Made by a program: the position numbers and the translations under genes
Source of the DNA: Naegleria gruberi
Lineage: Eukaryota
Direction: 5' to 3' (one strand)
Length of the DNA: 64,000 nt
Assembly: GCA_000004985.1 (NCBI GenBank)
Contig: GG738873.1
The notes under the pieces: model-generated
Seen by the model: the letters and a program-made list of their open reading frames with translations, nothing else
The model's database searches: none
Told to the model about the DNA's origin: nothing
Part shown: piece by piece, positions 1 to 64,000 of the stretch
Numbering within the stretch: position 1 is the first letter of the stretch
Layout: each line of letters begins with the position of its first letter

Positions 1-10469: not shown

Positions 10470-12830
10470 ATGTTGAAACGATTCCTCAGTGCTAGTGTTG
10501 CTCATCATCACTATTCGAACACAACCTCATCATCAACAATACTCTCATCGGTAATTCCTTCAGGTAAAAATTTTGCCAATAATGCCTCTTCATTAGTATT
10601 AAATTTGAGAAATTATTCTTCGTCATCTTCTCAAGATAAGAAAGTTTCATCTCTAAAACACACAACACGTCAAAAGGATATTAAAAGTAATCAAGATAGT
10701 ACGGATTCTCTCGGAAATATTATGTTTGAATTACCAAGTGATAAAATCAGAAATGTAGGAATTATTGCTCATATTGATGCTGGAAAAACAACAACAACTG
10801 AAAGAATGCTTTATTATAGTGGATATAGTTCTCATTTGGGAAATGTTGATGATGGTGATACAATTACTGATTATATGCCACAAGAACAAGAAAGAGGTAT
10901 CACCATTACAAGTGCTGCAATTACATTTAAATGGAAGGATCATAGAGTTAATTTAATTGATACTCCTGGTCACGTTGACTTTACTTTTGAAGTGGAAAGA
11001 TCAGTGAGTGTTTTGGATGGTGCTGTTGCAATTTTTGATGTTGTCAATGGTGTGGAAGCTCAAAGTAAGACAGTTTGGAGACAAGCAGATAGATATAATG
11101 TACCAAGAATTGTTTACATGAATAAGATGGATAAAATTGGAGCTAATTTTGAAACAGCAATTGAAACCTTGTTGGAAAGATTGCCAAGTTGTCCAACCCC
11201 AATTCCTATTCAATTACCTAGTGGAACAGAAGATGCTTTCAATTCAGTTTTTGATTTGATTGAATTGAAGGAATATGTTTTCACAGGTGATGAATCTAGA
11301 ACTTATAACATTAAACCAATTCAGGAAAAGGATTTAGCAAGAGTTACGGAAGCAAGAGAAACAATGATTGATACTATTGCTAGTCTTGATGATGAATTAG
11401 GAGAAAAATATTTAAACGAGGAAGAAATTACATCTGAGGATATTCACAATGCTGTCAGAAGAGTTACAATTGAGAGAAAGGGTATTCCAATTTTCTGTGG
11501 AAGTTCATTGAAGAATAAGGGAGTTCAACAAGTTATGGATGGTATTGTGAGATATCTTCCTGGTCCAAAAATTGATGAAGCTTCAAAGCAAAGAGAATTG
11601 AATGCCTTTGCCTTCAAGGTTATTAACGATGTACAAAGAGGGTTATTGGTATTCGTTAGAGTTTATAGTGGTTCTGTTGATATCACTAAATCTCCAGCAA
11701 TTTTCAATCACTCAAAGAATCAAAAGGAAAGAATTGGTAAAGTTTATCAAATGCATGCCAACGTTCCTCAAGAAGTCAAGAAAATCTCAGCTGGTAACAT
11801 TGGTGTCCTTGTTGGTTTGAAAGAAACAGGTACAGGTGATATTCTTGTTGCTAAACAAGGATCCAAGACTGACCCGTCAATTCCACAACTTTCTGTTCCA
11901 AAACCTGTTTTCTTCTGTTCAATAGAGGCTGAAAATAGTGCAGATCAAGATGCTCTCGATAATGCCTTGTCAATTATGCAAAAGGAAGACCCAAGTTTAC
12001 AAATTACAAATAATGAAGAAACCAATCAAACACTTGTGAGTGGTATGGGTGAATTGCATTTGGAAATTATTAAGGATAGAATTTTAACAGAATACGGTAT
12101 CAATGTTGAAATGGGTGAGGTACAAATTTCATACAGAGAAACACTTACTGTCGAATCACCAGTCACATATTTGGAATTTGATAAGAAACTCACCACTGGA
12201 AAGAGACTTTATGCTAGGTTGTGGATTAAAGTTGGTCCTGCCGAATCTGGTGTAGGAAATAACGTCGAGTTTGATTGGGATGAGGATAAATGTACTCCAG
12301 ACATGAAGACTATCAAGAAATTTGAAAAATCCATTAGATATGGTCTTGAAAGTAGTTTCATGAGAGGTGCTCTCTTGGGATATCCAATCGAAGAAATCAA
12401 GGTTACAGTTGTTGGAGCATCAGTTTTGGATGAGAATAGAGAACAAATCGTTGTAGGAGAAGAATTACAAAATCAATCATTTATTCAATGTGCCCACTCA
12501 TTGTTTACTAAGATTTTGAAGGACAATGAACAGAGTGCCAGACTTTTGGAACCATATATGAATTTGGAAATTGAAACAGATAGAGCATATATTGGTACAA
12601 TTATGTCAGATTTGACAGGTTCTAGAAGAGCTAAGATTAAGGGTATGCAAGCTAGAAATGACCTCACAGTTATTTCAGCAGAAGTACCACTCAGTGAAAT
12701 GATTGGATACAGTTCTCATTTGAGATCACTCACATCTGGTCAATGCCACTATCATATGGACTTTGCTAGATATGAAACTTTACAACAAGAATATCAAAGA
12801 AAGCTCATTACAAAACTGAGAGGTTATTAG
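10470..12830 (+). CDS. GFM2: Mitochondrial elongation factor G2 / ribosome-releasing factor 2 (GFM2-like)
   Basis: G-domain motifs AHIDAGKTTTTERMLYYSG, GNVDDGDTITDYMPQEQERGITI, DTPGHVDFTFEVERS, NKMD. Full five-domain EF-G length. N-terminal MLKRFLSASVAHHH presequence. First ATG at 10470 (ORF called from TTG at 10452). Ends in TAG. Confidence 0.85.
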   Translation: MLKRFLSASVAHHHYSNTTSSSTILSSVIPSGKNFANNASSLVLNLRNYSSSSSQDKKVSSLKHTTRQKDIKSNQDSTDSLGNIMFELPSDKIRNVGIIAHIDAGKTTTTERMLYYSGYSSHLGNVDDGDTITDYMPQEQERGITITSAAITFKWKDHRVNLIDTPGHVDFTFEVERSVSVLDGAVAIFDVVNGVEAQSKTVWRQADRYNVPRIVYMNKMDKIGANFETAIETLLERLPSCPTPIPIQLPSGTEDAFNSVFDLIELKEYVFTGDESRTYNIKPIQEKDLARVTEARETMIDTIASLDDELGEKYLNEEEITSEDIHNAVRRVTIERKGIPIFCGSSLKNKGVQQVMDGIVRYLPGPKIDEASKQRELNAFAFKVINDVQRGLLVFVRVYSGSVDITKSPAIFNHSKNQKERIGKVYQMHANVPQEVKKISAGNIGVLVGLKETGTGDILVAKQGSKTDPSIPQLSVPKPVFFCSIEAENSADQDALDNALSIMQKEDPSLQITNNEETNQTLVSGMGELHLEIIKDRILTEYGINVEMGEVQISYRETLTVESPVTYLEFDKKLTTGKRLYARLWIKVGPAESGVGNNVEFDWDEDKCTPDMKTIKKFEKSIRYGLESSFMRGALLGYPIEEIKVTVVGASVLDENREQIVVGEELQNQSFIQCAHSLFTKILKDNEQSARLLEPYMNLEIETDRAYIGTIMSDLTGSRRAKIKGMQARNDLTVISAEVPLSEMIGYSSHLRSLTSGQCHYHMDFARYETLQQEYQRKLITKLRGY

Positions 12831-12842
12831 GCTCTTTATAAA

Positions 12843-13784
12843 TTAAATACTTTCTTTTTGATACTCTTCTGTTGTTACTCGTTTGTAATTAGATCCACAA
12901 ATTATACAAGAAACGGAAAATCTTTTAGCCCAAGGTGACAGTGGCATGTAGGTGCTTATTCTGCCACAGAACTTGCATTCCTTAATTGGCATGCTATTAC
13001 TTGGAGTACTAGATTGTCTCTTTTGTGGGAATTCAACAATAGGACCTTTCTTAGTGATACAATCATAAAACTTTTTGTGTGGTAAAATATCATACCCTTG
13101 TTTGAAAAGGAATCCTCTAAAGTTAGGTGCAAGATCCAAAAACTCAATATATTGTTGTGTTGAATATTGACAAATATACTCATTAGATCCAAAATTAGAG
13201 GATTGTAAAATTGATTTCCATGTTTCAACATCCAAATAATTATTGGTCTTTAGAGCAGGGTTAGCTGCCAAAGACCAATAAAATTGAACAACTTGTGTAA
13301 TTGTTTGTTGACTGAATATGAATGAATCCACCTTGTTGTGTGTAACAACTACTGAAATTAAATACGCATAGAATGATAATTCCTTCAGAACATCCATTGA
13401 AATCTTGGATTTAATGAGTGAACTCTTTAAATTGCTGTTAATCAAAATGATAATTAGCAAACGTACCAAAAAGTATACAGAAATAGCGTGCTTTTTTTCA
13501 GTGGCTGGTTCATTAACAAGATCAGTGGCTGCTTTCTTTACGAACAGCAATAATCGAATACACCAGTTAGCAAATGGAGCAAATGGTAAAAGAACATTAG
13601 GATCCCTAAAGTTTCCAACCTTTTCATCAATAATCTTTTTAACATTCTCAAATGATGCATCATTAAGCTGTTTATCAAAATTAGGAACAACTCTGTCATT
13701 TCTAATGACCTCTGTGATAGTCTTTGCATATACCATAGATTGCATGTAAATACTGTGACCTCTCTTTGCAGCACTTGCACTCAT
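12843..13784 (-). CDS. Hypothetical protein with C-terminal CxxC...CxxC zinc ribbon
   Basis: 313-aa ORF with real ATG. C-terminal CKFCGRIS...CIICGSNY. Stop is 12 nt from the EF-G stop (convergent). Confidence 0.5.
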   Translation of the reverse strand: MSASAAKRGHSIYMQSMVYAKTITEVIRNDRVVPNFDKQLNDASFENVKKIIDEKVGNFRDPNVLLPFAPFANWCIRLLLFVKKAATDLVNEPATEKKHAISVYFLVRLLIIILINSNLKSSLIKSKISMDVLKELSFYAYLISVVVTHNKVDSFIFSQQTITQVVQFYWSLAANPALKTNNYLDVETWKSILQSSNFGSNEYICQYSTQQYIEFLDLAPNFRGFLFKQGYDILPHKKFYDCITKKGPIVEFPQKRQSSTPSNSMPIKECKFCGRISTYMPLSPWAKRFSVSCIICGSNYKRVTTEEYQKESI

Positions 13785-13827
13785 ACTAATTCAATATTGT
13801 TAATAGTTCATGAAAATCCCAAATAAC

Positions 13828-15384
13828 TTACAAATAAATAGAAAATATAAACATTTCTAAAGAATAAATATAAATAACATTCTTGGAAGAATTTTCCAAT
13901 TTCAATCTGCATTGTTCAAATTCTGCTCCAATAGTTGTAATTTCCTCAGGAGACACCAATTTTTTGATTGATGCAAATAAATCCCATCTGTCGTAATTGT
14001 TAATAAGACATAAATTAAGCATATTGATATACTCTGCATTGGATCTCTTTTGTAATGGGAAGAGTCTAACTTTCATAGATGAATCTAAAACAGCAATAAC
14101 ACAACAATTTGGGGATATATCTGCATCACAAATTGTGGTATCAACAGGTTCCTCTGTCAGTTTTCTCTTTTTTGGTAATGGATTATTAATAGGTTCTTCC
14201 AATATTAATTCATCAGTTTCTCCTTTGGTATCTATTGTTTGGTAGTGCTTGAAGGACATTATTTCTGCAGCATATTTATATACATGGACTTTAGTGGTAT
14301 CTGTAAATAATAAATAATTTCCATCAATTGAAGTTTTAAATGAGAGCATTTCGGCTTTAAGAGGAGTAAAGTGCTTATCTTCTCTCCAATATTTTAGGGC
14401 GTGGGTTATATCGTCTTTAGAGTCTTTGGAATCTTTAAATTGCAAGCTTTGATCTCCTGCACTGGTCATTACTGCTTTCAAGCTCATTCTTTTAGGGTAT
14501 TGGTGATAAATCATATATTTGTTATCTTGGGTCTGTATCATGATCTTATTCTTATATGGAATCAAGTATAGACCTGCAACAAGACCATCTATTGAGAAGC
14601 AAGTTCTCGAAATTAATATTAAATTATTTGGAAGGGTAGTATCTACATTTCTACCTCTTTCAATGGCTAACTTTGCAACATGAATAGTTGAACTATCTCT
14701 TTCTGAACATATTACACAAATATTTCCATCTTCCAATATTGTGAAATCTGCACAAATAAGTCCATTTAAATTCAATTGAATACTAGAAGTTACCCATTTG
14801 TATTTTGAATGGTCATAGAAATAAAATAAAACCTCTCCATGGCTTGTGATGGCAATAAATGAACGAGTTCCACTTGGTAAATTAACAATTGATGAATATT
14901 TTCGGGTGTATCTAGCTTCCAATTCTGGTGAATCATTATTAATTGTTGTATTGTCATTAAGATAAGTAATAACATTGTCACACCATTTACAACACAATAC
15001 ATTCTCGCAATAAAAAGTCTTTCTTAAATGATAATCGTTAACACATTGATTGACACATTTCCACAAAGTAATAGTATTGTATCTATCATGAGACAATAAC
15101 ATTCCAACTCCTTGAGAAAGTTGCCAATTTAATCCTCTAACTTCATCATACAAATGATTTGACGGAATTTTCTCCACTTTTGATGGTTCATTCGGATCCA
15201 CAACAAAAATCTTGTTCTGTGTAGAATAGGATAACATGTTATGCTTGTTGAAGGAAATTACTCCCTTTGGTACAAATTTACTTAGTTCGATCGGTTTTTC
15301 ATCATCAATAGTACCATTCATCAAACTTTCCGTTCCATTAGCAACAAGAGAAAAACAACTTCCCTCTTGTGATGATCCGAGCAT
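13828..15384 (-). CDS. Hypothetical protein (518 aa)
   Basis: Long uninterrupted ORF with real ATG and codon usage matching neighbouring genes. No confident family assignment. Confidence 0.5.
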   Translation of the reverse strand: MLGSSQEGSCFSLVANGTESLMNGTIDDEKPIELSKFVPKGVISFNKHNMLSYSTQNKIFVVDPNEPSKVEKIPSNHLYDEVRGLNWQLSQGVGMLLSHDRYNTITLWKCVNQCVNDYHLRKTFYCENVLCCKWCDNVITYLNDNTTINNDSPELEARYTRKYSSIVNLPSGTRSFIAITSHGEVLFYFYDHSKYKWVTSSIQLNLNGLICADFTILEDGNICVICSERDSSTIHVAKLAIERGRNVDTTLPNNLILISRTCFSIDGLVAGLYLIPYKNKIMIQTQDNKYMIYHQYPKRMSLKAVMTSAGDQSLQFKDSKDSKDDITHALKYWREDKHFTPLKAEMLSFKTSIDGNYLLFTDTTKVHVYKYAAEIMSFKHYQTIDTKGETDELILEEPINNPLPKKRKLTEEPVDTTICDADISPNCCVIAVLDSSMKVRLFPLQKRSNAEYINMLNLCLINNYDRWDLFASIKKLVSPEEITTIGAEFEQCRLKLENSSKNVIYIYSLEMFIFSIYL

Positions 15385-15489
15385 TTTTTTTAATTAATTT
15401 GAAATTATTTTTTTATAAAACTTAAATACAATTTTAAATCTATTAATAGTTGTCAATAGTTGAATGAAAAAGTATTGAAATTTTTGGAG

Positions 15490-16506
15490 CTAACTAATGT
15501 TTTGAGTGGGATAATTAACAATCTTGCTTAAAATAGTGGCAAATTGAATGCATTCTTGAACTGAGTTTGGATTGCAGCTCACTATTGAAACCATATTCGA
15601 TTCTCCAAAGAAATCACCTTTTAAACTCTTGACAAATGAACATCCTTTGAGTGGTATGATGGGTTGTTGACATAGATCCAATGATCTTGCAATAGGCTTC
15701 AATTGTTTAAACACACAAGTCAATTCTTCACATTGATAATTGACCATTCGAATAAATTTCAATTGACTCTTATGAATGTGCTCTTTCTTTTCATTTTCAT
15801 CCATGATTCTCCTATCCACTTCTATTAAAATATAATTTGACATTGTAAATGATGACGTTTCCTTTTGATTGTAGAAACAAGATGTGTTAAATAAACATCT
15901 TTCCAAAAATTCCAATGAATCTTTCAAATTGAAAAGTGAAATCTTTGAATAGCCGTGAAGAATTGGTTCCTCATTGCTCTGAAATTTAATTACAGGAAAG
16001 TTTGCACTTAAAATATCATGAAATCGTTCACCTGTTAAGCAGAGACAAGATGCTTTGAGTGAAACTGAACTTTTCTGATCAGAAAATAAATGTTCAAACG
16101 ATTGTTGTATCATTCCATTCATATCATCATGTGTATTTCCCATCATTCTATGTCATTCATAACCAATTAATAGAAGAAAATATTAGAATTCAATTTGAAA
16201 GTAATCTTACATGTTCATATGGCTGACATCCTCTACAATCATAACAGTTCCATTGTATCCATGGAGTGTTTTATCAATGGTTGGCATGATTGCTTCTTTG
16301 AAATATATATTACAATTGACAGGACTTCATTCTTAAGAGAATTAGAATTTCTTGAAAACTTACTCTTCCACAACTCCATCATATTGATATTCTCTATTAT
16401 TTTTCAAGTCAACAATGCACTTTCCCTTGTTGTCCTTAATTTCCATGTCTGTCAATTGATTACCATCATAAACATGCAAGACAACCACTGCTTGACTTTT
16501 AGACAT
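15490..16506 (-). CDS. Kinesin motor-like protein with degenerate ATP-binding motifs (pseudo-kinesin A), 3 exons: complement(join(15490..16147,16211..16324,16364..16506))
   Basis: Kinesin-fold signatures (HGYNGTV, GMIQQSFEHLF, C-terminal PLKGCSFVKSLKGDFFGESNMVSIVSCNP...ILSKI matching [22 protein letters not shown]). P-loop GQTGSGKT replaced by IVEDVSHMN; switch II DLAGSE replaced by RMVNYQ. Introns 16325..16363 and 16148..16210 (GTAAGT/GTAAGA donors). Confidence 0.6.
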
Positions 16507-16554
16507 TTTTTAATTGTGAAGAGATTAAAAAGTGTGACACATTGTGACTTGTTA

Positions 16555-17641
16555 TTAATGTTTATGAACAGATTCTGTTGCAATATGCTTCTTAGGATGA
16601 TTAACAATCTTTGAGAATGATGAAGCAATTTGAATAGTTTTCAAAATTTGTTGTTTTGTTGTTCCAATACTAAATACGATTGATGTATTCGAATTGCCGC
16701 CTAAACCTTCTCTCAAGCTATGTGTCAGAACATTATCTCTGTATGGAATGAATTTTTCACCTGTTGTCAATCTGTTTACCACAGACAAAAACTGATCATA
16801 AGTTTTTGCCATTTCCAATCCTAGTTTGGAAGTTTCCAAAAAGTAATTCATAATATCCACAAACTTGATTTCACTCTTCAAAATTTGAAAACTTTTATCC
16901 TCTTCCTTCCATTCTCTTTGCTCAATTTCAATAATCATATAATAAACAGCATGTCTAGTATTTGTCGATCCATGTTGAGTAGCAAAAAGTGTTGAATGTT
17001 TCATTCCAGCATTCACCAATTCATTCACAACTTTCATTGAGAGAACAGGAACTCTTTTCAATCCTTCAAAGCAAAGTGTCTTGTTAGGTAATTCCTTAAA
17101 TTTAACTCTCGGAGTTGTTGAATCCAAAACATCATAAAATAATTGATTACACAACATTAGGGAGGAGGCATAAATTGTGACTTGATCGTGCTTTCCTTCA
17201 ATCATTTCAAACAACTTTTCAAAGGTGTGAAATATTAAGCCCTTCTCATGACGCATTAATCTGTTTATGGGATAAAGAGCATTAAGAAAATTTAGATAAT
17301 TACAAAGCTAGATATAAATACTAACGTTTTTCTATGAGCCTCATCTTCAAATAATAAAACAGTTCCATCAAAACCTAACATGGCTTGTTCAACAATTGGT
17401 TTCACAGCAACATTAAACAATTCTGAACAATCTACAGGACTAACTCATCCGATATAAATAATAACAAAATCCATTCATTCAATGTGTATACTTACTCTTC
17501 AAATACTCCATCAAAAGGATACTCAGTTGTTGGCCACGTATTAAAATCTCTCATAATTTTCCCTTCCTTAATGCCCATATTAATGTCATCCGAGTAGTCA
17601 TTCCAATCAAAAGCTTGAATATACACTGAAAGTGGTTTCAT
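16555..17641 (-). CDS. Kinesin motor-like protein with degenerate ATP-binding motifs (pseudo-kinesin B), 3 exons: complement(join(16555..17260,17326..17439,17496..17641))
   Basis: Paralogue of 15490..16506 with the same exon structure (exon 2 is 114 nt in both). FDGVFED...GFDGTVLLFEDEAHRKT where kinesins have GYNGTIFAYGQTGSGKT; FIPYRDNVLTHSLREGLGGNSNTSIVFSI matches the kinesin neck-linker/alpha6 region; switch II is DIMNYF. Confidence 0.65.
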
Positions 17642-17805
17642 TTTTTTTTAAATTGTGAAATCTCCAAATTAGTTCTTCCTTAGTGTTAAATTTGGAAGTT
17701 CCACATAAGGGCATCATCTTTTCAATTTGCCTTAAATTGATCCAAATTAAAAACAAGATAAAAAATTGGTGTGTTTCAGATTTTGTGATCAAGTAGCAAG
17801 CATGC

Positions 17806-19176
17806 ATGGATCCAACCAATAATACTGTAGCAATTATTGTAAAGACATTAAAGATATTACAAAATGTATTTAAATATTTAAAAAATTCTATTTTTATTCA
17901 AAAACACAAATTAAAAAAAATGGCATTAGCGTTCCTCAATCTAAAATCCTTTCACCCTCTGAACAAGCAAAATCAGAGAAAGAAATGGATAGCGGAACAA
18001 CAAGAAAAAGCAAAACGTAAACTTGCCGAACAACGTATCAAAGAATTAGCAGATGAACAAGAATTATATAAAGAGGAAAAAGTCAAGCTAATACAAAACA
18101 AGGTAACAAAGAAGCAATCATCAGAATCTCAGGCTGAGATGAGGAGAAGAAAGCAAATGTTACATGCCAAACCATCTGATATGAATAATAATAATATTAG
18201 TAATAATACTAGTAATAATGATGTATTTGTTCCTTCATCAACATCACAACAGGTTCAACCAATAATCAATCAAGAAAAAAAGGAAAATACCAAGGAAGCT
18301 GAATTTTCAGACTTTGTAAGAAGTTCGGATGATGTTAAATCTAATAAGAAATCTAGGAGAGGAGGAAGAAGGAGAGGAGGAAATGGTAAAGATAAGGAGG
18401 AAACTGTTGCTTCATCAACCAAATCTATTGCATTTATTTATCAACAACCACCAGGATTGAAGGATTGTTTGGAAAAGGAAAAAAAGTTAAAGGAAAGAGA
18501 ACAAGTGGAAAAGAGAGAACAAGAAGAAAGAAATAGGAATATTGCTAAAACAAAGGAAGCTTTTGGAATGACGGATAATTCTCTTTCAATTCCTTCAATA
18601 ATGAAAATTCAATCTAAAACTGTAAATAATGAAAATACCACTACAATAGTTGAGGAAGAACCAAAAGTTATTGTGGAAGCACCACTGGAAAATCCAGATT
18701 CTGAAAAGCCAAAAGACAGACGTCTATTGTCTGATGTGGAAAAATTCCCAATCCTCAAACACGCTCCAACAGAAGGTGGTTACACAGAATTTGTGAAAGT
18801 CAAACACAAACCTTTTGGTATTGAACTCAGAAATGTCAGATGTACCAAATGTGGTGAGTTTGGTCACACAAACATAGATAGAGAATGTCCATTATTTGGC
18901 ATTAGTCGTGTGGATGCAGATAGACTTAATAGAGAAGATCCATTACTTCAAATGAAGCAGATAGAAGAACCAGAGGAACCAAACAATGATGCAGTTTTTG
19001 AGGAATACTTTACTCAGGAAGATACAAATCCTGAGGAGCTTTACGAGATTTTGGTGACAATGTCATCTGAAGATAAGAAGAAACTTTTCAAGAAATACAA
19101 GAAACTCAAATCAAAACTAAAGAAAAGAAGGGATAAGAATGAAGAAACGGAAGGAGCTAAAAAGAGAAAACTGTAA
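17806..19176 (+). CDS. Cir_N-domain protein (CIR1/CWC25-like splicing/co-repressor factor) with C-terminal CCHC zinc knuckle
   Basis: MALAFLNLKSFHPLNKQNQRKKWIAEQ and FIYQQPPGL match the Cir_N signature. CTKCGEFGHTNIDRECP is a zinc knuckle. Lys/Glu-rich. Likely start is the ATG at 17920 (AAAAAAAATG context); the ATG at 17806 is also in frame. Confidence 0.7.
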   Translation: MDPTNNTVAIIVKTLKILQNVFKYLKNSIFIQKHKLKKMALAFLNLKSFHPLNKQNQRKKWIAEQQEKAKRKLAEQRIKELADEQELYKEEKVKLIQNKVTKKQSSESQAEMRRRKQMLHAKPSDMNNNNISNNTSNNDVFVPSSTSQQVQPIINQEKKENTKEAEFSDFVRSSDDVKSNKKSRRGGRRRGGNGKDKEETVASSTKSIAFIYQQPPGLKDCLEKEKKLKEREQVEKREQEERNRNIAKTKEAFGMTDNSLSIPSIMKIQSKTVNNENTTTIVEEEPKVIVEAPLENPDSEKPKDRRLLSDVEKFPILKHAPTEGGYTEFVKVKHKPFGIELRNVRCTKCGEFGHTNIDRECPLFGISRVDADRLNREDPLLQMKQIEEPEEPNNDAVFEEYFTQEDTNPEELYEILVTMSSEDKKKLFKKYKKLKSKLKKRRDKNEETEGAKKRKL

Positions 19177-19185
19177 TAATATTTA

Positions 19186-21447
19186 TTAAAACACTAAGGC
19201 AAATACAATAATAAATCCTGCTAACACAATAAGAGAAATAATTGTGATTAAAATTCTTCTCTTCCAAACAGATCTGTGTTTGATCTTTGTGTGATAGGTG
19301 TGAATAATACTATCAATAATTCTTCTGATACCAGTCCACAAACTAGACAATGGTTGGAAATTTTCTTTCAAACTCATGAGATAGTCTTTAAATGTGGAAG
19401 TTGTGGAAACTGCCTGTCCAGAAGCCATAGCTACATTTGTTACTACTTCTGTAGCTTTTTCAAGTTCTTTCTTATATTTGAATAAGCTACCAATTTTAGT
19501 GAATGGATAAGCTACCATTTGGAAGAATCCTACAATTACATTGAATAAAACCTTAAACAATGTAACAGGATATGAAATAATAGCTGAAATAGCAGTAAAA
19601 AGCTCAACAACAAAATCTATCAACTCTGTACAAACAAATGATATCAATTGAACAGGAACTTGAATTGCAGCATATAATCCTGTACCAAATAGAGCAATAA
19701 ACTTTGCAATTGCTGAGCAAGAAACTGATAAAAAGTTGAACAGTGGCAATAACAAATGGTTGTACAATTGTATAAATGGATAAACAATACCATTTCCAAG
19801 TAAAACCAAAAAGTCTGCCAAGGGTTTAAATATCTGAGTAATGAAATGTGACAAATTAACAATTAACTTCCATAGGGGCGTAAATAGAGCAACAATAGGT
19901 GCAAATAGTGAGAAGAATATTAGAGATGCCTCCCATACTTTCGAGAATACTAGTGGAATAAGCAACATTACTTTGTTCTTGATTAGTGGCTCAAAGTAAG
20001 AGGCTACAGGTCCAAATAATGCTCTAAGGGCACCTCCAACAATTGGAAGATTCTTATACAAATCGTAAAAGCCCCATATCAAACTGATTACAATATAAAT
20101 ATTTACAAGAGTAGTAATAACTTCTCTAACTCGGTGATTATAATACACTGGAATACCATATCTATTTACAATTGTGGCCCAGGTAGGAAGGCCAACAATA
20201 GCAAGTTTTAACAATCGTTTGTCTGATGAAAGCAATGCACCATCCATATATTTAGCGCTATCTTCTCTACTCAAGTAAAGGAAGAAGAAGTTAGATTGCA
20301 TTGTAGATGGTGCTTGCTCTGGAACTCGTTTAGTTTCAATAACTATAATATCATCAGAGAGAGGCGAATGTTGGAATTCAATACCTGTTATTTCATCAAA
20401 AGGAATAGTTAATCTTTGCTCACTTTTTGATTCAATTATACTATCATAGGAGAATATAATTCTCTTTTTGTAAATATCTATCAACACTCTAATTGTGTGA
20501 GTAAGAGTCTTTTGCCATCCTTTAATGAACCAATCACAAGTAGTTAATCTAACAGCATTGAATTCATATTGACCTACACTCTGAATATCTGAAGTATTTG
20601 TTAGGGATAACTTGTTTCTCAATTCTCTAGAATCTTCAAATCTATCAAGTTTAAATTGAGCAATTGGATCAACAGCTTGATTAGTTTGATATCTGGTATG
20701 TCTAAATCTCTTAATATGATCCACGTGTTTATACATAAAACTGTACTGATGAGGAAGAGGAGTAGTTACTTGCTCCCCAACAGCAGAGCTTGTTTGAGCT
20801 CTAACACTCTTGTTTGGTGTTACAGCACTGGCTTTTCTTCTACGTGTGGATACATCAAGAGTTAATGGTGATGGAATGACAAGTTGATCTTCTGGTGTTT
20901 TTGGTGAGTTTCTTCTAGAGTTTTTGAGTGGCTTAATTGGTGATAAATTCAATGAAGGTGTTGTTACATTTGTAGAGTTTTGTTTTGATGGAGAAGGAGA
21001 AATAAAGGAAGATGATTTGGTAACAGTACCAGGAGTGTGAAAAAGTGTTGAAGGTGAATCCAATATTTCACTGTCAGAATGATGGGTATCTTGTTCTTCC
21101 TCTTCCTCTTCATAATCATCCTCATCAAATTCATCATATTCGTCATCACTCAAGTCATCCGAGGTTATTATCGAAGGAGTGGTTATTAAATTTGAAGAAT
21201 TATACTCTGGAATAGAAAATGTAGAATTGGAATTAATGTTTGTTGATATAATAGGTGTTGTTTCTGCAGGAATGATTGGAGTTTCATCGGTGCATGGTTT
21301 TACTCTCCTTCTAAAAGTGCTCATCTTGTTGGTCAGAGAGTCAAAAATTCGTGATGATGAAAGAAATGATGCTGTACTTGTTATTATTTTGTTATTATCG
21401 ACGTGTTTAGGAGGATCAGCAATTAGTAGTTTTGTGGGTGTTTGCAT
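19186..21447 (-). CDS. Multi-pass membrane protein with Ser/Thr/Asp-rich N-terminal region (hypothetical)
   Basis: 754-aa ORF. C-terminal half is a series of hydrophobic helices. First ATG at 21447 (ORF called from TTG). Stop lies 9 nt from the stop of 17806..19176. Confidence 0.55.
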   Translation of the reverse strand: MQTPTKLLIADPPKHVDNNKIITSTASFLSSSRIFDSLTNKMSTFRRRVKPCTDETPIIPAETTPIISTNINSNSTFSIPEYNSSNLITTPSIITSDDLSDDEYDEFDEDDYEEEEEEQDTHHSDSEILDSPSTLFHTPGTVTKSSSFISPSPSKQNSTNVTTPSLNLSPIKPLKNSRRNSPKTPEDQLVIPSPLTLDVSTRRRKASAVTPNKSVRAQTSSAVGEQVTTPLPHQYSFMYKHVDHIKRFRHTRYQTNQAVDPIAQFKLDRFEDSRELRNKLSLTNTSDIQSVGQYEFNAVRLTTCDWFIKGWQKTLTHTIRVLIDIYKKRIIFSYDSIIESKSEQRLTIPFDEITGIEFQHSPLSDDIIVIETKRVPEQAPSTMQSNFFFLYLSREDSAKYMDGALLSSDKRLLKLAIVGLPTWATIVNRYGIPVYYNHRVREVITTLVNIYIVISLIWGFYDLYKNLPIVGGALRALFGPVASYFEPLIKNKVMLLIPLVFSKVWEASLIFFSLFAPIVALFTPLWKLIVNLSHFITQIFKPLADFLVLLGNGIVYPFIQLYNHLLLPLFNFLSVSCSAIAKFIALFGTGLYAAIQVPVQLISFVCTELIDFVVELFTAISAIISYPVTLFKVLFNVIVGFFQMVAYPFTKIGSLFKYKKELEKATEVVTNVAMASGQAVSTTSTFKDYLMSLKENFQPLSSLWTGIRRIIDSIIHTYHTKIKHRSVWKRRILITIISLIVLAGFIIVFALVF

Positions 21448-22068
21448 TTTCAAAATTGGACGTTTTAATATATTTACAAGGGAAATTGTTTTGCTCCGGA
21501 AGAAAATGCAGCCAAATATTATTAATTTAAATATTTACAAAATATTGATGATTTAAAAGAGAAATGAAGGTTGTTGTATTAATTTCTACTCGTGATACTT
21601 TTTCTAATATGTAATTACAAGTACAAAGTTTTTTATAGCACACACAACAAGAGATTCTCGATTATAACAATATTGGCGCGTGTTTTCTTTTTTTATTGAT
21701 AATGTGTGCACTTGAAGGCATTTTAGAAGCAAGGTTGCTTTTTTCCTTGGGCGGGAATTGAAAAAATATGAATCTTCTGTGTCCGTTGCTCAAAGAAGAA
21801 AAATAGTGCAAGTAAGCAAAGGAAGTCACACCGATGACGTGGTTTTAATTGGTGAGGGATAATGGTAGAATGTGAGATTAGGAAAATTCAAGAGGGATGA
21901 TTCAAATTTGAAGGAAAATTATTTACCTTATTATTGAAGATGTGTAAAACACGTTTTCTTATTGTAAAGAGCTTGATACATTCTGTTCACTGTAGTTTGA
22001 TCTCATTAAATTGAATAATATTGTTTAGATTTCTAATAAATAGAGAGCTAATTGTTTATTCCTTCAAT

Positions 22069-23238
22069 CTATTCGTTTGAAGGAAGTTTAATGGCACTTT
22101 CAACTTTTTGTCTACAAATTGGACACTTGTTTGTTTGCTCTTTCAGTGCAGTTGCACATCCCTCACATAAGGACATGTGACCACAAGGTAAAACAACAGT
22201 ATTAGCCTCTTCAGACATACAAACAACACATAAATTCTCTTCCTCTTCATGATGATGATCATTGGTGGATTGCTGATATATTTCTCCAACTTCAAAAAGT
22301 TCATTTCCAACTACAATTTTCTGTTTGTTGACCTTGATGGAATATGATTGATCATTACCCTGTTGTTCTAAAGAACACAAAGAATACTGTGTAGAGGTGT
22401 CACAAGACAATACCACTACAAGAGGAACGAGTTGAGATTGTAATTCAACTTCTTCATTCTCAACCTGTGGTGGAATATTTGAATATTGTAAATCTTCTCT
22501 ATTCGGGAATTCATTTTTGAAATCAATTAATATATCATTTAAAGTACATTCGACAAAAGCCGATTCATTATAGTCCTTTCTTGTATCATTGTCACTATTC
22601 AAATCCACTCGTGTTTCTTCTTGTGTTGAGTCTAAATTCATAAAGTCTTGATGATGGAATGATTTAGCAGGAATTTCATGACTCAATACTGATACATATG
22701 CAACTCTTCCATCAATCATAATTTCTCTAGCTTTTAAATATACAAATACTTTACATTCTTCAACAAATGAAGACCTAACATTAAATTTAAAAGAAAGTTG
22801 ATAGTGATTTTCTTGATTACTATTTTTAAGCAAAATTGAATTCTTTTGTATATTAATATCATTTCTTAATAACATTGTTTCCTTGAATTCGAATTTTCTA
22901 AATGTCGGTTGATCACTTCCTCCATGAATTGTATTATCAGAAGTGCCTAATAACCCCTCTACACCTCCATAATATCCAAATAAATTCATCAATTCTTCAG
23001 AGTTGTTGGTAGAGAAAAATTCCTGATTCAACAAGCCATCAATAATCATCGGAGCGCCTCCGAATAATAATTGAGGATGAGAATTTGTTGTATTTGATGA
23101 TGGTAATTCACTATTATTTAATGTTGTTGGAGCTGCACCACTTGGTGCATTTTCGTTTTCCGATTGATTTTCCAAATCGTCGTCATCTCTGAGAGTTCGG
23201 TGTTGTTGGTCTTGATGGAAAGTAAGAGTTTGTCCCAT
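22069..23238 (-). CDS. MGRN1 (mahogunin)-like N-myristoylated C3HC4 RING E3 ubiquitin ligase
   Basis: MGQTLTF N-terminus (MGxxxT myristoylation context). C-terminal RING CVVCMSEEANTVVLPCGHMSLCEGCATALKEQTNKCPICRQ. Central region aligns to the MGRN1 SPRY-like segment. Confidence 0.7.
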   Translation of the reverse strand: MGQTLTFHQDQQHRTLRDDDDLENQSENENAPSGAAPTTLNNSELPSSNTTNSHPQLLFGGAPMIIDGLLNQEFFSTNNSEELMNLFGYYGGVEGLLGTSDNTIHGGSDQPTFRKFEFKETMLLRNDINIQKNSILLKNSNQENHYQLSFKFNVRSSFVEECKVFVYLKAREIMIDGRVAYVSVLSHEIPAKSFHHQDFMNLDSTQEETRVDLNSDNDTRKDYNESAFVECTLNDILIDFKNEFPNREDLQYSNIPPQVENEEVELQSQLVPLVVVLSCDTSTQYSLCSLEQQGNDQSYSIKVNKQKIVVGNELFEVGEIYQQSTNDHHHEEEENLCVVCMSEEANTVVLPCGHMSLCEGCATALKEQTNKCPICRQKVESAIKLPSNE

Positions 23239-23471
23239 TTTTTAAGAATGTTTCTTGTTGATGTTTATTAATAAAACAACATATCAAATTTCTTCATTTA
23301 AAATTGTTCAAGCCGAGACAATAAAGTTCAATTAGTGTGGCTTACCAAAGCTTTCGGACAGCGGATTCTCTAAGATTTTAATGTCGTTAATCGTTTTTTT
23401 GTTGAATACATTCATCATGATATTTAATAAGAGTTTACAATAGTTTAGATCAGTTTCGAATGTATACAAAG

Positions 23472-24737
23472 TTAAGCTTTAGGATTTTGAGCGGAACTAG
23501 AAATGGATTTTACAATTTGTTTGATTGCAGCACCTTCTCCAAAACGTAAAATGTAAGGTGCAACTACAGACATGTCAAAAGCACATTGATTTCTCATGTA
23601 ACAGATGGCAATCATTCCTTCAGTATCTCTTTCAGCAGCAGTATTTGTCATTAAACATGGTGTTTCCTTCTCACATCCATAATAGAAAAATTCATGTTTG
23701 CATGTTGTAAAGAGAGATCTACGTCCCAAACCATTCCACTTCTTTTTACATTCAACTTGACATGCAACACATGTTGTATTAGAATATGATGTGAATTGAA
23801 CTTGTGGTAAAGCCAATGAAGTTGGTCCAAGAATACCATTAAATAGTGCAGGAGAATTCATCAATAAATTCAATGCTCCCATTGAAAATTCCATTCTTGA
23901 AGCACCTCCTTTTGGTGATGTAGTTCTAGTGACAGAAATTTGTGTTGAGATTTCATTTGCTGTTGGTGCTGGTGTTGACGAAATAGAACGAAGACTATCC
24001 TTGAGAGCAGTATTTCTATTCTTTGGGCCAATTGAGAGACTGGACTTGGTCTTACTATTCTTGCTGGCAGCTTTACTTTTGGCACTTGTCTTGGAGCTCT
24101 TTGATTTGCTACTGTTCTTTGAAGAAGATTTACTAGAACTCTTTGAGCTCTTACTTGCTGATTTTCCACTTTTTCCACTTTTACCACCACTTTTGCCAGA
24201 ACCCTTTCCACCATTTCTTCCACTTTTTCCACTGGCTCCTTTTCCACCTCTGCCACCTCTTCCTCCAGAGCTGCCACCTCTGCCTCCTCCACCACGTCCA
24301 CCCTTTCCACTAGCTCCATTACCACCTCTGCCTCCAGAACTGCCTCTGCCAGAACCACCTCTGCCTCCTGCACTGCCACCTCTACCACCACGTCCACCAC
24401 CTCTGCCTCCAGAACCACCACGTCCACCTCTTCCACCTCTGCCTCCACCACGTCCACCTCCTCTTCCACCACCTCTGCCTCCACCACCACGACCTCCACC
24501 TCTTCCAAGGACACTGACACCATGTATCATCTCTAAATCTTCATCTTCATGTTTAAGAGTATTCTTTTTGAATGTATCGCTTGAACTAGAACTTGTGGTT
24601 GAGAGAGTTTGTGCACAATTAGGGCGTGAAGCTCTAACATGTCCAACATGTAACAAGGCAATACTTAACACTAACAAAAGTAACAAGCTAGCAATAACTG
24701 AAAACTCTCTTGATAGTTTGTCCTTTCTGATAGTCAT
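23472..24737 (-). CDS. Signal-peptide Gly/Arg-rich (GGRGG)n, Lys/Ser-rich protein with Cys-rich C-terminal domain (intact paralogue)
   Basis: Same architecture as 4888..5944: signal peptide, RPNCAQTLSTTS, DTFKKNTL, long GGRGG array, SKSSK array, C-terminal CVACQVECKKKWNGLG...FYYGCEK. Single uninterrupted 421-aa ORF. Confidence 0.7.
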   Translation of the reverse strand: MTIRKDKLSREFSVIASLLLLLVLSIALLHVGHVRASRPNCAQTLSTTSSSSSDTFKKNTLKHEDEDLEMIHGVSVLGRGGGRGGGGRGGGRGGGRGGGRGGRGGRGGSGGRGGGRGGRGGSAGGRGGSGRGSSGGRGGNGASGKGGRGGGGRGGSSGGRGGRGGKGASGKSGRNGGKGSGKSGGKSGKSGKSASKSSKSSSKSSSKNSSKSKSSKTSAKSKAASKNSKTKSSLSIGPKNRNTALKDSLRSISSTPAPTANEISTQISVTRTTSPKGGASRMEFSMGALNLLMNSPALFNGILGPTSLALPQVQFTSYSNTTCVACQVECKKKWNGLGRRSLFTTCKHEFFYYGCEKETPCLMTNTAAERDTEGMIAICYMRNQCAFDMSVVAPYILRFGEGAAIKQIVKSISSSAQNPKA

Positions 24738-25463
24738 ATTTTTTTACAATGTTTAGCTAGAGTCAGTTTTACTCAGTTGACTCTCATTAATTTCGGTGAT
24801 AAGCGCATTGGATCATAGATCCCGTACATAACATATACCATGTTTTAATTGGACAATGTTTACACATTGACAGGTCATACAGTGTCAAAAACAGAAATAA
24901 ACTCACAGTCACTCTTCTACAGTAGAATCAAGATATAAACCGATGTTGTCGTGATAAACAAAAAAACAACTGTTTAGGATTAGTTCTAATCTCGCAAAGG
25001 CAAGAACCAAGATTGTTATCAAAGGACAAGGATATTTTCCTGAATTTTAATCTCGACTCGAGTGCTCTTTGGCTTGTTTACTTGTTGTTTGAAAAGCCAA
25101 GTAACTTGTCGAATAAGGGCTAATTTTGGCTTCATTATGCCATTATTTCCTTAATCATTTTCACAACAACGGTATACTAACGGTTGTAGTTTTCTTTTAA
25201 TTGTTTCAGCTGTTTGAGCTGACACAAACTGGACATGGGCAAATAGCACTTTCAAGAGACGAATCATGTTTCAATAATTTGTCTTTGGAGTATGAACACT
25301 TCTTAAGGTTTAAATGATTTGAAGAAATAATGAAAAAGGAACTATTTTATTGAATACCAATTTGGAGCATATGAAATTCAAAAGTTCTCCCGCCCTTGCA
25401 TTTTACTGTTATTTTTAAAACATCAACAGCCATAACGTAATTTACAAGTTTTTCTTCAAAAAA

Positions 25464-27776
25464 ATGTCTTCACAACACATCAATGACGACAAGGAGGGGG
25501 ATCGTACTACTAATGACGACCATAGTAAATCGGTTGTTAGTGAAGATTTTACTCCTAGAACCTTGCAACAATTAAATGAAGCTGTAATAGAAGGTACAAA
25601 TGACCATTCTTTGGATTTAGAACCACCAAATCAACACGAACATCAACTCTATAAAAAAATGGCTTCAGATCATCAACCAGAGCCATCCTCTAATAATAAG
25701 GAGGTTGAACATCAAAAGGAAAATCAACCTCATAAGGAAGCCACTAAGGAAAGCCATAATGTAGATGAAACCAAAAAGGAAAAAAAAGAACATAAACAAG
25801 ATGAGCACAAGGAACAAAAAGAAAACAAGGAAACTAAGGAACACAAGGAGGAAAAAGAACACAAGGAAGAAAGGAAGGACCACAAAGAACCAAATAATGA
25901 TGAGGAATTTTTGCATCCAGACGAAAAACCATCAAACATAGTACCACCACAAAGAAGTTATGGTAGTTCGCCTTCATTAGAAGATCAAGAAAGAGCAGAT
26001 ATGCATTTCCAAAATACTATATTAACATTGGATAATTTAAAAAATCGTAGCACAACAAGACACACTAAACAAGTTATTTCAACATCCAACTCATCTTCCT
26101 CAATAACCTCTAAAGCTTCCCGTTCTTCATCCAATAGTACTTCAACCTCAAATCTTAATAATCTTAACAACACTGCTCCTAACAATGAAGAAAATAGTAA
26201 CACCAGTAGTAGTAATACAGTAGAAGAAAAGAAGGAAACAACTACCAAACAACATGAAGTTGAAAATCATCTCACCAAACCTGAGCAATCAGACACAACT
26301 CATGATACTCCAACAGCTCCAATCAATGAGTCAAAACAACAAAATGAGGAAAAGAAGGAGCACAAGGAAAAGAAGGAACATAAAGAAAAGGAAGCCACTA
26401 AAGAAAACCATAGTGTTGATCAACCCAAAAAGGATCAAGAGCATAAGGAGGTTAAAGAACACAAAGAAACTAAGGAACAAAAGGATCATAAAGAAGAAAA
26501 GAAGCAAGTTAAAGAACACAAGGAAGAACCTAAAAAGCAACACAAAGAAGAGCACAAAGTGGACGAACATCCTGTTGTTCAAAAGGAACCAGTGAATCCG
26601 AAGAAAACTCAACCACAAGCTTCTGAACACAAACAGCAAGAACCAACATTTAATGTAGAAGAACAATCCAATATTATCTCCACAACCACAACAACAGAAA
26701 AGAAAAAGAAGAAGAAACCATCAGGGCAAGTCACAACAGAAACTACTACTGTCACAACAACAGTGATAAAGAAGAAAAAGACGCCTCCAACAGACGAGCC
26801 ACCTGAAAGAGATTTTCTTCAAGAAAGATTGGAGGAACAACGTAAACAAGAGTCAATATCTGATGCCAATAACACAAAGAAAAATGATGGTTCAAAACCT
26901 CTTTATAAAAGATTAGAAGAAGAGTTTAATGACAGAATGATGAAAGAAAAGGAAAAGGAAAAAGAATTGCTTAAGGAACTGAGGAAAGATTTCGAACCTA
27001 AAAGACAAGGATTTAAGGACTCTCAATTTGAATCAGTTCACAAAGAAAAGTTACAAATAATGAGAGAAGAAAGGGAAAGGGAACGTCTCAGAGCACAATC
27101 AGAGAAAACATTACAACAATATCATTACAATAAGATCTTTGACATCATGCAAGAGGAGGAAAAGCAAAAAAAAATTGCAGAAGAACAGGAGAAAGAAAAG
27201 AAGAAACAACTTTTGAAACAACAACAAGTATATGCTGAAAAGTTGAGAAAAGTCAAGGTTAAAATTGATGATAAAAAGAGAGAAGAAATTGAAAATAGAT
27301 TACATAAGAAATCAAAGCTTAAAGATATGACAAAGAATAGTTCTTCAACTGGTGTCATTCAAACAGACGCCCCATCAACACCAACTCGCGAATTATCAGA
27401 AATTCCACCCACCAAGATTCTTAATCCTCCTCATACTGTTCCTAAAAAGAAGAAGAGATCAAACAAATTGCCTTCTCTTGACAAAAAACTTCCTAAGAAA
27501 GCCTCCACTTCAGAACAAAACCGACGTCAAAAAGATCTAGGTGAAAACTATATGGAAGCCAATAAGAAACATGGTAAAAAGAAGAGTAAGCAACCTGAGG
27601 TTAACGTTGAAGAAATAGAAGAATTGAAGAGGAGAGCTGAAAGAATGGAAAAGAGAGCAGAACAAGCCTTAAATAAGGATGATATTGATGATACAGATAC
27701 TGACGTTTTGGCTAATGCTTTAAAGGCAAAATTAGAATTATATCAACGTGTAAAAAGGAATAACAACCAAAAGTAA
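25464..27776 (+). CDS. Highly charged Lys/Glu-rich repeat protein (KEHKEEKEHKE repeats), hypothetical
   Basis: 770-aa ORF with AAAAAAATG start. Two blocks of KEHKE-type repeats and a charged coiled-coil-like C-terminal half. Confidence 0.55.
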   Translation: MSSQHINDDKEGDRTTNDDHSKSVVSEDFTPRTLQQLNEAVIEGTNDHSLDLEPPNQHEHQLYKKMASDHQPEPSSNNKEVEHQKENQPHKEATKESHNVDETKKEKKEHKQDEHKEQKENKETKEHKEEKEHKEERKDHKEPNNDEEFLHPDEKPSNIVPPQRSYGSSPSLEDQERADMHFQNTILTLDNLKNRSTTRHTKQVISTSNSSSSITSKASRSSSNSTSTSNLNNLNNTAPNNEENSNTSSSNTVEEKKETTTKQHEVENHLTKPEQSDTTHDTPTAPINESKQQNEEKKEHKEKKEHKEKEATKENHSVDQPKKDQEHKEVKEHKETKEQKDHKEEKKQVKEHKEEPKKQHKEEHKVDEHPVVQKEPVNPKKTQPQASEHKQQEPTFNVEEQSNIISTTTTTEKKKKKKPSGQVTTETTTVTTTVIKKKKTPPTDEPPERDFLQERLEEQRKQESISDANNTKKNDGSKPLYKRLEEEFNDRMMKEKEKEKELLKELRKDFEPKRQGFKDSQFESVHKEKLQIMREERERERLRAQSEKTLQQYHYNKIFDIMQEEEKQKKIAEEQEKEKKKQLLKQQQVYAEKLRKVKVKIDDKKREEIENRLHKKSKLKDMTKNSSSTGVIQTDAPSTPTRELSEIPPTKILNPPHTVPKKKKRSNKLPSLDKKLPKKASTSEQNRRQKDLGENYMEANKKHGKKKSKQPEVNVEEIEELKRRAERMEKRAEQALNKDDIDDTDTDVLANALKAKLELYQRVKRNNNQK

Positions 27777-28065
27777 AATTATATATTTATTGATATTGGT
27801 TGAGTTATTCGAAGCCTTAGTTACACTAAAGCATCAACTAACCTATTGAACAACAGCTGTTAAGGAATTTTGTTCGAATCTGTTTCCGTATCGTTTTTTT
27901 AAGGCAAAGTGAAAGTTCTATACAACAGTTAATGATTGGACAATTGTTGGGTTAATCAATTTCGTCTGGAGAGAAATTTTTCGATCCACTTGTTGAAGAG
28001 CTTCGTGTAACGAAAGAAATAATTGATGGAAATTAACAAAAATAAATCAAAATATAATTTAAAAA

Positions 28066-28827
28066 ATGCTCAGACGTACCCTCGCTGTTAAAAGTACTTT
28101 CGCTCTTGCTCAAGGTTTTGCCACCAAGCAAGCCATGATGTTCCACACTGCTAGATCCATGATGATGAACACTGAAAAGCTTGACGTTAATGTCTTGTTG
28201 AAGGAACAAAAGGAAAAGCAAAAGCTCAAGGAATTGGAAAAGAAACTCCAAAGAGAACACGCCCAAAAGATTAAACAACAAAAACAAAAGTCTAAAGAAG
28301 CCCTCGATTTGATCAAACAAAAGCAAGCCGACAAGGAAAAGGAAAAGAGTACTCGTAAAAAGAAGGACGTTAATTCACCAAAGAGAGCCTTGACTCCATT
28401 GCTTTGGTTTACTACTCGTAACTTTGCTTTGATCCAAGGTGAATTGATTTCAAATGGTACTATTAAACCAGATACTCCAAGCAAGTTTACTCTTGTTCAA
28501 GGTGAACTAAAGAAGAGATGGGACTCTTTGGCTGAAGCTGAAAAGAATATTTATGTTGATTTGGCTGCTCAAGATAAACTTCGTTATCAAAAGGAAATGA
28601 AGGCTTACAACAAAAAGAAGGAAGCTAACAAGAGACCAATGACTTCTTACATGCGTTTCTTCATGGAAATTAGACCTCAATTGATCCAAGAAAATCCAAC
28701 TGCCAAGGTTACTGAAATCACAAAGCTAGCTGCTCAACGTTGGAAGGAATTGTCAGCAACAAAGAAGAAGGTTTATCAAGAAGCTTTCGAAGCTGATATG
28801 GAAGTTTATAGATCAGCTCGCGAATAA
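28066..28827 (+). CDS. Mitochondrial HMG-box DNA-binding protein (TFAM/Abf2-like), two HMG boxes
   Basis: N-terminal MLRRTLAVKSTFALAQGF presequence. Two HMG-box-like segments (PKRALTPLLWF...; KRPMTSYMRFFMEIRPQLIQENP...AAQRWKEL). Confidence 0.7.
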   Translation: MLRRTLAVKSTFALAQGFATKQAMMFHTARSMMMNTEKLDVNVLLKEQKEKQKLKELEKKLQREHAQKIKQQKQKSKEALDLIKQKQADKEKEKSTRKKKDVNSPKRALTPLLWFTTRNFALIQGELISNGTIKPDTPSKFTLVQGELKKRWDSLAEAEKNIYVDLAAQDKLRYQKEMKAYNKKKEANKRPMTSYMRFFMEIRPQLIQENPTAKVTEITKLAAQRWKELSATKKKVYQEAFEADMEVYRSARE

Positions 28828-28898
28828 ATCATTCACTCACTAATTGGTTATTACAAAAATTGTTTAATTCGTGTGAAATAGGCCAAAAAAGGGATGTT

Positions 28899-29867
28899 TT
28901 ATAATTTTTTGAATTTGTAACGATGGTTGTTCAAATCAATGATATCAACAAAATTTTGATTCAACAAGAAGTGACCATACTCACTTGCAACAATCATGAT
29001 TGGTAATACGAATGGAAATACAAGAATTGCCAATTTGAAATGTTCTCTTCCGAGTGGAGCTCCAACTTGAGTCAACAAATGATAATGTTCAATCATTGAA
29101 GGTGTCCATAATAATAATTCAAATGCAGCAACTAAAATTGAAATGAATAGGCAAATGAATAATATTTGTGGAATCTTTAAATTTCCAATTACTTGAACAT
29201 TGTTGGAATTTTCAATAACTTGTGAAGGTGTTGAAATAACCGAATGATGAGATAAAGAGTTTGATGATTCACCATCGTCCATTGGATGATCTGTTAATAT
29301 TGTACTAGGAGTTGCAAAATATGCTGATGTATTAGACCTATTATTTAAATTATTATTCGTAAATGAATTATATCCCTCTTCACCAGATTTTAATGATAAA
29401 TTAGAATTATTTAAAATTAATTCATTATTATCCATATTATTATTATTATTATTATTGATATTATTGATGTTATAAGTAAAATTACTAGTACTATTATTCA
29501 TTAATAAGTAATTAATAGTTGATTGTTTCCAAATAGTATATCTATAAAAACAACGTATAGACAAAGTTAATAAACCAATTGAAGATAATGTATGAACAAG
29601 TCTAATTCTTTCCATTCCAATTGATTCACCAAAGTCTTCCCCAATCACAGCAAAATACAAGAATAACAATGAACACAAGCCTGATACAATTCCAACACTA
29701 TACGAATAAATCTTGTATTGAACACTTGCATTTTGATAATATGTTTCAACCATTTCCATTTGTTCATCTTCATCATAGAATTGTTTCATTGAATCCGTTT
29801 GTTCATGAGGCGATGATGTTGGTGAAGGAGGAGTTGCTGTAGGGGATCGAATGTAAAGTGTTTTCAT
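28899..29867 (-). CDS. Hypothetical membrane protein with poly-Asn tract
   Basis: First ATG at 29867 in AAAAAAAATG context (ORF called from TTG at 29960). Several hydrophobic helices. Confidence 0.45.
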   Translation of the reverse strand: MKTLYIRSPTATPPSPTSSPHEQTDSMKQFYDEDEQMEMVETYYQNASVQYKIYSYSVGIVSGLCSLLFLYFAVIGEDFGESIGMERIRLVHTLSSIGLLTLSIRCFYRYTIWKQSTINYLLMNNSTSNFTYNINNINNNNNNNMDNNELILNNSNLSLKSGEEGYNSFTNNNLNNRSNTSAYFATPSTILTDHPMDDGESSNSLSHHSVISTPSQVIENSNNVQVIGNLKIPQILFICLFISILVAAFELLLWTPSMIEHYHLLTQVGAPLGREHFKLAILVFPFVLPIMIVASEYGHFLLNQNFVDIIDLNNHRYKFKKL

Positions 29868-30210
29868 TTTTTTTATATTGTTGAAGATGAAAATTACAAT
29901 TTTTCTTCTTGTTGTTTGCAATTGTTGTTGATACAATGAGAGATGCAGAGATGAAGGCAAGTGAAAGTGTTTTTTTATTGTTGCTGTTGATGATGAATCA
30001 TTTTGGGTAGTGTTATTAATTAATTAGCATGTGGGGACTCGAGAATTGGAAATGATTCACACAACGAAAATTGATTAATTTTAATTTTAAAAAGTGCAAG
30101 TTTGTTCAAATTTGTCATAAATATCAAAAATCAGTGAAATTGTCCTTCATAAGACTCTCAATATTTAGTTTCTTCAACTTTCTTGCTTTACTCACAGTTG
30201 AATTATGTTT

Positions 30211-32858
30211 CTAATCTTTCATATCAGTAAGCTTTCTTTCACATTCACGAATTAAACACCTCGATGGTAAATCATTTGGAGCAGTAATCAAGTATTGATT
30301 GAATAAATCCATTGCATCACTGTAGGCCTTATCAAAGTAATATTTGGTTCCTTGATTGTAGGAATTCCATTTTGTCAGCTTAATTTTCTCTTGCAATTCG
30401 TACATCCATTCATCTTCAGTAACTTTGAGAGAAGGTCCCAATTCATAGATTTTCAATTCTTCTTCATCTTGATACGATTGATAGGGAGTTCCTCCCATTC
30501 CATCCATGAAAGCATCATTCAGATTTGGATTCAAGCATGACGGGTCAATTGATTCCACAGAATCTACATAACGATTTTGGAATGATTTTTCACATCGTTC
30601 CTTAGTTGGTTGACTCATTACAAAGGATAGGCCAAGTCGAAGAGCAGATGCCATTAACTTTTCCAAATTATATCGAACACTCGAGATGATTGTAAAGTTT
30701 TTCGCTTCATTTGTTCCAACATTTCCACAAAATGCTTCTTGGGTATGAATGGCAAATCTAAAACTCACACAATCGAATAAATTTCCATACTTTTTGGTCA
30801 ATTCTGGAGTTTTCCATTTTGAAACTTTGATATTTGAAAGTCTGGAAAGAAGAGTGGCTGCAGTTATAGCTCCCTTTTCTTCATGATTTGATTGACAAGA
30901 GGCAGCATTGAATGATATTGTAATAGTTTCATTTTCAAATTGACCAACAAATCCTCCCATACTTCTACTAACGCTATTCACTTGTTCAAACATATCAGAC
31001 ATGATATGAACCAATTCTGAAGGATTCATTGTAATTAAACATTCTGAAAATCCATGAACTAGCAATTGAACACAAGTGATCACTCTTTGCTCCATGTACA
31101 GTGAAAACTTATGGCTCTTACAAACCTTTCGCATATGACTATCTGAATTCTTACTGTTCATAGATAGAGAGTTTTGACTGGAAGTGTCTCCTAATTTGGA
31201 AGATTGTAGTTTCTTTGAAGATTTCTTTTTAAAAGAATAATCTTCATGTGTTGGTTCTTCATCTTCTTCTGTTTCTTCTTTCTCTTCCTCTTGTCCATTC
31301 TCAATTTCTGAAAGTAAATGGGCAGGAATGAAACTCTTATACAGCTTAATTCGGTTGACCATACTAAGAAAGTGACCTTGAAGTTGTTTCACCTCTGAAA
31401 ATGCAGAAGTAATAATACTTAATTGTTCCAGATCCATTTTAGCAACACTTTCGAATTGTTCAATAAGATTATACAATGGTCTGGCTACTCTAATTGAAAA
31501 ATAAACTCCCACAATGATACCAATAACAATCGTAACAAATCCGGCAACACAGGCACAGATAATGGCAATGATCATTGAACCAACATAATTCCAGTATGGA
31601 ACTGACAATACTATAGTCCAATCAATTTGAGAATTAGTACACAATCTAAAAACTGAATTGTAGAAATTATCATGGGAGATTAAGATTAGAGTATTGCAAG
31701 GAATGTTACTCCAATCTTTATACTGTTCAAGTAAATTGGCTCCTAATCGACTCACCTTATCATCTCCAACAGTAGATGGTGTTTTTCTATGTACTTGTCC
31801 ACTGTTATCCCAAGTTGACAGTGGCAGCTCATTATTCACTATTATGAAAAATAAGATTATCTTTCCAAAAGTACTACTTACAAGCAATTAAAAATCCAGT
31901 TTTGGTTTCAACAATAAATCCAGTTGATCTCTGAATATCACTTGTTTGCTCTCTTAAGAAATTAGAAATAGTCGTTACTGTTAAATCATTGGCAATGTAG
32001 TAATGGAAATTATGTCCATTGGGTAAGGGGTATTCACTATTCACAACACAATTGATTGAGGTAATGAAAGTATATTCTGGTACATTTGGATCAGTGTAGC
32101 TCAATGAAAAAACTTGTTGATTTGGGAAAGAATCACACACTGAAACCAATATACTCATATCGAAGAGTGTTGAATATTCATTCGGTGTGGAATTCCTAAA
32201 ACATGTGTTATGTTTAGGAACATCAAGACAATAGTAGATTTCTGATTGATTTCCATTCATTGAAGAATTAATGGTTGCTAAGTAAGGACCCCACTGAAGC
32301 TGACCAAAAGCAGATCCTGCATAATCACCAGCATAGCTTGATATTGTTACATGTGAGAGGTATTTTAAAGAGGACTAATATTAGCATAGTAAACCATTCA
32401 CACATCTGTTCAAGAAATTATTAAGGTTAATAACTTACCTTATAGCCAGAGTAGAGTACACGTTCAAGGTAATTGAAACTATCCTTATCATACATATATT
32501 CATCAGTGATGGTTTGTTGTTTGATGGCTTCATTAAGTACTGAAACTTCCACTAAAGTATCATTTGCAAAATTCAATATTGAAGTAAATTGTTCTTCTCT
32601 AATCATTGTTGATAGATTGAGGACACTTGGTGAAAAACTTGCCAAACAAGTAAGAGTCAATAGAAACACATTCAAAAACAGTAAACCACACGTCAGGACA
32701 ATGATACAGCACCGAATGGAAGTTCCCTTCTTTTGTGTTGTTGTTGTTGTACCAGGAGTTCTTCTTGTTGATTTAGTAGGCTGATGAGTTTGTTCATGTG
32801 ATTTCTTGTATTGATGTTCAGGTGCCACTCTTTGTGATGACCTGAATGAGTGTAGCAT
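30211..32858 (-). CDS. Receptor-like single-pass membrane protein with degenerate class-III nucleotidyl-cyclase homology domain, 3 exons: complement(join(30211..31838,31882..32374,32439..32858))
   Basis: N-terminal signal-anchor, ~300-aa extracellular region, TM helix (IIAIICACVAGFVTIVIGIIVGVYF), then a segment with cyclase-homology pattern (VITCVQLLVHGFSECL...VGQFENETITISFNA) in which the metal-binding Asp positions are replaced. Introns 32375..32438 (GTAAGT..CTAAT..TTAG) and 31839..31881. Confidence 0.55.
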
Positions 32859-33312
32859 GTTACTGTTTCAATGTGTGCTTGTTTTCTTAATAATTCTTGG
32901 AACGTATGTTCCCCATCGAACTTCCAACAAACACCCATTCACAATAATCATCAAGCAGTACGGTTACTATAGGTGTTTTTTAAACTAATATATTAAGCAA
33001 TATGTAATATCGCAAGAATCCTTATATTTGTCTTGGAAAATGAAACTGAGGTAAATATCGTGAGTACACACTGAGGATTAATAGTCAAATTGCAACATAT
33101 GAGACTTTCAGTATTAATTGGTCCACTATGAGGATTTGGAAGTTGAAGTATTTCTTGTTATTGAAGAAATTGTATTGTAAGTACACATATTTGGAAAGAC
33201 TTATGCCAAACAAAGTATTACTGCTTTTGCACAGCTGTTAAACAACTTTAGTTTTTTCATTGGACAGATTTAAATCCAATGAATATTTAATAATAAATAA
33301 AAATTAAAAAAA

Positions 33313-33909
33313 ATGACAACAACTGATGATCATCATCCTGTACAAGAAGAATCGACCACCACATCAGCAGAAGTGATCAATAATAATTTAGGATCATCAC
33401 CATCGGAACAATTAAATAATACACCATCCAATATACCATCATCACAAATATCACCAGTTAAATATACAACAGAATTATTTTGTACACAATATACGGAATT
33501 ACTTAGTAAATCAACAAATCAAAAGGAAATTGAACAAGAAGAACAATTTAAACAAATTGAAAATTTAATTGAAGTGTTATTGAAAAGATGTGATGAGCTT
33601 GGTGAAAATTTAGATTTAATTCAAACAAATTCGGTTCAAATCAATGATGAATTATTACCAAATTTATTGAAAATGATGGTACACGTCAAACAAATATATT
33701 CTAAAATTGATAATTTAAATTCTGTAGTTTCTAATGCTAAAGAGAAGGTCAATTCGTTAGACTTGAAATTAAGTGAATTTGAAAAACAAAAATCATCAGA
33801 AAAGTATGCCAAGTTTGTCCCAAGTTTTTTCAAATTTGGTAAATCAAATGATAATACTTCTGCTACTGAAAATGTCATTCAATTCAATAAAGATGATTAT
33901 TTATTGTAA
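33313..33909 (+). CDS. Hypothetical coiled-coil protein
   Basis: 198-aa ORF with AAAAAAAATG start context and heptad-like central region. Confidence 0.4.
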   Translation: MTTTDDHHPVQEESTTTSAEVINNNLGSSPSEQLNNTPSNIPSSQISPVKYTTELFCTQYTELLSKSTNQKEIEQEEQFKQIENLIEVLLKRCDELGENLDLIQTNSVQINDELLPNLLKMMVHVKQIYSKIDNLNSVVSNAKEKVNSLDLKLSEFEKQKSSEKYAKFVPSFFKFGKSNDNTSATENVIQFNKDDYLL

Positions 33910-34042
33910 AGAATAGATCTTTTCTTTATAGCTTAACAAGAGTAATATGTACAAGTTTATTAGCTTTTTGAATCATGACAAGATTCTTTAATATATTTGT
34001 TGTAATGAATTTTAAAAGATGAAGTAGATTGTATTACTTGGT

Positions 34043-35167
34043 TTAGAAACATTTTCTGTGAACAATTGCACAGCCAGCATCTTGATACTCCTCTGCCGTA
34101 ATCCACATGGATTGAAAGGTTGATAAAGAAGAGAGAATACTTCCACCAATCCAAACTGAATACTTTCTTTCTGGTGGAGCAATAACTTTAATCTTCATTG
34201 AAGCTGGAGCCATAGCTGTCAATTCCTTGTTCATTCTCTCAGCAATTCCTTCAAACATGGTTGAACCACCAGAAAGAACAACACTTCCATATAATTCCTT
34301 TCTAATATCAATATCACACTTTCCAATAGAATTGAAAGTTGTTTCGTGAACACCAGCTGCTTCCATTCCAATAAAATTTGGTTGAAATAATACTTCTGGA
34401 CATCTGAATCTTTCGTTACCAACTGTAATGACATTACCATCTGGCAATTCATATGACTTCTCAACTGAGGATGATTCAGCAGCAACCTTCATTTCTGCTT
34501 CAAAATCCAAAGCAACATAACAGAGCTTTTCCTTAATATCTCTGACGATTTCTCTTTCAGCAGTAGTATTGAATGAATAACCTCTTTCCATCAAAATCTT
34601 CATCAAGTAATCAGTCAAATCACGACCTGCCAAATCCAGTCTCAAAATGGCATGAGGCAAGGCATAACCTTCATAGATTGGAACAGTATGTGAAACACCA
34701 TCACCTGAATCCAAGACAATACCAGTAGTTCTACCAGTAGCGTACAAGGACAAGACAGCTTGAATAGCAACATACATGGCTGGAACTCTAAAAGTTTCGA
34801 ACATGATTTGAGTCATCTTTTCACGATTTGCCTTTGGATTTAATGGAGCTTCTGTCAATAAGACACCATGCTCTTCAGGACCAACTCTCAATTCATTATA
34901 GAAAGAGTGATGCCAAATCTTTTCCATATCATCCCAGTTGGTGATAATTCCGTGCTCAATTGGATATTTGAGAGCGAGGATTCCCTTCTTTGACATGGCT
35001 TCATCTCCAACATAGGCATCCTTACTACCCATTCCAACCATGATTGACCTATGTTTTGGTCTTCCAATTAATGATGGAAATACAGCTCGTGGAGCATCTT
35101 CACCAGCGAAACCAGCTTTACACATTCCAGAACCATTGTCAATTACGAGAGCTTGATTTTCTTTCAT
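34043..35167 (-). CDS. act: Actin (divergent isoform)
   Basis: 374 aa, collinear with conventional actin at roughly 80% identity by eye ([90 protein letters not shown]), with scattered non-conservative changes. Confidence 0.9.
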
Positions 35168-35441
35168 TTTGAGTTTAATATTATTATGTTTTTGAGTCTT
35201 TTGTTTTGTTTGGACGAATATCTCAAGTGCATAGCTCTGGATTTATAGAGTTTAGAATAGAATTTTGTTATGCCTTTGTCTTAGTATAATAGTTCATTGT
35301 TCCTTGACCTAAACTAGTTTGATTGTTTGGATGGAAACTCCAAATACCACTTTGAACGGAACATGTAGGAAGAAATTCAGTTTATTACACCTAACCCAAG
35401 TACATTTCGATATTGAAAATTAAAAAGTTTGGATTAATCCA

Positions 35442-36941
35442 ATGAACAATTTGAAAATTGAAATTTGTAAAAAAAATATGAAACCAGTCGAAACTGGGAA
35501 TGTAATATTTGCTGATGATGTAATCTATGAAATCCTATCTTTCCTAAATAATGAATGGAAGTTTATTTTATTGAACGGTTGTTTAGTTTCTAAACAATGG
35601 TTTACAATGATTAAGAAATATTCGAAACTAGAAGTTGAATTTAATCATCGGATCAATACTGAACAATTATTTTCAAGTGACTTTTTAAATTCAATTGCAA
35701 AATTGAGAATTGATAAATATTGTGGAATTTTATATCCGAGAAAATTCAATGAAAATCTTGGAATGATGACTCAGTTGACTGAATTGAATCTTTCAGCATG
35801 GAAATTAAAAATGGAACATGTTGAAGCTATTTCAAAATTATATAATTTGAAAAAATTAATCATTAATAATCGTTTCAATAATTTTGATACAAAGGAAGCA
35901 AAATTAATTGGGAAATTAGAAAATTTAACATTTTTGGAAATTTCTAGAATTGGTGATATGGGACTGAAATATATTTCAGAATTGAAAAATTTGAGAATTC
36001 TAAATATACATGATCCATGTTTTACCTTTACAAGGTATGGACTTGAATCCATCAGTGAAATGCCCAAATTGACTTGTTTGAAAGTTAGAGATTTGAAAAT
36101 TTGTAACGAAGGTGTCAATTGGATTAGTCAATCAACTCAATTGACTGATTTAGATTTTACAACCTGTACTTTAGATCAAGGATTAGAATCATTATGTGAA
36201 ATGAAGCGATTAACAAGTCTATGGTTGCCAAGTTGCCCAAAATATGCAAACAAAGTTGAATTAATTGGCCAATTGACACAATTGACTAGTCTCAACATTT
36301 GTGCTAGAGGAATTAATGATCAAGATGGAGTACATATCAAAGAATTGACGCAATTGACTGAACTTGATATTAGTCTGAATCAAATTGTTTTTGAAACTAT
36401 CGAATCTATTAGCCAATTGACCAATTTAATTATTCTAAACATGTCCTATTGTAATATTGGAGATGATGGAGCATGCCTTATTGGAGAATTGAGTCAATTA
36501 AGAGAGTTGAAAGTTTTAAAAAATTTAATTACTGATGCAGGAGTTATTTCAATCAGTCAATTAAAACATCTTATCAAGTTGGATATTAGTAATAATGAAA
36601 TTAGTAAGACTGGAGCTGAATCAATTAGTGGATTGAGAAATTTAACTTACCTTAATATTGGATATAATTTAATTGGAGATGAGGGATGCGATTTCATTTG
36701 TGATCTGTCTCTATTAAGATCTCTTCATGCTGATAAAACTGGTATCAGCTCAGAAGGTATCAAGTCAATCAGAAATTTGAGAAAATTGACTAGTCTTTCT
36801 TTATCAAATAATAATATTTGTGATGAAGGATGCAAATTCATTAATATTAAGCAATTGAACTACCTTAATGTCAAGTCAAATCCATGTAATGCAGATTTAA
36901 GTTTCTCAAATCTTTACTCTAAAACCACATTATTTCCATAA
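35442..36941 (+). CDS. Leucine-rich-repeat protein (RNI-like LRR), possible F-box at N-terminus
   Basis: 499-aa intronless ORF. About 16 tandem ~24-aa LRRs (L..L.L..N.I.D.G...I..L..L). N-terminal VIYEILSFL...LVSKQW resembles an F-box. Confidence 0.7.
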   Translation: MNNLKIEICKKNMKPVETGNVIFADDVIYEILSFLNNEWKFILLNGCLVSKQWFTMIKKYSKLEVEFNHRINTEQLFSSDFLNSIAKLRIDKYCGILYPRKFNENLGMMTQLTELNLSAWKLKMEHVEAISKLYNLKKLIINNRFNNFDTKEAKLIGKLENLTFLEISRIGDMGLKYISELKNLRILNIHDPCFTFTRYGLESISEMPKLTCLKVRDLKICNEGVNWISQSTQLTDLDFTTCTLDQGLESLCEMKRLTSLWLPSCPKYANKVELIGQLTQLTSLNICARGINDQDGVHIKELTQLTELDISLNQIVFETIESISQLTNLIILNMSYCNIGDDGACLIGELSQLRELKVLKNLITDAGVISISQLKHLIKLDISNNEISKTGAESISGLRNLTYLNIGYNLIGDEGCDFICDLSLLRSLHADKTGISSEGIKSIRNLRKLTSLSLSNNNICDEGCKFINIKQLNYLNVKSNPCNADLSFSNLYSKTTLFP

Positions 36942-36991
36942 TAGAACCAGTTTCGGATAAATCTTATTTTATCCAGTCGATGTTGATTCAT

Positions 36992-39436
36992 TTATTGCCT
37001 CAGAATTTCAAATTCCTCAATTTTTGCATAACTTGATGCTCTTTTGTCCTGTCTTACTGATTCTGACACTATTTCTATGTCTCTTTTCAATTCATCACTG
37101 GCATATTTAAGGGCTACTCCTTGTAACTTGACAACTGTTAACACGAATAGTCTATCATTTCTTAATGAAACATCTGCATATTCAAATGCTAGACCATTTT
37201 GTGATGCTGCAAGTAAAACTATCTCTCTATCTTTCTTGAGTGATTCAATCGCGTAACAAAGGGCTTTACCATTCTGTTTCACAGCCCCAGTTACTATTTC
37301 TCTATCTTCCCTTAATATCAAGTCAGCAAATTTTAAGGATTTTCCATTTTGTAGAACAGCTTTTAATACAATTTCTCTATCTTTCTTTAAAGATATATCA
37401 ACGTATTGTAAAATAAGTCCATTTCTTTGTAGCGCCAATAGTACAAATTCTCTATCTCTTTTGAATACATCATTTGCAAGTGAAAACTCCCGTGGATTAT
37501 ATTTGATGGTGAGTAACAAGATATTCTTATCTTTTCTGTGATATTCCTTATAGACTGTTCGTGGTAATAAATGCCCAAAAGGAATGGAGGATATCACGCC
37601 TTGATGATTATTCCCATCTTCAATTATTTCTTTTGACATGATTAATGAATCAATATTAATTGATTCATCTGCATATTCCACAGCATCCACATTTTGATTT
37701 ACAGCTACGGTAACTATTTCTCTATCTTTTCTTAATGAAGGATCAGCATATCTAAGAGCCCTTCCATCTTGTTTTACTGCCATTAATACTATTTCTCTAT
37801 CACAATTCAAAGGATATTCAATAAATTCGAGAGCTCTTCCATTTGTTGACACTGCTATTAAAGCCATGTCTTTTTGTTTCTTAAATATTTCGTTCGCATA
37901 TTTAAGAGCAGAACCATTTTGATGAATTGCCTTTCGTACTATTTCTTCTTCTCTTTTCAATGACTCATCAGCATACTTCAATGAGCATCCATTTTGTCCA
38001 ATGGCAGTTTCAACAATCTCTCTATCTTTTCTGAAACGATAAGCTGCGCTTGCTAAATGCCAGCCATTTTTTCTGACAGCTTCCAATGCAATTTCTCTAT
38101 CTTCTCTAAATGATTTATCAAGATGCCTAAAGATTGATCTACTACTACTTTTAACGGCCTCCAATACTATTTCTCTATCTTTCCTTAATTCAAAATTAAC
38201 ATATTTGATGGAATAACCAAACTATTTAACTGCTTGCAATACAATTTCTTTTTCGTTCTTGAAATCTTCTTTCGCATATTTGAGATAATATCCAAATTGT
38301 TTAACAGATTGTAAGGTTATCTCCCTATCATCTTTATCAAGTAGTTCAAGAGAGACACCAAGAGAAGCACAGATTAATTGAACATTCCTATTCTCTGCAA
38401 GAGCTTGATTGAGGTGATGAAATTGATGAGATAACATGATTGGTCCTTCAATCTGTCCATTTTCAGAGAATATTCTTTTCAAAATTTGTTGACAAGAAGG
38501 TCTATTCTCTGGATTCTCACTCAACATTTCCACAAGCAATTTAAATATAAAAATCCATCCATCTTCATCTTCCTCTAAATTACCTAACTCTATTAATTTT
38601 CGTACAGTTTCCACTTCATTAGATATTATTTCTCTTACCATAGAAGAGTATTGATCTAGATGTGTTATTCTGTTTTCATTTGTTGGAAAAAGAATAAACA
38701 GAATTAATCTAGCCAAACTCCAAATATCACTCTTGAACGATTCTCCCAATTTTGCACATTCAGGTGCAACAAAACCTGGACTACCATTAAGAGTATAACT
38801 CTCATGCATGTTGAGATCATTCGAATAATCAATGTGGTCCATTCCTTGGTTAGAAAACCGATCATCATTAGAAATGGCAATCCCAAAATCTGCCAAAACA
38901 ACATCAATAGCACATATTTTACAATCAGTATCATGAAGTGAAATAATAATATTCTCTGGTTTGATATCTCTGTGAATTATGTTTGCCTCCTCAAGTTTAC
39001 AAAGAGCATTCACAATTCTAATGAAAATTTGTAAAATTTGACATAATAAAATCCTTCCATTCTTGTTAATTTGCATATCTGTATAATTTTTCAAATCAAT
39101 TCCTCTATATTTTGATACTGTCACAACCATGTCATTAAAATTATCCACAAAATCAAATGTCAATAAACTGGCATCATGTAATTCTTCTGAAATTTTAGCA
39201 AATTTCCAATCACCAACCGGACAATCATCAAAATCATCATCTTCTCCTCGTTTAACAATTTTTACAACATATTCCTGATTGTCAATGGATAGACATTTGC
39301 AAACTACAACATTGTTTCCCTTCTTAAATATTTGAATAGGAATATATTGAATATTATTAATGAAAAATGGTTTTCCAAGCCTGGAGAGAGCCTCGTATAG
39401 ATTTTGATCATCGTTCGTACTTTGATGTTCAATCAT
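36992..39436 (-). CDS. Ser/Thr protein kinase fused to a ~13-unit tandem repeat array (DUF4116-like 'REIVLxAVxQNGxALxYA' repeats); reading frame interrupted by a single in-frame TAG at 38222..38224
   Basis: Kinase subdomains (VVKIVKRG, HRDIKPENIII, DFGIA, APE) in ORF 38222..39436. The repeat array begins at the end of that ORF and continues in the SAME frame through the TAG into ORF 36992..38164 (…IVLQAVK*FGYSIKYVNFELRKDREIVLEAVK…). The TAG occupies the Gln position of the repeat consensus (previous unit …SVKQFGYYLKYA). Confidence 0.6.
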
Positions 39437-39587
39437 TTTTTAATGAATTTATTCATAATTTTAGTGGCAGTGTTGCATATTTAAGTTGATTGTAAACCTC
39501 TAATTAAGCAACATACTGTATTGGATCAACATCATTCAGAATACCAAATATTTACTGTTCATAATTCCCAATAAGCTGAAATAAAAA

Positions 39588-39705
39588 GACTACAGCACCA
39601 CAGGTTCCCAAGTTGTCTCCAACCTCAGTACTGATGTGGCTCGACGATGCTTAACTTCTCAAATCGGACGGGATGAGGTGCATTCATCGTGATATGGCCG
39701 TAGCC
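39588..39705 (-). rRNA. 5S ribosomal RNA
   Basis: Minus-strand GGCTACGGCCATATCACGATGAATGCACCTCATCCCGTCCGATTTGAGAAGTTAAGCATCGTCGAGCCACATCAGTACTGAGGTTGGAGACAACTTGGGAACCTGTGGTGCTGTAGTC matches the 5S consensus (GCCTACGGCCATACCAC...CCCGTCCGATCT..GAAGTTAAGC...TTAGTACT...TGGGAA.CC.GGTGCTGTAGGC). The 5' and 3' ends pair as helix I. Followed by TTTTTATTT Pol III terminator. Confidence 0.85.
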
Positions 39706-39949
39706 ATTCATTGATTTAAAATGTTGAATATTAATGAAGAAAACTATGAGGTTATTTCTTGATGAATATTACCTGATTGGTTAAAGTTAGGAAATTCAGC
39801 AACATAACACGTCAATTGATGTGACGATTGAATTTCAACTCCATAAAAGATTAACAAATAAATGTTGCGTTAGTATGTAGAAATTCAAAAATTAGAATTA
39901 ATTCTGTTGATCATTTATTTACATTTTGGCTATACAAGTATTTGATGTT

Positions 39950-40297
39950 TCATTTAAAGGTTCTATGCAACAATTCCATTTGATATTGTTGTTTTTCAAT
40001 TTGCTGTAATTCAATTAATTTTAATCTTCTTTGCTCCACTGATTTATTATATTCAGATCTTGATGAAATCAATGGATATCTTCCACTCACGATTCGTTGA
40101 AGTGAATACTTTGGTTTGTTCTTTTCCCAAAAATCTACTTTTCTATTTGTTATTTCCTTATCCCGAACATAATCAGAAAAGTATTTCAGTTTACTCTCTT
40201 CCTTAATTCTAGCATCCAAATTTGATGGATTATTGGGATGCTTATTTCCAAACATTTTTTTTAAATTGTAGTTTATTTTGGCGGGTAAAACCATCAA
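39950..40297 (-). CDS. Small basic hypothetical protein (~100 aa)
   Basis: ORF MMVLPAKINYNLKKMFGNKHPNN... Second in-frame ATG, in AAAAAAATG context, is probably the start. Confidence 0.35.
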   Translation of the reverse strand: MMVLPAKINYNLKKMFGNKHPNNPSNLDARIKEESKLKYFSDYVRDKEITNRKVDFWEKNKPKYSLQRIVSGRYPLISSRSEYNKSVEQRRLKLIELQQIEKQQYQMELLHRTFK

Positions 40298-40801
40298 TTC
40301 TTTTAAAACTCACAAACACCATATGAGATAATATATTCAATCATATATTTGTATCTAAGAATGTTAAAATCAATAACAACTCGTATGTTCATTGTTTGCT
40401 TGCTTTCTCATTCAAGTGGAATCATATTTCACTACAATATTCAGTTATTCCGTTACACCACCAAACAACAGTTAAACTTTTCAAAGTATCATCACCTGTT
40501 GCAGCTGAGCATCAGTAGTAGTCTCTCAGCACATAACGTAACGGTTGCAATTTATTTTAAAAAAATTAAGGCAACATCATTCACCTCCAATCATTTTACT
40601 CTTTTGAGAAGAGTTATTGACTACAATATATAAAACTTCGAGGGGATTGATAGAAAATACGTATCATCATCATCGTTTAAAACTATTGTTGTTTAAACAG
40701 GATAAAATTAGACACAATCGTTAAACACAATTCTGTTCCTCACTCAGCCTTATTAATATCAAAAAAAGGAAGATTTAAATTTTGATAATAATAATTTTGC
40801 A

Positions 40802-42121
40802 ATGTTTCCGCATATTTACCATGGTTACATTCCGACCAATCAACAGCAAATAATTAAGGCCAAAATTGATCATTATACATATGAAAAGGATGATGGATAT
40901 TTTAACAAACCTTTAAATTCATCATCACTTTCTCAATCTACAAAGAGAGGTGATTCACTTAATTCAACAAATAACCAATCCGCCTATTTTGTAAAATCAT
41001 TTGATCCAAAACAAAACACAACAAATACTACTATTACCATGAGTCATGCCACTCAGAAAACTCATAGTAATCGAGTTGACCAATTAATGAATAGTGTTGA
41101 AAAAGTGGCGCTTTCAACAACACGTTCTATCAAATCAGAACAATTATCAATTAGACCCAATTCTAATCAATTTATTAATAAGAAACTTACTGAAACAACA
41201 AGTGGAGATTACAGAACATATTCTTCAACGGATTTCCCAAAAAGAGTGACAGCTCAGCAAGTTGAATTTCGAAAAGGTCCACAAAATATTGAAAAGCATG
41301 AATATGAACATTTATCAACAAGTATTTCACAAAGAAACAAAGATGAATTATCTAGAATTCCAGCTTCATCCTATAACCCAAAGAATCACCTTGTAAAAAC
41401 AGATATCAGTGAAGATTTCAAACCATCAACCATTACGAAATGTCCACCTGGTAAATTAGCTTTAACTCAACCAGATATTAAAACATATCCAAAACCTGAA
41501 TGTGGACTTGATGGTCAACCCTCTGGTTATTCAACAGACTTTTCTATCAAGAATGATTTTCTTTCCTCAACTGCTGATATTGAAGGAGTTCATCCCCATT
41601 CTAAATTTTATAGAAGTATGGGATATTCTGGTTATGTTCCAGACGAAAATCATACTTCTCTGTATGGTAAAACATTGTCGAATAGTAGTGGCAATAACAA
41701 AACAATGAGTAAGAGTTTTGGTTCATCACTTGAGAAGAATACTGTTGCATTTTCAAGTACGAATGGAATGAATGCAAATCAATCTCTTTACAGAAATAAT
41801 GGATCTCTTAGACAACCTCGATGTATTACATTCCAATCCAGCAACCATGGATCTAATCATTTGCCAGGATATGGTGGATTTATTTCGCCTTCAATATCTA
41901 GAGATTCCAAACCCCAACCTCCATCCAATACTTCTGATTACCATCTTGTAAATACAATGAAGAAAGCTGCCTCAATAGAGAATCCAAATGTAACACGAGA
42001 AGACTATATGAAAGGGTGGAAAAATGATTCACAATTGAAAACAATATTTGGTGATAATAAGGACAAATCCTACTTTAGAAATAATGCAATGTTGCGAGAA
42101 TTTTACACTTATAATTATTAA
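40802..42121 (+). CDS. Hypothetical Ser/Asn/Thr-rich protein
   Basis: 439-aa ORF with real ATG. Low complexity throughout. Confidence 0.45.
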   Translation: MFPHIYHGYIPTNQQQIIKAKIDHYTYEKDDGYFNKPLNSSSLSQSTKRGDSLNSTNNQSAYFVKSFDPKQNTTNTTITMSHATQKTHSNRVDQLMNSVEKVALSTTRSIKSEQLSIRPNSNQFINKKLTETTSGDYRTYSSTDFPKRVTAQQVEFRKGPQNIEKHEYEHLSTSISQRNKDELSRIPASSYNPKNHLVKTDISEDFKPSTITKCPPGKLALTQPDIKTYPKPECGLDGQPSGYSTDFSIKNDFLSSTADIEGVHPHSKFYRSMGYSGYVPDENHTSLYGKTLSNSSGNNKTMSKSFGSSLEKNTVAFSSTNGMNANQSLYRNNGSLRQPRCITFQSSNHGSNHLPGYGGFISPSISRDSKPQPPSNTSDYHLVNTMKKAASIENPNVTREDYMKGWKNDSQLKTIFGDNKDKSYFRNNAMLREFYTYNY

Positions 42122-42286
42122 ATAAATTAATGTATCAATAAATTAAACGTAAAGAATATCTAAATTATTCTTCAAATTTGAAGACATCCAAACAACAAGA
42201 ATTTGTTCCAGCGAGTTTCGTTAATTTACGCACACAAGAAATTACCTCAGTTTTGAAATTTATGTTTTTTATTATAAGTCGGAAAT

Positions 42287-42655
42287 TTACTTCTTCTTTG
42301 ATTTGGTGGTTTCAACAGCAGCTTCAACTGGAGCATCTTCCTTCTTGACAACGTAAATCATCATGTTAGAGTGCTTGATGACTGGCTTGATCAAATCCTT
42401 TTCTTCGAGGTATCTCAAACCCTTCTTGGCAACGCTACCAGTAACACCGAGAGCTTCAGAAACTCTAGCAATGGTGATCAACTTCATCTTTGGGACTTCC
42501 TTGACCAATTGGTTGAATGACTTGGTGTCGAAGAGAACCTTGTTGTTCAACTTCTCCTTAACTCTTGATTTAGACCACTTCTTCTTCTTTCCCTTTGAGC
42601 CGCTTTCTCTGGCTGCGGCCTTTTGGGCTTGAATTTCCTTAGACTTTCCAGCCAT
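42287..42655 (-). CDS. RPS25: 40S ribosomal protein S25 (eS25)
   Basis: KKKKWSKSRVKEKLNNKVLFD...LITIARVSEALGVTGSVAKKGLRYLEEKDLIK matches eS25. Intronless, uses C/G-ending preferred codons (AAG, TTC, GTC) typical of a highly expressed gene. Confidence 0.85.
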   Translation of the reverse strand: MAGKSKEIQAQKAAARESGSKGKKKKWSKSRVKEKLNNKVLFDTKSFNQLVKEVPKMKLITIARVSEALGVTGSVAKKGLRYLEEKDLIKPVIKHSNMMIYVVKKEDAPVEAAVETTKSKKK

Positions 42656-43052
42656 GTTTGTTTATTTTTTTTTGCAACGAAATTTTAAAAATTATTTTGT
42701 GGTTGGTTTATTAAAGTCAACCACTCTTTGTGTTGATTTTACAATAAATGTTTTCTCGTTGCAAAATTTAGAAGAGGGCGTTTGTTCAACAAGCGATAAG
42801 AACAAAGCGCTGAAGAGCCACACCTTCAATTCCTGCGAGAAACAATTCACAACATGAATACTTTCTGAACCACTCAAGAGAATAATAACAACCATTGTCA
42901 ACCTGTTCAACGATATTGATTGGATTAAAAGATACTTCACTCAATGCTTCTCTCCAAAATAATACAATTTTTTCAACTCTACCAATACCTGCTTGAAGTA
43001 ATAAGGAAAACACATAACGATTATAATAAATAAACTTTAATACATTTACAAA

Positions 43053-44301
43053 TTATGAACTTTGATTAGTTTCAGAAGTGGTAGTAGTAGTAGTGGTTGT
43101 TTGTTGTGGCTCAGCATGAGTATTTGTAACTACAGTTGCAGTGGTGGTTGCAGTAACTGTTGGTTGAGGTTTTGGAATGAAACCCTTTTCAATTAAAGAA
43201 CGAGTAACTTTAGATCTGACCTTTTCAATATTTTGCTCAATGGCAGGAACATCAATAATATCAAATTCATTATCAATCAACAATTCCAAAGTTGGTAATG
43301 TTTGAGATTTGTAAGTTTCCATTCTATTAACAATAGCTTCATCATTAAGATCATCATCTCTCTTTGAAAGATCATCACCTGTAATATCATCTTTTTCAGT
43401 ATTTAATGGTTTTCTAAATTCAACATGATAGGTACGTCCACTTTTATCATGAATAAGTCTTCCTTTCAATCTTTCCTTTATACATTCCTTATCAACTAAC
43501 AAGTGAAGAATGAGTGTATTTGGTTTTGAAAAATGGATATCACCTCCAGTAAACCAAGTTAAAAATTGTTTACATTGAGTAATATTACGTGGATAACCTT
43601 CAAGAATGAAATTAGGAGGAATTGGAGTGTTATCTTGATTTAAACTTGTTGCAACATTGCTGGATGAAGAAGTGGTTGTAGTAGTATTAACAGTACTCTC
43701 ACTTGATTGTTCTTGTTCAGTTGTTGTTGTTGTTGTTGATGTTTGTTGTTCTGTGACATTTTCACTTTCCTTCAATAAGATTTGTTCATAATATTCCTTG
43801 TAAATGATATTCATCTTTTTTAAGAGATATTTAGCTGTTTCATCTTCTGGTGCCAATTTACCACTAGCTAACAATTCCTTTAATTGTGGATTAGTTTGAC
43901 TTTCTTCTCTCAATGTATCACCTGCTGAAATGATATGATAATTTGGATTTTCTCCAGTAATAAATCTTGACTAAAAGATATTATCATCATGATCAGTATA
44001 AGACTCTATTTTAATAAATCCTTACCTGTGTTCCTTTTCCTGAACCTGGAGGTCCTAACAAGATGATAAGTTTTGGTGAAGCAAACTTTAAACCTCTTTG
44101 AAGGAAACGGAATTGTGTTTGATCTTCCTCTGTTGTTTGTTCAACATTGAAAAGAATTCTTCCGTAATGGAATTGTCTGATCAAACTATTTGATGATGAA
44201 GCAGCAGACAAAATGATAGAACCATTATTAACTGTTGTTAAATTGTTATGATGATGGTGGAAGAGAATGTTTGAGGTTGGTTTGCTAAAGAGTTTTCTCA
44301 T
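43053..44301 (-). CDS. Adenylate kinase (long-LID type, probable mitochondrial), 2 exons: complement(join(43053..43970,44026..44301))
   Basis: Exon 1 ends in the P-loop LIILLGPPGSGKGTQ. A 55-nt intron 43971..44025 (GTAAGG...TTTTAG) joins to ...ISAGDTLREE...GYPRN...GRLIHDKSGRTYHVEF (LID). N-terminal presequence-like region. A Thr/Ser-rich insertion in the NMP-binding region and a poly-Thr C-terminal tail. First ATG at 44301. Confidence 0.8.
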
Positions 44302-44576
44302 ATTTTTTATTGTTGATTGCCCAACCAAGGAAAGGCACAAGCAAAACAGGACTTCAACAACTCTAGTTGCAATGCAAAGAGAAAATGGAAAATCGGATGT
44401 TGTAGGACTTGCAAATATTTCCTCTTCTTACCTTGCTATTACAGTTAAATTAGAAAAATTCTCCTTGATAATAACCTTCTCGGAAACAGAAAATTGGATA
44501 GTTTAATTTCACTATCAATAATGAACAAAAGATTCGAAAGTAGTTTTTGAAATTTTTAATTATGGAGGTTTTAAAT

Positions 44577-45080
44577 TTATTGTTCTGGGATCTTGAATTC
44601 AACAGTACCGTTGGTGATTTGTTCTTGGAGAGTCTTTGGGTTTTCACCAGCAACAGTGCAACCAATAGAGTAACAAGTACCCAAAATTTCCTTAACTGAA
44701 CCAGCCATGGTCTTAGCGAAAGACTTGCTTCTCATGGTTCTAGCAATGGAGAGGACATCATCGAAAGAAATGTTACCGTTGTGTTTAATATTCTTGACCT
44801 TCTTTCTATCTCTTGGAGCTTCCTTCAAAGCCTTGATAACCAATGATGAGGCAGATGGGATGATTTCAATTTCAGCTTGTCTGTTTTGAATAGTCAATTT
44901 GACAGTGACCTTGAGACCCTTCCAATCCTTGGTGACCTTAGCGATATCATCACCAACCTTCTTGGCGGACAAACCCAATGGACCGACCTTTGGGGCCAAG
45001 GTGGCGGTAGCACCAGCTTCACCTCCCAAACATCTAACGAACAAGATCTTAACTTCACTTGGATCTGCTTTTGGTGGCAT
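44577..45080 (-). CDS. RPL12: 60S ribosomal protein L12 (uL11)
   Basis: [48 protein letters not shown]...[25 protein letters not shown] is near-identical to eukaryotic uL11. Confidence 0.9.
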
Positions 45081-45431
45081 TCTGTAAATTGTTTGTTGGC
45101 TTCAACACATGATGGTAAAACTTACGTTATAGACTTTTGATATTTTTTTTCAACAAGAAATTTAAAATGACTCGCTACTTTGGTATTTTACAATGAAAAT
45201 TTTTTCTCAACATTTTCTTTGCAACAAACACAACCAAGCAAATTTTGAGTTTTAGAAGAAAACCAACAAGTGTTTTCATAACTTTCAAGATTGAATATGA
45301 GTCTATTGTGTTGGGCCATGTCATTGAATGGGTTCCAATTGCAAGACTCAAACTATTTGCTTCTACTATTAAATGTTCAGCAACAACAACACACCGGAGT
45401 GCAAGGTGTTCAATCAATAATTGAATAAAAA

Positions 45432-48068
45432 ATGAAAAGTCTACTTCGACTCAACAACAAGAACACTATTAAATTATCATCATCAACAAACACATCATCC
45501 AACATTGTGCACAACAATTCTAAACAACAACAACAACTTAATTATTCTATCAACTCATCAAATACTATTAAAAAATCATGTCTCTCATCATCATTATCAT
45601 TCCGAAATAATAAGAATCTTTTAAATAATAACAACAATCAACAACACTATATTTATCATCAATATCATACTACTACCACAAATTGCAAAGATACACATTT
45701 AATGAATGAAAATTTCAATTCATCATCCATTCACAATGATCTTGATAATCCTAATCATGTCTATGATACAATTATAGTTGGAGGTGGACATTCTGGATGT
45801 GAAGCTGTTAATGCAGCACTTTTTCACAATGCAGATACTTTAATGATTACTCACTCTAAAGATACAATTGGAGTTTTAAGTTGTAATCCATCAGTGGGAG
45901 GTGTTGGTAAAGGAATTCTAGTAAAGGAAGTTGATGCACTTGGTGGTTTAATGGGAAAAGTTTCAGATTATGCAATGATTCATTACAATGTTTTAAATTT
46001 AAGTAAGGGACCAGCTGTTTATGGACCTAGAGGTCAAATGGATAGATACATTTATAGAAATACAATGCAAAAAGTTTTTAATGAATATACAATGAAACAC
46101 AAATTGAAAATTATTGATGGAAGTGTTGATAATTTAATAACTAAAAATGGTAAAATTCAAGGAGTAATTTTAAAAAATGGTCAAAAAATTTATGCCAAAT
46201 CAGTAGTTATTACAACAGGTACATTTTTGAGAGGAGAAATTCATATTGGAACTCAAGTACGTTTTCCAGGTGGAAGAATTAGTGAAATTGGTACAGAAAG
46301 AACATGTGGAAGTTTAGCAGATACATTTTACAATGAATTTAAATTTGAAATGGGAAGAATGAAAACTGGAACACCACCACGTCTTCACAGAAATTCAATT
46401 AATTGGGATATTTTAACAGAACAACCATCAACTAAATTTATTGAACCATTCTCATTTGAACATGATGAAAATACTTTTTATGGAACAAGAGTTCCACATT
46501 CACAACCTCACATGATGTGTTATGAAACTGAAACTAATGAAAAAACACATGAAATTATTAGAAGTAATACAGATGAATTGGCAGATGAAGTTAGATTTGG
46601 TAATGGTCCACGTTATTGTCCATCCATTGAAATTAAAGTGACACGTTTTCCACAGAGAACTTCACATCGTATTTGGTTAGAACCTGAAGGACATATTACA
46701 AATAAGGATGAAGCAAAGAAGCTACCATATAATCATTATGCTAATGTCATTTATCCAAATGGTATTTCATCAAGTTTACCTCCAGAGAAACAATTGGAAT
46801 TTTTAAAAACAATGAAAGGATTGGATCAAGTTGAAATGTTACAACCTGGATATGCAGTTGCCTATGATTTTGTTTCACCTAAAGTTGAAATTTCACACAC
46901 ATTACAAACTCACAAATGTCAAGGTTTATTCTTAGCAGGTCAAATTAATGGTACAACTGGTTATGAAGAAGCTGCAGCTCAAGGTATTATTGCAGGTATG
47001 AATGCAGCAATTTACGCAAGAGGTGATAATGAACCTTTCATTTTAGATCGTTCTGAAGCATATATTGGAGTTTTAATTGATGATTTAGTAACGAGAGGAG
47101 TTGATGAACCATATAGAGTATTCACTTCACGTTCAGAATATAGATTAATGTTGAGAGCTGATAATGCTGATTTAAGATTGACTGAGAAGAAATTTGAACA
47201 TGGATTGAATAGTAAATCTGATAAGGAAAGAAATGAATTATTACAAATATTAGATTCTAATAATTCTAAATTTAATAATAGTAGTAGTTCAATGAATGGT
47301 AAAATTGATTTGGAAAGTATTAATCCAACTCTAACAGGATCATCAATTTCACTCTCCAGATATGATAAATGTGTAAAGAGAAGAGAACGTATTGAAAATG
47401 TTCTTAATTTATTACATTCAGTTCAATTCACTCCAAAGATTTGGACACAAATTTTAAATGATCATACTACTGGTAATGATATTGGTAAAAAGAAATCAAT
47501 TGCTGACATTATATCACAACAACATGTTTTATCATTACATGATGTTAATTTTATTGATTTAATTGAAAAATCAAATTATTTATTTAATAAGAAACAACAA
47601 CAACAACAACAACAGGATGATGAGAATACTATTAATACTATTAATGATGATGATAATATTGATGAAAGCAATGATGAAATTATATTAACAGAAGAAGAAA
47701 ATAATATTCAACAATTAAATAGTGAATTAATTTCACTTGCACAAGTATTAGGATCTAAACGTGATGAACAAAGTATTATATCAGAATGTAGATATTTTAA
47801 ATTTTATGATCAATATCAAAGTGATATTGAACAATTATCTAAAATGGAACATTTAATTATACCAGATACTATATATAGTAATATTAGTACTGAATTACCA
47901 CAAATTTCAACAGAAGAAAGAACTAAATTATTAAAACATTTACCAAAAACTTTAAGAGAAGCCTCAATGATTTCTGGAATTAGACAAACAACTTTAATTT
48001 CTCTAATGCAAATTACAAATTCAAAATTAAGAAGAAACAATTATCAACAACAATATCAACAAGAATAA
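45432..48068 (+). CDS. MTO1: tRNA uridine 5-carboxymethylaminomethyl modification enzyme MnmG/GidA family (mitochondrial MTO1 homologue) with long low-complexity N- and C-terminal extensions
   Basis: FAD-binding YDTIIVGGGHSGCEA and SCNPSVGGVGKGILVKEVDALGG, plus GidA core through ...TSRSEYRLMLRADNADLRL. N-terminal Asn/Ser-rich presequence. C-terminal poly-Gln/Asn/Asp region. Confidence 0.85.
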   Translation: MKSLLRLNNKNTIKLSSSTNTSSNIVHNNSKQQQQLNYSINSSNTIKKSCLSSSLSFRNNKNLLNNNNNQQHYIYHQYHTTTTNCKDTHLMNENFNSSSIHNDLDNPNHVYDTIIVGGGHSGCEAVNAALFHNADTLMITHSKDTIGVLSCNPSVGGVGKGILVKEVDALGGLMGKVSDYAMIHYNVLNLSKGPAVYGPRGQMDRYIYRNTMQKVFNEYTMKHKLKIIDGSVDNLITKNGKIQGVILKNGQKIYAKSVVITTGTFLRGEIHIGTQVRFPGGRISEIGTERTCGSLADTFYNEFKFEMGRMKTGTPPRLHRNSINWDILTEQPSTKFIEPFSFEHDENTFYGTRVPHSQPHMMCYETETNEKTHEIIRSNTDELADEVRFGNGPRYCPSIEIKVTRFPQRTSHRIWLEPEGHITNKDEAKKLPYNHYANVIYPNGISSSLPPEKQLEFLKTMKGLDQVEMLQPGYAVAYDFVSPKVEISHTLQTHKCQGLFLAGQINGTTGYEEAAAQGIIAGMNAAIYARGDNEPFILDRSEAYIGVLIDDLVTRGVDEPYRVFTSRSEYRLMLRADNADLRLTEKKFEHGLNSKSDKERNELLQILDSNNSKFNNSSSSMNGKIDLESINPTLTGSSISLSRYDKCVKRRERIENVLNLLHSVQFTPKIWTQILNDHTTGNDIGKKKSIADIISQQHVLSLHDVNFIDLIEKSNYLFNKKQQQQQQQDDENTINTINDDDNIDESNDEIILTEEENNIQQLNSELISLAQVLGSKRDEQSIISECRYFKFYDQYQSDIEQLSKMEHLIIPDTIYSNISTELPQISTEERTKLLKHLPKTLREASMISGIRQTTLISLMQITNSKLRRNNYQQQYQQE

Positions 48069-48865
48069 ATTATATTGAAGTGTTTTTAAGCTAGTGTGAG
48101 TAAAAAATCAAACATTAAATTTTCATCTCAAAAGTGGCATCTACATTACCATCCTTCAGACAATGTATTAACTCACTATATTCATTGCATTGAAGTGAAA
48201 CAGAGAATTTCAATTTAGAAATGATGTTTTTTTTGAAGAAATTAAGTAAAATATAAGTTTGTTGGGAAATGTTGAATAGTAATTGAACAATTTTTGTGAA
48301 TATTTATGTGTGAATATTATTTTTGTAAACGATTAATGTCATAAAATCATTTCCATTCTTGTTTGTGATTTGTCTTTAATCAAAACGAAAATAGAAAATA
48401 TTGACAATTCTCCAACACTATCAACCACCATTCAATACCATTCAACATTACATCTATTAAATACTTTTAACATCATTACAATAGATAACATAAAATCATC
48501 ATCAATATCCAATGAATCTTATTAACCGGTTGTCCACCTCCTAAATAAGAATATTATTTCTCTTCCCGTTGACCTTGTTGACAAATCTCTGAGGTCCACA
48601 AGCCAATCAATCATTCACTGTTGTCTTTCTAAACGTCAAAAATATTTTAAAAAACACAAAAACAAAGCTCATTGTCATTCTTCTGTGTTGTGTGATAAAT
48701 TAGCCTTTCTTATTGTTGTTGTTGAAATAATAATTTTTAAAGCCTTTTTCTTCTTGTTGCACTTGATATTTTTCATTGATCAACATTCTCATATTGATAG
48801 TAGATAATTTAGTTTCGAATATTATCAATAATATCATTTTGTGATTTCAATATTCTACTATTCTT

Positions 48866-48893
<28 letters not shown>
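48866..48893. repeat. (ATA)n microsatellite
   Basis: aataataataataataataataat run just upstream of gene 48948..49991. Confidence 0.9.
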
Positions 48894-48896
<3 letters not shown>

Positions 48897-48947
48897 ACTT
48901 TAATAACGTACAATAGAACAACAATACAAACTTTAGAATAGAAGAAA

Positions 48948-49991
48948 ATGAAAAATTCCGTTCTCTCACTTTTTAAAAAGAAAACCAATAATAATAATAA
49001 TGAATCAGATGATAGCAACACAACTCCATCATCACCACATAGTGGTAGTTTCAGCAATCTTTCAGATTTGTTACAAAGTGGAAGTTTAGTTTATAACTCA
49101 CTTCCTGAAACAACTCTATCCTATGGTCATATTCAAACTCCTTTTAATGTATTCGAATTGAATAGAAGAATGTATCAAACTAATTCACAAGTTTTATTAC
49201 AAAAACAAAATAATTCATCATCACCTGCCACCCCAAATGGAAGTAACAATAATAGATTGAGTTTAAGTCAACAACAAACATCATCACAACCAATTGCTTT
49301 AACTCCATCTCTATTAATGGGTAAGAGAAAGGAATTGAATAGAATTTCAACTCAATCACCAACTGCTGATATTACTCCACGTTCTTCTTCTCCTTCCATT
49401 ACAACAACAACAACAACAACAAATATTACTACTACAAATACTTCTAATGGTACAAATGCCAATACAAGTACCAATAATAGTTCAGCAACAACACCTTCAA
49501 CACCAATTGCCACTACTACTTCCAATGAATCAACTGCAACTACAACAATTACACCAACAATTAAAACATCAGATAATGTTGTTACTACTGCTACTGCTAC
49601 TGCTGTTTCATCAATTGTCAAGACAGCTTTGAGTGATCAAGAAAAATTAATTGGTATCATTTCAAGTTATCTCGTTCCACATAAGGATCATTTGAAATCT
49701 AGAGAATGTTTAACAAGTCAAAACTTAATGTCAGTTTTAGTGTTAAATAAGAAATGGAATTCAATTTTAATGGCAAATGATTTATCAACTATTAATGATG
49801 ATGTTGTTAAATTGTGGGCAATTTTAGTTGAAGAAATGTATGAACCTGCTGCTAATATTGAAAATGATCATATGAGTAAGAAATTTATTGAATTGTGTAT
49901 GTTTTTTATTTATTTATTTGATTTATTAACTATTGACTCTTTAAATACTACTTTACAATTTTTATTAACACAATATTTACAAAAATATTGA
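48948..49991 (+). CDS. Hypothetical Ser/Thr/Asn-rich protein with structured C-terminal ~120 aa
   Basis: 347-aa ORF with real ATG. Poly-Thr/Asn tracts, then a globular C-terminal region. Confidence 0.5.
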   Translation: MKNSVLSLFKKKTNNNNNESDDSNTTPSSPHSGSFSNLSDLLQSGSLVYNSLPETTLSYGHIQTPFNVFELNRRMYQTNSQVLLQKQNNSSSPATPNGSNNNRLSLSQQQTSSQPIALTPSLLMGKRKELNRISTQSPTADITPRSSSPSITTTTTTTNITTTNTSNGTNANTSTNNSSATTPSTPIATTTSNESTATTTITPTIKTSDNVVTTATATAVSSIVKTALSDQEKLIGIISSYLVPHKDHLKSRECLTSQNLMSVLVLNKKWNSILMANDLSTINDDVVKLWAILVEEMYEPAANIENDHMSKKFIELCMFFIYLFDLLTIDSLNTTLQFLLTQYLQKY

Positions 49992-50268
49992 ATCTACTTG
50001 ACAATTGTCTTAATATTTACTTTGGTGTGTTAAAACATTAATGATCTCTTGACTTGAACTGGATCTGCTTTGCCTCTTTGATGTTTGACATGTGATGTCT
50101 TGTCACTTGTGACCTTCCACCACAACGTTTCCAATCACCAAATGCTTTTTACCACGCGCTTCAAAAAAACTATTCATCTTACCAACAATCCGTTTCACTT
50201 TCTTTACTATTACTCCTCTCAATATTTTGTCCAACAATTAACACTCAATCATTAATTATTAATTGAAA

Positions 50269-52320
50269 ATGAATGTATTTGATAAAATACAACCAAATTC
50301 TGGTTCTGTTCCGCCACCATCATCAAATACAACTAAACGACCAAAATCATTGGCTGCCATGCTATCTCGTAACCGTTCTTCCACTTCCAAATTTGATAAT
50401 TTATCAACAACAATAACAAACAATGATGATGATTCGAATAATACTGCTAATACTACTTCTGAAACCAATAATAATACTACTACCACTCCTATCAATGATG
50501 ACGACAATACTGCCTCTCCCTCCATCACAACAAACACCACCAATACGACAACACCTACCTATACTCCTACTACTCCTCCACCACCTCCGCCTGCTGCATT
50601 GAAACAACGACGAATTTCAATGGCTGCCTATACTCAAAAACCTTCAACAACAACAATTAATACTGCCAATGATGATAATAATAATGATAATAATATCAAT
50701 TCACCACCATCCATAACGACCACTTCATCCTCCGTAACAAATATTGATATTACTAATAATAATACTACTCCAATGGATCTCTTAACAACAATAGATTGTA
50801 AACAAAATAATATTGAAGTTGGTAGTAGCTCTGTTCCTAGTACTCCAACCACCACCACTGGTAGTAATGTCAGTACTCCAACTGGTACTAAACCAACTAC
50901 TGCAACTGCAACAGCAGGTAATAGAAAATCACAAAAACCAGCTGAAGTTTTGAATCCACAAGATTTTTATAGTGTTGATCTTTCACAATTGACTTATACA
51001 CCTGATCCAGATTCGAGTATTGTCATTCAAGAGAATCAAATTGAACATGCTTCATTGAATAAGTTGATTGAAGAATTGACAAGTCACACTAATTATGATA
51101 TTCACTTTTTGCATACATTCATGTTAACATTCAGAAACTTTACTGATAAGGAAACAATTCTTAAAAAACTTGAAGAGAGATTTAATTATCCACCAAATTG
51201 TCCACCTGAAGAATTTGCAACATTTAAACGTGAAATTCTTGATAAGGTTAGATTGAGAATTATCAATTCAATCAAATATTGGATTGAAAACTTTTTCGTT
51301 TTCGATTTTGATAGTGAAATGATGCAATTCTTATCAAAATTCATTGAAATGGTTAGAAAGTCAAATCAAAATGCTCTCGCCAAAGTTATTGAAAATACTT
51401 TAGAACGTGTGAAGAATAATGACTCTGGTAAAGTTATTACAAAGGTTGAATGTCCAGAAATTTTAAAGTTAAAGAAGAAGGTTTTCAGTAAGAAAAAGAC
51501 TTATTCCATTCTTGATTATCCATTACAAGAAGTAGCACGTCAAATGTCATTAATCGATTATACCATGTTTAAAAAGATTGAACCTAAGGAATGTTTGAAT
51601 CAAGCCTGGAATAAGGAACACCGTGTAACTAAAGCTCCAAATATTTCAAGAATGATTCAACATTTCAATCAATTTTCAGGTTTTGTTGCAACTGAAATTT
51701 TAAAACAAGAAGATCATGAAAAACGTGTTAAATGTGTTGAAAAGTTTATTGAACTTGCCAATCATTGTAAAGGACTGAACAATTTCAATGCTGTTTTCAG
51801 TGTCATGTCAGGTTTGAACAGTTCATCTATCCATCGTCTCTCAAAGACATGGGAAGCAATTAGTGAAGAAGCTAAAAAGACTCGTGAAGAATTACTTTCC
51901 ATTACAAATACTAATGGTAACTTTGCAAACTTGAGAAATATGCTTAAAACTGTTAATCCACCATGTGTACCATATAATGGTGTATTCTTAACAGATTTGA
52001 CATTTATTGAAGATGGTTCACCAAAATATATTAATGGTCTCATCAATTTTGGTAAATGTAGATTATTTGCAAAGGTCATTCGTGATATTCAAACCTATCA
52101 AAATACCAGATATAACTTTGAAGAATATAAGGAATTGAAAGATCAAATTGAAGCTGTTGAAAAATTATCTGATGATGAATTATTTAACATGTCACTTCAA
52201 GTTCAACCAAGAGCTCAAAAGAAGAAGAAGGTTGCTACATCAACTGCAAATGCATCAGCTTCATCTTTGAAGGAAGACGATGAAGAAAATGAAAAGAAAC
52301 CTGAAAAGTTAGATTTTTAA
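50269..52320 (+). CDS. Ras guanine-nucleotide exchange factor (RasGEF N-terminal + CDC25-homology catalytic domain)
   Basis: Low-complexity N-terminal ~270 aa. RasGEFN (IEHASLNKLIEELTS...FLHTFMLTFRNF). CDC25 domain (ARQMSLIDYTMFKKIEPKECLNQAW...PCVPYNGVFLTDLTFIEDG). First ATG at 50269 (ORF called from TTG). Confidence 0.85.
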   Translation: MNVFDKIQPNSGSVPPPSSNTTKRPKSLAAMLSRNRSSTSKFDNLSTTITNNDDDSNNTANTTSETNNNTTTTPINDDDNTASPSITTNTTNTTTPTYTPTTPPPPPPAALKQRRISMAAYTQKPSTTTINTANDDNNNDNNINSPPSITTTSSSVTNIDITNNNTTPMDLLTTIDCKQNNIEVGSSSVPSTPTTTTGSNVSTPTGTKPTTATATAGNRKSQKPAEVLNPQDFYSVDLSQLTYTPDPDSSIVIQENQIEHASLNKLIEELTSHTNYDIHFLHTFMLTFRNFTDKETILKKLEERFNYPPNCPPEEFATFKREILDKVRLRIINSIKYWIENFFVFDFDSEMMQFLSKFIEMVRKSNQNALAKVIENTLERVKNNDSGKVITKVECPEILKLKKKVFSKKKTYSILDYPLQEVARQMSLIDYTMFKKIEPKECLNQAWNKEHRVTKAPNISRMIQHFNQFSGFVATEILKQEDHEKRVKCVEKFIELANHCKGLNNFNAVFSVMSGLNSSSIHRLSKTWEAISEEAKKTREELLSITNTNGNFANLRNMLKTVNPPCVPYNGVFLTDLTFIEDGSPKYINGLINFGKCRLFAKVIRDIQTYQNTRYNFEEYKELKDQIEAVEKLSDDELFNMSLQVQPRAQKKKKVATSTANASASSLKEDDEENEKKPEKLDF

Positions 52321-52543
52321 TTCATTTTCTCTCAGTTGACTAGCACCACTAAGAAGAAGAAGATTTCTCAAAGTTTGTATTTTTATTAAAAAAACTCATT
52401 TGAATTGTTTTCAACTATTTCTTCCAAGTTTTCTCAAATTATTCTTCCCTTTCTTTTCATACATAAAGGCACTTACGGGTGAGATAATTTTAGAAACTGT
52501 AGATTTACCGCCATTTTAAACTACAATAACAACTTTAAAAAAA

Positions 52544-53690
52544 ATGTCCAACACAAACAATAGCAATGGAACATTTTGGCAAGATAGAGAAATTAGATTT
52601 GACTCGAATATTGAGGCCGGGTAAGTAAAGTTGCCTTGATAATTATTTAATGATCATCCGATTAGTGATTTGAGTCTTAAAAAAGGTGAATTTGAAATTG
52701 ATGTTTTGGATAATGTAGAAGATACCAAAGGTAATAATGGTGAGAAGGGAAAATGTATAGTAACAAACCTGAGAATGATTTGGATTTGCACCAGAAATCC
52801 TAAAATCAATCTTAGTATCGGATATAATACAATGGTTAATATCAAAATTCAATCATCAAACAGTCGTTTAAAGGGAACAAATCAATCCTTATATTTATTG
52901 ACTAAATATCACGGATCAAGATTTGAATTCATCTTTTCTAACATGGTCAAGACAAATCCCAGACTTTTTTCAACAATTCAAGCAGTGTTTAAAGCCTATC
53001 AATCAAGTAAAATGTACAGAGAAATTAGATTAAGATCAGCAATTATTAAGAATAAGTGCTTGGATCTTCTTCCTAAAGAACAAATATATACTTCATTGAG
53101 TGGTGTTTGGAATCTTAGTGCGGATCAAGGTAACTTGGGAACCTTTATTGTGACAAATATTAGAATTGTATGGTTTGCAGACTTGGCAGAGAACTTTAAC
53201 GTCTCAATTCCATATTTACAAATTGTAGGTTTTATGAAATTAGTGTTTTCTTACTAATATTATCAAGAAATCGGTTTCGTTTAGGGAATCCAAGTTTGGT
53301 AAAGCATTTGTGGTGGAAACTAATAGAACATCAGGAAGAGAATTTGTGTTGGGTTTTAGAGTTGATCCAATTGAAAAGTTTAATGATTTGTATAAGGAAG
53401 TTTCTTCACTTCATCAACTATTCTCAAGTAATCCAATACTGGGTGTGGAATATCAAGCTGAGGAAAAACAAGCAAGCCTTGAACAATTGATGGTTCCAAA
53501 AACTTCAGAAACAATGAAATATGTTGGTAATAAGGATACATCAGATCCATTAGCTCCTTATTATGTGGATTCTTCTGAACGAGTTGCTAACACATCCATC
53601 GGATTCAGCAATGAATTAGGATTGGCTTGTGAGGAATTGAAGGATGGAATGACAATTAAGAAACTCTGGCAATGCATTTATAAAGTTTAA
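52544..53690 (+). CDS. BBS5: BBSome subunit BBS5 orthologue, 3 exons: join(52544..52620,52666..53224,53295..53690)
   Basis: Exon 1 MSNTNNSNGTFWQDREIRFD (human LWEDRDVRFD). Exon 2 IDVLDNVEDTKGNNGEKGKCIVTNLRMIW...TKYHGSRFEFIFSNMV...SKMYREIRLRSAII...GVWNLSADQGNLGTFIVTNIRIVW...FNVSIPYLQI. Exon 3 FVLGFRVDPIEKF...SLHQLF. All align closely to human BBS5. Introns 52621..52665 (GTAAGT...ATTAG) and 53225..53294 (GTAGGT..TACTAAT..CCAAG). Confidence 0.8.
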
Positions 53691-53983
53691 TTTCGAATTT
53701 ATCAAAAATTCATCTACGATTATTCCAACGAATGAACCACACATTAATCTGGCTTACTTGCCTTACAGGTTGCGTACTAGAAATCGCGAAGGGACCACAA
53801 TAGGTTTCCGATAAGCTGTGTGATGAAAATCTAGATTACTCGACCAATAGGCGAGAAGGAATGACGCTGCATTCTCTGTATTTTACAATGGTTTTCCACA
53901 ATGGTTTTCGCCGATGATGAATAGATTAATTGTTATAATAACAAGTGCACGACCCCACCAAAAAAGCCTTTACTTTAAAAAAA

Positions 53984-55357
53984 ATGTCTTCATCAACAAC
54001 ACCAAAGCTTATCGGAAATACACCACTCTCACAAGCCGATCCAGAATTGTTCGACCTCATTGAAAAGGAAAAAGAAAGACAATGGAAAGGATTGGAATTA
54101 ATTGCTAGTGAAAATTTTACTAGTCAAGCTGTTATGGATTGTCTAGGAAGTTGTTTAACCAATAAATATAGTGAAGGACAAGTTGGTGCTCGTTACTATG
54201 GAGGTAATGAATATATTGATGAAATTGAAAAATTATGTAAAACTAGAGCACTTGAAGCCTTTTCATTAAACTCTGAAGACTGGAGTGTCAATGTCCAACC
54301 ATATTCAGGATCACCTGCTAATTTTGCTGTTTATACAGGTCTTCTTCAACCTCATGATAGAATTATGGGACTTGATTTACCAAGTGGTGGACATTTAACT
54401 CATGGATATTATTCTGGAAAGAAGAAGATTTCTGCAACTTCAATTTATTTTGAAAGTTTACCATATACTGTTGATCAACAAGGTTTAATTGATTATGATG
54501 GTTTAGAAAAATCTGCACGTGTTTTTAGACCTAAACTTATTATATGTGGTGGTAGTGCATATCCACGTGATTGGGATTATGCTAGATTGAGAAAGATTGC
54601 AGATGAAATTGAAGCCTATTTAATGTGTGATATGGCTCACTATTCTGGTTTAGTTGCTACTGGTGAACATAATAGTCCATTCCAATATTGTGATGTTGTT
54701 ACTTCAACTACTCACAAATCTTTGAGAGGTCCAAGAGCTGGTATTATCTTTGCCAAGAAGGCTTTAATGCCAAAGATTGACTTTGCTGTCTTCCCAGGTA
54801 TTCAAGGTGGTCCACATAATCATCAAATTGCTGCTATTGCAACTCAATTGAAAGAAGTTAAAACTCCAGAATTTAAACAATATATTCAACAAGTTAAAGC
54901 TAATGCTAAGACTCTTGCTAAAGCACTCATTGAAAAGGGATATACACTTGCTACAGGTGGTACTGATAATCATTTAGTTTTATGGAATTTGAGACCACAA
55001 GGTATTACTGGTTCAAAGATGGAAAAATTATTTGATGCTGTTTCAATTACTTCAAATAAGAATTCTATTGCAGGTGATGCTAATGCATTGTCACCTTTTG
55101 GTGTTCGTTTAGGTACTCCTGCTTTAACTACAAGAGGTTTTAAGGAAGTAGATTTTGAAAAGGTTGCTGAATTCCTTCACCGTGGTGTTCAAATTGGTTT
55201 GAAATTACAAGAACAAGCTGTTTCAACTAAATTGGCTGATTTCTTGGCTCTATTTGAAAATAATGAAGAATTAACTCAATTGAAATCTGAAGTTGAATCA
55301 TTTGCTAAGCAATTTGGTATTCCAGGATGGAATATTGAAACACAAAGATATCATTAA
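53984..55357 (+). CDS. SHMT: Serine hydroxymethyltransferase
   Basis: [47 protein letters not shown] and PLP-lysine context. 457 aa from the ATG at 53984 (ORF called from GTG at 53945). Confidence 0.9.
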
Positions 55358-55694
55358 ATTATTAAAAGTAGATTAGAATATTTTTATTGAAAAATACAGT
55401 TTCATACAAGTTACTTGTTTTTTTCGAATAATAACAAAGTTAAAATACCGTCTCTAAATATTTGCTGCAAGTGAGGAAATTGAACAATTCAAAGCTTGAG
55501 AATATACAGATGAGTTCATTGTAAAAAATTCAAATGTCCACTAAAAAATGTGCTGTTAACATCACGTGATGATCAATTATTGAATAATGTCCATAGAAAC
55601 TATCCATCCTCATAACCATGAAAATGATATAAATATATCACTCATAATCCAATAACATAGTCAATTAAAAAACTATAGAAAAAACACTCAAAAG

Positions 55695-64000: not shown

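Follow-up and report, generated by a model that had tools for sequence, protein, structure and literature searches.

Two adjacent genes of Naegleria gruberi, here called A and B, encode kinesin heads that stand alone and have lost every ATPase motif. Both genes are under purifying selection, and their products probably have the kinesin fold without being motors. The reading to which we lean overall is that these are real, selectively maintained genes whose ATPase-dead heads serve as ATP-independent modules of the microtubule system.

Gene structure

That the locus holds tandem, same-strand, three-exon paralogues was the original prediction, and it is borne out by the gene models: two intact neighbouring minus-strand genes are recovered (Table 1), the products of which are 29% identical over 316 aligned columns (blastp, E = 2e-39). 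No further paralogue of either is detected by tblastn elsewhere in the 64-kb window, i.e., the whole stretch of DNA that was analysed. Exon 2 measures 114 nt in both genes, as had been read, and intron 1 and intron 2 each lie at a homologous position and in phase 2 in both. Intron 1 does interrupt the same codon in the two copies, in the context ...DGV(F/V)E-D-PV(D/N)C. However, the identity first given to this codon (Glu/Asp) does not stand: it is Asp (GA/T) in both, the earlier reading having arisen because the translation ran through into the intron.

Table 1. Positions of the features of genes A and B in the window
Feature	Position	Strand	Remarks
Gene A, pseudo-kinesin head, 321 aa (~37 kDa)	16555..17641	-	splice model and translation
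Gene A exons	17641-17496, 17439-17326 (114 nt), 17260-16555	-	stop TAA 16557-16555
Gene A intron 1, 56 nt, GTAAGT...AG, phase 2	17440..17495	-	splits Asp49 codon GA/T
Gene A intron 2, 65 nt, GTTAGT...AG, phase 2	17261..17325	-	splits Thr87 codon AC/A, last residue of P-loop remnant
Gene B, pseudo-kinesin head, 304 aa (~35 kDa)	15490..16506	-	splice model and translation
Gene B exons	16506-16364, 16324-16211 (114 nt), 16147-15490	-	stop TAG 15492-15490
Gene B intron 1, 39 nt, GTAAGT...AG, phase 2	16325..16363	-	splits Asp48 codon GA/T
Gene B intron 2, 63 nt, GTAAGA...AG, phase 2	16148..16210	-	splits Ile86 codon AT/A, last residue of P-loop remnant
A-B spacer, 48 nt, stop of A to ATG of B	16507..16554	-	no difference from the comparison allele (L003)
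Leader motif before gene A, TTCACAATTTAAAA	17646..17659	-	ends 5 nt ahead of ATG of A
Leader motif before gene B, TTCACAATTAAAAA	16520-16507	-	same 14-mer as that of A; last 14 nt of spacer
Gene A P-loop remnant EDEAHRKT (residues 80-87), for GQTxxGKT	17260..17348	-	alignments; spans intron 2
Gene A switch I remnant STNTR-HA (residues 185-191), for NxxSSRSH	16948..16968	-	alignments
Gene A switch II remnant DIMNYF (residues 222-227), for DLAGSE	16840..16857	-	alignments
Gene A retained L12/alpha5 block IPYRDNVLTHSLREGLGGNS	16690..16749	-	alignments; pLDDT >90 in model
Gene B P-loop remnant EDVSHMNI (residues 79-86)	16147..16233	-	alignments; spans intron 2
Gene B switch I remnant ETSSFTM (residues 182-188)	15841..15861	-	alignments
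Gene B switch II remnant RMVNYQ (residues 219-224)	15733..15750	-	alignments

Kinesin homology and fold

The assignment of both proteins to the kinesins stood up to profile and structure comparison. A matches the Pfam Kinesin profile PF00225 with 106.8 bits (E = 1.5e-30), residues 31-297 aligning to profile positions 33-316 of 327, and B matches it with 40.4 bits (E = 2.3e-10) over residues 29-219; both exceed the gathering score of the profile (29.3 bits). Among the sequences of solved structures, 138 PDB kinesins are retrieved by A and 15 by B at E <= 0.01. Judged by these scores, the similarity to kinesins is far beyond chance. The top-scoring structures for A are those of kinesin-2 motors, namely KIF3B (73.0 bits, 2.5e-19) and, second named, Giardia GiKIN2a (70.3 bits), with only a narrow lead over kinesin-4, -8 and -1 (62-64 bits; KIF4 64.3, kinesin-8 62.7, kinesin-1 62.6). 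B, in contrast, scores best against a kinesin-1, that of the fungus Neurospora (1.1e-07). Descent of the pair from kinesin-2 is only a lead.

AlphaFold (AF2) models of the exon-3 translations (~70% of each protein, with exons 1-2 and the P-loop remnant lying outside), which are biased to the kinesin fold by input alignments of ordinary kinesins, reach pLDDT 87.2 and pTM 0.81 for A, and pLDDT 81.0 and pTM 0.79 for B. The top Foldseek matches of both models in the PDB are all kinesin motors, on which they superpose with probability 1.00 and query-normalised TM scores of 0.75-0.84.

Loss of the nucleotide-binding site

In both proteins, the P-loop as well as switches I and II are replaced by the remnants listed in Table 1, and the alignments return these substitutions as they were first described. 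A fourth element that the first description lacked, the RxRP motif (N4, beta1), is replaced too, by QAFD in A and HVYD in B; this motif contacts adenine. Further, loop L11 after switch II is shorter than usual, by ~9 residues in A and by ~15 in B. No canonical P-loop (G.{4}GK[ST]), switch I, switch II or RxRP occurs in any of the six frames of positions 15300-17900, and therefore no alternative exon join restores the motifs. From the sequence alignments, A and B are predicted to be incapable of kinesin-type binding or hydrolysis of ATP.

The remnants of A and B have several residues in common: E-D-x-x-H at P-loop positions 1, 2 and 5, N-Y in place of the Gly and Ser of switch II, and D in place of the Pro of RxRP. 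The sharing of derived residues at otherwise invariant motif positions indicates that the motif loss predates the A/B duplication, and points to a single ancestral loss with long retention of both copies thereafter. The likely sequence of events is that a kinesin of the N-terminal-motor type lost its nucleotide site once, and that the motif-less gene then duplicated in tandem, both copies having been kept since.

Retained and lost microtubule-contact regions

A and B belong to the N-terminal-motor type and have a neck-linker start of the form IVN(H/Y)P. The IPYRD...LGGNS block, at first ascribed to both copies, is present in A only; B has IIPLKG...FFGES at this point. The principal tubulin-contact region of kinesins is L12/alpha5, and in A it is modelled with high confidence (Table 1). 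Within it, A keeps the PYRD...LGGN signature, and it also keeps the alpha4 helix and the neck-linker start (IVNHP). What counts against microtubule binding are the V and H of A at the positions of the kinesin-1 contact residues K281 and R284 and, for B, the low confidence (pLDDT 46-58) at which the L11/alpha4/L12 region is modelled.

Under the favoured reading, A and B would most likely be modules of the microtubule system that bind independently of ATP. Because A retains the PYRD...LGGN signature, the alpha4 helix and the neck-linker start, it would probably bind the microtubule lattice or tubulin in a static manner, an expectation that hangs on few retained residues. B, since its tubulin-contact residues are lost too, would more likely work alongside A or an active kinesin, as partner or adaptor.

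It is also conceivable, though in our estimate unlikely, that the kinesin fold was repurposed away from microtubules, as a scaffold or as a binder of some other ligand or protein with no tubulin contact. B, with neither the PYRD/LGGN block nor the ATPase motifs and with a poorly modelled alpha4-L12 region, would suit such a role, and the inactive KIN-B head of trypanosomes is likewise not spindle-localised (PMC10987093). Moreover, N. gruberi amoebae are devoid of interphase microtubules (PMC9036621), and a constitutive protein would lack a target in them. What speaks for tubulin nonetheless is the IPYRDNVLTHSLREGLGGNS segment of A: it corresponds to the most conserved tubulin-contact segment of kinesins and is almost intact, and this is difficult to account for unless tubulin or a tubulin-like partner imposes some constraint.

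Purifying selection, relatives and annotation

The only other allele found is an independent metagenome contig (L003), 98.25% identical. The coding regions of A and B together differ from it by 13 synonymous and 4 non-synonymous changes (8 and 2 in A, 5 and 2 in B), giving a dN/dS of ~0.07 (binomial p = 7e-7 vs neutrality); therefore, both genes are under purifying selection. Differences per base are ~4x more frequent in the introns (10 events in 223 nt) than in the exons (17 in 1441 nt). Intron 1 of gene A differs by a single substitution and by two indels, of 1 nt and of 3 nt, which fits non-coding DNA, and the second introns of A (65 nt) and B show five and two substitutions, respectively. 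The low dN/dS, the excess of intron changes and the shared derived motif residues together support the view, put forward from the outset, of a maintained family and not a decaying pseudogene.

A profile search with the exon-3 translations among 1.84 billion representatives returned neither an orthologue nor an annotated N. gruberi entry for A or B, and exact look-up of the spliced proteins and the exon-3 ORFs in a 15-billion-protein collection returned no annotated entry. Except for a fragment of an allele, no protein without the motifs is found among the best 150 profile matches; three of these lacked the motifs by regular expression and proved by eye to be ordinary kinesins or fragments. A word-index homology search with spliced A gave nothing at E <= 1e-5, a result of little weight as it also missed the near-identical allele fragment (P0002) that an exhaustive search recovered. 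Two peptide-pattern scans of JGI metagenome contigs, the first with patterns from the poorly conserved exon 1, likewise found no relatives. In the sequences covered, conservation is seen only between A and B and in DNA like that of N. gruberi.

The reference annotation apparently lacks A and B; other ORFs of the window are identical to the annotated N. gruberi proteins XP_002676307.1 and XP_002676304.1. Published kinesin inventories began with annotated proteins and would, owing to this absence, have missed A and B (PMC2867816; 10.1101/2024.01.08.573270).

We regard it as improbable that A and B are decaying, non-functional duplicates whose reading frames are open by chance. Such decay would account for the disappearance of every catalytic motif from both, for their absence from the annotated N. 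gruberi proteome in protein collections and for the failure of the profile search and the JGI metagenome scans to find orthologues. Yet frames of 321 and 304 codons are open over six exons, the four introns are canonical, the paralogues still share introns, length and fold at 29% identity, and the low dN/dS was obtained for both genes. The comparison allele has a 1-nt insertion in exon 3 of gene A (T5 to T6 at ~16842), which would truncate A after switch II and could be taken as a sign of decay. Past this point, however, its three substitutions are all synonymous in the original frame, and without the extra T the remaining 95 codons are open and encode the same residues. Hence, the insertion is an assembly error or very recent, the later codons being still conserved.

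Residual nucleotide binding and gene boundaries

Very improbable, too, is that A still binds nucleotide at a non-canonical site, as a switch or a slow ATPase, in spite of its having kept the Walker A Lys-Thr (R-K-T), the switch I Arg and His (TNTR-H) and the switch II Asp (DIMNYF). All three P-loop glycines are replaced, with acidic residues at the first three positions (E-D-E), and the Gly, Ser and Glu of switch II have become N, Y and F. In addition, RxRP is gone and L11 truncated, and B has none of the residues kept by A yet is equally conserved.

In both proteins, the kinesin fold starts from residue ~5 and the chain stops 10-15 residues past alpha6, at the position of the neck linker. No stalk, tail or coiled coil is present in the alignment of either, and the neighbouring genes leave no space for more exons: the next genes start 48 nt downstream of A and 105 nt downstream of B, each with its own A-rich leader. 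The leader 14-mer common to A and B has no exact copy in the 64 kb beyond those preceding their ATGs. Because of the 48-nt distance and this common motif, A and B are probably co-regulated, and may be expressed together.

The least probable alternative would make the head-only form an artefact of the models, A and B being exons of a single larger gene (two-headed, or a head plus the downstream 518-aa ORF). It could draw on these short gaps and on a GTTAGC that spans the stop codon of B, but fusion of A to B or of B to the downstream ORF by splicing was rejected, as the sequence offers no in-frame donor/acceptor pair. The tail of A contains no GT from which an in-frame join could be made to an AG ahead of B's conserved start, and the ATG of the downstream ORF is preceded, at 12 nt, by an in-frame TAA. 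Further, an A-rich leader of one kind stands before A, B and the neighbouring genes alike (with the 14-mer identical in A and B), and A and B terminate at the same homologous point.

Comparison with known inactive kinesins

Non-catalytic proteins of the kinesin fold are already known; A and B differ from these in being a head-only, fully ATPase-dead pair. To our knowledge, the known dead-head cases (Vik1/Cik1, KIN-B and TbPH1) all act through a coiled coil tied to an active kinesin. Trypanosomes, the source of the latter two, and Naegleria both belong to Discoba.

The budding-yeast partners of the kinesin-14 Kar3, Vik1 and Cik1, are like A and B two paralogues with a kinesin fold from which the ATP-binding and hydrolysis elements are missing; their domain has kept microtubule binding and provides a 'foothold' by which the motor is held on the microtubule (PMC4338441). 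In these, however, the domain sits at the C-terminus and follows a long coiled coil that forms the dimer with Kar3, whereas A and B have no coiled coil and are of the N-terminal-motor type. A and B can, by contrast, still be identified as kinesins from their sequences (Pfam). Nothing seen in the sequences ties them to Vik1/Cik1 in particular, the PDB matches listed for A and B being ordinary kinesins only.

The trypanosome proteins are the non-catalytic KIN-B (PMC10987093) and TbPH1 (10.1101/2021.09.29.462327). KIN-B, of the chromosomal passenger complex of Trypanosoma brucei, resembles A and B in its inactive N-terminal kinesin domain and in its Discoba lineage: P-loop and switches I and II are missing from it, as are many of the alpha4-L12 tubulin-contact residues, and it pairs with KIN-A, homologues of the two being reported in kinetoplastids only (PMC10987093). 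By its description it is set apart from A and B, since it pairs through coiled coils of its own with the active KIN-A, while A and B are without coiled coil and both inactive. No specific kinship of A or B to KIN-B was detected among the best 150 profile matches. TbPH1, also kinesin-like, was deemed inactive on the basis of its Walker A motif and is tied to a specific microtubule structure (10.1101/2021.09.29.462327). Only two Walker A positions are substituted in it, and its 110 kDa include a PH domain, a homeodomain-like fold and a coiled coil; in A and B, in contrast, none of the four motifs survives and there is nothing beyond the head.

Cos2, VAB-8, Smy1 and KIF26, of animals and fungi, are divergent members of the kinesin superfamily with low or no activity, and bind microtubules without normal motility. 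All four are large, multi-domain proteins with tails that have signalling partners, several have partly canonical motifs and none is head-only.

Possible mode of action

Lacking a coiled coil, A and B have no evident route to dimerise with a motor, unlike all known precedents, and this counts against the reading that we favour. A more specific form, to which we give a small chance, is that A and B form a stalkless head-to-head heterodimer that binds the lattice independently of ATP, on only one of the Naegleria microtubule systems (that with mitotic or that with flagellar tubulins), where it would be a structural MAP, a brake or a landing pad for active motors. If this is true, the A/B heterodimer would be a use of the kinesin fold independent of a coiled-coil partner, unlike every known case.

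Dead motor domains are rarely reported, and the authors of the TbPH1 study call an inactive kinesin-like protein 'a rarely reported occurrence' (10.1101/2021.09.29.462327). A head-only, ATPase-dead pair kept by selection would show that the kinesin fold can persist as a free-standing module. Naegleria microtubules are found in the spindle and the flagellar apparatus only, with separate tubulin sets (PMC9036621; 10.1101/2024.01.08.573270), and this limitation to two systems with separate tubulins makes Naegleria a favourable organism in which to study the role of such a module.

Two adjacent kinesin-fold genes

We show that the tandem minus-strand genes A and B are two intact genes under protein-level selection, each coding for a kinesin fold that consists of the head alone and has no nucleotide site. 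As originally predicted, their second exons are of identical size, exactly 114 nt in each. Both first introns also interrupt the same codon, between GA and T within the segment DGV(F/V)E-D-PV(D/N)C; this codon is, however, Asp in both genes, and the Glu/Asp of the original prediction arose because the reading had continued into the intron. The second intron is homologous in place and phase, and sits in the last codon of the former P-loop. Full-length identity between the two proteins is 29% (E = 2e-39), and tblastn recovers no third gene copy in the 64-kb window.

By sequence and predicted fold both proteins are members of the kinesin superfamily. Pfam PF00225 matches A with 106.8 bits (E = 1.5e-30, nearly the entire profile being covered) and B with 40.4 bits (E = 2.3e-10), each exceeding the gathering score of 29.3 bits. 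Against PDB sequences, A obtains 138 kinesin matches at E <= 0.01, headed by KIF3B (2.5e-19) and Giardia kinesin-2 (1.6e-18), and B obtains 15, headed by Neurospora kinesin-1 (1.1e-07); these match scores offer only a weak lead towards a descent of A from kinesin-2. Structures were modeled for the exon-3 parts only (A: 234 aa, pLDDT 87.2, pTM 0.81; B: 218 aa, pLDDT 81.0, pTM 0.79), with the L11-alpha4-L12 region of B being weak (pLDDT 46-58). The top Foldseek matches of both models are kinesin motors only (probability 1.00, query TM 0.75-0.84), a fold call to be read with the caveat that the input alignments were themselves made up of kinesins, 57 taken from the profile hits.

In the multiple alignment A and B end 10-15 residues past alpha6, and therefore have no stalk, coiled coil or tail. 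Their genomic surroundings leave no space for extra exons: ~280 nt separate the ATG of A from a gene that carries a CIR N-terminal domain and is transcribed divergently, and the stop of B is followed after 105 nt by the ATG of the next gene, with an in-frame TAA ahead of it. That A and B are parts of one fused larger gene is unlikely, as no in-frame donor/acceptor pair fusing them was found in the sequence. The 14-mer TTCACAATTWAAAA stands directly ahead of both ATGs (minus strand, 17659-17646 for A and 16520-16507 for B) with no further exact copy in 64 kb; 0.05 would be expected by chance, an optimistic figure in that the pattern was derived from the same two sites. It may be a promoter or leader element common to both genes. 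The stop of A and the ATG of B are 48 nt apart (16507-16554); therefore, either the 3' end of the A transcript overlaps the promoter and leader of B or the two are co-transcribed. Together, the 14-mer and this spacing suggest common regulation of A and B.

Gene models and neighboring features in the window
Feature	Position	Strand	Remarks
Gene A, exons	17641-17496, 17439-17326, 17260-16555	minus	321 aa; ORF fragments joined at canonical splice sites
Gene A, introns		minus	56 and 65 nt
Gene B, exons	16506-16364, 16324-16211, 16147-15490	minus	304 aa; ORF fragments joined at canonical splice sites
Gene B, introns		minus	39 and 63 nt
ORF	8518-9957	minus	exact match to XP_002676304.1 / EFC43560.1
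EF-G-like GTPase	10452-12830
Long ORFs	12843-13784 and 13828-15384	minus	43 nt apart; no Pfam match in either
CIR-N/zinc-knuckle gene	17920-19176
755-aa ORF	19186-21453
ORF	22069-23238	minus	exact match to XP_002676307.1 / EFC43563.1

Loss of the nucleotide-binding site

The catalytic motifs were compared in a multiple alignment of A and B with human KIF5B and ten complete motor domains taken from the profile hits, and in HMMER alignments to PDB sequences. Both sets of alignments bear out the claim that the P-loop and both switches (I and II) are replaced in the two copies, and all features of an active kinesin ATPase that were tested failed in A and B.

Nucleotide-site elements of A and B beside the canonical kinesin forms
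Element	Canonical	A	B
RxRP (beta1)	RxRP	QAFD	HVYD
P-loop	GQTxxGKT	EDEAHRKT	EDVSHMNI
Switch I	NxxSSRSH	STNTR-H	ETSSFTM
Switch II	DLAGSE	DIMNYF	RMVNYQ
Loop L11	full length	~9 residues shorter	~15 residues shorter

When 15300-17900 was scanned in its six frames with regular expressions, no RxRP, P-loop or switch I/II motif was found in canonical or relaxed form, and therefore no alternative splicing or other exon joins could restore them. Of the catalytic-site residues, protein A retains a few: K-T (Walker A), R and H (switch I) and D (switch II); none of them survives in B. It is nevertheless unlikely that A still binds nucleotide in a non-canonical way, given the loss of the glycines and the acidic residues in its P-loop. 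At positions invariant in kinesins A and B have derived residues in common: E, D and H at positions 1, 2 and 5 of the P-loop, N-Y for G-S in switch II and D for P in RxRP. The simplest reading of these alignments is that the nucleotide site was lost once, prior to the duplication, and that both copies would then have been kept while diverging to their present identity.

The L12/alpha5 segment is the main tubulin contact of kinesins. In A it reads FIPYRDNVLTHSLREGLGGNS, nearly the same as in a canonical kinesin, and the model of A displays a full-length alpha4 helix; the start of the N-kinesin neck linker is likewise kept (KIVNHP). The original prediction had this block conserved in both copies, which is true of A, while in B the alpha5 position reads IIPLKGCSFVKSLKGDFFGES, with the neck-linker start KIVNYP still present.

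Purifying selection

A profile built from both exon-3 sequences was run exhaustively on 1.84 billion representatives, and yielded one close match, the protein fragment P0002 (153 aa, 262 bits), everything else scoring 83 bits or less. P0002 derives from a 1717-bp contig of the ENA metagenome assembly ERZ929261 (locus L003, contig k127_348347), which aligns to 17563-15852 of the window with 98.25% identity, so that most of A is covered, together with half of B; it thus represents an independent strain or allele. The four introns differ by 10 events in 223 nt compared, among them indels of 1 nt and 3 nt, and the exons by 17 substitutions in 1441 nt; the coding changes are 8 synonymous and 2 non-synonymous in A, and 5 and 2 in B. 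The resulting dN/dS is ~0.07 (284 synonymous and 1156 non-synonymous sites), with a binomial p = 7e-7 for the synonymous excess. As synonymous changes are present in every varying exon, they also support the reading frames and the splice model.

L003 carries T6 against T5 in the window at ~16842 (L003 ~730), a frameshift in exon 3 of A just past switch II. Downstream of it, 3/3 substitutions are synonymous in the original frame, and with the extra T taken out no stop interrupts the remaining 95 codons and the protein is identical to that of the window. Because these codons are intact, the insertion is either an error of assembly or a mutation that arose very recently (a recent null allele), rather than long-term decay. 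The selection signal thus makes it unlikely that A and B are pseudogenes, and upholds the proposal of a maintained family.

The metagenome strain and the window diverge unevenly, with 0.6% difference around the RING-finger gene (21768-24012) and 1.75% at the pseudo-kinesin locus.

Proposed roles and known non-catalytic kinesins

Trypanosomes and Naegleria both belong to Discoba. Three known cases have a non-catalytic kinesin fold comparable to that of A and B: the Vik1/Cik1 heads, a microtubule 'foothold' for Kar3 (PMC4338441); the inactive KIN-B, paired with KIN-A in the trypanosome chromosomal passenger complex (PMC10987093); and TbPH1, which pairs with TbKifX2A in trypanosomes (10.1101/2021.09.29.462327). 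By analogy, A and B would act most like these proteins, albeit without their defining architecture: all three pair with their partners by a coiled coil, which A and B lack, and hence any pairing of the latter must be head-to-head or via other proteins. Neither A nor B showed a specific sequence kinship to any of the three.

By way of the alpha4/L12/alpha5 face that it has kept, A probably binds tubulin or the microtubule lattice independently of nucleotide. Since B has lost this face too, it more likely serves A or an active motor as a partner or adaptor. Naegleria microtubules occur only in the spindle and the flagellar apparatus (PMC9036621); A and B, if microtubule-binding, should hence act in one of these. 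The strongest alternative is a role unrelated to microtubules, particularly for B.

Distribution and annotation

A and B form a tandem of ATPase-dead kinesin heads without stalks; the pair is under purifying selection and, among the sequences searched, appears lineage-restricted and unannotated, and the original prediction of a non-catalytic kinesin-fold family is supported as a whole. Peptide patterns specific to the family picked out no relatives when JGI metagenome contigs were scanned twice. Besides P0002, three of the best 150 profile matches failed the motif regular expressions; these were rejected as inactive relatives, being ordinary kinesins or fragments on inspection.

No counterpart of A or B from N. 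gruberi came up in the profile search, although its collection included the N. gruberi proteome. Between EFC43560 and EFC43563 there are only two accessions (EFC43561 and EFC43562), and the interval 9958-22068 has at least six gene-sized ORFs, the two long ORFs downstream of B probably being one gene with a short intron. The reference annotation hence looks incomplete across this interval, and A and B seem to be unannotated in N. gruberi, in which case annotation-based kinesin inventories (PMC2867816; 10.1101/2024.01.08.573270) would have missed them.

The window is gene-dense, with 31-34% G+C and short GT-AG introns, in keeping with the N. gruberi genome, whose annotated proteins include the exact matches to ORFs 8518-9957 and 22069-23238; at its end (60001-64000) G+C drops first to 24%, then to 17%, and an F-box ORF lies at 62164-63477. 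An inverted repeat of 278 bp with 91% identity (5559-5835, plus strand; 23584-23860, minus strand) has its copies within ORFs 5087-5944 and 23472-24737, both without a Pfam match, which fall in the two 2-kb bins of highest G+C in the window (0.38-0.39).

What the first reader, a model, noticed from the sequence alone, without database searches (positions are those of the whole stretch)
36992..39436. Protein kinase fused to a long tandem-repeat array, interrupted by one in-frame TAG exactly at a consensus Gln position
The kinase ORF and the downstream repeat ORF are in the same frame. The repeat periodicity (…DREIVLxAVKQNGxALKYAxxxLKxDREIV…, about 13 units, resembling the DUF4116-type repeat of protist proteins) runs uninterrupted across the stop at 38222..38224. 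The stop replaces the Gln of the unit (…QAVK*FGYSIKYV… versus the preceding …SVKQFGYYLKYA…), that is, CAG to TAG. This could be a sequencing error, a very recent nonsense mutation giving a truncated kinase plus an orphan repeat ORF, or programmed stop-codon readthrough. TAG is used as a genuine stop elsewhere in the window (EF-G), so a global TAG=Gln reassignment is unlikely.
Basis: seen in the sequence. Interest (0 to 1): 0.55.

Follow-up and report, generated by a model that had tools for sequence, protein, structure and literature searches.

The report
Kinase–repeat gene broken by one stop
A Naegleria gruberi gene for a protein kinase joined to a long helical-repeat tail carries one premature TAG stop in the reference genome, most likely an ordinary recent nonsense mutation or a base-call error and not a special decoding mechanism.

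Summary
On the minus strand, a 404-codon kinase ORF (39436..38225) and a 409-codon DUF4116 repeat ORF (38221..36995) share one frame. Only a TAG at 38224..38222 separates them. The 25-residue repeat register and a complete Pfam DUF4116 match both run straight across that stop.

The window is Naegleria gruberi NEG-M nuclear DNA. The kinase ORF is annotated as XP_002676313.1 (NAEGRDRAFT_68631) and ends at this TAG. I found no protein model for the repeat ORF.

A full-length paralogue, NAEGRDRAFT_53795 (850 aa), is collinear end to end. It is equally similar on both sides of the stop (42.2% and 41.6%), so the ancestral gene was a single ORF of about 815 codons.

- **Intron:** excluded. There is no GTAAGT-type donor or CTAAC branch site.
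- **Readthrough:** no signal found. The context is AAA-UAG-UUU, and no RNA structure follows the stop.
- **TAG reassignment:** excluded. TAG ends EF-G normally.
- **Ancestral codon:** ambiguous. The repeat consensus gives Gln, but the closest paralogue has TTG (Leu).

The best reading is a single, very recent nonsense lesion, possibly one allele. A sequencing error is the main rival. Read data are needed to separate them. Ordinary, low interest.

The parts
38225..39436 (-). Upstream ORF, codons 1-404. Annotated N. gruberi protein XP_002676313.1 / NAEGRDRAFT_68631, with the model ending at the TAG.
   Evidence: 100% identity to P0121.
38471..39322 (-). Protein kinase domain, residues 39-322. 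Catalytic motifs are present: Lys in YVVKIVK (residue 59), HRDIKPEN (155), DFG (183), APE (224). The Gly-rich loop is degenerate (KKGNNVVV).
   Evidence: Pfam PF00069, E 3.4e-21, 76 bits against a cut-off of 31.7. Motif positions.
38183..38329 (-). The one DUF4116 domain (49 profile positions, residues 370-418) that the stop cuts at profile position 36.
   Evidence: The profile matches 1-49 across the stop. The halves alone match 1-35 and 12-48.
38222..38224 (-). In-frame TAG at codon 405, in the context GCA GTT AAA TAG TTT GGT TAT.
36995..38221 (-). Downstream same-frame ORF of 409 codons, DUF4116 repeats. The first ATG comes only 119 codons after the stop (37867). No protein model was found in the 5.8-billion-protein collection.
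37655..38338 (-). First repeat array: 9 half-units of 25-26 residues, about residues 367-594. It spans the stop.
36995..37537 (-). Second repeat array: 7 half-units, residues 634-814. It follows a non-repeat spacer, about residues 595-633, that is also present in paralogues P0123 and P0033.
36992..36994 (-). TAA, the presumed original stop of the full-length gene. It lies 50 bp from the end of the convergent F-box/LRR gene (35442..36941, +).

Best explanation
This is one nuclear gene of Naegleria gruberi NEG-M. It belongs to a small paralogous family in which an N-terminal Ser/Thr protein kinase domain is followed by a linker and two arrays of DUF4116 repeats. Those repeats are predicted to be alpha-solenoids and presumably act as a scaffold or binding module; that function is inferred, not shown.

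In the reference assembly, a single base substitution has turned codon 405 into TAG. This codon sits inside the second 25-residue half-repeat. The ancestral codon was either CAG (Gln), as the repeat consensus suggests, or TTG (Leu), as in the closest paralogue.

I judge this most likely a genuine and very recent nonsense mutation. It may be present on only one allele, or it may be specific to the laboratory strain. The gene would then yield at most a 404-residue kinase ending in a broken repeat. The downstream 409 codons would be a still-intact relic that is not normally translated.

Shown: single-gene ancestry, the exact position of the lesion, and the absence of an intron, of a code change and of recognisable readthrough signals. 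Inferred: that the T or A is real and not a base-call error, and that the downstream part is untranslated.
For: **Source organism.** The kinase ORF is 100% identical to N. gruberi XP_002676313.1, a 404-aa model ending at this TAG.

**Single-gene ancestry.** Paralogue XP_002670086.1 (P0123, 850 aa) aligns collinearly from residue 24 to residue 791. Identity is 42.2% upstream of the stop and 41.6% downstream. Paralogue P0033 (691 aa) is also collinear across the stop. The kinase-then-DUF4116 order recurs in other eukaryotic proteins, P0043 and P0065.

**Position of the lesion.** The DUF4116 profile matches 1-49 across the stop, and the 25-residue register is unbroken.

**No intron.** There is no GTA[ACT]GT donor within 380 nt upstream of the TAG and no CTAAC-type branch site nearby. 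Genuine introns in the window all have both.

**The lesion is recent.** It is the only one in 814 codons. About 6.3% of random substitutions in the downstream ORF would create a stop. An untranslated downstream half therefore implies under roughly 4% neutral divergence since the event.

**Standard genetic code.** Terminating stops of ORFs of at least 120 codons in the window are TAA 43, TGA 12 and TAG 9. EF-G ends at a TAG just after a complete C-terminal domain.

**Gene spacing.** The downstream ORF ends 50 bp from the neighbouring convergent gene. The full-length gene therefore fills the space, and a 1.2-kb untranslated tail would be unusual in this dense genome.
Against: No read-level data, second strain, transcript or peptide could be consulted. 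A consensus base-call error in the Sanger assembly would look identical. Low-level or programmed readthrough cannot be excluded from sequence alone.

The downstream half is perfectly intact, and it is as conserved against the paralogue as the kinase half. That is also what continued translation would produce.

The stop falls at a position where 9 of 15 sister units have Gln. Gln is the residue most often inserted at UAG by near-cognate decoding in yeast (my own knowledge, Blanchet et al. 2014). A readthrough product would therefore be near wild type.
Confidence: 0.58

Rival explanations
1. Sequencing or assembly error. The true codon is CAG (Gln) or TTG (Leu), and the organism makes a normal 814-residue kinase-DUF4116 protein. 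The annotated 404-aa model is then an artefact of one miscalled base.
For: There is only one lesion in 814 codons, and everything downstream is intact. Identity to the paralogue is equal on both sides of the stop. A single base change restores either the repeat-consensus Gln or the paralogue's Leu. The assembly is a Sanger draft (table in PMC9928731).
Against: Consensus substitution errors are rare in Sanger assemblies at roughly 8x coverage (my own knowledge). The local sequence, GTTAAATAGTTTGG, has only short runs of 3 bases and is not an obvious compression or homopolymer trap. No independent sequence of the locus was found to contradict the TAG.
Confidence: 0.25
2. Functional stop-codon readthrough. 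The UAG is leaky or programmed, so one mRNA yields a short kinase and, at lower level, the full kinase-solenoid protein. Near-cognate tRNA-Gln would restore the consensus residue.
For: The downstream ORF is intact for 409 codons and in register. The stop is at a Gln-consensus position. The codon before the stop is AAA, and A at positions -1 and -2 favours leakiness in yeast (my own knowledge).
Against: The stop is followed by UUU GGU. That is neither the UAG-CARYYA nor the CUAG type of context. The 105 nt after the stop fold no better than shuffled sequence: -10.5 kcal/mol, z = +1.23, with 182 of 200 shuffles folding at least as well. The paralogues have sense codons at this site. I found no report of readthrough in Naegleria. 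A very recent mutation explains the intact ORF just as well.
Confidence: 0.07
3. Gene fission. The two ORFs are now separate functional genes, a short kinase and an independently expressed DUF4116 repeat protein.
For: DUF4116-only proteins are common in N. gruberi and elsewhere. The kinase part retains its catalytic motifs.
Against: There is no spacer at all between the ORFs. The first ATG downstream is 119 codons after the stop and falls in the middle of a repeat. The stop cuts a single DUF4116 domain at profile position 36 of 49. I found no protein model for the downstream ORF.
Confidence: 0.04
4. The TAG lies in a short in-frame intron that is spliced out, as happens with the in-frame TGA at 6928..6930 elsewhere in the window.
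For: The genome is eukaryotic, with very short introns of 26-94 nt. One of them (6919..6951) is 33 nt, in frame, and contains a TGA. Many GT..AG pairs whose length is a multiple of 3 span the TAG.
Against: None of those pairs has a GTAAGT/GTACGT-type donor. The nearest such donor is 381 nt upstream of the TAG. No CTAAC-like branch site is near the TAG. The would-be intron encodes a perfectly good DUF4116 unit in register.
Confidence: 0.02

Closest known systems
N. gruberi paralogue NAEGRDRAFT_53795 (XP_002670086.1, 850 aa). More distant paralogues are NAEGRDRAFT_75119 (691 aa) and NAEGRDRAFT_62160 (475 aa).
   Same: It has the same kinase subfamily, the same linker motif (LIELGNLEEDEDGW against LIEMGDLEEDLNGW), the same two DUF4116 arrays with a spacer between them, and a similar C-terminal end. 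It is collinear over residues 24-791 at about 42% identity.
   Different: The paralogue is one uninterrupted ORF. It has TTG (Leu) where this gene has TAG.
Nonsense-disrupted genes (young unitary pseudogenes or segregating nonsense alleles)
   Same: It has a single premature stop in an otherwise intact member of an expanded gene family, with no further lesions.
   Different: Whether it is fixed, heterozygous or an artefact is unknown. No loss of expression has been shown.
Programmed stop-codon readthrough (TMV-type UAG-CARYYA, UGA-CUAG in animals, structure-stimulated readthrough)
   Same: It has an in-frame UAG followed by a long conserved coding extension.
   Different: It has none of the known stimulatory contexts or structures. 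No conservation of the stop in relatives could be shown.
UAR=Gln genetic-code variants (ciliates, hexamitid diplomonads, some oxymonads and green algae)
   Same: It has a TAG at a position where Gln is the consensus.
   Different: TAA and TAG terminate the other genes in this window at positions where the domains are complete. Only this one TAG is internal.

Membership tests
Eukaryotic protein kinase superfamily (Pfam PF00069) | Profile match above the curated cut-off | tested here: met
   76.2 bits against a cut-off of 31.7, residues 39-322, profile positions 9-261 of 263.
Eukaryotic protein kinase superfamily (Pfam PF00069) | Catalytic motifs: beta3 Lys, HRD...N, DFG, APE | tested here: met
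   YVVKIVK (56-62), HRDIKPEN (155-162), DFG (183), APE (224).
Eukaryotic protein kinase superfamily (Pfam PF00069) | Canonical GxGxxG glycine-rich loop | tested here: not met
   The sequence at the expected place is IFKKGNNVVVCK, with only one Gly. Activity is therefore plausible but not assured.
DUF4116 repeat family (Pfam PF13475) | Repeated profile matches above the cut-off | tested here: met
   370.5 bits and 7 matches in the downstream ORF. A further match is cut by the stop, and a 1-49 match runs across it.
Programmed stop-codon readthrough site | Known stimulatory 3' context (CARYYA after UAG, or CUAG) | tested here: not met
   The context is UAG UUU GGU UAU.
Programmed stop-codon readthrough site | Stable RNA structure shortly after the stop | tested here: not met
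   The fold is -10.5 kcal/mol against a shuffle mean of -13.8, z = +1.23.
Programmed stop-codon readthrough site | Stop codon conserved in orthologues, with protein-coding constraint downstream | not testable with these tools
   No orthologue from another strain or species was found. The paralogues have sense codons.
Programmed stop-codon readthrough site | Extended protein or ribosome footprints observed | not testable with these tools
   No expression or proteome data were available.
TAG=Gln genetic code variant | TAG not used for termination, and frequent in-frame TAG in genes | tested here: not met
   EF-G ends at a TAG 8 residues after a complete EFG_C domain. Long ORFs in the window are otherwise free of internal TAG.
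Spliceosomal intron containing the stop | GTAAGT/GTAYGT donor, CTAAC-like branch site and AG acceptor, as in the window's real introns | tested here: not met
   No donor lies within 380 nt upstream of the TAG and no branch motif is nearby.
Decaying pseudogene | Several disabling lesions or relaxed constraint | tested here: inconclusive
   There is only one lesion. Identity to the paralogue downstream (41.6%) equals that upstream (42.2%). This fits a very young lesion, an error or continued translation.

The most novel reading that the evidence does not exclude
The UAG is a maintained leaky stop. One Naegleria mRNA would then produce both a free kinase and, by near-cognate Gln insertion, a kinase tethered to a DUF4116 alpha-solenoid. 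This would be a first case of regulatory stop-codon readthrough in Heterolobosea, using a context unlike the known motifs.
Probability: 0.06. Interest if true: 0.5.

Novelty: new member of a known kind. Interest (0 to 1): 0.15.

Why it matters
The main value is for annotation. NAEGRDRAFT_68631 is recorded as a 404-residue kinase, but it is the front half of a kinase-DUF4116 gene of about 815 codons. The 1.2-kb repeat half appears to have no gene model.

If the TAG is real, this is a very young gene truncation in an expanded signalling family of a free-living amoeba. That is routine turnover. If it is an error, the protein model should be extended. Only the unlikely readthrough reading would be of wider interest.

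Tried and rejected
1. **Giant-virus or bacterial origin.** I suspected this at first from the dense ORFs and 32% GC. I rejected it because of a nuclear-type 5S rRNA gene, RasGEF, RGS and F-box-LRR genes, short spliceosomal introns and the 100% match to an N. gruberi protein.
2. **Intron across the stop.** I listed every GT..AG pair that restores a long ORF. None has the donor and branch features of real introns in the window.
3. **Independent sequences of the locus.** Exact look-ups of the window's ORFs found no contig. A scan of JGI metagenomes with the protein, and another with a 34-nt DNA pattern around the stop, found nothing. A protein search with the kinase half returned only the NCBI model and one weak (30% identity) unrelated kinase hit. 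A search with the unique spacer of the downstream half returned nothing.
4. **A related strain.** An ENA metagenome (ERZ929261, run ERR1078381) holds a strain whose copy of paralogue 53795 is 98.9% identical at the protein level. Its copy of this gene is not in the protein collection.
5. **Structure prediction of the repaired protein.** I did not pursue structure further, because DUF4116 is already modelled as an alpha-solenoid in PMC8078820.
6. **RNA editing.** C-to-U editing is known in heterolobosean mitochondria. It runs in the wrong direction and in the wrong compartment to repair a nuclear UAG, so I rejected it on general knowledge.
7. **Bacterial promoter and terminator scan.** This is not meaningful for a eukaryote.
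8. **The N. gruberi genome paper (PMID 20211133).** It is not held in the library.

Full report
**1. The observation**

The feature is on the minus strand. Reading 39436..36992 in reverse complement gives:
- an ATG-initiated ORF of 404 codons;
- a TAG at 38224..38222;
- 409 further sense codons in the same frame;
- a TAA at 36994..36992.

There is no other stop or frameshift.

Pfam places a protein kinase domain at residues 39-322 (76 bits). A DUF4116 match at residues 370-404 breaks off at profile position 35 of 49, exactly at the stop. The downstream ORF gives seven more DUF4116 matches (370 bits, E 1.6e-113). A piece spanning the stop, with X in its place, matches the DUF4116 profile from position 1 to 49, so the stop sits inside one domain at about profile position 36.

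Cut into 25-residue units, the register runs through the stop without a slip. I count 16 half-units, in arrays of nine and seven separated by a non-repeat spacer. At the stop's position in the unit, 9 of the other 15 units have Gln: 7 CAA and 2 CAG.

**2. Where the sequence comes from**

The window is nuclear DNA of a compact, AT-rich eukaryote. The evidence is:
- a 5S rRNA gene at 39587..39705;
- F-box/LRR, RGS and RasGEF genes, and EF-G and GidA homologues;
- very short introns with GTAAGT/GTACGT donors and CTAAC-type branch sites.

The kinase ORF is 100% identical to Naegleria gruberi XP_002676313.1 (EFC43569.1, NAEGRDRAFT_68631, UniProt D2VIB8). That is a 404-residue 'predicted protein' on a 461,873-bp scaffold. 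The public annotation therefore ends the gene at this TAG.

I found no protein model for the downstream repeat ORF. Three candidate Met-initiated products are not in the collection. A search with its unique spacer region found nothing.

**3. One gene or two**

A full HMMER scan with the kinase and linker found three N. gruberi paralogues at E 1e-30 or better.

The closest is XP_002670086.1 (NAEGRDRAFT_53795, 850 aa), a single uninterrupted ORF. It aligns collinearly with the joined translation from residue 24 to residue 791. The alignment runs through the kinase, a shared linker motif, the first array, the spacer and the second array. In a global alignment the identity is 42.2% (163/386) upstream of the stop and 41.6% (162/389) downstream.

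A second paralogue, XP_002669925.1 (691 aa), is also collinear across the stop. The kinase-then-DUF4116 order recurs in unrelated eukaryotic proteins.

The ancestral state is therefore one gene of about 815 codons, and both halves were conserved equally for most of its history. Three further points argue against two independent genes:
- There is no spacer between the ORFs.
- The first downstream ATG is 119 codons after the stop and falls inside a repeat.
- The downstream ORF ends only 50 bp from the convergent neighbouring gene, so the full-length gene fills the available space.

**4. Explanations tested**

*Genetic code.* Among ORFs of at least 120 codons, the terminating stops are TAA 43, TGA 12 and TAG 9. 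The EF-G ORF ends at a TAG eight residues after a complete EFG_C domain. No tRNA gene lies in the window. TAG=Gln reassignment is excluded.

*Intron.* This had to be checked because the genome is eukaryotic. Another same-frame ORF pair in the window (6397..6930 and 6931..8346) is split by a TGA that lies in a 33-nt in-frame intron-like element, GTACGT...TTCTAAC...AAAAG.

Around the TAG, many GT..AG pairs with a length that is a multiple of 3 exist by chance. None has a GTA[ACT]GT donor; the nearest is 381 nt upstream. No CTAAC-like branch site is near. The segment that would be removed encodes a good DUF4116 unit in register. Rejected.

*Readthrough signals.* The context is GCA GUU AAA UAG UUU GGU UAU. 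That is neither UAG-CARYYA nor a CUAG type. The 105 nt from the stop fold at -10.5 kcal/mol against a shuffle mean of -13.8, z = +1.23, so they are less stable than most shuffles. A literature search found no report of readthrough in Naegleria. Nothing positive supports programmed readthrough, though sequence alone cannot exclude it.

**5. Which codon was there**

The repeat consensus does favour Gln. However, 29 of the gene's 33 Gln codons are CAA, including the one in the preceding unit.

The aligned codon in the closest paralogue is TTG (Leu): GCT GTT AAA TTG AAT. I read this from an ENA metagenome contig of a strain 98.9% identical at the protein level. The second paralogue has Arg at this site.

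CAG to TAG (a transition) and TTG to TAG (a transversion) are both single steps. Under simple mutation models, Gln codons supply 5-15% of the one-step routes to TAG in this gene and Leu supplies 17-21%.

A stop at a Gln-consensus position is mildly notable. It fits equally with a real mutation, a miscalled base or readthrough, so it does not separate them.

**6. How old the lesion can be**

About 6.3% of all single-base substitutions in the downstream ORF would create a stop. If that half is untranslated, 409 intact codons imply fewer than roughly 46 neutral substitutions at the 5% level (0.937^46 is about 0.05). That is under about 4% divergence, before counting indels.

The lesion is therefore very recent, or not real, or the region is still read.

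**7. Verdict**

The most likely reading, about 0.58, is a genuine recent nonsense substitution in the sequenced strain. It may sit on one allele of a heterozygous or polyploid laboratory clone. Heterozygosity of NEG-M comes from my own recollection of the genome paper, which I could not read.

Such a mutation would leave a 404-residue kinase with intact HRD, DFG and APE motifs and a degenerate Gly-loop, ending in a broken repeat. Behind it would lie an unannotated 1.2-kb relic.

The rivals are:
- a base-call error in the Sanger draft, about 0.25; the sequencing technology is taken from PMC9928731;
- functional readthrough, about 0.07;
- gene fission, about 0.04;
- an intron, about 0.02.

I could not separate the first two. 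No second sequence of the locus exists in the collections I could search.

**8. Comparison with the known, and novelty**

The protein belongs to the protein kinase superfamily and the DUF4116 repeat family; both Pfam tests are met. DUF4116 has no known function and has been modelled as an alpha-solenoid (PMC8078820).

The phenomenon is an ordinary premature stop in a member of an expanded gene family, which is a known kind of thing. It fails the testable criteria for a programmed readthrough site, for a variant genetic code and for an intron. The practical outcome is an annotation correction. Interest is low, at 0.15. The one interesting reading, a maintained leaky UAG, is not excluded but has no positive support.

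Noticed in passing
window 39587..39705 (-): A complete 5S rRNA gene (Rfam RF00001, 105 bits, model positions 1-120), followed by a T-run. It lies about 150 bp upstream of the kinase ATG on the same strand, so the kinase gene's promoter must fit between a Pol III gene and its own start.
   Followed up: partly
window 6919..6951 (+): A second same-frame ORF pair (6397..6930 and 6931..8346, the latter with an RGS domain) is split by a TGA. The TGA lies inside a 33-nt element with a GTACGT donor, a TTCTAAC branch site and an AAAAG acceptor. This looks like a tiny in-frame intron. It shows that in-frame stops in this genome need an intron check.
   Followed up: partly
window 36995..38221 (-): I found no protein model in public collections for the 409-codon DUF4116 ORF, although its upstream half is annotated (XP_002676313.1). 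This looks like an annotation gap in the N. gruberi gene set.
   Followed up: yes
L001 1..3122 (ENA ERZ929261, run ERR1078381, PRJEB11402): A metagenome contig encodes a protein that differs at only 9 of 850 residues from N. gruberi NAEGRDRAFT_53795. A close relative of strain NEG-M is therefore present in that sample, and its raw reads could be used to check the TAG.
   Followed up: partly
window 35442..36941 (+): The convergent neighbour is a 499-residue leucine-rich-repeat protein. Its N-terminus looks F-box-like by eye (VIFADDVIYEILSFLNNEWKF...), which I did not test. Its stop is only 50 bp from the stop of the kinase-repeat gene.
   Followed up: no
window 60001..64000: G+C falls from about 32% to 24% and then 17% at the right end of the window, although ORFs of 279 and 437 codons are still listed there.
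   Followed up: no
P0124 (N. gruberi XP_002682207.1, 475 aa): In this paralogue's model the kinase domain stops right after the APE motif and runs directly into DUF4116 repeats. This may be a mis-predicted gene model or a real truncated variant of the same family.
   Followed up: no

Follow-up and report, generated by a model that had tools for sequence, protein, structure and literature searches.

The window analysed here, a 64-kb (64,000-nucleotide) stretch of Naegleria gruberi DNA, contains a genuine, intact chromosomal 5S rRNA gene of 118 nt at positions 39588..39705 on the minus strand. Taking all of the evidence together, we regard it with high confidence as a bona fide N. gruberi 5S gene that belongs to a dispersed family and is most likely transcribed by Pol III as a type-1 gene. 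The existence of numerous nuclear N. gruberi 5S genes unlinked to rDNA has been known since 2012, and because so many unlinked copies are already published, this gene is of little weight as a discovery. The only new findings are that 5S occupancy of the surrounding orthologous interval varies between species and that the gene is associated with an adjacent 6-kb lineage-specific block.

Identity and structure of the 5S rRNA gene

A preliminary description of this DNA had suggested a covariance search with the Rfam model RF00001, and this search returned a match at 39705..39587 on the minus strand with a score of 105.4 bits, well over the gathering score of 38 (E = 4.4e-22). The match spans model positions 1-120 and is not truncated, which bears out the canonical, full-length 118-nt 5S rRNA that had been described and disposes of a truncated pseudogene, the alternative that had been considered alongside it. 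The one base by which the Rfam match extends beyond the mature 118-nt RNA (39587) is the first T of the putative terminator.

Folding of the 118-nt RNA predicted helices I-V arranged around the canonical three-way junction, with an energy of -40.3 kcal/mol and a centroid structure identical to the minimum free energy structure. Helix I, which had been anticipated from the ends of the gene, forms by pairing of GGCUACGGC with GCUGUAGUC and is closed by the 5' and 3' ends of the RNA. When nine related 5S sequences were compared, including one from Willaertia magna and those of the A+T-rich eukaryote contigs VFQM/VFQO, double changes that keep pairing were found at 18 of the 38 predicted pairs. 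These compensatory pairs include G1-C118 in helix I, which is exchanged for A-U, as well as changes in helix II in Willaertia. The consensus structure derived from all nine sequences had the same canonical shape as the single-sequence fold. Judged from its sequence, this copy is almost certainly functional.

Four ORFs in the window correspond exactly to N. gruberi NEG-M proteins, namely actin, L12, S25 and a kinase (EFC43567-EFC43573). A giant-virus or organelle origin of the window was rejected on account of the exact nuclear proteins among them (actin, S25 and L12). In a scan of viral contigs, a 24-nt pattern from 5S had 0 matches.

The gene belongs to a dispersed family unlinked to rDNA

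No second 5S gene was detected in the 64-kb window, even in a permissive Rfam run (E<=1), and a 21-mer taken from the gene, searched with <=3 mismatches, found one match in the window compared to 0 expected. The 64 kb also lack any Rfam match to SSU, LSU or 5.8S rRNA or to tRNA, leaving the 5S gene as the sole Rfam match and agreeing with its earlier portrayal as solitary and outside an rDNA context.

A genome-wide count of 5S copies, also proposed in the preliminary description, had already been tabulated, with 279 putative 5S genes listed on 117 scaffolds of the N. gruberi genome and reported to be unlinked to the rDNA unit (Feng et al. 2012, PMC3369914, Table S1). The tabulated hits are ~117 nt long, with 264 of the 279 reaching at least 110 nt. 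From the Table S1 coordinates we computed a median within-scaffold, start-to-start gap of 33.9 kb, and gaps of <1 kb occurred in 1 of 162 cases and gaps of <2 kb in 9, showing that the N. gruberi 5S family is dispersed with a few loose pairs. Table 1 of the same paper marks the N. gruberi 5S arrangement as 'tandem', a label that is at odds with its own Table S1 coordinates. A tandem array at the locus studied here is ruled out by the presence of one copy in 64 kb together with this median spacing. With a genome size of ~41 Mb, ~279 copies amount to one 5S gene per ~150 kb, so the presence of one in 64 kb is close to expectation.

The 5.8S, 18S and 28S genes are located on a 14-kb extrachromosomal circle (CERE) that is present at 3,000-5,000 copies and does not carry 5S (PMC5805870). 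Linkage of the 5S gene to an 18S-5.8S-28S unit is ruled out both by this arrangement and by the lack of other rRNA in the window. The 5S output of a few hundred chromosomal Pol III genes must be balanced in Naegleria against ~3,000-5,000 Pol I templates that are extrachromosomal. [quoted passage not shown]

The closest known system is the set of N. gruberi 5S genes described by Feng et al. 2012 (PMC3369914), which shares with the window gene the organism, the kind of gene, the scatter and the lack of rDNA linkage, and for which an internal control region (ICR) and an upstream TATA box were reported. Acanthamoeba castellanii, like Naegleria a free-living amoeba, also has dispersed 5S genes separate from 18S/28S, with ~100 single genes situated among protein-coding genes on most chromosomes (PMC9528979). 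However, Acanthamoeba (Amoebozoa) is unrelated to Naegleria (Heterolobosea), and its 18S/28S rDNA is chromosomal rather than carried on a circle. Dispersed organisation, as claimed in the preliminary description, is upheld by the spacing of the tabulated copies, but its value as a lineage-informative character is only weak because amoebae of other lineages, Acanthamoeba among them, have the same arrangement. The comparison with Dictyostelium drawn in the same description is mere analogy, since the window comes from N. gruberi NEG-M. In Dictyostelium, the 5S gene resides on the extrachromosomal rDNA palindrome. Dictyostelium and Naegleria are alike in having large rRNA genes on extrachromosomal elements, whereas the 5S genes of Naegleria are off the element, chromosomal and dispersed.

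Related 5S genes in metagenome contigs

Scanning metagenomes with a 24-nt loop-C pattern yielded 14 contigs, each with one 5S gene. The 5S gene on contig L006 differs from the window gene at 1 of 118 nt, having A24 in place of U24, and the 361-aa protein encoded beside it clusters at >=90% identity with N. gruberi EFC43308.1. Since EFC43308.1 maps to a scaffold of 401,612 bp, distinct from that of the N. gruberi proteins of the window (461,873 bp), L006 represents a second such locus from a genome of N. gruberi type. Similarity between the window and L006 is confined to -2 through +8 around the gene and there is no common flank. The difference of a single nucleotide in 118 between copies in separate genomic contexts indicates that the 5S sequence is held constant.

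Eleven contigs (L002-L005, L007-L011, L013 and L014; VFQM/VFQO) each carry a single, near-identical 5S gene (GGGTACGGTCATCTTG...). These loci have unrelated flanks, a TATA-like sequence near -25 and a T-run terminator. The contigs come from one or two metagenome assemblies and represent an A+T-rich eukaryote in which the 5S genes likewise appear dispersed.

Putative promoter and terminator elements

Xenopus-type 5S genes are arranged in a tandem array and have a TFIIIA-dependent, type-1 Pol III promoter consisting of box A, an intermediate element (IE) and box C. The window gene aligned collinearly with a Xenopus-type sequence, agrees with the box A consensus at the same coordinates and with box C at 16 of 18 positions, and likewise ends in a T-run. 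The candidate box A of the ICR, AGTTAAGCATCGTCG, is located at 39642..39656 on the minus strand (+50..+64), where it matches the consensus of Feng et al. 2012 exactly and at the canonical position. A box C-like element, GAGGTTGGAGACAACTTG, follows at 39609..39626 on the minus strand (+80..+97) and agrees with 16 of the 18 consensus positions. Box A and box C, identified by consensus matching, are considered putative elements. Unlike Xenopus-type genes, the window gene is solitary, has a TATA-like sequence upstream, and does not conform to the IE consensus at the canonical +67..+72. Feng et al. reported that they could not detect TFIIIA in N. gruberi (PMC3369914), and a classical TFIIIA-dependent mechanism for the N. 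gruberi 5S genes is therefore only assumed.

Upstream of the gene, a TATA-like sequence, TTAATATT, can be read at 39727..39734 on the minus strand (-29..-22), along with a second A/T run, TTTTAAAT, at 39714-39721 on the same strand (-16..-9). An upstream TATA box in addition to the internal control region has been noted for N. gruberi 5S genes (PMC3369914). Of 11 5S loci that are A+T-rich and have flanks with no other resemblance, 10 have a TATA-like 4-mer starting within -33..-17, compared to 3.8 +/- 1.6 loci when random windows were drawn from the same sources, and 0 of 2000 trials reached 10. The window and motif set were picked post hoc after viewing the data, so this recurrence, in which just 3 of the 11 loci are from Naegleria or Willaertia, is supportive rather than proof.

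The sequence TTTTT-A-TTT lies directly after C118 at 39579..39587 on the minus strand, with the T5 run at 39587-39583, and corresponds to the oligo-T terminator mentioned in the preliminary description. Contigs L006 (N. gruberi-type) and L020 (Willaertia) also have a T-run directly past the 3' end of their 5S genes. Termination of Pol III at T-runs is established, and the element here is likely to have this function.

Expression of the window copy would most likely involve Pol III transcription from a type-1 promoter formed by the ICR (box A and the box C-like element) and the upstream TATA-like sequence near -25. The transcript would extend from G1 (39705) to the T5 run right past C118, and the 5S RNA would then be incorporated into the large ribosomal subunit, with 18S/5.8S/28S supplied by the separate extrachromosomal rDNA circle. 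A type-1 Pol III gene aided by an upstream TATA, as Feng et al. proposed, would be the simplest reading of these elements.

Neighbouring genes

The 5S gene is positioned within a 513-bp spacer that extends from the stop of a 115-aa ORF (39950) to the ATG of a Pkinase+DUF4116 ORF (39436), and it shares the minus strand with both ORFs. This matches the strand and the spacer of ~500 bp between a kinase start and a small ORF given previously. The upstream neighbour, the 115-aa ORF (39950..40297, minus strand), has no Pfam domain, and 244 bp separate its stop codon from the 5S +1 position that follows. It has orthologues in N. fowleri and in Naegleria sp. (contig L017), as well as a weak one in Willaertia. 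The downstream neighbour, the protein kinase + DUF4116 ORF (EFC43569.1; 38222..39436, minus strand), has its ATG 151 bp past the 5S 3' end. A search for homologues of this kinase at E<=1e-20 returned none beyond itself, making it of no use as a synteny anchor.

A single TAG (38222-38224, minus strand) divides the kinase ORF from an in-frame DUF4116 ORF (36992-38164). At the position of the TAG, Q (CAG) is the usual residue of the 25-aa DUF4116 repeat (...EIVLQAVK*FGYSIKYV...), and the 75-nt period of the repeat continues uninterrupted through the stop. Either the TAG is a nonsense codon that splits a gene of ~814 aa, or it stems from a sequencing error.

5S occupancy of the orthologous interval varies between species

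Orthologous loci were anchored on S25 and then analysed by tblastn with the ORFs of the window. The order L12 - adenylate kinase - S25 - 439-aa ORF - 115-aa ORF - 198-aa gene is kept in N. fowleri (L019) and in the Naegleria-like metagenome contig L017. The homologue search for the 198-aa gene (33313-33909) gave only two matches. In both N. fowleri and L017, the 115-aa and 198-aa genes are direct neighbours in convergent orientation, separated by 99 bp and 3 bp, respectively, and no 5S gene was found at this interval in either one even at E<=1.

In N. gruberi, a 6,040-bp block (33910..39949) separates the 198-aa gene from the 115-aa ORF and is specific to this species among the compared genomes. 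The block encodes an actin paralogue, an LRR protein, a DUF4116 protein and the kinase, and the 5S gene occupies its border on the side of the 115-aa ORF. A search for terminal or direct repeats at the block edges and around the 5S gene found only chance-level A/T-rich repeats and the internal DUF4116/LRR repeats, and no transposase, reverse-transcriptase or other transposon-type domains were detected within the block.

Willaertia magna has a 5S gene at 15795-15913 (+) of L020 (JBEGDK010000125.1; 107.3 bits), within a ~370-bp interval bounded by genes orthologous to the 198-aa gene and the 115-aa ORF. The 5S gene points its 3' end toward the 115-aa ORF in Willaertia versus its 5' end in N. gruberi. 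The segment of Willaertia L020 comprising the small ORF, the 198-aa gene and an HMG-box gene appears inverted relative to Naegleria. The S25 locus of Acrasis kona (L021) showed no synteny with the window and so was unusable as an outgroup.

The history of the interval could consist of an ancestral 5S gene followed by two losses and an inversion, or of independent gains at this one interval between convergent genes, and we estimate the likelihoods of these two histories to be similar. A more specific scenario is that the 5S gene was ancestral to Naegleria and Willaertia and was lost in N. fowleri and L017, with old Pol III loci favouring the insertion of new genes, in this case the four lineage-specific protein genes of the block; we consider this scenario rather unlikely. 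Mobile elements target Pol III genes in yeast and Dictyostelium, and the proposed insertion of new genes beside the 5S gene would resemble this targeting. The presence or absence of 5S at this interval in Naegleria versus Willaertia provides a small handle on the rate of locus turnover.

Alternative accounts of the gene

An intact-looking 5S gene could be silent or a minor variant, in effect a young pseudogene, while the bulk of 5S rRNA is made from other copies. Position 24, in loop B, is U in the window gene and A in L006, Willaertia and most other relatives, and this minority state is why the gene could be a minor variant. Its location inside the lineage-specific 6-kb block, by a fast-evolving, TAG-interrupted kinase, would also fit relaxed constraint. 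However, U24 is the sole substitution and falls in an unpaired loop. No helix is disrupted, and box A, the terminator and the TATA-like element are likewise intact. The Rfam score is also as high as those of relatives (105.4 versus 106.3 and 107.3 bits). A silent or minor copy is thus distinctly improbable, and the bona fide, transcribed member of the dispersed family remains the preferred interpretation.

The preliminary description had also raised retroposition, with shared flanks as a possible sign of it. If this copy had arrived by RNA-mediated retroposition or with a mobile element, dispersal of the family would reflect mobility. The similarity between the window and L006, from -2 to +8, roughly follows the bounds of the transcript, as would be expected for a retroposed RNA, and 5S occupancy of the orthologous interval varies across species. 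However, selection on the gene combined with free drift of the flanks would produce similarity over the transcript length just as readily, and the L006 copy shares no flank with the window. The longest direct repeat between upstream and downstream sequence is 6 nt, and 281 of 300 shuffles gave one at least as long; neither the window nor the L006 locus has an above-chance target-site duplication. Furthermore, the 5S gene is full length and followed by a T-run instead of an A-tail, and the 6-kb block is without terminal repeats and without a transposase or reverse-transcriptase domain. We therefore give arrival by retroposition or a mobile element very little credence. A 5S retropseudogene or 5S-derived SINE was rejected given the full length and the lack of both a target-site duplication and an A-rich tail.

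Other features of the window

A palindrome with a 5-bp stem, CGTCA-CATCAAT-TGACG, is located at 39810-39826, ~105-121 nt before the start of the 5S gene and within the 3' flanking sequence of the 115-aa ORF. A scan for bacterial-type promoters and terminators near the 5S gene was set aside as irrelevant in a eukaryote; its 'terminator' matches were this hairpin and part of 5S helix I.

Two C/D-box snoRNA matches scored far under their gathering scores, snoCD11 at 22641-22700 (+) with 27.3 bits and sR28 at 10484-10537 (-) with 20.7 bits, and are probably due to chance. At the end of the window, positions 60001-64000 have a G+C content of 17-24%, compared to ~32% elsewhere, and contain short A/T-rich tandem repeats. 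Long ORFs persist in this low-G+C region, at 60582-61421 and 62164-63477.

What the first reader, a model, noticed from the sequence alone, without database searches (positions are those of the whole stretch)
52544..53690. BBS5 orthologue implies a cilium/flagellum, which conflicts with the Dictyostelium-like look of the sequence
Composition, AAAAATG start contexts, poly-Asn/Gln/Thr tracts and RasGEF/LRR/F-box gene content resemble dictyostelid genomes, but dictyostelids lack cilia and the BBSome. The window encodes an unambiguous BBS5 (two DM16/PH-like repeats, high identity to human). Together with mitochondrial EF-G2, TFAM-like, MTO1 and LYR genes, this indicates a ciliated, mitochondriate, AT-rich protist using the standard code, for example a heterolobosean amoeboflagellate such as Naegleria. 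This is an inference only.
Basis: inference. Interest (0 to 1): 0.5.

Follow-up and report, generated by a model that had tools for sequence, protein, structure and literature searches.

The report
Naegleria gruberi BBS5 gene, already annotated

Summary
Window 52544-53690 (+) holds a three-exon gene with two short GT..AG introns. Its 352-aa product is a full-length BBS5 (Pfam PF07289, E 4e-140). The best solved relatives are the BBS5 subunits of the bovine and human BBSome (E about 1e-116).

The organism is settled by exact sequence look-up. The 352-aa product is identical to N. gruberi strain NEG-M XP_002676231.1 / EFC43487.1 / UniProt D2VIC7 (NAEGRDRAFT_34252). Fourteen other ORFs between 2.6 and 60 kb are identical to N. 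gruberi proteins on the same 461,873-bp scaffold. These include both immediate neighbours, RasGEF EFC43486 and SHMT EFC43488. The next-best BBS5 proteins are N. fowleri (85%) and Willaertia magna (72%), both heteroloboseans, and no dictyostelid is among the best 120.

N. gruberi is a textbook amoeba that builds two flagella de novo. The "conflict" with a Dictyostelium-like look is therefore only apparent.

The gene, genome and biology are already published, so interest is low. Not tested here: the other BBSome and IFT genes of the assembly, expression during differentiation, and any biochemistry.

The parts
52544..52620 (+). BBS5 exon 1 (ATG at 52544; codons 1-25 plus 2 nt)
   Evidence: Sequence read. 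The model was built. The translated product equals XP_002676231.1 exactly.
52621..52665 (+). Intron 1, 45 nt, GTAAGT...TAG
   Evidence: The acceptor at 52666 is supported by the orthologue alignment and by the exact database match of the 352-aa form only.
52666..53224 (+). BBS5 exon 2 (first PH-like domain and most of the second)
   Evidence: The 195-aa ORF 52670-53257 is the same stretch that a prokaryote-style gene caller found on a Logan contig (P0107).
53225..53267 (+). Intron 2, 43 nt, GTAGGT...AAG
   Evidence: The junction restores the conserved YLQIKSVSFRESKFG motif (human YLQIRSIKIRDSKFG).
53268..53690 (+). BBS5 exon 3, including stop TAA 53688-53690
52694..53035 (+). PH-like (DM16) domain 1, residues about 36-149
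   Evidence: Strands 36-118 plus helix 128-149 in the AlphaFold model. Pfam Vps36 GLUE-type PH hit at residues 25-88. Coordinates computed from the gene model.
53084..53429 (+). PH-like (DM16) domain 2, residues about 166-266 (spans intron 2)
   Evidence: Strands 166-244 plus helix 248-266. Pfam bPH_3 hit at residues 159-229. Internal repeat with domain 1, E 4e-7.
53430..53687 (+). C-terminal region, residues 267-352. It carries the conserved ELGLA.E.L.DG...LW end motif and is modelled with low confidence.
   Evidence: pLDDT is below 50 for 272-277, 292-300 and 310-316. Invariant G330, E334, L345 and W346 in the 57-sequence alignment.
50269..52320 (+). Upstream neighbour: RasGEF gene (N. gruberi EFC43486 / XP_002676230.1). 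Not part of BBS5; it anchors the locus.
   Evidence: Exact match. Pfam RasGEF_N plus RasGEF.
53984..55357 (+). Downstream neighbour: serine hydroxymethyltransferase (EFC43488 / XP_002676232.1). Not part of BBS5; it anchors the locus.
   Evidence: Exact match. Pfam SHMT, E 2.7e-178.

Best explanation
Window 52544-53690 is the nuclear gene NAEGRDRAFT_34252 of Naegleria gruberi strain NEG-M. It encodes the orthologue of BBS5, the small subunit of the BBSome that has two PH-like domains.

Shown here: the gene is intact and has three exons; the protein is a full-length BBS5 by sequence and by predicted fold; and it lies in a 64-kb stretch of an N. gruberi scaffold.

Inferred from established knowledge of the family: the protein assembles with BBS1/2/4/7/8/9 into the BBSome, an adaptor that links membrane-protein cargo to intraflagellar-transport trains (PMC10074162; structures 6VBU and 6XTB). 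BBS5 is classed as the membrane/lipid-interacting subunit (PMC3495828).

In Naegleria the protein would be needed only when the amoeba builds its two flagella de novo. It is therefore probably made during the amoeba-to-flagellate differentiation. This last step is inference and was not verified here.
For: Identity of the gene:
- Full-length Pfam PF07289 match, E 4.4e-140.
- PDB BBS5 chains at E about 1e-116.
- All 120 listed homologues carry PF07289.
- 70 of the 72 columns that are invariant in 56 other BBS5 proteins are kept.
- Internal PH-like duplication.
- AlphaFold model with mean pLDDT 76.7. Its best Foldseek PDB matches are BBS5 of the bovine BBSome (6vbu_5, E 1.9e-29) and the human BBSome (6xtb, E 9.9e-20), followed by tandem-PH and GLUE/PH domains.

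Identity of the organism:
- The 352-aa product equals EFC43487.1 / XP_002676231.1 / D2VIC7.
- Fourteen further window ORFs are exact N. gruberi NEG-M proteins on one 461,873-bp scaffold. Accession numbers run consecutively across the locus: EFC43486 RasGEF, 43487 BBS5, 43488 SHMT, 43489 3-beta-HSD, 43490 LYR.
- The AT-rich tail is also N. gruberi, with 100% identity to P0139.

Biology:
- N. gruberi NEG differentiates into a cell with two basal bodies and two flagella (PMC4819266, PMC11772885).
- Many cilia genes are induced during that differentiation (PMC12183034, citing Fritz-Laylin and Cande 2010).
Against: Nothing contradicts the identification. The limits are these:
- The C-terminal third of the model has low confidence.
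- The rest of the BBSome in this genome was not checked here.
- I could not read the primary genome paper or the differentiation-array paper, so induction of this particular gene is unverified.
- BBS5 can persist without other BBSome subunits in at least one lineage, Toxoplasma (PMC10074162). BBS5 alone is therefore not proof of a complete BBSome.
Confidence: 0.94

Rival explanations
1. The window comes from a dictyostelid (or another aciliate amoebozoan), and BBS5 is an anomalous retention, a horizontal transfer or a contaminant.
For: Only superficial look: A-rich start contexts, poly-Asn/Thr tracts, and RasGEF, LRR and F-box genes.
Against: Fifteen ORFs spread over 2.6-60 kb are exact N. gruberi NEG-M proteins, including both neighbours of BBS5. 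The tail gene matches only Naegleria species. The closest BBS5 proteins are heterolobosean and no dictyostelid is among the best 120. G+C is 31.8%.
Confidence: 0.005
2. The window comes from a different flagellated AT-rich protist, such as another Naegleria species, Willaertia or Physarum, rather than N. gruberi.
For: BBS5 is widely conserved among flagellated protists at 50-60% identity.
Against: N. fowleri BBS5 is only 85% identical and Willaertia 72%, whereas N. gruberi NEG-M is 100% over all 352 residues. Fourteen more proteins are exact matches. A very close sister strain cannot be told apart at the protein level.
Confidence: 0.02
3. The gene is a decaying relic or pseudogene that no longer makes a functional BBS5.
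For: None found. Amoebae grow indefinitely without flagella, so relaxed selection is conceivable in principle.
Against: The reading frame is intact with canonical GT..AG introns. 70 of 72 universally invariant BBS5 positions are kept. Identity to the N. fowleri orthologue is 85%. The two PH-like domains are modelled confidently.
Confidence: 0.02
4. Naegleria BBS5 works mainly outside the BBSome, for example as a phosphoinositide-binding factor in amoebae or in the nucleus, and not as a flagellar trafficking subunit.
For: Toxoplasma keeps BBS5 without other BBSome subunits, and human BBS5 is also found in nuclear fractions (PMC10074162).
Against: Naegleria builds canonical flagella (PMC4819266). 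The protein shows no lineage-specific domain additions or losses relative to BBSome-embedded BBS5. No data here point to expression in amoebae.
Confidence: 0.04

Closest known systems
Naegleria gruberi NEG-M NAEGRDRAFT_34252 (XP_002676231.1 / EFC43487.1 / UniProt D2VIC7, 'BBSome complex member BBS5 PH domain-containing protein')
   Same: Identical over all 352 residues. Same neighbours and same scaffold.
   Different: Nothing. It is the same gene. NCBI calls it only a 'hypothetical protein', while UniRef names it by its BBS5 PH domain.
Mammalian BBS5, subunit of the BBSome (PDB 6VBU/6VBV/6VNW/6VOA bovine, 6XTB human)
   Same: Colinear over residues 10-345 against 6-339 of 341 at about 46-49% identity. 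Same two PH-like domains and conserved C-terminal motif. Best fold matches.
   Different: An N-terminus about 7 residues longer and a few short indels in the C-terminal third. Incorporation into a complex, lipid binding and ciliary role are shown for the mammalian protein only. The Naegleria flagellum is a transient motile organelle, not a primary cilium.
BBS5 of Naegleria fowleri (FDP41_001925) and Willaertia magna (ABK040_000667)
   Same: Closest relatives at 85% and 72% identity. Same length class (350 and 346 aa) and same three-residue segment at the exon 1/2 junction.
   Different: Different species. The divergence shows the window is N. gruberi itself and not these.
Tandem-PH and GLUE domains (Spt16 middle domain, Vps36/EAP45 GLUE)
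   Same: PH-like fold of each half.
   Different: Only 9-22% identity, unrelated partners and functions, and far weaker scores than BBS5. This is fold-level resemblance only.

Membership tests
BBS5 (Pfam PF07289, BBL5) | Full-length match to the family profile above the curated threshold | tested here: met
   466.9 bits against a cutoff of 23.8, E 4.4e-140, profile positions 1-333 of 334.
BBS5 (Pfam PF07289, BBL5) | Two tandem PH-like (DM16) domains | tested here: met
   Internal repeat, E 4e-7. PH-type Pfam hits in each half. Two beta-sandwich-plus-helix units in the model. Tandem-PH proteins rank just below BBS5 in the fold search.
BBS5 (Pfam PF07289, BBL5) | C-terminal alpha-helical extension after the second PH domain (three helices, as described in PMC10074162) | tested here: inconclusive
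   The sequence is conserved there (G330, E334, L345, W346 invariant). The model has pLDDT below 50 in much of 272-316 and shows only short helices.
BBS5 (Pfam PF07289, BBL5) | Closest solved structures and closest sequences are BBS5 proteins (orthology rather than a generic PH protein) | tested here: met
   The only PDB sequence hits are BBS5. The two best fold hits are BBS5 chains. All 120 listed homologues carry PF07289. 70 of 72 family-invariant positions are kept.
BBSome (functional complex) | Other core subunits (BBS1, 2, 4, 7, 8, 9) and IFT genes encoded in the same genome | not tested
   No tool here searches the N. gruberi assembly. Indirect literature support only: 182 flagellar proteins from the genome study (cited in PMC3471859), RABL2 (PMC4736243) and Tectonic1 (PMC4635004) orthologues in N. 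gruberi.
BBSome (functional complex) | Physical incorporation into the complex, phosphoinositide binding, and localisation to basal body or flagellum | not testable with these tools
   Needs biochemistry and imaging in Naegleria.
BBSome (functional complex) | The host organism builds cilia or flagella by a compartmentalised (IFT-type) route | not tested
   Literature only. N. gruberi NEG forms two basal bodies and two flagella (PMC4819266, PMC11772885). Dependence on IFT was not checked.
Genome of Naegleria gruberi strain NEG-M (Heterolobosea) | Encoded proteins identical to deposited NEG-M proteins and colinear on one scaffold | tested here: met
   15 exact matches on the 461,873-bp scaffold, with consecutive accessions around BBS5. 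Tail gene 100% identical over the deposited model. Lineage.
Dictyostelia | Best hits of conserved proteins fall in dictyostelids | tested here: not met
   The best BBS5 hits are Naegleria and Willaertia. All exact matches are N. gruberi.

The most novel reading that the evidence does not exclude
Naegleria BBS5 might have a role independent of the BBSome. One candidate is a phosphoinositide-binding factor active in the flagellum-less amoeba. Another is an early factor in de novo basal-body docking. This would parallel the lone BBS5 kept by Toxoplasma and the nuclear pool reported for human BBS5 (PMC10074162). Nothing in the sequence suggests this. It simply cannot be excluded without expression and interaction data.
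Probability: 0.04. Interest if true: 0.4.

Novelty: already known. Interest (0 to 1): 0.05.

Why it matters
It matters mainly as a quality check on the scan. A reader with no tools recognised a ciliary marker gene, noticed that it did not fit the Dictyostelium-like look of the sequence, and named the right genus.

Biologically it adds nothing. The N. gruberi NEG-M genome, this gene model and the amoeba-to-flagellate biology are all published.

BBS5 is a classic marker of ciliated lineages. It was itself discovered by comparative genomics of flagellated against non-flagellated organisms (Li et al. 2004, as cited in PMC3144413).

The only practical by-products are a few probable gene-model improvements nearby, listed under things noticed in passing.

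Tried and rejected
1. A 349-aa gene model with the intron 1 acceptor at 52675. Rejected in favour of the acceptor at 52666 (352 aa) on the orthologue alignment and the exact database match.

2. The look-up of encoding contigs for the 352-aa protein returned nothing on record. The window DNA could therefore not be aligned to the deposited scaffold, and the identification rests on exact protein matches.

3. The primary papers could not be read: Fritz-Laylin 2010 Cell, Fritz-Laylin and Cande 2010 J Cell Sci, van Dam 2013 PNAS, Hodges 2010 and Kennard 2025. The PMC ids for van Dam and Hodges were recalled from memory, so those two failures may only reflect a wrong id.

4. Full-text searches for an explicit table of Naegleria BBSome subunits found none in the held library. 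The iScience 2023 BBS survey holds no supplements and does not name Naegleria in its main text.

5. I considered using a database search with a human BBS or IFT query to find N. gruberi orthologues. I rejected it because only the best 120 hits are listed, and a heterolobosean hit would not rank there.

6. A second cilium gene was looked for inside the window by Pfam scan of 39 ORFs. None was recognised. The two kinesin-motor fragments at 15.5-17.3 kb were not assigned to a family.

7. tRNA and Rfam scans found only a 5S rRNA gene, unrelated to the finding.

Full report
**What is there.** The finding's coordinates are exact. An ATG at 52544, in the context AAAAAAAATG, opens a gene that ends with TAA at 53688-53690. 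No single ORF spans it. Joining three exons through two short canonical introns gives an uninterrupted 1059-nt CDS of 352 codons:
- Exons: 52544-52620, 52666-53224 and 53268-53690.
- Intron 1: 45 nt, GTAAGT..TAG.
- Intron 2: 43 nt, GTAGGT..AAG.

A second in-frame acceptor at 52675 would give 349 aa. The N. fowleri and Willaertia orthologues keep the three residues in question, and only the 352-aa form exists as a deposited sequence. The acceptor at 52666 is therefore correct.

**What the protein is.**
- It matches Pfam BBL5/PF07289 from profile position 1 to 333 of 334, at 466.9 bits (cutoff 23.8) and E 4.4e-140.
- The only solved structures it hits by sequence are BBS5 of the bovine BBSome (6vbu_5, E 7.7e-116) and the human BBSome (6xtb_E, E 3.3e-113). 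These are colinear over residues 10-345.
- A search of 5.8 billion proteins returns 1509 homologues, and all 120 listed carry PF07289.
- In a 57-sequence alignment, 70 of the 72 columns invariant in the other 56 BBS5 proteins are kept.
The halves align to each other (E 4e-7), and PH-type Pfam families hit residues 25-88 and 159-229.
- An AlphaFold model (mean pLDDT 76.7) shows two beta-sandwich-plus-helix units, at residues 36-149 and 166-266.
- Foldseek against the PDB ranks BBS5 chains first (E 1.9e-29 and 9.9e-20). Tandem-PH (Spt16M) and GLUE/PH domains come far behind.
- The C-terminal third is conserved in sequence but poorly modelled, so the helical tail of the family could not be confirmed structurally.
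- Identity to mammalian BBS5 is about 46-49%.

**Which organism.**
- Exact look-up shows the 352-aa protein is XP_002676231.1 / EFC43487.1 / UniProt D2VIC7, NAEGRDRAFT_34252 of Naegleria gruberi strain NEG-M, on a 461,873-bp scaffold.
- The genes on either side are exact N. gruberi entries with consecutive accessions: RasGEF EFC43486, SHMT EFC43488, 3-beta-HSD-like EFC43489 and the LYR-like protein EFC43490.
- Further exact entries on the same scaffold are actin, TCTP, the HMG-box protein, the RING protein, the GDSL lipase, NAEGRDRAFT_80069 and NAEGRDRAFT_68610.
- The EF-G ORF is a special case. Its exact 786-aa sequence is on record only from an unnamed ENA contig, and it shares a 90% cluster with the 679-aa N. 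gruberi model EFC43477.
- The low-G+C tail of the window (60-64 kb, 24% falling to 17% G+C) is Naegleria too. Its F-box ORF is 100% identical to an N. gruberi predicted protein, and its only other relatives are in N. lovaniensis and N. fowleri.
- The next-best BBS5 proteins are N. fowleri (85%) and Willaertia magna (72%), and no dictyostelid is listed.
- N. gruberi is a heterolobosean (Discoba).

**The interpretation.** That is right.
- The supporting gene list was verified by Pfam: EF-G with an N-terminal extension, a two-HMG-box protein, MTO1/GidA, actin, SHMT, a proteasome AAA-ATPase in two exons, RasGEF, LRR and F-box. The LYR hit is sub-threshold.
- Translating with the standard sense-codon table reproduces the deposited proteins exactly. 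The verified genes end in TAA or TAG.
- The 'conflict' disappears once the organism is known. N. gruberi NEG grows as an amoeba without centrioles or flagella. On starvation it assembles two basal bodies and two flagella de novo (PMC4819266, PMC11772885).
- The Dictyostelium-like impression comes from shared habits of AT-rich amoebae: A-rich start contexts, poly-Asn/Thr tracts and large signalling families. At 31.8% G+C the window is well above D. discoideum (about 22%, my own knowledge).

**How it most likely works.**
- Shown: an intact, conserved BBS5 gene in a flagellum-building organism.
- Inferred from the family: BBS5 joins BBS1/2/7 (the 'head') and BBS4/8/9/18 (the 'body') in the BBSome. 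This complex is an adaptor between ciliary membrane cargo and IFT trains (PMC10074162). BBS5 is classed as the membrane/lipid-interacting subunit through its PH domains (PMC3495828).
- Inferred for Naegleria: the gene is transcribed during the amoeba-to-flagellate differentiation, when many cilia genes are induced (PMC12183034). I could not check this gene in the primary data.

**Rivals.** A dictyostelid origin, another protist, a pseudogene and a BBSome-independent role are all either refuted by the exact matches or unsupported by any observation here.

**What was not done.**
- 182 flagellar proteins drawn from the genome study (as cited in PMC3471859).
- RABL2 in N. gruberi (PMC4736243).
- A Tectonic1 orthologue (PMC4635004, S1 Fig).
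- An ODA8/LRRC56 homologue induced in differentiation (PMC4361367).

BBS5 alone does not prove a complete BBSome, since Toxoplasma keeps BBS5 alone (PMC10074162).

**Verdict.** The feature is an already annotated gene of a published genome. Interest is low and novelty is 'already known'.

Noticed in passing
window 39587-39705 (-): A complete 5S rRNA gene (Rfam RF00001, 105.4 bits, E 4.4e-22). It lies just upstream of the kinase/DUF4116 gene. It is the only Rfam hit in the window, and no tRNA genes were found.
   Followed up: no
window 52532-52548 and 53972-53988 (+): An identical 17-mer, ACTTTAAAAAAAATGTC, spans the start codons of BBS5 and of the next gene, SHMT. Most genes in the window have an A-run before the ATG, so this is probably the strong start context and not a shared element.
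   Followed up: partly
window 53885-53909 (+), in the BBS5-SHMT spacer: A tandem duplicate ACAATGGTTTTC (53885-53896 and 53898-53909) sits in an unusually G+C-rich spacer upstream of SHMT. It was read directly. Its function is unknown.
   Followed up: no
window 5087-5944 (+) and 23472-24737 (-): Two paralogous genes with long Gly/Arg/Ser/Lys-rich low-complexity regions. They share a Cys-containing C-terminal domain (63% identity over 155 aa, E 2e-68) that has no Pfam match. The 421-aa ORF is not an exact database entry.
   Followed up: partly
window 15490-16146 (-) and 16555-17256 (-): Two adjacent ORFs each match only the C-terminal two-thirds of the kinesin motor domain. The first scores 24.8 bits (below the cutoff) and the second 83.2 bits. 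They may be divergent or truncated tandem kinesin-like genes, or their exons may have been missed.
   Followed up: no
window 36992-39436 (-): A protein-kinase ORF ending in a partial DUF4116 repeat is followed directly by an ORF with seven DUF4116 repeats (343.5 bits). This is probably one kinase-DUF4116 gene split by an intron.
   Followed up: no
window 60000-64000; ORF 62164-63477 (+): G+C drops from about 32% to 24% and then 17%. The ORFs here carry Asn-rich tracts. The 437-aa F-box ORF is colinear with the 416-418-aa N. lovaniensis and N. fowleri orthologues (100% query coverage). The deposited N. gruberi model is only 293 aa (67% coverage, 100% identity), so that annotation is probably truncated.
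   Followed up: partly
window 63603-63950 (-): The C-terminal half of a Rho/Rac-like small GTPase (…SYDRLRPLSYPDSKLILLCFSLVD…ILIGCKYDLRED…). The rest of the gene was not located: in this frame the reading is interrupted by stop codons about 50 nt before the window end. It uses very AT-rich codons.
   Followed up: no
window 10470-12830 (+): The EF-G ORF read from its first ATG is 786 aa. That exact form is on record only from an unnamed ENA contig. The deposited N. gruberi model (EFC43477) is 679 aa. The missing N-terminal stretch of about 107 aa, rich in Ser and basic residues, could be a mitochondrial presequence left out of the annotation.
   Followed up: partly
window 45432-48068 (+) and 35442-36941 (+): The MTO1/GidA ORF (878 aa) and the LRR ORF (499 aa) are not exact database entries, although their neighbours are. 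The deposited models presumably differ in start site or introns.
   Followed up: no
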